Positions 1 to 25,764 of a DNA stretch of 25,764 bases are shown here, piece after piece. The notes beneath the pieces are model-generated. The model did not search any database. It was not told the DNA's origin and saw only the letters and a list, made by a program, of their open reading frames with translations. Source of the DNA: Promethearchaeota archaeon (lineage in GTDB: Archaea; Asgardarchaeota; Hermodarchaeia; Hermodarchaeales; Hermodarchaeaceae). Each line of letters starts with the position of its first letter. The stretch's first letter is position 1. Location: contig JBHLPR010000030.1 of NCBI GenBank assembly GCA_048939245.1, positions 1 through 25,764 on the forward strand, written 5' to 3'. Made by a program: the position numbers and the translations under genes.

Positions 1-1071
1 GTTCACCTCTATAATCGGTCCCAATCACGCATCAATCCCATCATCAGTCAAGGTGGAATCCGAGTTGATGGTGTCCTCGAAGGATTCGCGCCACTCTCGT
101 CCTGCTCTTCGAATATGGGTGAAATATTAGCTAAAGCTGAGTTTGTTTTCTTTGTTGTTCCTGCGTCAGCGCATCGAGATCTCGCAAGACTTTGCGCAAG
201 TTATTTGAATCCGAATCAGGTGCTTGTTCTTCTTCCTGGACGAACCGGTGGTGCCCTTGAGGTATCGAATATCCTCGAGAGTATCCTCGGTTGGTATCCA
301 CCAATTGCTGAGGCACAGACCTTTCCTTTGGTGAGTCGGGTCGAATCTTCTGGTCATGCTAAAATTACGGCAATCAAGAACGAATTACCAATTGCCACCT
401 TCCCAGCAAAGTATACAGAAGAATATTGTTCGTTGTTATCTACTATCCTCCCAGGGGTTGTATCTGCGGAGGATGTTCTCAATACTAGTCTAGCGAATAT
501 TGGCTGTATTTTTCATCCTGCACCCTTGTTGTTGAATCTTGGTCGAGCGGAGTCAACTCAGGGTAATTATAATCATTACCTTGATGGTGTGACCCCTACT
601 GTAGCAAAGTTTCTTGAACGAATTGATGAAGAACGTGTTTCTGTAGGTAACGCCCTTGGAAAGAAGCTCTGCTCAGCTGCTGATTGGTTACGGCAAGTGT
701 ATAATTCACATGGTAAGAATTTGTATGAGTGTCTGCAATCCACCTATTGTTATCAGGAGTTGGGGGCTCCATTCTCACTAAATCACCGTTACGTGTTTGA
801 AGATGTGCCTACTGGGTTGGTCCCAATTGCTGCAATTGGTGAACAGATCGGTGTCCCAACTCCGACAATTCGAACAATAATTGATCTCGCTTCACACTTA
901 ACTGGCATCGACTATTGGCGAACTGGCCGAAATGCGGACTATCTCGGAATTACTGAGCTTTCGACTATGGAGCTTCTTTTCTATGTCCAGGAGGGTTCTC
1001 TGGATGTTCTTAGTAGTCATGCTGTTGTCGAAGGTCATCTTGATGATTGGGATGAGGTGGGGTTAGAATGA
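1..1071 (+). CDS. NAD/NADP-dependent opine (octopine/nopaline) dehydrogenase family protein, 5'-truncated by the window
   Basis: Frame 1 is open from base 1 (VHLYNRSQSRINPIISQGGIRVDG, the second Rossmann strand). It carries the family motifs VVPASAH, LLPGRTGGALE, IAEAQT, NIGCIFHP, DEERVSVG and HRYVFEDVPTGLVP. Confidence 0.9.
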   Translation, partial: VHLYNRSQSRINPIISQGGIRVDGVLEGFAPLSSCSSNMGEILAKAEFVFFVVPASAHRDLARLCASYLNPNQVLVLLPGRTGGALEVSNILESILGWYPPIAEAQTFPLVSRVESSGHAKITAIKNELPIATFPAKYTEEYCSLLSTILPGVVSAEDVLNTSLANIGCIFHPAPLLLNLGRAESTQGNYNHYLDGVTPTVAKFLERIDEERVSVGNALGKKLCSAADWLRQVYNSHGKNLYECLQSTYCYQELGAPFSLNHRYVFEDVPTGLVPIAAIGEQIGVPTPTIRTIIDLASHLTGIDYWRTGRNADYLGITELSTMELLFYVQEGSLDVLSSHAVVEGHLDDWDEVGLE

Positions 1072-2822
1072 AGTCTTCACAGGGGTCAAAAAAGCAAATG
1101 ATACTTGGTGCTTCTCTAGGCAACTGTGTGCATGTTGCTGGTCCACTTAATTTTCTAGCATTGGCTGAAGCCCGGGGGTATTGTACGGAATTTCTTGGTC
1201 CTGCAACGTCTATCGAGCAGCTTTTACGGCGAATTGTGGAAAAAGATCCAGACATAGTTGGGTTAAGCTATCGTCTCACACCTAAGGTTGGCGTTCAATT
1301 AGTTACTGAACTCAGTCAAAGAGTAAAAGAAGAGAATTTAGAAAAGCGTACTTGGATATTTGGTGGTACTACACCCGTAGTCAACGCGGTTAAGAAGATT
1401 CGTTTCTTTGATGCCTACTTTGATGGTGATAGTACTGATGAAGATGTTCTTACATTCTTAATTGCGAATTGTGACCCAGTGCTTTATTCAAAACAACGGA
1501 AACGGGAACGAGCTCAGCTTTATGCTTCAACGCTTATTGAACGATTGGCACAGCGGAAGCCATGGCCATTAATTCGTCATCATTTTGGTTTACCTGACTT
1601 GGAAGAGACAATTGCCGGGGTCAAACAAATCGCTGAAGCAAAGTGCCTTGATGTTATATCCATTGGTCCCGATCAAAATGCTCAACAATTCTTTTTCCGT
1701 CCTGATGAAATGCAGCTCTCAGTAGAGGGTGCTGGTGGCGTTCCTATTCGAACCAAAAAGGATCTCATTGATTTGTTTGCTGCCTCGCGATATGGAAATT
1801 TCCCGCTTATGCGTTGCTACAGTGGCACTCAAGATTTAAGCAGATGGGCAAAACTCCTTCAAAAGACCATTAACAATGCTTGGTGTGCAACACCAATTAA
1901 TTGGTATAGTGCCCTTGATCGTCGGAGCACACGTCCCATCACCCAGGCAATTCGGGAAAATATGAAAAACATTGCATGGCATGGCAGAAATGGTATTCCG
2001 GTCGAGGTCAATGAACCACACCATTGGAGTCTGCGTCAAGCTCATGATACAATCGCAGTAGCAGCTGCATATTGGTCAGCATTTATTGCAAAATCGCTAG
2101 GCGTAGGCAATTACATTATTCAGATGATGATGAACACTCCCCTTGGGACCTCTCCTTCGATGGATTTAGCGAAAATGTGGGCTTATTTAGGACTCGTAGA
2201 ATCCCTAGAAGATGAAAATTTTAGAACGCACCGTCAGGTTCGAACAGGATTGCTAAGCTTACCAGTAGACCTGGACGCCGCCCGAGGGCAACTCGCCTCA
2301 TCTATGTATACTGCTATGATGCTTAATCCCGACATTGTCCATGTTGTTGGATTCTGTGAAGCAGATCATGCAGCCACATCCCAGGACGTTATTCAAAGTT
2401 GCCGCATTGTTCGGCAAGTGGTCAAAGAATGCCTACTTGGAGTTCCTAATCCTTTATTAGATCCCCTAATTATGAAACGTCGAGATCAATTAGTATCTGA
2501 AGCAACCCTTCTCCTCAAGCTTCTCATGGAACTTCCTGAGGATAAGTCTATTCATCCTTTACTCAATCCTGAAACATATTTCCGTGCATTGAAGTTAGGC
2601 ATATTGGATGCGCCTGATTTAGTTGGTAATCCTAATGCACAAGGGCAGCTCAAAACTCGAATGATCAATGGTGCATGTTATGCCGTGGATGAAAACGGGC
2701 ATATTTTGAAAGAAGAAACACGTCTAGCCAAATGTGTTCCCCACTTGGTAAAGGCTGTTGTATCAAACGGGAAACGAAAACCCAAATTACGGGTAAACAA
2801 TGAACTTGAGGTGAAACTATGA
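1068..2822 (+). CDS. Cobalamin (B12)-binding domain protein fused to a glutamate-mutase-E-like TIM barrel; uncharacterised B12-dependent enzyme
   Basis: The N-terminal Rossmann B12 domain has CVHVAG (DxHxxG-like), GLSYRL (SxL-like) and IFGG. The C-terminal ~430 aa has GIPVEVNEP, AKSLGV, LPVDLDAA and VHVVGFCEA, which parallel GlmE segments. ATGA overlap with the upstream gene; GAGGTG RBS. Confidence 0.8.
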   Translation: MKSSQGSKKQMILGASLGNCVHVAGPLNFLALAEARGYCTEFLGPATSIEQLLRRIVEKDPDIVGLSYRLTPKVGVQLVTELSQRVKEENLEKRTWIFGGTTPVVNAVKKIRFFDAYFDGDSTDEDVLTFLIANCDPVLYSKQRKRERAQLYASTLIERLAQRKPWPLIRHHFGLPDLEETIAGVKQIAEAKCLDVISIGPDQNAQQFFFRPDEMQLSVEGAGGVPIRTKKDLIDLFAASRYGNFPLMRCYSGTQDLSRWAKLLQKTINNAWCATPINWYSALDRRSTRPITQAIRENMKNIAWHGRNGIPVEVNEPHHWSLRQAHDTIAVAAAYWSAFIAKSLGVGNYIIQMMMNTPLGTSPSMDLAKMWAYLGLVESLEDENFRTHRQVRTGLLSLPVDLDAARGQLASSMYTAMMLNPDIVHVVGFCEADHAATSQDVIQSCRIVRQVVKECLLGVPNPLLDPLIMKRRDQLVSEATLLLKLLMELPEDKSIHPLLNPETYFRALKLGILDAPDLVGNPNAQGQLKTRMINGACYAVDENGHILKEETRLAKCVPHLVKAVVSNGKRKPKLRVNNELEVKL

Positions 2823-2962
2823 CTGAAGAACGATGTAGCTGTGGCTTTCCATTAAGTGAAAAGTACAAAAAGTGTATCGTTTGTTTACCTCCTCAATTGA
2901 GAATGACAACTGGGCGGTATAACCATTCAATCATTGAATCAATGTTAAAGGATTCCGGTTAA
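2819..2962 (+). CDS. 47-aa putative zinc-finger microprotein (CxC...CxxC), below the ORF-track cutoff
   Basis: Translates as MTEERCSCGFPLSEKYKKCIVCLPPQLRMTTGRYNHSIIESMLKDSG. The start overlaps the upstream stop (ATGA) and is preceded by GAGGTGA at 2808-2814. Confidence 0.65.
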   Translation: MTEERCSCGFPLSEKYKKCIVCLPPQLRMTTGRYNHSIIESMLKDSG

Positions 2963-3036
2963 AGGTTCATCAAGAACCTATGAACTCGTTATTTACTGTT
3001 TTAACCGTTTGAATGACTTTCCAAGGAGCTGAAAGA

Positions 3037-3177
3037 ATGAGTAAAAAGGCACAGAGCGATTCCAAGCAAGACAAAAAGTCCAAGGACGAACTAAAGAAAA
3101 TTAGATTGAAAGAAAAAATTGAAAGAGAACGACGAAAAGCCCAGGAGCGCGCTCGGTTAACCCTATATCGATATTAA
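3037..3177 (+). CDS. 46-aa highly charged, basic helical microprotein
   Basis: Translates as MSKKAQSDSKQDKKSKDELKKIRLKEKIERERRKAQERARLTLYRY, with AAGGAG shortly upstream of the ATG. Confidence 0.55.
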   Translation: MSKKAQSDSKQDKKSKDELKKIRLKEKIERERRKAQERARLTLYRY

Positions 3178-3409
3178 ACTGTCTACATTATTACGAAAAT
3201 AGAGAATTGCACCTTTGAGGAGTCTCTGGTAGTTGACTTTGTATCTTTGATTCCAATTACTCAATTCAAAGCATTCAGTGTTTTTTTCCGGTTTTATGGT
3301 TCTTAGAACCGATTTCATTAAACATTTGGACTTCTGCGATTATGCCAGGGTAACCGACCATTAAAAAATAGTTTATTAAAGACAAGGGTCACTGTTGGAT
3401 GTGAGTGCA

Positions 3410-3952
3410 ATGTCAGAATATCTTCTATTAACTGTTTATCGCCGGTATCTTGAGGCTAACGGTTACGAAGTTGAGCAAAAGGCTACGATTCCGGGGGGAA
3501 TAGTTGATCTTTTAGGAAAGTCGAGAAATCGAACACTGCTTGCTGAGGCAAAATGGATTCGAAGCCCTGGCGATTTCTATGAGGCGGTCGGACGTGCTGT
3601 TCAAAACAAAGTTGCCATGCCCGACGGTATCCCTGTTGTTGTGATTCCCGTAGGGGTCGCTTCCGAGGAAATTCGTGAACGAATCTTAGGTGCCTGCTAC
3701 AAGTATGGTGTCGAACTCCATTATGTGAATGTGAATGAACGCGAAGTGTTTCAAGATTACTTAACGACTCAGGTCTATCCGGCTATTAAGACTCTAATTC
3801 AATATGTGAATGACCTGATAACTCAGGGTCTTTCTGGACCTCAAATCAAAGCGCTCCATGAAGCTGTGTCAGCTTTTCAGAGTATTAGAGAGCCACCTGA
3901 ACTCGTAGACGAAGTGAATTTAGTGTTAGAAAAGCTCATACCATCACAATAG
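3410..3952 (+). CDS. PD-(D/E)XK (restriction endonuclease-like) nuclease-fold protein with a C-terminal helical extension
   Basis: SE...YLEANGYEVE...GIVDLLG...LLAEAK gives the E...D...ExK signature, followed by EAVGRA. The ATG at 3410 is preferred over TTG 3395 because TTTATTAAA lies ~30 nt upstream. Confidence 0.75.
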   Translation: MSEYLLLTVYRRYLEANGYEVEQKATIPGGIVDLLGKSRNRTLLAEAKWIRSPGDFYEAVGRAVQNKVAMPDGIPVVVIPVGVASEEIRERILGACYKYGVELHYVNVNEREVFQDYLTTQVYPAIKTLIQYVNDLITQGLSGPQIKALHEAVSAFQSIREPPELVDEVNLVLEKLIPSQ

Positions 3953-4034
3953 GGGCTCACTTGATTGTCTTCTCATTGAACTTCTCGCTAGGAGGAGAAA
4001 TTGGGCAAGTGTATCCTATTGGTTATACACCTGA

Positions 4035-4961
4035 TCAAGTGTGTAATTTGTCCGCTATCCATTTCTTTAGCGATTTTTGTGCAGGAATTTTATTTATCCA
4101 ATCCGTGTCTTGATAAAAACCCTCATGGCGAACGGTAACTAGTTCTTCCAATGTGGATGGGCGGTTGTTGGACACATCCTCTGCCAACAGATGAAGTGGA
4201 TAATTATAGGTGCTCGAAAGTTCTTGCAGTTCCTCTGTTGGAAATGAAGAAAGAATTACGCCTGAAAGTGCCGCTTGGTGCACAAAGATCTCGTATCGTT
4301 TATCTTGACGGTAGAACTGTTGACATTCAGTCGTTCCAATGAGTTCAATAAAGGTGTCATGCCATATTCGAAAGAGACGATTAGTAGGGCGGGTAATGAG
4401 AATGCCTGCATTGAAGTAGGGACGAATTTCTGTAGCATCCACATGGGTGATCATGGGAAAGATTCGGTCCTGGGGGACCTGACAGGACTGGTAAATCTGG
4501 GTCCAGAATGGATCGAGGGGAGTGTCATATCGTGATCCGATAAGGGTATGATGCACGGGTCGATATCCAAGACTTTTATTATCAGGTAAAAGGAATTCAT
4601 TCGGTTCGTTCAAGACCAGCGTGTTCGAATCTAGCCACGCTAATAACGCTGTATTTCTTTCTGCCATTGATTCAGCAAAGGCAATGGCTTGAATTGTATC
4701 TGCAAAGAAGAAGGGGAGTTTGGATTCATCCATCATAAAGGTGTTCACTTTTACCTCAAGTTCTTCAAAGCGCTCCTGGGTTGGCTTCGATAAGTTGTTG
4801 GAGGATTCGGGGGTAAATACCCAGATGGGGGTATTTGCTAGCGTTCCGGCAAATGAGCGAATGCTTTCTACGAGTAGACGGGTATTTGTTTCTGATGTCT
4901 TTTGGGGGTAGACTACGGTTGTAAAAATGAGTTTTTCGGGAATCATCTTCGAGTCGAACAT
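4035..4961 (-). CDS. GT-A fold (GT8-like) glycosyltransferase-related protein
   Basis: LLVESIRSF, WLDSNT (DxD position), PYFNAGILI, HQAALS and YNYP follow the order typical of GT8-like proteins. Confidence 0.6.
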   Translation of the reverse strand: MFDSKMIPEKLIFTTVVYPQKTSETNTRLLVESIRSFAGTLANTPIWVFTPESSNNLSKPTQERFEELEVKVNTFMMDESKLPFFFADTIQAIAFAESMAERNTALLAWLDSNTLVLNEPNEFLLPDNKSLGYRPVHHTLIGSRYDTPLDPFWTQIYQSCQVPQDRIFPMITHVDATEIRPYFNAGILITRPTNRLFRIWHDTFIELIGTTECQQFYRQDKRYEIFVHQAALSGVILSSFPTEELQELSSTYNYPLHLLAEDVSNNRPSTLEELVTVRHEGFYQDTDWINKIPAQKSLKKWIADKLHT

Positions 4962-5034
4962 TTTGGGTTGCTATTCCCTATTAATTAATCTCAAAGAGAT
5001 TTGGATAAATCGTGGATGGAACTTCTAGTTGCCA

Positions 5035-5817
5035 TTATTGTATAGTAAACGTAGTTCCTGACCCATTCGCATGGTAGACGTTTTCTCCAACGATTTTCCG
5101 AATAGCGTCTTTAGCTGCTTTTTTCGTGCAATGACAAGGTGAAACAAGTCTTACATCTTCCTCTTGAAAGAACTCGCCTGCGCTTCGGCCTTCCTCTTCG
5201 GTCGAAATATGGAAGCCACCAATCACGGCATGAACTGAGCGACCCGGAAAGGCTTTTTTCGCTGCCTGGAGTAAACGTTGAACCTTAGGGTGGGCACATC
5301 CTGTAAGAAGCACAAGCCCAACACTTTCCACGTTAAATACGACACCGTGTTCTTTGAGTTTCTGTGGACCTAAGGCTCCAGTTGTAGCGACACCAGACCG
5401 AATTATATGCGATTCATCCGCAATTACGCGCCGGATATTAGCACGACTCAAGGTTGATTCTAATGTACCATGGTGCGCTGGGAGATATGCAACCAGATCG
5501 GTGTGTTGAATCAACTCTAACGCCGGCTCAATTGCTCCAAAATGGTCATGATGAAAATGAGAGATGACGAGTGCTCGGAGGTTCGAAAACTCTAGTCCCA
5601 AGGCTTTTACATTATGACGAAAGACTTGTGCGCTTCCACTAGTATCCAAGAGTAATGCCTCTATACGCCCAGGAAACTGAATATCAACATGAAATGATAG
5701 CCCCCAGACATTGCTCAGCCCAGGTTGTGCAGTTTCATTATCCACAACGGTTGTAATTGTTATTCCTAACACTTCTTCAGTTGCAATATCTGTTTCATCT
5801 ATGGTTTCAGAGGCCAT
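5035..5817 (-). CDS. MBL-fold metallo-hydrolase (archaeal dihydropteroate-synthase-like MBL subgroup)
   Basis: Motifs VVDN, WGLS, LLDT, SHFHHDH (HxHxDH), TGCAHP, GGFH and PCHCT. The ATG at 5817 is the likely start. Confidence 0.85.
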   Translation of the reverse strand: MASETIDETDIATEEVLGITITTVVDNETAQPGLSNVWGLSFHVDIQFPGRIEALLLDTSGSAQVFRHNVKALGLEFSNLRALVISHFHHDHFGAIEPALELIQHTDLVAYLPAHHGTLESTLSRANIRRVIADESHIIRSGVATTGALGPQKLKEHGVVFNVESVGLVLLTGCAHPKVQRLLQAAKKAFPGRSVHAVIGGFHISTEEEGRSAGEFFQEEDVRLVSPCHCTKKAAKDAIRKIVGENVYHANGSGTTFTIQ

Positions 5818-5890
5818 TCTAATTACCCTACTATTTCCTCTCAATCAAACCAATTAATTCTTCTGTACACTAAGAAGAGGTTGAATTGAA

Positions 5891-6285
5891 TCACCGTTTC
5901 TTCTTGGCGATGTGATGAAATATCTTGTTAACGATTTTCTAGCCCTCCTCTGTTTTTTGCATATGATACAAATCAATATAATCCACTGGATCTGTGTTAC
6001 AAGCGAGTTCTATTATCACTGAAGCAGCGTTTCCATATCTTTCGGTGGAAAGAATCTGAAACCAGGCTTGATTCTCTGGATCATAGGTCCCTTCAGCGAG
6101 TTCCTGCTCCCGCATTTCTTGCCAATGGTCCCGACGCACAAATGATATTGCACCATTACGGACACCAAAAGACAGGGCATCCTTATGAAAAATCTTTGAA
6201 ATAGTTGGATGATCTAGAGTTCGAAGACCTTCGACAAAGGTGGCAATGCTTCCCAAATATACTCATACTCTCTATCAGATTTCAT
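5891..6285 (-). pseudogene. NTF2/SnoaL-like (putative lumazine-binding family) pseudogene with a frameshift and a premature TAG
   Basis: ATG 6285 gives MKSDREYEYIWEA. A 1-nt deletion near 6246 switches into the frame IATFVEGLRTLD...YIDLYHMQKTEEG. A TAG at 5939-5941 sits where W of WKIVNK is expected, and the frame continues KIVNKIFHHIAKKKR to TGA at 5891. Total span is 395 nt (396-1). Confidence 0.75.
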
Positions 6286-6396
6286 GTCGCCATATCGGTT
6301 TCAGCGTTATTAAAGCCTATAGAAGCAAGCAGTCATCTACGTAGTCTGAATTCTCGATAAACCTTCGATATTTTTATCTGCCAAACTAGAAATGGG

Positions 6397-6420
6397 GAGG
6401 AGCAAACACTCGGGCTCCTC
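6397..6420 (-). terminator. Hairpin downstream of the nitronate monooxygenase gene
   Basis: 7-bp GAGGAGC/GCTCCTC stem with a 10-nt loop, ~17 nt after the stop codon. Confidence 0.4.
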
Positions 6421-6436
6421 ATAGGCAAAGTCGTTT

Positions 6437-7495
6437 TTAGTTTACAAGTTTAGATACTGCTTTGAGTCGCATTTCAGCTTCTTTGATGATGCTGTCGACA
6501 ACCTCTTTGACCGTGGGAATCTCATCGATGCCACCAATGGTCTGGCCCACAAGGATGGGTCCTTTCTGAACGTCGCCCTTGTAGACGAGTTCGTATCGTT
6601 CCATTTCATCGAGCAGATCTTCAGCACTCATAGAGGCTTCTTCAGCCATGCGAGCCTCACGGTCAGGAACCACTTGACCATGTGTCCTGGAATATTCGTT
6701 CTTGAGTAATCGAATCGGTCCAAAAGCGCCGGTCGTCATAACGGTATCTTCATCGGTTGCAGGAAGAATCAGGGCTTTGTATTCATCGGCGAATTCACAT
6801 TCTTTGGTGGCGATGAATCGGGTGCCCATTTGGATACCAACTGCGCCCATGGCAAGAGCTGCTGCCAAACCTTTACCATCATACCAGCCACCACAAGATA
6901 CTACGGGTGTATCGCCTGCAAAGTCAACCATTTCTGCGGTGAGTACGCTAGTTGCGACTTTTTCATACGAATTATGTCCGCCGCCTTCATAGCCTGTTGC
7001 GATAATTCCATCCAAGACACCCTTGGTGCCTGGAAATTTCTTTTGAAACCAAGCAGGATTAAGGGCTTTTTCTGCAAGCCACTTAGCGGGAATAACATGG
7101 AAGACCTTAAGGTCTGGGTCAACATCTTTGAAGTGGTGTGCACCTGGACGTGGATCACCTGCTGAGGTGACGACCAGGCGGAGTTGTTCCCTCACCTTTT
7201 TGTTCTCTTTTCGAATCCGAGGAATCAGTTTAATTAGTTCTGGGTAATCGATTTGTAGTCGAGCTGTTCGAATGTTGACGCCAAAGGGTTTGTCGGTGTT
7301 TTCGACCACGTATAGGATGTTCTTTTCCATCTCTTTAATGGGATCAAGGTTTCGTAAATTGGTGTGTGAAATAATACCGAACCCACCAGCGTTGGAGACG
7401 GCTGCACATAGTTTCGTAGTATAGAACGGTCCCATTGCCGCTTGGATAATGGGGTGTTTGCAACCGAGCATTTCGGTAAGTTTTGTTTTAATCAT
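6437..7495 (-). CDS. Nitronate monooxygenase / FabK-like FMN-dependent oxidoreductase
   Basis: Motifs PIIQAAMG, AVSNAGGFG, PFGVN, GYEGGGH, AALAMGA-GIQMGTRFIATKEC and GQTIGGI. AGGTGA RBS precedes ATG 7495. Confidence 0.9.
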   Translation of the reverse strand: MIKTKLTEMLGCKHPIIQAAMGPFYTTKLCAAVSNAGGFGIISHTNLRNLDPIKEMEKNILYVVENTDKPFGVNIRTARLQIDYPELIKLIPRIRKENKKVREQLRLVVTSAGDPRPGAHHFKDVDPDLKVFHVIPAKWLAEKALNPAWFQKKFPGTKGVLDGIIATGYEGGGHNSYEKVATSVLTAEMVDFAGDTPVVSCGGWYDGKGLAAALAMGAVGIQMGTRFIATKECEFADEYKALILPATDEDTVMTTGAFGPIRLLKNEYSRTHGQVVPDREARMAEEASMSAEDLLDEMERYELVYKGDVQKGPILVGQTIGGIDEIPTVKEVVDSIIKEAEMRLKAVSKLVN

Positions 7496-7714
7496 GGATT
7501 TCACCTATCTGAAAGGAAAGTAGTGACGAAGGGGTTTTTTGTTTCCGGTTCTTCATTGGCGGAAGGGGTGATTTAAGTGTGTGTATTGTTTCCCAAACTG
7601 AAATCGTCAAGCTTATAGTGTTGTAGCCAGAGGATACTAAGGATTCGCTAATCTTCTTTGGAGAAAGTGGCTACACATAAACATGAAATCAGGTTTGTTA
7701 CGGAGCATATCTCG

Positions 7715-7912
7715 ATGGCGGAGCTTGGAAAGCTTGATGTGGCATGTATCGCTTTTATGACCGTGATTGTGCTTACGATATCAGGGTATATGGCTGTCTT
7801 TGGAGGGTGGACAGAAGTTGATGGAATACCAATTTGGGTGAGTTGGGTCTGGTGGGTGATCTTTGGAGTTGTCATTGCTTCGCTTCTCGTTATTGTTCTA
7901 ACTTCAAGGTAG
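7715..7912 (+). CDS. Small two-TM membrane protein
   Basis: MAELGKLD followed by two hydrophobic segments. GGAG lies upstream of ATG 7715. Confidence 0.55.
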   Translation: MAELGKLDVACIAFMTVIVLTISGYMAVFGGWTEVDGIPIWVSWVWWVIFGVVIASLLVIVLTSR

Positions 7913-7994
7913 AAAACAGGTTAGCCAGAGGGCATATATAAGAATCCTAATGGGTGAATGCTAAAGCGTATTACCTCTAGGTCATGTGATTCTA

Positions 7995-9104
7995 ATGCTT
8001 GAATTCGGACAACTACTATTTTACTCGCGGTCTTGGGATTTAGTGAAGTCCAAAGTGGCAAAGATGGTCCAACAGAAGAATTGGAGTACTTGTTGGGTAC
8101 CTGACCATCTCCGAGGACTACCTCCGTTTGCTATTGATGCATTTCTTTCTCCATGGACGATGTTGGCGGCTTTTACAGAGCTTGCACCGAGTATGTCTTT
8201 GGGTGTGGCAGTCACCGATGCGATTCGTCTCCATCCGGCTATTCTTGCTCAAAACGCGGTTTCCCTAGACCATCAATCTGGTGGGCGTTTCATCCTGGGA
8301 ATGGGTGCTGGAGAAAAAATGAACCTAGCTGTGTATGGGTTCGATGCAAAACATGCTGTAACCCGTTTGAAGGAATGTATTGAGGTCATGAAGCTGCTGT
8401 GGACTCAATCTGGTCCTGTAAACCATTATGGTCAATTCTATCGCTTAGAGCGAGCTGTGTTGGAACCGAAACCAGTTACGAAACCTCACCCCCCGATCTG
8501 GATTGCTGGTAATGGTCCGCGAACCCGGAAACTGACTGCGGAACTGGCGGATGGCTGGGTTCCATTTCCAGTCTTGCCAGAGCTGTACCGTGATGGCTTG
8601 AAAGATATCTACGCACACATGAAATCTATTGGTCGTGACTCTTCCTCGTTTTCAGCTGGATTCTGGGGTCGGGTGTTCATGCATGATGATCCCGCTCGTG
8701 TGTCTCAATATTTGGGAGGGCTCCGGGGACAACTTGCGTTACAACCCAGTGTATTGGATGTGCTGGGATATTGGAAAAAGGAATATGCGGCAATTTATCG
8801 AGAACAGGGAATTAACCATGACAAGCTCAGTCTCCTCACTTATGATGCTGAGGACGTTGCGAAACTGGATATTAGTAAATTACTCCCCATTGTCCAGGAT
8901 ATCCCTGAGGCTGCCATCAAATCCATCACTTTGGCTGGATCTCCCGAAGAGGTCAGGAAGAAAATTCAAGGGTTCGTTGATGCAGGCGCAAGAAGTTTTT
9001 GTTTTGAAATCATCAATGGTGTGAGTAAACGAAATGCCCCTTTTACCTACTTTGATGTTTCGCGAATTCTTGCAGAAGAAATCTATCCTCTCTTGGAATA
9101 TTAG
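7995..9104 (+). CDS. LLM-class flavin (possibly F420)-dependent oxidoreductase
   Basis: Motifs WVPDH, LGVAVTD, HPAILAQ, LDHQSGGRFILGMGAGE, PKPVTKPHPPIWIAGNGP, ADGW and GSPEEV. Confidence 0.9.
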   Translation: MLEFGQLLFYSRSWDLVKSKVAKMVQQKNWSTCWVPDHLRGLPPFAIDAFLSPWTMLAAFTELAPSMSLGVAVTDAIRLHPAILAQNAVSLDHQSGGRFILGMGAGEKMNLAVYGFDAKHAVTRLKECIEVMKLLWTQSGPVNHYGQFYRLERAVLEPKPVTKPHPPIWIAGNGPRTRKLTAELADGWVPFPVLPELYRDGLKDIYAHMKSIGRDSSSFSAGFWGRVFMHDDPARVSQYLGGLRGQLALQPSVLDVLGYWKKEYAAIYREQGINHDKLSLLTYDAEDVAKLDISKLLPIVQDIPEAAIKSITLAGSPEEVRKKIQGFVDAGARSFCFEIINGVSKRNAPFTYFDVSRILAEEIYPLLEY

Positions 9105-9262
9105 GGTAAATTTTGTGTTCCTTTGTGTAGGTGAGGAGTGCTTGAGAGACCATGCTATTTATACCATCAAGGGATTCCAAATCGCTTCCTAGCACTCTTA
9201 TAAGAGAAGGCAGATGCTACCTTGGCTTATAACGGATTTACAATTGACATGGCTGACTAATC

Positions 9263-10405
9263 ATGGTTGAACCATTAGAGTTTGTGAAGCATCAATCGCG
9301 AATTGCCTCTGTCGACGTTCTTCGCGGCGTTGCCTTGGTGTTTATGATTATTAATCACTTTGGCCAAACCTTCGTTGGTGGTGGATTTCACTCACTGATT
9401 GCCATGGTGATTCTCTTTTTTGGCATCATCCCCGCTCCTCTTTTCTATATTGTAGCAGGAATTAGTGTTGTCTTAATGAATCACCGATTCCATTTGAATG
9501 GGAAATCCAGCAAATCCATTTGGCAGTGGGTCTTCTCTCGTGGTATTCTCATTCTCGGGTTAGGCTATCTTTTTTCAATTGTGATGTTTGGAACAATCTG
9601 GGTTCTCGACTGGAGTATTCTTCAACTGATTGGCTTATCTCTCATCGTCGCGCAACTAGCTCTTTCTATCCCCAAACGCTATCGAATCCTTTTTCCCATC
9701 ATCATTATTGTTCTCGCTCCCTTTCTTCGAATCTGGTTAAACTATAATCTCCTTGTTGGTACTGTTGGCAACATCCATTATGCCCCACCTCAGACTCTGT
9801 TAGATCATCTCTCAGCGATTATAGCTACTGGAAAAGCTCCACTTTTTCCATGGCTTGCTTGTCCTATCATGGGTACTATAATCGGCGAGTTAATTATCGA
9901 AAAATCATCCAATCCCCGACGACTCGCCTACGACATACTTGTGGTTGGGAGTCTGTTGTGTACGCTAGTACTTCCTTTCTTCTTACTCGGAGACGCGGTG
10001 ACTCAATATCCCTTGACCAACGGCTTCTTTCTTCTTTCAACAGGGATGGCACTCCTTTCTGTAGCTAGTGTAATTGTCACTGTGGATGTATGGCAGTGGT
10101 GGAATCCTGCAAGCCAGTTTCTCGAAATTAATGGACAAATTGCCTTAATCTCCTATGTCGCCCACCACCTCTATGGGATTGTCTTCTTTGGTGTGATTTT
10201 AGGATTCTACCGTTCAGTTGGTGTTATGGGTTGGATACTCATTACACTCAGTTATTTCGGACTTTCTTTGTTCTTTGCCTATTTTTGGCTCCCTTTCCGC
10301 AAACAACGCTCCTCCTACTGGGATGTCGTCGTCACGTATCTTATCCTCCTTATCGCCCTCGTTATGCGTTGGGTTCTTTCTCTCTTGGGATATTGGGCGT
10401 TCTAA
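9263..10405 (+). CDS. DUF1624 / heparan-alpha-glucosaminide N-acetyltransferase-like polytopic membrane protein
   Basis: Motifs RIASVDVLRGVALVFMIINH, APLFYIVAGIS, RG, ILQLIG, PLFPW and ALISYVAHH; ~10 TM segments. Confidence 0.8.
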   Translation: MVEPLEFVKHQSRIASVDVLRGVALVFMIINHFGQTFVGGGFHSLIAMVILFFGIIPAPLFYIVAGISVVLMNHRFHLNGKSSKSIWQWVFSRGILILGLGYLFSIVMFGTIWVLDWSILQLIGLSLIVAQLALSIPKRYRILFPIIIIVLAPFLRIWLNYNLLVGTVGNIHYAPPQTLLDHLSAIIATGKAPLFPWLACPIMGTIIGELIIEKSSNPRRLAYDILVVGSLLCTLVLPFFLLGDAVTQYPLTNGFFLLSTGMALLSVASVIVTVDVWQWWNPASQFLEINGQIALISYVAHHLYGIVFFGVILGFYRSVGVMGWILITLSYFGLSLFFAYFWLPFRKQRSSYWDVVVTYLILLIALVMRWVLSLLGYWAF

Positions 10406-10476
10406 TAGGCTAAAATCTGGGTAGTTTTACTCGTGGACAAAAATTAAGTGGCACAACGAAAAGAAGTCTCTTTGTC

Positions 10477-11421
10477 ATGACTATCCTTCGAATTGGCCAT
10501 TTGTCGACAGCATATCATACAGCCTTTATCTTAATGGGCGGCCATTGGGTGGAAAAAAGAATGAAGCAACAAGCCGAATGGGCGCTCTTTCCCACAGGTC
10601 CTGCAATGGTTCAAGCTTTTAAGAAGGGTGACCTAGACATCGGCTATATTGGGCTTCCTCCAGCGATGATTGGCATGGAGCAGGGATTGAAAATACAGTG
10701 TGTCGGTGGAGGGCATGTTGAAGGAACTGTTATTACGGGAATTGCTGGATATCAGACACTTCAAGATACTGGATCCGTTGAAGCAACCTTGGCACAATTC
10801 AAGGGGAAAAAAATTGGAACACCATCAAAGGGTTCAATTCATGATGTTATTATCCGGAAAATGATATCTGATGCAGGGCTAGCAAGGTCAGTTACTATCG
10901 AAAACTTTGTTTGGGCTGATTTCATCCTTGAAGCCATGGAAGATGAGAAAGTCGCTGGTGGCTGTGGCACCCCTCCGCTAGCGGTTCTGGCTCAAAGATA
11001 TCTTAATGCTCCCTTAGTGTTACCTCCTAGTGCGATTTGGCCTTACAATCCTAGCTACGGTATTGTTGCTACTAAGAAGATGATTTCAGATTCTTCTGAA
11101 CTTGTTCAGGGCTTTTTAGAAATTCATGAAGATGCCTGTAATCTAATGCGAGAGGATCCAGCGAAGGCTGCTTCTTTAGCGGTCAAAGAGATTGGGATTG
11201 TTGATGAAGCTTTTCTTCTACAAGTCTTTCGTGTATCACCAAAATATTGTGCAAGTCTTCCTCCTGAATATATCAAATCCACCTTAGCTTTTATTCCAGT
11301 GCTCCAGGAGATGGGCTATATTCAACGTGAACTCGATGAAAACGAAATTTTTGATACGCGGCTAATCCAGAAGGTCCATCCAAGTCCTCATCATTATGAC
11401 GATCCAGCACAACTTGGTTAA
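10477..11421 (+). CDS. NitT/TauT (NMT1/THI5-like) type 2 periplasmic-binding-fold protein lacking a signal peptide
   Basis: Motifs LRIGHL, FPTGPAMVQAFKKGDLDIGYIG, KGKKIGTPSKGSIHD and P-KAA. There is no N-terminal hydrophobic or lipobox segment. Confidence 0.8.
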   Translation: MTILRIGHLSTAYHTAFILMGGHWVEKRMKQQAEWALFPTGPAMVQAFKKGDLDIGYIGLPPAMIGMEQGLKIQCVGGGHVEGTVITGIAGYQTLQDTGSVEATLAQFKGKKIGTPSKGSIHDVIIRKMISDAGLARSVTIENFVWADFILEAMEDEKVAGGCGTPPLAVLAQRYLNAPLVLPPSAIWPYNPSYGIVATKKMISDSSELVQGFLEIHEDACNLMREDPAKAASLAVKEIGIVDEAFLLQVFRVSPKYCASLPPEYIKSTLAFIPVLQEMGYIQRELDENEIFDTRLIQKVHPSPHHYDDPAQLG

Positions 11422-11427
11422 GCTTCT

Positions 11428-11712
11428 TTATCCTCCCGCCACGGGTGGAATAATAACCAGCTCGCTTTCGTTTTGGACGGGTGTTCTAAATCCGTCTAAA
11501 TTGGCGATGTTTTTTCCGTCAATAAAATAGATGATTTGTAAACCCCGGATGTCACGACCTGACCGAATCATTCGATTAAAGGCTTTACCATATTTCTTAG
11601 AAAGGGTTTTCAGTATATCCTCGACGGTGGCACCGTTCTCGATTTCGATTACCTCTTCTCGAGTTCCAGTAATCTCGCGAATGACGCTAAGATAACGGAT
11701 CGTCACAAACAT
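11428..11712 (-). CDS. Ubiquitin-like small archaeal modifier protein (SAMP) / MoaD-ThiS family sulfur carrier
   Basis: 94-aa beta-grasp pattern (REITG, ATVEDIL, GKNI) ending in IIPPVAGG. Confidence 0.9.
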   Translation of the reverse strand: MFVTIRYLSVIREITGTREEVIEIENGATVEDILKTLSKKYGKAFNRMIRSGRDIRGLQIIYFIDGKNIANLDGFRTPVQNESELVIIPPVAGG

Positions 11713-11868
11713 GCTGGCTCAGCTGTTCCTGTGTGATTATATGAGTTATAAACGTCACGATGATTCTATGGTTTCTATTCCAATTAGAACCTTTGAAATC
11801 AGGTGGGGGGTAACACTAATTAGGTGCACAGAAGTGGTGTCATCTATACTTGTAGGTGTGGTGGAAAG

Positions 11869-13302
11869 GTGAAGCCTCGAAGGATACCTACCCGCTCTAA
11901 AATTGTCTGCACAATTGGACCTGCCTGTGAAAGTAAAGAGATATTATTGCAGATGGCGAAAGCTGGAATGGACGTCCTACGGCTCAATCTCTCCCATGGC
12001 ACAATAGCTGAGCATCAAACCCGTTTTAAGCGTATACGCAAGGTCCTTCCCTATCATCCTATCCTCATGGACCTTGAAGGACCCAGAGTACGGATTGGAG
12101 ATGTAAAAGCCCCAATCGATTTGGCGGAAGGTGACCACATCACCTTAACAACAAAAGATATTGAGGGCGATACCGCACGAGTAAGCATTTCACTAAAAAC
12201 GCTTCCGAAGCTCATTAAAGCCGGTCACAGTATCTTCATCAATGACGGCATTGTTGAACTACGAGTTAACGAAATCCGGGGGTCCGAAATTCACGCCGTC
12301 GTTGTTACTGGAGGTGAAATCAGTAGTAACAAAGGAGTAAACGTTCCTGGTGTGGATCTTGGCATGACCGTCCCCACACCACAAGATATCAGACATCTCA
12401 AGTTTATTGCTGAACTCGGACCAGAATTTGTAGCGGTCTCTGCGGTTAAACACAAAGATGAAGTCGAAAAAGTTCAGGCATTTCTCCGAAATGAAGGGAC
12501 CGATATTCCCGTCATTTCCAAAATTGAACACATAATGGGGATCCAAAATTTCGATGAGATTTTAGAAGCCAGTTATGGAATCATGGTGGCTCGGGGTGAT
12601 CTCGGTGTAGAAATTCCTCCCGAGCAAGTTCCGCTTCTTCAAAAAGAAATAATCCGTAAGTGCAACCAAACCGGAAAACCTGTCATTGTCGCTACCCAAA
12701 TGCTCGAATCCATGGTTCGGAATTCTCGTCCCACTCGGGCTGAAACTAGTGACGTTGCAAATGCCATCTTGGATGGATCTGATGCAGTCATGCTCTCAGC
12801 TGAGACAGCCGTGGGACGTCACCCAGTTGCGGCAGTTCGGGTCATGGAAACAATCGGCAAACAAGTGATTCCGTCCTTTCCCCAGCGAGACTCAACTTAT
12901 TATGATTCGGGACAGCATTTGATTGCTGAAGAACTGGGGCGCTCTGTGGTTTCCATGGCACAAAACCTGAACGTGCAAACCGTTCTCGTTTTTACGATGG
13001 CGGGCTACTCTGCTCGAATGGTTTCGAAATATCGACCGCCTGTCCGTATCATTGCGAGTACACCGCATATTCGAGTACAACGGCAAATGAAGCTCCTCTG
13101 GGGAACTGAGAGTTTACTGATAAAGCATGGTGATAATATGGATGAACTGCTCCAGCTCGCTATTAACCAACTTCATGGCGATGGGGTTGTGAAACCTGAG
13201 GAACGAATTATCGTCGTCCGTGCTTCCGCTTTGGTCCCAGGAAAAACTAACGTACTGGAAGTATTCACTGTCAAAGATGTTCTTGATGCCAAAATTCATT
13301 AG
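11869..13302 (+). CDS. pyk: Pyruvate kinase
   Basis: Motifs KIVCTIGPA, RLNLSHG, KGVNVPG, SKIE, IMVARGDLGVE, ATQMLESM, PTRAETSDVANAILDGSDAVMLSAETA. GTG 11869 is the likely start (ORF track starts at 11824). Confidence 0.97.
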   Translation: MKPRRIPTRSKIVCTIGPACESKEILLQMAKAGMDVLRLNLSHGTIAEHQTRFKRIRKVLPYHPILMDLEGPRVRIGDVKAPIDLAEGDHITLTTKDIEGDTARVSISLKTLPKLIKAGHSIFINDGIVELRVNEIRGSEIHAVVVTGGEISSNKGVNVPGVDLGMTVPTPQDIRHLKFIAELGPEFVAVSAVKHKDEVEKVQAFLRNEGTDIPVISKIEHIMGIQNFDEILEASYGIMVARGDLGVEIPPEQVPLLQKEIIRKCNQTGKPVIVATQMLESMVRNSRPTRAETSDVANAILDGSDAVMLSAETAVGRHPVAAVRVMETIGKQVIPSFPQRDSTYYDSGQHLIAEELGRSVVSMAQNLNVQTVLVFTMAGYSARMVSKYRPPVRIIASTPHIRVQRQMKLLWGTESLLIKHGDNMDELLQLAINQLHGDGVVKPEERIIVVRASALVPGKTNVLEVFTVKDVLDAKIH

Positions 13303-13317
13303 TCTGCTGACAGGGCT

Positions 13318-13782
13318 CTACGCTAAACCCGTTTGATCCCGATATTTGCCCAGCATTTGAAGGGCTAAGACTGCACGATTTCTCACCGTTAGAGAGGGAT
13401 CGTTTAATACCTTAGTCAATGGAGTAACAGCTCGATAATCACCAAGTAATCCCAATGCAAGAGCTGCTTGGTCGCGGACGGTGTAATCGGAATCTTTGAG
13501 TGCGGCGATGAGTGGTTCAACGGCTCGTTGATCCCCCAACAATCCTAAAGATAACGCCGCACAACTCCTTACCCCAAAAGCCTGATCTTGCAGTGCATTG
13601 ATGAGTGGTCCAACTGCTCGATTATCACCAAGCTTTCCTAGCGTTAAGACTGCTTGTCGGCGTTTACCAGCAGACCGATTATGAAGTGCTTTGAGATGAC
13701 GCTCCACTCTTCCCCTCTTTTGGGGCGCTGGATTTGTATCTCTTGGCTTCAACTTATTGACCGGATTATTTTGCTCTTCCAA
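13318..13782 (-). CDS. PBS-lyase/HEAT-like repeat protein (four 31-aa repeats)
   Basis: Repeating V-PLI-AL-D----VR--AA-ALG-LGD-RA units. TTG start preceded by GGAG. Confidence 0.85.
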   Translation of the reverse strand: MEEQNNPVNKLKPRDTNPAPQKRGRVERHLKALHNRSAGKRRQAVLTLGKLGDNRAVGPLINALQDQAFGVRSCAALSLGLLGDQRAVEPLIAALKDSDYTVRDQAALALGLLGDYRAVTPLTKVLNDPSLTVRNRAVLALQMLGKYRDQTGLA

Positions 13783-13942
13783 TCTGATAGCTCCGCTGGG
13801 TGATGTGGCACTATTGGCGTCTTCTAGCTTTATATTTTCTATGGCAATTTAAGTCGGGTCCGAACTAAACGCTAAAACGGAAGTAAGCCTTTTATCACCC
13901 ATAGTAGTCTTTGACTGTGAAGGCAATACTTGGTGATTACTA

Positions 13943-14854
13943 TTGACTGAACCTGCAATCGAAGACAAACGCATCACTCTCGAAGAAGTGACCAAAAAAG
14001 TTCCCGACGGTGCCCACATCGCTTGGGGTGGCTTTGGCTACCAACGTCCTCCTGAAGCCTTTGCCATGGAACTCATTCGACAAAAGAAACGCAGTATTCG
14101 TATCTATACTTGTGGATCTGAACATGATTTAGATATCCTTGTTGGCGCTGGGGTCTGTTTGGAATTTGAAGTGGCATTCTTTGCGATTGAAGCGTTGGGT
14201 CTTGCTCCAAATCTTCGTCGTCGGACAAAGGAGGGGAAGGTGAAGTTCGAAGATTATTCGAATCTTGCTATGGCGTTGCGCTTTTTGGGTGGAGCGTTGA
14301 ATGTGCCGTTTATGCCGATTCGCCACATGATTGGCACGAATATGATGGATAAGTTCCGCCTTCGAAAAGATAAAGCGAAAGTCTTAGAGTGTCCTTTCAC
14401 TGGCACACCAATCACTCTACTTCCATCGATTCAAGCAGATTTTGGAGTAATCTGCGCTCAGAGAGCTGATCAAGCAGGTAATGTTCAGATTTTTGGAATA
14501 AAAGGGGAAGACAACGAAATCACTCGCTGTGCCAAGAAGTCCATCGTGTTTGTTGAAGAGATTATTTCAAATGAGGAGATTCGTCAGAATCCCGACCTAA
14601 CCACGATTCCCGGTTTATATGTAGACTATGTGGTTGAACTCCCCTTTGGTAGTTGGCCTATGCAGGTCTATGGGATGTATGACTATGATCTTCCACATTT
14701 GCAATACTATGTTCAACAATGCAAAACTGAGGAAGGCTGGGAAGAATATCTGGACGAATGGATTGTGGGTGTGGAAAATCACCAGGGGTTACTCAAAAGA
14801 ATCGGTAAGAAACGATTGAAGGAATTGCAAGCTGATCCACGCTATGGTTACTAA
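13943..14854 (+). CDS. gctA: Family I CoA-transferase alpha subunit (glutaconate CoA-transferase A-like)
   Basis: Motifs DGAHIAWGGF, ELIRQ, DILVGAG, EDYSN-AMALRF-GGALNVPF, CPFTG, AQRADQAGN and YDYD. GGTGA RBS precedes TTG. Confidence 0.85.
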   Translation: MTEPAIEDKRITLEEVTKKVPDGAHIAWGGFGYQRPPEAFAMELIRQKKRSIRIYTCGSEHDLDILVGAGVCLEFEVAFFAIEALGLAPNLRRRTKEGKVKFEDYSNLAMALRFLGGALNVPFMPIRHMIGTNMMDKFRLRKDKAKVLECPFTGTPITLLPSIQADFGVICAQRADQAGNVQIFGIKGEDNEITRCAKKSIVFVEEIISNEEIRQNPDLTTIPGLYVDYVVELPFGSWPMQVYGMYDYDLPHLQYYVQQCKTEEGWEEYLDEWIVGVENHQGLLKRIGKKRLKELQADPRYGY

Positions 14855-14860
14855 GAGGAC

Positions 14861-15643
14861 GTGATGAAAATGGTAGAATATACAGCAACAGAAATGATGG
14901 CGGTCTGTGGAGCACATGCGGTCCAAGATGGTGAACGCGTATTTGCGGGAACTGGGCTTCCGGTTCTTGGAGCTATGCTTGCCAAGGTTACTCATGCCCC
15001 GAATGCCATTATCATCTATGAAGGGGGCAATGTTGATACGCAAAACAAAGATCTTGCCTTGTCGGTAGCTGATTCACGATTAGGTTATCGGGCTGCTGCA
15101 TCGATTGGTCTCATTGAAACCTTAGGGTTCCTGATGATGGGCGGACGTGTCGATGTGGGCTTTCTTGGTGCAGCCCAAATCGATGAATTTGGCAATATTA
15201 ACACCTCCTATATTGGAGATTTTGAGACTCCTAAAGTTCGGCTACCCGGAAGTGGCGGAGGCAATGACATAGCGAGTTCTGCGGGTCGCATTATTTTGAT
15301 GTTTACCCATGACGCCCGAAAATTTGTGAAAAAACTCGATTACCTCACCAGCCCTGGGCACCTCTCTGGACCTGGAAGTCGCGAAAAACTTGGCTTAATC
15401 GGGGGTGGTCCTGCTTTAGTGGTCACAGATAAATGCCAGATGGACTTTGACTCTAAGACAAAACGAATCCGCTTAAAGTCAGTTCATCCAGGGGTGACCG
15501 TTAACTGGGTGAAAGAAAATGTGATGTTTGACCTCATAGTGCCCAAAGAGGTTCCCACGACGGCTGAGCCAACTGAACAAGAATTAGAAAAACTCCGTGG
15601 CTTGGATCCCCAACGGATCTATCTGGGGAAAGGGCAAAAGTAA
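14861..15643 (+). CDS. gctB: Family I CoA-transferase beta subunit (glutaconate CoA-transferase B-like)
   Basis: Motifs FAGTGLP, IIYEGG (catalytic Glu position), DVGFLGAAQIDEFGNIN, RLPGSGGGNDIAS and TSPG. Starts 6 nt after subunit A. Confidence 0.85.
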   Translation: MMKMVEYTATEMMAVCGAHAVQDGERVFAGTGLPVLGAMLAKVTHAPNAIIIYEGGNVDTQNKDLALSVADSRLGYRAAASIGLIETLGFLMMGGRVDVGFLGAAQIDEFGNINTSYIGDFETPKVRLPGSGGGNDIASSAGRIILMFTHDARKFVKKLDYLTSPGHLSGPGSREKLGLIGGGPALVVTDKCQMDFDSKTKRIRLKSVHPGVTVNWVKENVMFDLIVPKEVPTTAEPTEQELEKLRGLDPQRIYLGKGQK

Positions 15644-15653
15644 AGGTCTCCTA

Positions 15654-16073
15654 TTATTCTCCAATGGCTTGGACTACTAACTGGCGGCTTCGTGGTCGAA
15701 TATCTAATTCCAGGAATACGATTTGCTGCCATGTCCCCAAGGGCAACTTTCCTTTCTGAATTGGTATCGTGATGCTTGGACCAATAATTGATGCTCGGAC
15801 GTGGCTGTGTCCATTCCCATCTTGCCAGCGTAAATGGTGTTCATAGACAGCGTCACGGGGGGCGAACCTTTCCATAGCGTCGGGTAAGTCTTTAAGGAGT
15901 CCTGGTTCGTATTCGATGGTGGTTAGTGCTGCGGTGGAACCAGTGCAAAAAATCGTGACTAGCCCAGATTGAATTTTACTTTTTAATACTTGTTTTTTTA
16001 CATGTTGAGTGACATCGATGATGTCAGGCTCACCTTGGGTCTCTAAATGGATTTCATCTGAATATGTAATCAT
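15654..16073 (-). CDS. yjbQ: YjbQ / UPF0047 secondary thiamine-phosphate synthase family protein
   Basis: Motifs GSTAALTTIEYEPGL, YEHH, DGNGHSHVRA and LGTWQQIVFLE. Confidence 0.92.
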   Translation of the reverse strand: MITYSDEIHLETQGEPDIIDVTQHVKKQVLKSKIQSGLVTIFCTGSTAALTTIEYEPGLLKDLPDAMERFAPRDAVYEHHLRWQDGNGHSHVRASIIGPSITIPIQKGKLPLGTWQQIVFLELDIRPRSRQLVVQAIGE

Positions 16074-16176
16074 GATAACACCGTCAAGACAGTGTTGTGG
16101 GTTTGCTTGGTTAATAATGCTGTGAGATTAATAGCAAAAATAAAAGGGAGGGAAAAGACGATGGAGTCGACTTTCC

Positions 16177-17085
16177 ATGCTAATTTTAGGAGTCGCTGCT
16201 TCATTAACTGCTGCGGTCGCTTGGGCGATTAGTGCAGCATTTTATAAAACAGGCGCAAAAGAAGTCCCTGCTCTGGCTTCCAATTTGATTCGAATACTTG
16301 CACCTCTTTTTCTCCTCATGATTGGAGCACTAATGCTCAATCTGTATTCGCAAATCTTACTTTTGAGTCCTTGGGAACTTTTGTTGATATTTGGTAGTAG
16401 TATTTTTGCCTTTGTTGTAGGTGACGCGTTGTATTTCGTGACAATTCAAAATATTGGGGTTAGTCGGGGAGTGCCTATTACCGCAACCTATCCTCTCTTC
16501 ACTCTCCTCTTGCAGATCCTATTCCTTGCTCAACCTGTGCATTTTCTCATGGTACCAGCTGCTATCATTACGGTTACTGGGATTGCATTGCTTGGTCGTC
16601 AATTGGATATTTCAGCACAAACTGAAGAGAATATCTCCCGACGACAAATGTGGATCGGTATTTGTGCTGCACTCGCTACAGCATTCGCTTGGAGTATTAG
16701 CATCATCTTTCTTTCAACCGTCTTACAAACAACCAACCTCGTGTTAGTGGCAGTCATTCGACTAACTATCGCTTTGGCTATTCTCTCTCCTCTCGTTTTG
16801 GGGCAACAGCTCATCAAACGGGGATTGCCTCTTACTCGTCGAAAACTAGTCTACTTATCCATTGGAGGAATTTCTGCCTTGACCATCGGTTATGTAGCCT
16901 TTGCCTTCGCCCTGCAAATCATAGATACGACTTCTGTGGCCCTCCTTTCTTCTCTCACTCCACTCTTTGCAGCGATTATCAGTTGGCGAACACTTCAAGA
17001 GAGCTTTGATGTTAAGACCTTGATTGCAATTATCGCCTGTATTATTGGAGTATTTCTCACAACGATTGCTGTTGCTCTCGTATGA
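16177..17085 (+). CDS. EamA/DMT family transporter
   Basis: Two EamA repeats (AAVAWA...GDALYF...IGVSRGVPITATYPLFT; TAFAWS...SSLTPLFA) and ~10 TM segments. Confidence 0.9.
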   Translation: MLILGVAASLTAAVAWAISAAFYKTGAKEVPALASNLIRILAPLFLLMIGALMLNLYSQILLLSPWELLLIFGSSIFAFVVGDALYFVTIQNIGVSRGVPITATYPLFTLLLQILFLAQPVHFLMVPAAIITVTGIALLGRQLDISAQTEENISRRQMWIGICAALATAFAWSISIIFLSTVLQTTNLVLVAVIRLTIALAILSPLVLGQQLIKRGLPLTRRKLVYLSIGGISALTIGYVAFAFALQIIDTTSVALLSSLTPLFAAIISWRTLQESFDVKTLIAIIACIIGVFLTTIAVALV

Positions 17086-17170
17086 GCTTCAACCTTATCA
17101 AAGGGAATGTTTTAAGGTAAACTATCTCCATTCTTCGATACGAAATCTAAACTTCAATGGAGGCGCACCA

Positions 17171-18403
17171 ATGAAATATGAGGACTTTTTCAATCCTAAA
17201 TACAAACCCCACGACACTGATACTATCTGTACATTTCGTATTCAAACCCGTGATCCCCAACGAAGCATGCGATGGGCAGCAGGAGGGGTTGCTGCTGAGA
17301 GTTCGATTGGAACCTGGACGGAATTAACCACTGAGAAGCCGTATATGAAAAAATTAGCTGCCACCGTCTTTGAACTAAAGGACAATATTGCCCGTATTGC
17401 TTATCCTTTTGGATTATTTGAACCCGGTAACATGCCCAACATCATGAGTTCTGTTGCTGGAAACGTGTTTGGTCTTGGAGATATTCAATATCTGCGATTA
17501 CTGGATATTCACTTTCCCAAAGAATTAGTGAAAAGTTTTCCAGGACCTGCTTTTGGTATTCCTGGTATCCGTAAAACCGTCATGGTGGATAAGCGTCCTC
17601 TGATCGGAACTATCGTGAAGCCCAAATTAGGATTGAAAACCAAAGATCATGCTTCAGTCGCATATGCTGCCTGGGCAGGAGGGTGTGATGTTGTGAAGGA
17701 TGATGAGAATCTCTCGAGTCAGGCTTTCAATCCCTTCGAAGATCGGGTCGTTACGACCCTTGAGCAGCGTGATCGAGCAGAAGCGGAAACAGGGGATAAG
17801 AAGGTTTACTTGATAAACGTCACGGCAGAAACTCAAGAGATGTTACGCCGCGCTCAATTTGTCGAAGATCATGGAGGACGGGTTGCCATGATTGACATCT
17901 TAACCTGTGGTTATGCCGCAGTAGCTACACTCCGCAATCAAGGGTTTAAATTAATTCTCCATGGGCACCGAGCCATGCATGCCGCATTTACCAAATTGCC
18001 CTATCACGGTATCGCGATGCCTGTTATCGCAGTTGTATCCAGATTATTAGGAATTGACCAACTGCACGTGGGAACCGCTGTGGGGAAAATGTCGGAGGAT
18101 CGAGAAGAAGTCCAAACAAATATTCAACAATGCACCCAACCATTATACGGTCAAAAACCCACCATGCCTGTGGCTTCTGGGGGGCTCCATCCGGGACATA
18201 TCCCTGCATTGATTGATATTTTTGGCAAAGATGTAATAATCCAAGCAGGCGGTGGTATTCACGGACATCCCAAGGGAACTAAAGCTGGGGCAACAGCAAT
18301 GCGGCAGGCGGTTGATGCAGTACTTTCTGGCCAGTCTCTCAAAGATTATGCCGCCTCTCATCCTGAATTGGCTGAAGCCTTGAAGCGGTGGTCAAGCGCA
18401 TAG
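17171..18403 (+). CDS. rbcL: Ribulose-1,5-bisphosphate carboxylase large subunit, archaeal Form III
   Basis: Motifs AAESSIGTW, AGNVFG, IVKPKLG, GGCDVVKDDE (carbamylated Lys), HGHRAMH, LHVGTAVGKM, VASGGLH and QAGGGIHGHP. ATG 17171 follows GGAGG, and no small subunit is present. Confidence 0.96.
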   Translation: MKYEDFFNPKYKPHDTDTICTFRIQTRDPQRSMRWAAGGVAAESSIGTWTELTTEKPYMKKLAATVFELKDNIARIAYPFGLFEPGNMPNIMSSVAGNVFGLGDIQYLRLLDIHFPKELVKSFPGPAFGIPGIRKTVMVDKRPLIGTIVKPKLGLKTKDHASVAYAAWAGGCDVVKDDENLSSQAFNPFEDRVVTTLEQRDRAEAETGDKKVYLINVTAETQEMLRRAQFVEDHGGRVAMIDILTCGYAAVATLRNQGFKLILHGHRAMHAAFTKLPYHGIAMPVIAVVSRLLGIDQLHVGTAVGKMSEDREEVQTNIQQCTQPLYGQKPTMPVASGGLHPGHIPALIDIFGKDVIIQAGGGIHGHPKGTKAGATAMRQAVDAVLSGQSLKDYAASHPELAEALKRWSSA

Positions 18404-18459
18404 GCTCACTCCTGACGGCTCAATACTGGAATAAGCATGTCCTCTTTAGAGAATTGATC

Positions 18460-19344
18460 TTATGGTAAGAATATTTGTAAAAGAACTGCTGGAATCCAGG
18501 GGATGACTCCGAAAAGGACGACAATGAGTCCGGGAATGGGTTTGTCAATCCGTCGTCGGTAAAGAATCACTAACACAGCGGATCCAACAAAGAGCATAAT
18601 CACTGATGCAACTGTGACATAGATGTTAAAATAGGCTAGGGAGTGGGCAACAATTGCGGCGTAGGAAACGATATCTCCAACACCCATGAAAGTACCACCG
18701 AGCATGGTTCCTAAGAGATCCATGCCTTCTGCCCGTTCCTGCCAATCTGGGTGCACAGCTTGGGCAGTAAAAATGTCAATGGCTGCTAAGGCAACGAAGA
18801 GGATAAAGAGGGGCATCGTCGGAATCGAAACGCCCAGAAAAGCCCCGATACTACCACCATACCAAAGAACCATGACTTGTTTTCCCCAGTTAGGTAACAT
18901 ATCTAAAATAATGAAAAGAATGGCAAACATCGAAAAATACAACGAAGCAAACGCAAACACTGAATATAGAAAAAGGTTGGAAACACCTTGTAAGAAGAAG
19001 AGTAAGATAACGTGTCCGACAAGTAGGGTTGCTAAGAAGAGCAGAGGGGAGAGAAGAATCGACACGAATAATCGGTCTGGCCGTACGCTGGTGAAACGGA
19101 AGAATAGGTTAAGGATAAACACAATCCCAAGGCCTGTACCAGCGTATAGCAATACCATGTAGACATTTAATGGATATGGAAAGGCAAGACCTAACGAAAT
19201 GTATGCCAGGTTTGTCGTCGTTGTCAGAACCCACGCCAAAAAGCCCCCGTATGCGGATGCTATGGCAATTTGTAGAAGAATGGTTAAGATTCGTCGGCTA
19301 TCCTCGTTTTCGAGGAATGACCGTCTTCCCGATGTACTGTTCAT
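18460..19344 (-). CDS. Presenilin / signal-peptide-peptidase-like GxGD intramembrane aspartyl protease
   Basis: About 9 TM segments. The first Asp lies in LAAIDIF (YD position), followed by MGVGD (GxGD, 18673-18684) and a C-terminal IPGL (PAL-like). Confidence 0.7.
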   Translation of the reverse strand: MNSTSGRRSFLENEDSRRILTILLQIAIASAYGGFLAWVLTTTTNLAYISLGLAFPYPLNVYMVLLYAGTGLGIVFILNLFFRFTSVRPDRLFVSILLSPLLFLATLLVGHVILLFFLQGVSNLFLYSVFAFASLYFSMFAILFIILDMLPNWGKQVMVLWYGGSIGAFLGVSIPTMPLFILFVALAAIDIFTAQAVHPDWQERAEGMDLLGTMLGGTFMGVGDIVSYAAIVAHSLAYFNIYVTVASVIMLFVGSAVLVILYRRRIDKPIPGLIVVLFGVIPWIPAVLLQIFLP

Positions 19345-19366
19345 AACTAATACCTCATAGTTTGCT

Positions 19367-19400
19367 AAAAAAAGAAAGGGTTGTAGGGCCGAAGCCCTAC
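19367..19400 (-). terminator. C(UUCG)G hairpin plus U-tract after the binding-protein gene
   Basis: The minus strand reads GTAGGGC-TTCG-GCCCTAC, then AACCCTTTCTTTTTTT. Confidence 0.75.
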
Positions 19401-19412
19401 GTTTTGAATAGA

Positions 19413-21311
19413 CTACTTGCGAATGCGGAAGAAGTAGACGCCAGCAATGATGATGATAACAATCACTACGACGCCAATTCCAACATAGAGCCAGATGTTA
19501 ATCGGACCAGCGCAAGGTGGTCGATCCGGTGACTCTAAGCCAAAGTGCCAGTCTGCATTACGCTCAAGAATGACATATTGGCCAGGCACTCGTGTAACCC
19601 ACTTCATGGAACTTGTACCCGTCATGTCTGACGGAGTTGTTGGTACCCATGCAGTGAAGTTGAAGTGTGGCTCCCAGATGTGCTTCGGCAAGATAGAGAG
19701 AGAGGTTGCTCGTGAGAACTCAAAGTAACCTGATTGGTTGGTATAGATTTCGACTGTGTAGTCATCAGGCGTTTCAATCTTGTAGATGTTCTCTACAAGG
19801 TCATAGTCGTAAGGACCATACTGCCAGATGGTGCCAAAGCTGTACTCAACATCCTCGGAGGTGAAGGCTTCACCATCATGCCAGGTTACATTCTCATAGA
19901 GGTAGAAGGTAAACAGCTGTCCATCTTGGATATCGCCTGAAGCAACGGTTGGTTCAATAGTCCAGTTGTACGCTAGGTTGGGTTCTTTCGCCCATGTGAT
20001 GGGGTCAATTGTCCAAAGCTCATCGTAGATGTGTTGCATGACTTGTGAGGTGTAACCAGAGTCGCTCATAATAATGTTGGTGGTGTCCATACCCTCAGAG
20101 AGGACACAGATGTACTCTAGAGGATAACATGAACCATAGGGTCCACCGGCACTTTCCTTCAGCCTAAGCTGATGGAAGGTGTATTTGTTATTTTGCATCC
20201 GGTTTACACCAGCCATGTTGACATAGCCTTCCCAAATATCAGTGCGGTAGGCATTGATGTAGGCGTCGTTGTAACAGACCACCATGGGCATGTCTTCCAT
20301 GAGGATCTTACTACAGTTCCAGGCCCAATTTCGTGCCTCCAACTTCGTTGGGGCGGACATCATTTGTGTGACGTTGTAGTCATATTCAGAGTTGTTGTAG
20401 CGGTAGAAGAATCGGTTGTCAGGTGCACTACTGTAGAAGAAGTCGTACAGGAGGTCGGGTTCACCTGGAGGACTAATGTTCCAGCTGAAACATCCTAACC
20501 AAAAGTCACCACTTTCAAGGGCATCAATCAAGGCATCAAAGTTGACTTCAACCATAGTCCCTTTAATACCGCATTCATCTAACCCATCAAAGGCGATGAG
20601 GACGGCTTGAATAGCCGGATCGTAACCTGCTGAAGCCATTCCTTCAATAGCGATAGCATCAGAGTCTAGGTCTACGCCTGCATCGTAGTCATCGTTATCG
20701 TTGACATCATAATAACGGTAACCGTCAGGGGAGTTAGTGGCAATGAAACCAGCGGCATCAAGAGAAGCGTTGGCTGCTGCAATGTCTTTATTGTAGAAGT
20801 GAGAAGTCATTTGACTATCATATTCCCAATAGACAATGGGCAGCGGAATGGGGCCGTCCATGGGTTCAGCGTATCCGCCTGTGGATGCTTCAGTTACGGC
20901 GAATTTGTCTAATGCATACGCTACAGCTAGACGATATCCCGTAATGTTGGTCGGGAATTTTTCACAATTTAAGGTGAACTGTCGATAGATGACCCCGAGT
21001 TCTGAGGTTACTTCAACACCTGCAGTAGCTTCGAGATCGGGCACTGAATCCGCTGGGACACGCTCGTCAAAACCATAGACCTGACCCGCCTGCAAGGCAA
21101 GCAGTGCTTGCGCCTGATCCTCAGATGGATAGACGACATATGTTATTCTGTCAAGGTAGCCACCGTGAGGATTATATCCGCTAGCGTAAGACCAGTCAGC
21201 TCGCGTGGTGTATGATTGAGGCGCTAAGTACGCAAGAGAAAGGAAGAGGCCCACTAGTGCAATAGCTGTCACTAAAGTTAGTCTTTTAACTTTACTCAAT
21301 TTATTTTTCAT
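19413..21311 (-). CDS. Peptide/nickel ABC transporter substrate-binding protein (family 5), C-terminally anchored, apparently circularly permuted
   Basis: N-terminal signal peptide and family-5 motifs YLDRITY, RLAVAYALD, YNNSEYD, EDMP, PNLAYNW, TWHDGEAFTSEDV and GQYVILERN. C-terminal TM plus RIRK; many NxS/T sequons. Confidence 0.9.
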   Translation of the reverse strand: MKNKLSKVKRLTLVTAIALVGLFLSLAYLAPQSYTTRADWSYASGYNPHGGYLDRITYVVYPSEDQAQALLALQAGQVYGFDERVPADSVPDLEATAGVEVTSELGVIYRQFTLNCEKFPTNITGYRLAVAYALDKFAVTEASTGGYAEPMDGPIPLPIVYWEYDSQMTSHFYNKDIAAANASLDAAGFIATNSPDGYRYYDVNDNDDYDAGVDLDSDAIAIEGMASAGYDPAIQAVLIAFDGLDECGIKGTMVEVNFDALIDALESGDFWLGCFSWNISPPGEPDLLYDFFYSSAPDNRFFYRYNNSEYDYNVTQMMSAPTKLEARNWAWNCSKILMEDMPMVVCYNDAYINAYRTDIWEGYVNMAGVNRMQNNKYTFHQLRLKESAGGPYGSCYPLEYICVLSEGMDTTNIIMSDSGYTSQVMQHIYDELWTIDPITWAKEPNLAYNWTIEPTVASGDIQDGQLFTFYLYENVTWHDGEAFTSEDVEYSFGTIWQYGPYDYDLVENIYKIETPDDYTVEIYTNQSGYFEFSRATSLSILPKHIWEPHFNFTAWVPTTPSDMTGTSSMKWVTRVPGQYVILERNADWHFGLESPDRPPCAGPINIWLYVGIGVVVIVIIIIAGVYFFRIRK

Positions 21312-21325
21312 TCCTTCCGAAATTT

Positions 21326-21393
21326 ACCTCGCGGCCTTGCGTAGGCGCACTGCCGCAAAAGGTCACCGACACTATTCTATCAACATATATATA
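21326..21393 (-). promoter_or_regulatory. TATA box and GC-rich 5'-leader stem-loop of the binding-protein gene
   Basis: TATATATA at ~21393-21386. The leader ACCU-UUU-GCGGC-AG-UGCG-CCUA-CGCA-AG-GCCGC-G-AGGU ends 15 nt before the ATG. Confidence 0.55.
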
Positions 21394-21565
21394 GGCTATG
21401 GTTGGGGCGATTACACCATACTCCTCACAATTTTTCCGTTTATTCTACGGGGGTTTCACATCGTTTCCTTGAATTCTAGATGTTATTGATTCTTTTGCTG
21501 AAAATGCAATTGCATCCAAGAATAGGACCTGTGAGGTGCAGGGTAAGTTTTCTCCCCTTTTTTGC

Positions 21566-21729
21566 TTATTTACTTCTGACGTGGAAGAAATGTACACCGA
21601 CAATGATGATAACTACTATAGCTACGCCTCTTCTCACATAAAGGATTGGATTGAAGCTGATTGTCAATACAGGACAAGTCTTACGTGAATTCTAAAACGC
21701 CAGTCTTCGAAACGATTTAAAACGATATA
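21566..21729 (-). pseudogene. Decayed 3'-end remnant of a paralogous family-5 binding-protein gene
   Basis: The minus strand translates as YIVLNRFEDWRFRI, then in a shifted frame RKTCPVLTISFNPILYVRRGVAIVVIIIVGVHFFHVRSK*. This is collinear with YVILERNADWHFGL...RPPCAG...LYVGIGVVVIVIIIIAGVYFFRIRK* of 19413-21311. Confidence 0.75.
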
Positions 21730-21739
21730 TTAATCGAGA

Positions 21740-22030
21740 CTAGGCTTCTTCAGGGTTGGTTTCCCTTTCCTCAAGCTCTTCGCTAAGCGCAGGTGGAGTC
21801 GGTCGTTGGCGTCTTAGAGTTCGTGATGAAAGTTCAAGACTTATAATCGCAACGATTAGAATGCCAAATGTGAGCACCCCGATAAAAGCAATCATGCCTC
21901 CAAGAAAAGCAAAAAGTGGCTCAGCTATCCAGAACACATACATCAAAGCTATCCCACTAATTATCAGGAAAATAGGGATGAGAATGGTCCATCGTCGGTA
22001 AATGACTTTGATTTTTCTTGCTTCTGTCAA
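21740..22030 (-). CDS. Small two-TM membrane protein with an acidic tail
   Basis: 96 aa with two hydrophobic helices and a C-terminal EELEERETNPEEA. Confidence 0.6.
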   Translation of the reverse strand: MTEARKIKVIYRRWTILIPIFLIISGIALMYVFWIAEPLFAFLGGMIAFIGVLTFGILIVAIISLELSSRTLRRQRPTPPALSEELEERETNPEEA

Positions 22031-22079
22031 AGTGTGTTCCCATTTAGCAATTTATGTGTTGTTTACTTATGCGTATCGA

Positions 22080-22553
22080 TTACACGAGTTCTTTGGTTCG
22101 GGGTTCGATTATGAATTCATTGAAGACGAGTCCTGTAGTAGTCCCAAGGACGAATACAAGAACGAGAGGAAAGAAAATTGGTAATGACAAGGCAAACTGG
22201 CCTATTATGAAATAGGTAATTGCTTGAGTGATTATTCCGAGAAATGCAGGAAGAGCGCGAATATAAGTAAATAGAATGATGGTGCACACCATTGTCAGAA
22301 ACATTGCAGTAAGAGCATCCTTGAATTCGATGGCTAAAACCCCAATTAAAAAGGCGGGAATAAAGAGGAGAAAAATCGCATTGAAAGCGATTATAGGATA
22401 GATCATAGTTAATGTGACGTGGAGGATAGTGGTGCTAATAATTGTTGCTCCTATTGTTGAATAAACTGTTAGGATAAGTCGGTCTTTTGGGAATCGCATA
22501 GGTTCGTCCTCGGAGCTGAGTTGGATTAAAGGTAGTCTCTCTTGGGTAATCAA
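22080..22553 (-). CDS. Hypothetical four-TM membrane protein coupled to the OppB-type permease
   Basis: TTG start overlaps the permease stop (alternative ATG at 22499, MRFPKD); four hydrophobic segments. Confidence 0.65.
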   Translation of the reverse strand: MITQERLPLIQLSSEDEPMRFPKDRLILTVYSTIGATIISTTILHVTLTMIYPIIAFNAIFLLFIPAFLIGVLAIEFKDALTAMFLTMVCTIILFTYIRALPAFLGIITQAITYFIIGQFALSLPIFFPLVLVFVLGTTTGLVFNEFIIEPRTKELV

Positions 22554-23572
22554 CCATATTTTATTCGTGGGTCCAGGATGCCATATAGGATATCCGCGAG
22601 GATGTTAGCAACGATGACAGCGGCCGCTATCATAAAGAATATCGCTTGTGCAACTGGCCAATCGTTGCTGATAAGTGAGTAATAGAGTAATCTTCCCATC
22701 CCATACCATACGAATACAGTTTCAGTTAGCACGGCTCCAGATATGATGAATGCAAAGTTAATGGCAATTAAGGAGATGATAGGGAGGAATGCATTTCGCA
22801 CTCCATGTTTGTACATTACAGTGCGTTCATCGAGTCCTTTGGCACGCGCTGTGAGGATATAGTCTTCAGTTAGGACATCGACTAGCGTATTTCGCATCAG
22901 CAGCATGTATCCTCCAAAGAATCCCAACGTTAAGGTAAGCGTGGGGAGAACGAGGTGCCAACCGACATCGAGGGCATAAGAAATTGGATCATTAGGAACG
23001 GTTCCTGGTGGGCTGATTGTGTGACCCATAGGGAAGAGGGCGATTCCAAAGAACATCTGTGGGATGACGGAGAAGGCGAGGAGAAAGACCATGCCCATCC
23101 AGAATACTGGTAAACTGTACATAGTTAGGCTGAAGGTGATAAGGCCGGTGTCTAAAGCCCCGCCGTGTCGGCTGGCAGCAATTATGCCAGTGACGACGCC
23201 TAATAAGACAGCAAAGATCATTGAAGTGCCCATTAGGAGGAGGGTGTTGGGTAGTCGTTCCTGAATATCCATGACTACTGGGCGAAAGCTCATGAAACTT
23301 TGACCGAATTGCCCAGTGAGCATGTTTTGCATGTATCGGACAAAGTGTCGGAACCAATCGTACCATGTGGCATTTGCAGGGGGAAGTTGATAGAGGACCC
23401 GAATTCTTTCTATTGAATCGAGTTCCATTCCGGGAGTTATGTACAGGCTTGCGGGATCAATTCCTAAAACGAAGACGGGTATTCGAAAGAGGAAGAAGTT
23501 GAATACGAGAACTGCTATGAAAAGGGCAATTGCTACGATAACACGTTTAACAAGGTAATTTCGCAAACCCAT
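22550..23572 (-). CDS. Peptide/nickel ABC transporter permease, OppB/DppB type
   Basis: Motifs YLVKR, GQFGQSF, RLPNTLLL, SLPVFW, HLVLP, EDYILTARAKGL (EAA-loop), KHGVRNA, GAVLTETVF, GMG and DILYGILDPRI. Confidence 0.95.
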   Translation of the reverse strand: MGLRNYLVKRVIVAIALFIAVLVFNFFLFRIPVFVLGIDPASLYITPGMELDSIERIRVLYQLPPANATWYDWFRHFVRYMQNMLTGQFGQSFMSFRPVVMDIQERLPNTLLLMGTSMIFAVLLGVVTGIIAASRHGGALDTGLITFSLTMYSLPVFWMGMVFLLAFSVIPQMFFGIALFPMGHTISPPGTVPNDPISYALDVGWHLVLPTLTLTLGFFGGYMLLMRNTLVDVLTEDYILTARAKGLDERTVMYKHGVRNAFLPIISLIAINFAFIISGAVLTETVFVWYGMGRLLYYSLISNDWPVAQAIFFMIAAAVIVANILADILYGILDPRIKYG

Positions 23573-23704
23573 GAGATCACATCGCTTCTTGTTAGCCGAG
23601 TTCTTTGAAAGCCTAATACTAATAAAACTATCTAAAGAGGTAGTAATAATGCCTGTTCAATGGTTTAGAACGCTCCTGAAAAGAGATTGTATAAGGTGAA
23701 TTGA

Positions 23705-23956
23705 ATGTCAAGTCAAATGGGCTTTCGGGCACTATTAGCGACCAAGTCAACCTTAAAATGGTTCATTGTAATTGGGGTCGTGCTCGTAATTCTCGGAGTG
23801 ATAATTTCTTTCTTTATCTTTGTTGGTCTTGTGGTTTTTTGGATTGGTGTAACTTTCATTGCATTCTCAGCAATCGCTTTAATCTATCTTTGGCTAACAG
23901 AAAAATATCTTCCTGGTCCCCAAACTGATCCAGTTCGTCGTAGCTCACCGATGTAA
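23705..23956 (+). CDS. Small two-TM membrane protein
   Basis: 83 aa with two hydrophobic segments and an AGGTGA RBS before the ATG. Confidence 0.65.
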   Translation: MSSQMGFRALLATKSTLKWFIVIGVVLVILGVIISFFIFVGLVVFWIGVTFIAFSAIALIYLWLTEKYLPGPQTDPVRRSSPM

Positions 23957-23966
23957 ATCATAATAC

Positions 23967-24470
23967 TTAGAGAGGAATAATGGAAACGGTTTCATAAAAT
24001 AATCCTCGAGTCACCTCTTCCCCTTCTAAAAAACCTGCTCCAACGAAGGGTTCTAAATAAAGAAACCAATTCCAATTGCTACTATTCCGTGCAGTATCAA
24101 TTATCGCATAATCTTCTGGGGTTAATGCATAATGCCATCCTATGTCAGAATATTCACCTGGAGGTATATCTCTTGGACTAGTTTTTGTACCAAACCCATT
24201 ATCGAAAGTTTCTCCATTAAGGTAAATCCACCATTCTGCCTTTTGATAGTGTAGAGGCAAAGTAAGAGAGGGATTATAGACGCGAATATCGACTTCAATA
24301 CGAGTATATGCGCCACTTGATGTGTTTTGTAGAATTCGGATTTCGGTGATTTCGACTGGGAAGCTGAATGCACGGTAGGTGTCGATTTGGTAGAAAGAGG
24401 AGATACCTAAAATGACTGATGAACCAAGGATTATGGCTAGAAAAACGATTATGCGTGTACGTCGTATCAT
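23967..24470 (-). CDS. Membrane-anchored extracellular protein, LEA_2/WHy-like beta-sandwich
   Basis: N-terminal TM, then IRVYNPS...WWIYLNGE...G...IPPGE, a pattern typical of LEA_2/WHy domains. Confidence 0.55.
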   Translation of the reverse strand: MIRRTRIIVFLAIILGSSVILGISSFYQIDTYRAFSFPVEITEIRILQNTSSGAYTRIEVDIRVYNPSLTLPLHYQKAEWWIYLNGETFDNGFGTKTSPRDIPPGEYSDIGWHYALTPEDYAIIDTARNSSNWNWFLYLEPFVGAGFLEGEEVTRGLFYETVSIIPL

Positions 24471-24661
24471 ATCTATTCCGCTTTTTTTTGGTGGCTTAAA
24501 AAGAATTCTTAACTGCTAAAATCCATCGGTGACGGCAATATTTGTTTTCGTGCCATTACCGTCAAGTTAATATAACTTTTAAGTAGTTTCGCCCAGTAAG
24601 TAGTGCTCCTGTTGATATGGACACCCAATAGAGTGGGTAACCTTGCCGGGTGATCTAGTCT

Positions 24662-25764
24662 ATGAGTGAAAAAAGGATAAAGCACCGGAAAAGTATGTTT
24701 GAACGAGCTCAAGGTGTTTGGACTCGTTATCGTGAAGTAAAACAAGGGCTATTCGGACTTGCCGTTGTTATTTGGTTTATCATTATGGCGGTGGTTGCCC
24801 CCCTTCTATTTCCTTTGTACCCTGGGCAATTGGTTATGGTTGGTCCTAACTTCGCAGCGCCTCAATGGATGTCCTGGACTGCTCCTGGAGATGTAGGCAA
24901 CTACATTTCCGCGCCAGGTAAGAACTTTATGACTGACCCATATTTCGATTATGACAATACATGGGTCGTGAATGATACTGATCCAATAGGATCATATTAT
25001 TGGGATTATACTGATTACGTCACTAGTGCTACAGGCACTAATCGGTCACTTGTATTAGTCGTAGATGATAACGATAACAATGAAACCTTTTCAGGACGCG
25101 AAGTATATGCAGAAGGAGAGTTTGAGTGGGAGTATTTCCCCTGTGCCCTTTCATACCTCATCTGGACCATTAAGATAGAGGTCACTGGGAATCTCACTGA
25201 TAATTCGGTTCGTCCTTATTTTGAATTGGTGAATCCTGCTCTAGATGATCCACTTGTACTTCCTATTCACTACGTGTTTCGTGTTTATCCGGAGTATCCT
25301 GACTACTGGTCCACGTTTCGAAGGCAATACACTTCTCAAGTAATCGGTCGTGCATTTCAACCTGGTGAAACTATTGGCGTGAAAATTGGGTTAGAATTCA
25401 CCGAAACAGATGTGACTCGAACGGGGACGGTAGAATTTTGGATTGACGAAGTCCAACTCTGGGCCTATAGTAACTTCTGGGGACCATTAGGGACAACAGA
25501 TGCTGGTCAGGATGTAATGGCCCAACTTTTCTGGGGTGCACAGGTGTCTCTCTTTATTGGACTTGTTGCGACGTTCATTGGAGTTGCTGTTGGCTTACTC
25601 CTTGGACTTGCTGCTGGTTACTTTGGTGGCGTAATCGACGAAGCAGCAATGCGAGTGACAGATTTCTTTATCATCATGCCCACATTGCCTATCATGATGA
25701 TATTGTCTGCGTTGATGTCGCCAAGCTTGGGGATTACGGTCTTTGTCATCGCTTTGTTTGCGTG
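24662..25764 (+). CDS. Peptide/nickel ABC transporter permease, OppC/DppC type, with a large extracellular insertion (3'-truncated; absent from the ORF track)
   Basis: Open frame from ATG 24662 (GGGTGA RBS) to the window end. The N-terminal TM and APQW are followed by a ~200-aa insert, then GPLGTTDAGQDVMAQLFWGAQVSLFIG, AGYFGGVIDE--MRVTD and PTLP. Confidence 0.92.
   Translation, partial: MSEKRIKHRKSMFERAQGVWTRYREVKQGLFGLAVVIWFIIMAVVAPLLFPLYPGQLVMVGPNFAAPQWMSWTAPGDVGNYISAPGKNFMTDPYFDYDNTWVVNDTDPIGSYYWDYTDYVTSATGTNRSLVLVVDDNDNNETFSGREVYAEGEFEWEYFPCALSYLIWTIKIEVTGNLTDNSVRPYFELVNPALDDPLVLPIHYVFRVYPEYPDYWSTFRRQYTSQVIGRAFQPGETIGVKIGLEFTETDVTRTGTVEFWIDEVQLWAYSNFWGPLGTTDAGQDVMAQLFWGAQVSLFIGLVATFIGVAVGLLLGLAAGYFGGVIDEAAMRVTDFFIIMPTLPIMMILSALMSPSLGITVFVIALFA

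Follow-up and report, generated by a model that had tools for sequence, protein, structure and literature searches.

Introduction

To our knowledge, only about a dozen reactions of adenosylcobalamin (AdoCbl) isomerases are known, and every His-on B12 enzyme studied so far has an Asp–His pair beneath the cobalt. In 2009 Zhang, Rodionov, Gelfand and Gladyshev predicted a new B12-dependent family whose genes lie beside octopine dehydrogenase (PMC2667541); in the available passages of that paper the family comprises 11 bacteria from four phyla and no archaea, with D-Ala:D-Ala ligase and asparagine synthase nearby in some genomes. Opine dehydrogenases from hot springs (mODHs), about 40% identical to the Arthrobacter enzyme ArODH, accept L-Asp or L-Glu together with pyruvate in vitro, and mutagenesis established that an Arg/Gly pair sets their preference for L-Asp (Telek et al. 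2024, PMC10787698). In the literature covered, which leaves aside the two founding papers on the ydaO/c-di-AMP riboswitch, we found no characterisation of a CxHxxG motif or of an opine dehydrogenase linked to B12 or ydaO.

Here we describe an archaeal member of such a gene pair. The window is the whole stretch of DNA analysed, 25,764 nucleotides of contig JBHLPR010000030.1 from a Promethearchaeota archaeon, and its relevant features are as follows.

1..1071, + strand: opine dehydrogenase partner gene (PF02317), its 5′ end cut by the contig end
1068..2822, + strand: single-chain B12 enzyme of 584 aa, with a GlmS-like B12-binding domain and a GlmE-like barrel
1101..1484, + strand: B12-binding Rossmann domain, aa 12–139 (PF02310, alignment to 4jgi_A, SxxL, GG)
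1119..1142, + strand: G-N-C-V-H-V-A-G, residues 18–25, a CxHxxG variant of the DxHxxG cobalt-ligand motif
1512..2720, + strand: GlmE-like TIM barrel and C-terminal helical part, aa 149–551 (VIA-align, Foldseek, hhalign)
2358..2360, + strand: codon of Glu431, aligned with GlmE Glu330 (hhalign column)
2819..2962, + strand: 47-aa CxC...CxxC microprotein, ATGA-coupled to the B12 gene

Fold of the B12 enzyme

On translation the reading frame at 1068–2822 is open throughout. The only Pfam match of the 584-aa protein is PF02310 (B12-binding), which covers residues 12–109 (E 5.6e-8) and at 33.1 bits is barely above its cut-off of 32.1. Alignment to solved B12 domains with HMMER places S67..L70 on the SxL motif and G99-G100 on the GG motif; the features of a His-on B12 domain are present (H22, G25, the SxL-type and GG motifs, and the Rossmann fold). 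Inspection of the motif finds no Asp two residues before His22 (codon 1131–1133). The position is held instead by Cys20 (codon TGT, 1125–1127), which aligns with the Asp of DxHxxG in 1xrs_B (T-D-A-H-T-V-G) and 4jgi_A (G-D-L-H-D-I-G). In the AF2 model of the protein (pLDDT 91.3), residues 1–139 superimpose on the corrinoid protein 4jgi_A with a Z score of 16.1 and an rmsd of 2.1 Å over 124 residues.

The top structural matches of the model are all AdoCbl isomerases. For the barrel, VIA-align gives GlmE (1cb7_B) as the best match (Z 32.7, rmsd 2.9 Å over 370 residues), followed by lysine 5,6-aminomutase (Z about 30), ornithine aminomutase (about 28) and methylmalonyl-CoA mutase (about 22); pterin-binding barrels of the DHPS type reach only about 16. 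Foldseek also finds the GlmE barrel (E 4e-15), and hhalign against four true GlmE sequences returns a probability of 91.8% and an E value of 7e-7 over 360 columns. Searches of the PDB by sequence only (phmmer and a 44-sequence profile) reached B12 domains and not GlmE, so the relationship was established by fold search and hhalign. The names given to the protein in the ESM Atlas are generic only. An earlier note on this DNA, made from the letters alone, had proposed a natural GlmS–GlmE-like fusion with Cys replacing Asp in the cobalamin motif, and had matched three segments of the barrel to GlmE (GIPVEVNEP, LSLPVDLDAA and VHVVGFCEA). The two domains do lie in one chain, the C-terminal domain fits onto the barrels of B12 mutases, the substitution is as described, and all three segments are recovered by hhalign. 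The barrel is best explained by descent from the GlmE/aminomutase lineage, with the substrate pocket rebuilt.

The family is large, comprising more than 7,700 protein clusters and occurring in at least 584 species-representative genomes. It spans Asgard and other archaea, Bacillota, Chloroflexota, Thermotogota and others, the gene pair being widespread in anaerobes. Both the distant N-terminal B12-binding domain and the adjacent octopine/nopaline dehydrogenase (PF02317) of the family predicted in 2009, as the available passages describe it, are found in the window, and the adjacency recurs in 73 of 80 loci. The same note had also argued for a distinct class of B12 radical enzyme. A new class is not borne out, because the family falls inside the GlmE/aminomutase barrel lineage and, by the description in those passages, had already been predicted (PMC2667541).

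Cysteine in place of aspartate

Cysteine is present at the motif in about 115 of the top 120 homologues and in 56 of the 58 rows of the Cys-clade alignment, and among 80 species-representative genomes about 75 have Cys and four have Asp. The overall conservation is thus about 94–97%, and the residue is conserved among homologues, as the earlier note required. The position of the His ligand is invariant in all rows of all three clades. Two sister clades that match the Cys clade in architecture and partner gene retain the canonical DxHxxG. Cys and Asp are the sole residues seen at this site; they have interchanged at least four times on the tree, each time requiring two base changes. Asp revertants occur even within the Cys clade (loci L075 and L076), which have close Cys-bearing sisters (L022 and L030) and the same operon. 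As Asp and Cys have swapped so often and nothing else is found in their place, Cys most likely takes over the part of Asp in pairing with the His that ligates the cobalt. The earlier note had proposed an altered tuning of the axial ligand; the architecture and partner gene shared by the Asp sister clades, and the Asp revertants, argue instead for equivalent roles of Cys and Asp. His22 would be the likely lower cobalt ligand, and Cys20 would replace the canonical Asp as its hydrogen-bond (or ion-pair) partner.

Selenocysteine was considered for the Cys site and rejected: TGT or TGC codons are used in 74 genomes, and the single TGA within a relative's match lies upstream of that relative's start codon. 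We note that the Cys clade has further cysteines of its own (positions 250, 445, 537, 430 and 273), none of which occurs in the Asp clades; C250, C445 and C537 are unaccounted for by our best explanation.

The substrate pocket

The hhalign alignment pairs GlmE residues D89, D96, P126, D154 and E330 with D195, D202, P226, D256 and E431. Glu330 of GlmE is the residue that we take to bind the adenosyl ribose, and in the three clades position 431 is Glu in 57/58, 27/28 and 6/6 rows. The substrate-binding residues of GlmE are different here. Segments RHHFG, DQNAQ and RCYSGT occupy the positions of the substrate arginines R66, R100 and R149, which align to H172, Q206 and Y251, and GlmE E171 aligns to C273; within the family these replacements are conserved in the clade alignment. 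A substrate other than glutamate, which the earlier note had suggested from these segments, is supported because the arginine claw of GlmE has been replaced. Across the superfamily there is little or no variation at R170, R249, R286, R392 and K369 (R249 is Lys in most rows of the DPH clade), a pattern that fits a polycarboxylate. K369, which is invariant, has no counterpart in GlmE.

The Pfam family of GlmE, PF06368 (Met_asp_mut_E), has no match at E ≤ 1 in the 584-aa protein and none in the genome; relatives reach this profile at just 22–27 bits against a cut-off of 26.6. Profile searches of the genome, which is 88% complete, gave no match to GlmL or to methylaspartase (MAAL_C), unlike true GlmE loci, where the order is GlmL–GlmE–methylaspartase. 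The enzyme is not a glutamate mutase. Some CxH-type relatives are fused to the GlmL/MutL accessory protein (P0155, P0156 and P0273–P0276). From the fold, the conserved ribose-binding Glu and these fusions, radical AdoCbl chemistry is predicted. The genome encodes a CobA-type adenosyltransferase and two large subunits of the methylmalonyl-CoA mutase type.

The opine dehydrogenase and the gene neighbourhood

The stop codon of the opine dehydrogenase gene overlaps the start of the B12 gene in an ATGA at 1068–1071. The partner matches Octopine_DH (PF02317) with an E value of 9.7e-46, and a full-length orthologue in locus L003 aligns with Arthrobacter CENDH/ArODH (1BG6) over its full length (E 4e-68). 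In the window the partner contains P-G-R-T-G-G and N-I-G-C-I-F-H-P, which place Arg at ArODH position 111, Gly at position 198 and the catalytic His at 202. Neighbourhoods were compared by ORF clustering of related loci, 80 from the Cys clade and 80 from the sister clades. Of these, 73 and 67, respectively, have an opine dehydrogenase gene immediately upstream. Arg is found at position 111 in every aligned full-length partner (73 from the Cys clade, 61 from the DAH sister clade), and Gly at position 198 in 73/73 and 60/61. In no case was the opine dehydrogenase found fused to the B12 enzyme; the proteins of at least 1023 aa in the search were GlmL fusions only.

Among the Bacillota, 15 of 21 loci have a c-di-AMP (ydaO) riboswitch, RF00379, scoring 96–118 bits, directly upstream of the cassette, as do one Armatimonadota locus and one sister-clade locus; these data come from bacteria, the archaeal contig beginning inside the partner gene and so lacking the upstream region. 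Across phyla, enzymes that form amides turn up repeatedly in the operon: AsnB is there in 10 of the 160 loci, 8 loci have a Ddl-like ATP-grasp gene in the same orientation, and P0135 is an ATP-grasp fusion. Neighbours of the Ddl-like, Lgt, SDR and 2-oxoacid:ferredoxin oxidoreductase types are lineage-restricted, some of them divergent, and were excluded from the core set. The 47-aa microprotein is a lineage-specific accessory: tblastn finds it behind no cassettes other than those of L002, L003 and L005, the three closest Asgard ones.

Proposed function and alternatives

We favour, with moderate confidence, an AdoCbl isomerase that acts on an acidic opine, is coupled to its partner and is tied to osmotic or potassium stress. 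The protein would be a single-chain base-off/His-on cobalamin enzyme of the AdoCbl isomerase type, forming a two-enzyme unit with the translationally coupled dehydrogenase. The latter most likely joins L-aspartate or L-glutamate to pyruvate, giving an N-(1-carboxyethyl) amino acid, and the B12 enzyme most likely isomerises this polyanionic opine or a close relative. The mODHs handle L-Asp poorly (kcat about 1 per second, KM 0.5–25 mM; PMC10787698), so that Asp and pyruvate may not be the true substrates. In Bacillota c-di-AMP would shut off the cassette. Such control would link the product to osmotic, potassium or envelope homeostasis; it is possibly a compatible solute or a precursor of one.

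A more elaborate version, which we consider quite unlikely, makes the cassette a complete two-enzyme cycle with pyruvate as a recyclable handle. The dehydrogenase would tie L-glutamate (or L-aspartate) to pyruvate, the Cys–His cobalamin enzyme would carry out a radical 1,2-shift on the N-(1-carboxyethyl) amino acid, and the same dehydrogenase would free the rearranged product, for example β-glutamate (a β-amino acid) or an N-(2-carboxyethyl) compound. The product would act as a compatible solute and in some cases be amidated by AsnB or ATP-grasp enzymes, and the thiolate–imidazole pair would be a new means of tuning the cobalt–carbon bond.

The closest matches of the barrel would at first sight suggest a true glutamate (methylaspartate) mutase with fused S and E subunits, interconverting L-glutamate and 3-methylaspartate: GlmE is the top structural and profile match, and some family members have weak PF06368 matches. 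The loss of R66, R100, R149 and E171, the missing PF06368, GlmL and methylaspartase matches and the invariant opine dehydrogenase in place of methylaspartase make this very improbable. An aminomutase of the lysine 5,6- or ornithine 4,5-type, using PLP with AdoCbl, could instead shift the amino group of an acidic amino acid, the opine-type dehydrogenase then oxidising or reducing the product. In fermentation pathways the step after a known aminomutase is catalysed by an NAD(P) dehydrogenase. The PLP-assisted amino shift is kept in play because the aminomutase barrels (Z 28–30, the lysine enzyme at 30) come close behind GlmE at 32.7; the best PDB and NCBIfam sequence matches of the N-terminal domain are aminomutase beta subunits, and Lys369 is without an equivalent in GlmE. 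We nevertheless think it unlikely. The NCBIfam scores of the 584-aa protein are far below their cut-offs (Lys_5_6_beta 17.7 bits against 280, OraE 12.7 against 800), the alignment holds no conserved Lys within aa 1–140, the Rossmann domain being the site of the PLP lysine in known aminomutases, and GlmE is still the top scorer and the hhalign match.

It is highly unlikely that the protein is a methyl-corrinoid protein or methyltransferase cycling between Co(I) and methyl-Co(III), with the Cys tuning the redox potential or acting as thiol acceptor. The N-terminal domain does resemble corrinoid proteins (4jgi_A, MtgC, MtbC) and ‘methionine synthase’ is among the source names of homologues. However, the barrel of the second domain is of the B12-isomerase type (Z 32.7 against about 16 for the DHPS type), the substrate and reactivation domains of MetH were not found by Pfam, relatives carry GlmL, the accessory protein of the mutase, as a fusion, and the ‘methionine synthase’ names derive solely from similarity in the B12 domain. 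These public annotations are wrong and unfit for metabolic reconstructions of Asgard archaea. Finally, the Cys might act as a switch that responds to redox state or metals, or as another ligand of the cobalt through a Co–S bond, possibly together with the other clade cysteines. In solved B12 domains the aligned Asp faces away from the cobalt, which argues against this. So do the invariant His22, the Asp revertants L075/L076, which have close Cys sisters and the same operon, and the architecture and partner gene shared with the Asp clades. In its favour, the Cys is highly conserved, the additional cysteines are missing from the Asp clades, and Co–S coordination of cobalamin is known in the chaperone MMADHC, according to the available text of bioRxiv 10.1101/2023.07.25.550549. 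On balance such a role for the Cys is doubtful.

The preferred reading, an opine isomerase, concerns a large family with a near-constant dehydrogenase partner and a second-messenger riboswitch. The question can now be tested, since in vitro substrates of the partner are published (L-Asp or L-Glu with pyruvate), the natural Cys/Asp swaps are ready-made controls, and cultivable hosts exist in Thermoanaerobacter, Caldanaerobacter and Thermoanaerobacterium. The answer would add a new B12 reaction and may add a new stress metabolite and the first Cys–His lower-ligand pair to be described.

Comparison with known systems

The closest characterised relative is glutamate mutase GlmS/GlmE with GlmL (Clostridium cochlearium; 1cb7, 6h9e). 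It shares the B12 Rossmann domain, the TIM-barrel fold and the order of segments, and some relatives of the present enzyme are fused to GlmL. The sequences are only about 15% identical, under the PF06368 threshold; the present enzyme is one chain with the B12 domain N-terminal, whereas glutamate mutase has two subunits, and it has CxHxxG rather than DxHxxG and opine dehydrogenase rather than methylaspartase as the partner gene. The aminomutases KamDE and OraSE have the AdoCbl barrel and Rossmann domain in common with it (Z 28–30), and OraE of ornithine aminomutase is likewise a natural single-chain fusion of the two, but their domain order is reversed and their PLP lysine is not evident in the Rossmann domain here. 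With MetH the likeness is confined to the B12 domain, to which the PDB matches are limited; Pfam finds neither the homocysteine- and pterin-binding barrels nor the AdoMet reactivation domain.

Compared with mODH-45, -47, -48, -49, -55 and -582 and with ArODH/CENDH (1BG6), the partner shares Arg-111, Gly-198 and the catalytic His202. Its orthology with the mODHs rests on the Arg/Gly signature. The mODH paper (PMC10787698) reports neither genomic context nor physiological role. The pair as a whole corresponds to the family of Zhang et al. (PMC2667541), which is the same by description in the available passages, the comparison being with that description. The GlmE-type barrel, the Cys substitution, the DxH sister clades, the riboswitch and the partner signature are not named in those passages and are described here.

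The cysteine of the cobalamin motif

The gene for P0001, a 584-residue B12 protein, shares an ATGA (1068-1071) with the gene upstream, whose stop codon overlaps the P0001 start. The features concerned are:

1-1071: opine dehydrogenase ORF, upstream of the P0001 gene and cut by the contig end (PF02317, E 9.7e-46)
1068-2822 (+): P0001, open frame of 584 aa
1119-1142 (+): G-N-C-V-H-V-A-G, P0001 residues 18-25; the Cys20 codon is TGT

The sole Pfam match of P0001 is the B12-binding domain PF02310 (aa 12-109, E 5.6e-8). When P0001 is aligned to solved B12 domains, Cys20 falls on the Asp of DxHxxG and the other fingerprint positions are occupied by His22, Gly25, S67..L70 and G99-G100. The replacement of Asp by Cys that the earlier note had read in this motif is thus real and correctly placed. 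It is also conserved in homologues: C-[VI]-H is found in about 115 of the 120 closest cluster representatives (D-V-H in 2), and among 80 species loci about 75 carry Cys and 4 Asp, the latter in two species of Thermoanaerobacterium and in single MAGs of Thermoanaerobacterales and Cloacimonadota. Two more distant clades (D-A-H and D-P-H), located by searching representatives at 50% identity exhaustively, share the two-domain architecture, at about 610-636 aa, and have a canonical D-A-H-T-[LM]-G or N-D-P-H-T-x-G motif. A maximum-likelihood tree was built from 93 proteins. All 28 rows of the D-A-H clade in it have Asp; in the D-P-H clade the count is 5 Asp to 1 Cys, and in the large clade containing P0001 (the Cys clade) it is 56 Cys to 2 Asp, with loss of the motif in one further member, the only other state on the tree. 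At least four Asp/Cys changes are needed, with two base substitutions (GAY to TGY) for each change from Asp to Cys. His22 is invariant in the aligned rows of all three clades. Judged from these sequences, the site may have to hold a side chain that, as a carboxylate or thiolate anion, accepts the hydrogen bond of the His. Read in this way, Cys would be a functional replacement of Asp rather than an indication of different chemistry.

Five additional cysteines do not fit neatly with Cys as a substitute for Asp. They are specific to the Cys clade and are not found at these positions in the Asp clades: residue 250 (46/58 members; P0001 codon 1815-1817), 273 (31/58; 1884-1886), 430 (37/58; 2355-2357), 445 (49/58; 2400-2402) and 537 (47/58; 2676-2678). 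C273 aligns with Glu171 of GlmE and C430 adjoins Glu431.

The opine dehydrogenase partner

In 73 of 80 Cys-clade loci the gene directly upstream of the B12 gene, in the same orientation, encodes an opine dehydrogenase homologue; several of the exceptions are contigs that end just upstream of the B12 gene. The pairing is also observed in 67 of 80 D-A-H-clade loci from metagenomes, 65 of them adjacent. No other gene is conserved in either set of loci. The conserved unit is thus a two-gene cassette that predates the Asp/Cys split.

Over its entire length, a full-length orthologue of the partner aligns with Arthrobacter N-(1-D-carboxyethyl)-L-norvaline dehydrogenase (1BG6) at E 4e-68. Telek et al. 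2024 (PMC10787698) describe six opine dehydrogenases from hot-spring metagenomes, about 40% identical to the Arthrobacter enzyme; their preferred substrates are L-aspartate, L-glutamate and cysteate, together with pyruvate, and the cofactor is mostly NADPH. Reciprocal double mutants identified Arg at ArODH 111 and Gly at 198 as setting that preference (PMC10787698). In our alignment, the Arg, the Gly and the catalytic His are present in all 73 Cys-clade partners and in 61, 60 and 60, respectively, of 61 Asp-clade partners; the motifs of the enzyme in the window are P-G-R-T-G-G and N-I-G-C-I-F-H-P. In the barrel of the B12 enzyme, all clades keep R170, R249 (replaced by Lys in most D-P-H rows), R286, R392 and K369. 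A polycarboxylate would suit this set, for example a dicarboxylic amino acid with an N-(1-carboxyethyl) group. The product of the opine dehydrogenase would be the substrate of the B12 enzyme; the two could also act in the reverse order, B12 enzyme first.

Regulation and neighbouring genes

A survey with Rfam (RF00379 gathering score 38) found full-length c-di-AMP riboswitches (96-118 bits) directly upstream of the opine dehydrogenase gene in 8/10 and 7/11 Bacillota loci. RF00379 also precedes AsnB-opine dehydrogenase-B12 in one Armatimonadota locus and opine dehydrogenase-AsnB-B12 in one D-A-H-clade locus; it was found in none of ten loci from other phyla. Riboswitches of this class switch genes off on binding c-di-AMP, and their targets are genes for potassium uptake, osmoprotectants and the cell wall. 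In one Bacillota MAG a fluoride riboswitch (RF01734, 50 bits; L049:4694-4755, +) takes its place directly upstream of the cassette. Of 160 loci, 10 have an asparagine synthase B-type amidotransferase gene within the operon; they span at least five phyla and include one from Thorarchaeota. Genes of this type inside or adjoining a riboswitch-controlled cassette, in distant phyla, are:

L022:7753-9213 (above the NCBIfam AsnB equivalog cut-off)
L030:7724-9226
L028:598-2079
L138:4459-5946

Another 8 of the 160 counts concern Ddl-like ATP-grasp ligases, encoded nearby on the strand of the cassette. Taken together, the riboswitch and these neighbours suggest a small acidic metabolite, sometimes amidated or ligated, that is wanted at low c-di-AMP and is possibly a compatible solute; the riboswitch evidence is bacterial.

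Downstream of P0001 lies a further coupled gene:

2819-2962 (+): 47-aa CxC...CxxC four-cysteine microprotein, ATGA-coupled to the B12 gene

Apart from the three closest Asgard cassettes (L002, L003, L005), no cassette of a relative was found to be followed by it. We note that some D-A-H-clade loci have a 136-149 aa zinc-ribbon protein in its place. A RuBisCO large-subunit homologue (17024-18403, +), a CoA-transferase subunit pair (13943-15643, +) and a pyruvate kinase (11824-13302, +) in the window seem unrelated to the cassette.

Distribution and naming

A word-indexed search gave at least 7,771 significant proteins among 8,000 candidates scored, from Asgard archaea (Thor-, Hod-, Hermod- and Promethearchaeota), Methanofastidiosia, Halanaerobiales, Anoxybacter and others. 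Scanning one genome per species, at least 584 species have a relative. Among the matches listed, cultivated carriers are Thermoanaerobacter, Caldanaerobacter, Thermoanaerobacterium, Tepidanaerobacter, Fervidicola and Maledivibacter, and further groups are Chloroflexota, Thermotogota, Armatimonadota, Gemmatimonadota, Ignavibacteriota and Aminicenantes. Relatives are present in 15 of 40 genomes related to that of the window, 12 of 18 within the same family and patchily elsewhere in the phylum.

Public names are generic ('cobalamin B12-binding domain-containing protein') or wrong; 'methionine synthase', as well as 'methylmalonyl-CoA mutase cobalamin-binding subunit', is a misleading label based solely on the B12 domain. 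Our literature search found no paper characterising the family or mentioning CxHxxG. By its description, the B12-dependent family predicted in 2009 (PMC2667541) is the same one. With its Cys motif, its Asp sister clades, a partner that bears an acidic-opine signature and control by c-di-AMP, the family makes a well-posed experimental target.

Comparison with glutamate mutase and other B12 enzymes

An AlphaFold2 model of P0001, built on a 44-sequence family alignment, is confident (mean pLDDT 91.3, pTM 0.85). Foldseek against the PDB ranked Clostridium cochlearium GlmE at the top (6h9e_B, E 4e-15; 1cb7_B, E 9e-15).

Table. VIA-align comparison of the predicted P0001 model
GlmE 1cb7_B: Z 32.7, rmsd 2.9 A over 370 residues (model 149-551)
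Lysine 5,6-aminomutase alpha: Z 28-30
Ornithine 4,5-aminomutase: Z about 28
Methylmalonyl-CoA mutases: Z about 21-22
ThiC, IspG and DHPS-type barrels: Z 16-18

The family alignment was also compared by hhalign with an alignment of four true GlmE genes from Clostridia genomes, whose loci have the expected GlmL-GlmE-methylaspartase order. P0001 155-537 matched GlmE 61-439 (probability 91.8%, E 7e-7, 360 columns), and all three segment correspondences given in the earlier note were reproduced. The note's proposal of a GlmE-like second domain was right. It also proposed a distinct enzyme class, but P0001 is not a new class: it belongs to the B12-isomerase barrel lineage and, as far as the 2009 description goes, is already in print as a predicted family.

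Adenosylcobalamin may be the cofactor of P0001, to judge from Glu431, from fusions in relatives and from the adenosyltransferase of the genome. Fusions to the mutase accessory protein GlmL/MutL (PF13941) occur among several relatives, CxH-type included (P0155, P0156, P0151, P0273-P0276), and NCBIfam GlmL models match them below their cut-offs. Other natural fusions are to an ATP-grasp domain (P0135) and an M15 peptidase-like domain (P0139). In the window's genome a CobA-type adenosyltransferase gene adjoins methylmalonyl-CoA-mutase-type genes; PduO-type adenosyltransferase and CobS were not found there.

We reject P0001 as a glutamate mutase. P0001 has no PF06368 match, and PF06368, GlmL (PF13941) and methylaspartase (PF07476) gave no match in the genome, which at 88% completeness does not prove absence. 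The residues with which GlmE grips glutamate are changed in the hhalign alignment: R66 to H172, R100 to Q206, R149 to Y251 and E171 to C273. Instead, P0001 stands as a distinct and widespread orphan within the B12-isomerase barrel lineage and naturally carries Cys in place of Asp. It has a framework in common with GlmE, namely D89 = D195, D96 = D202, P126 = P226, D154 = D256 and E330 = E431; the last of these, conserved across all three clades, corresponds to the GlmE residue that binds the adenosyl ribose.
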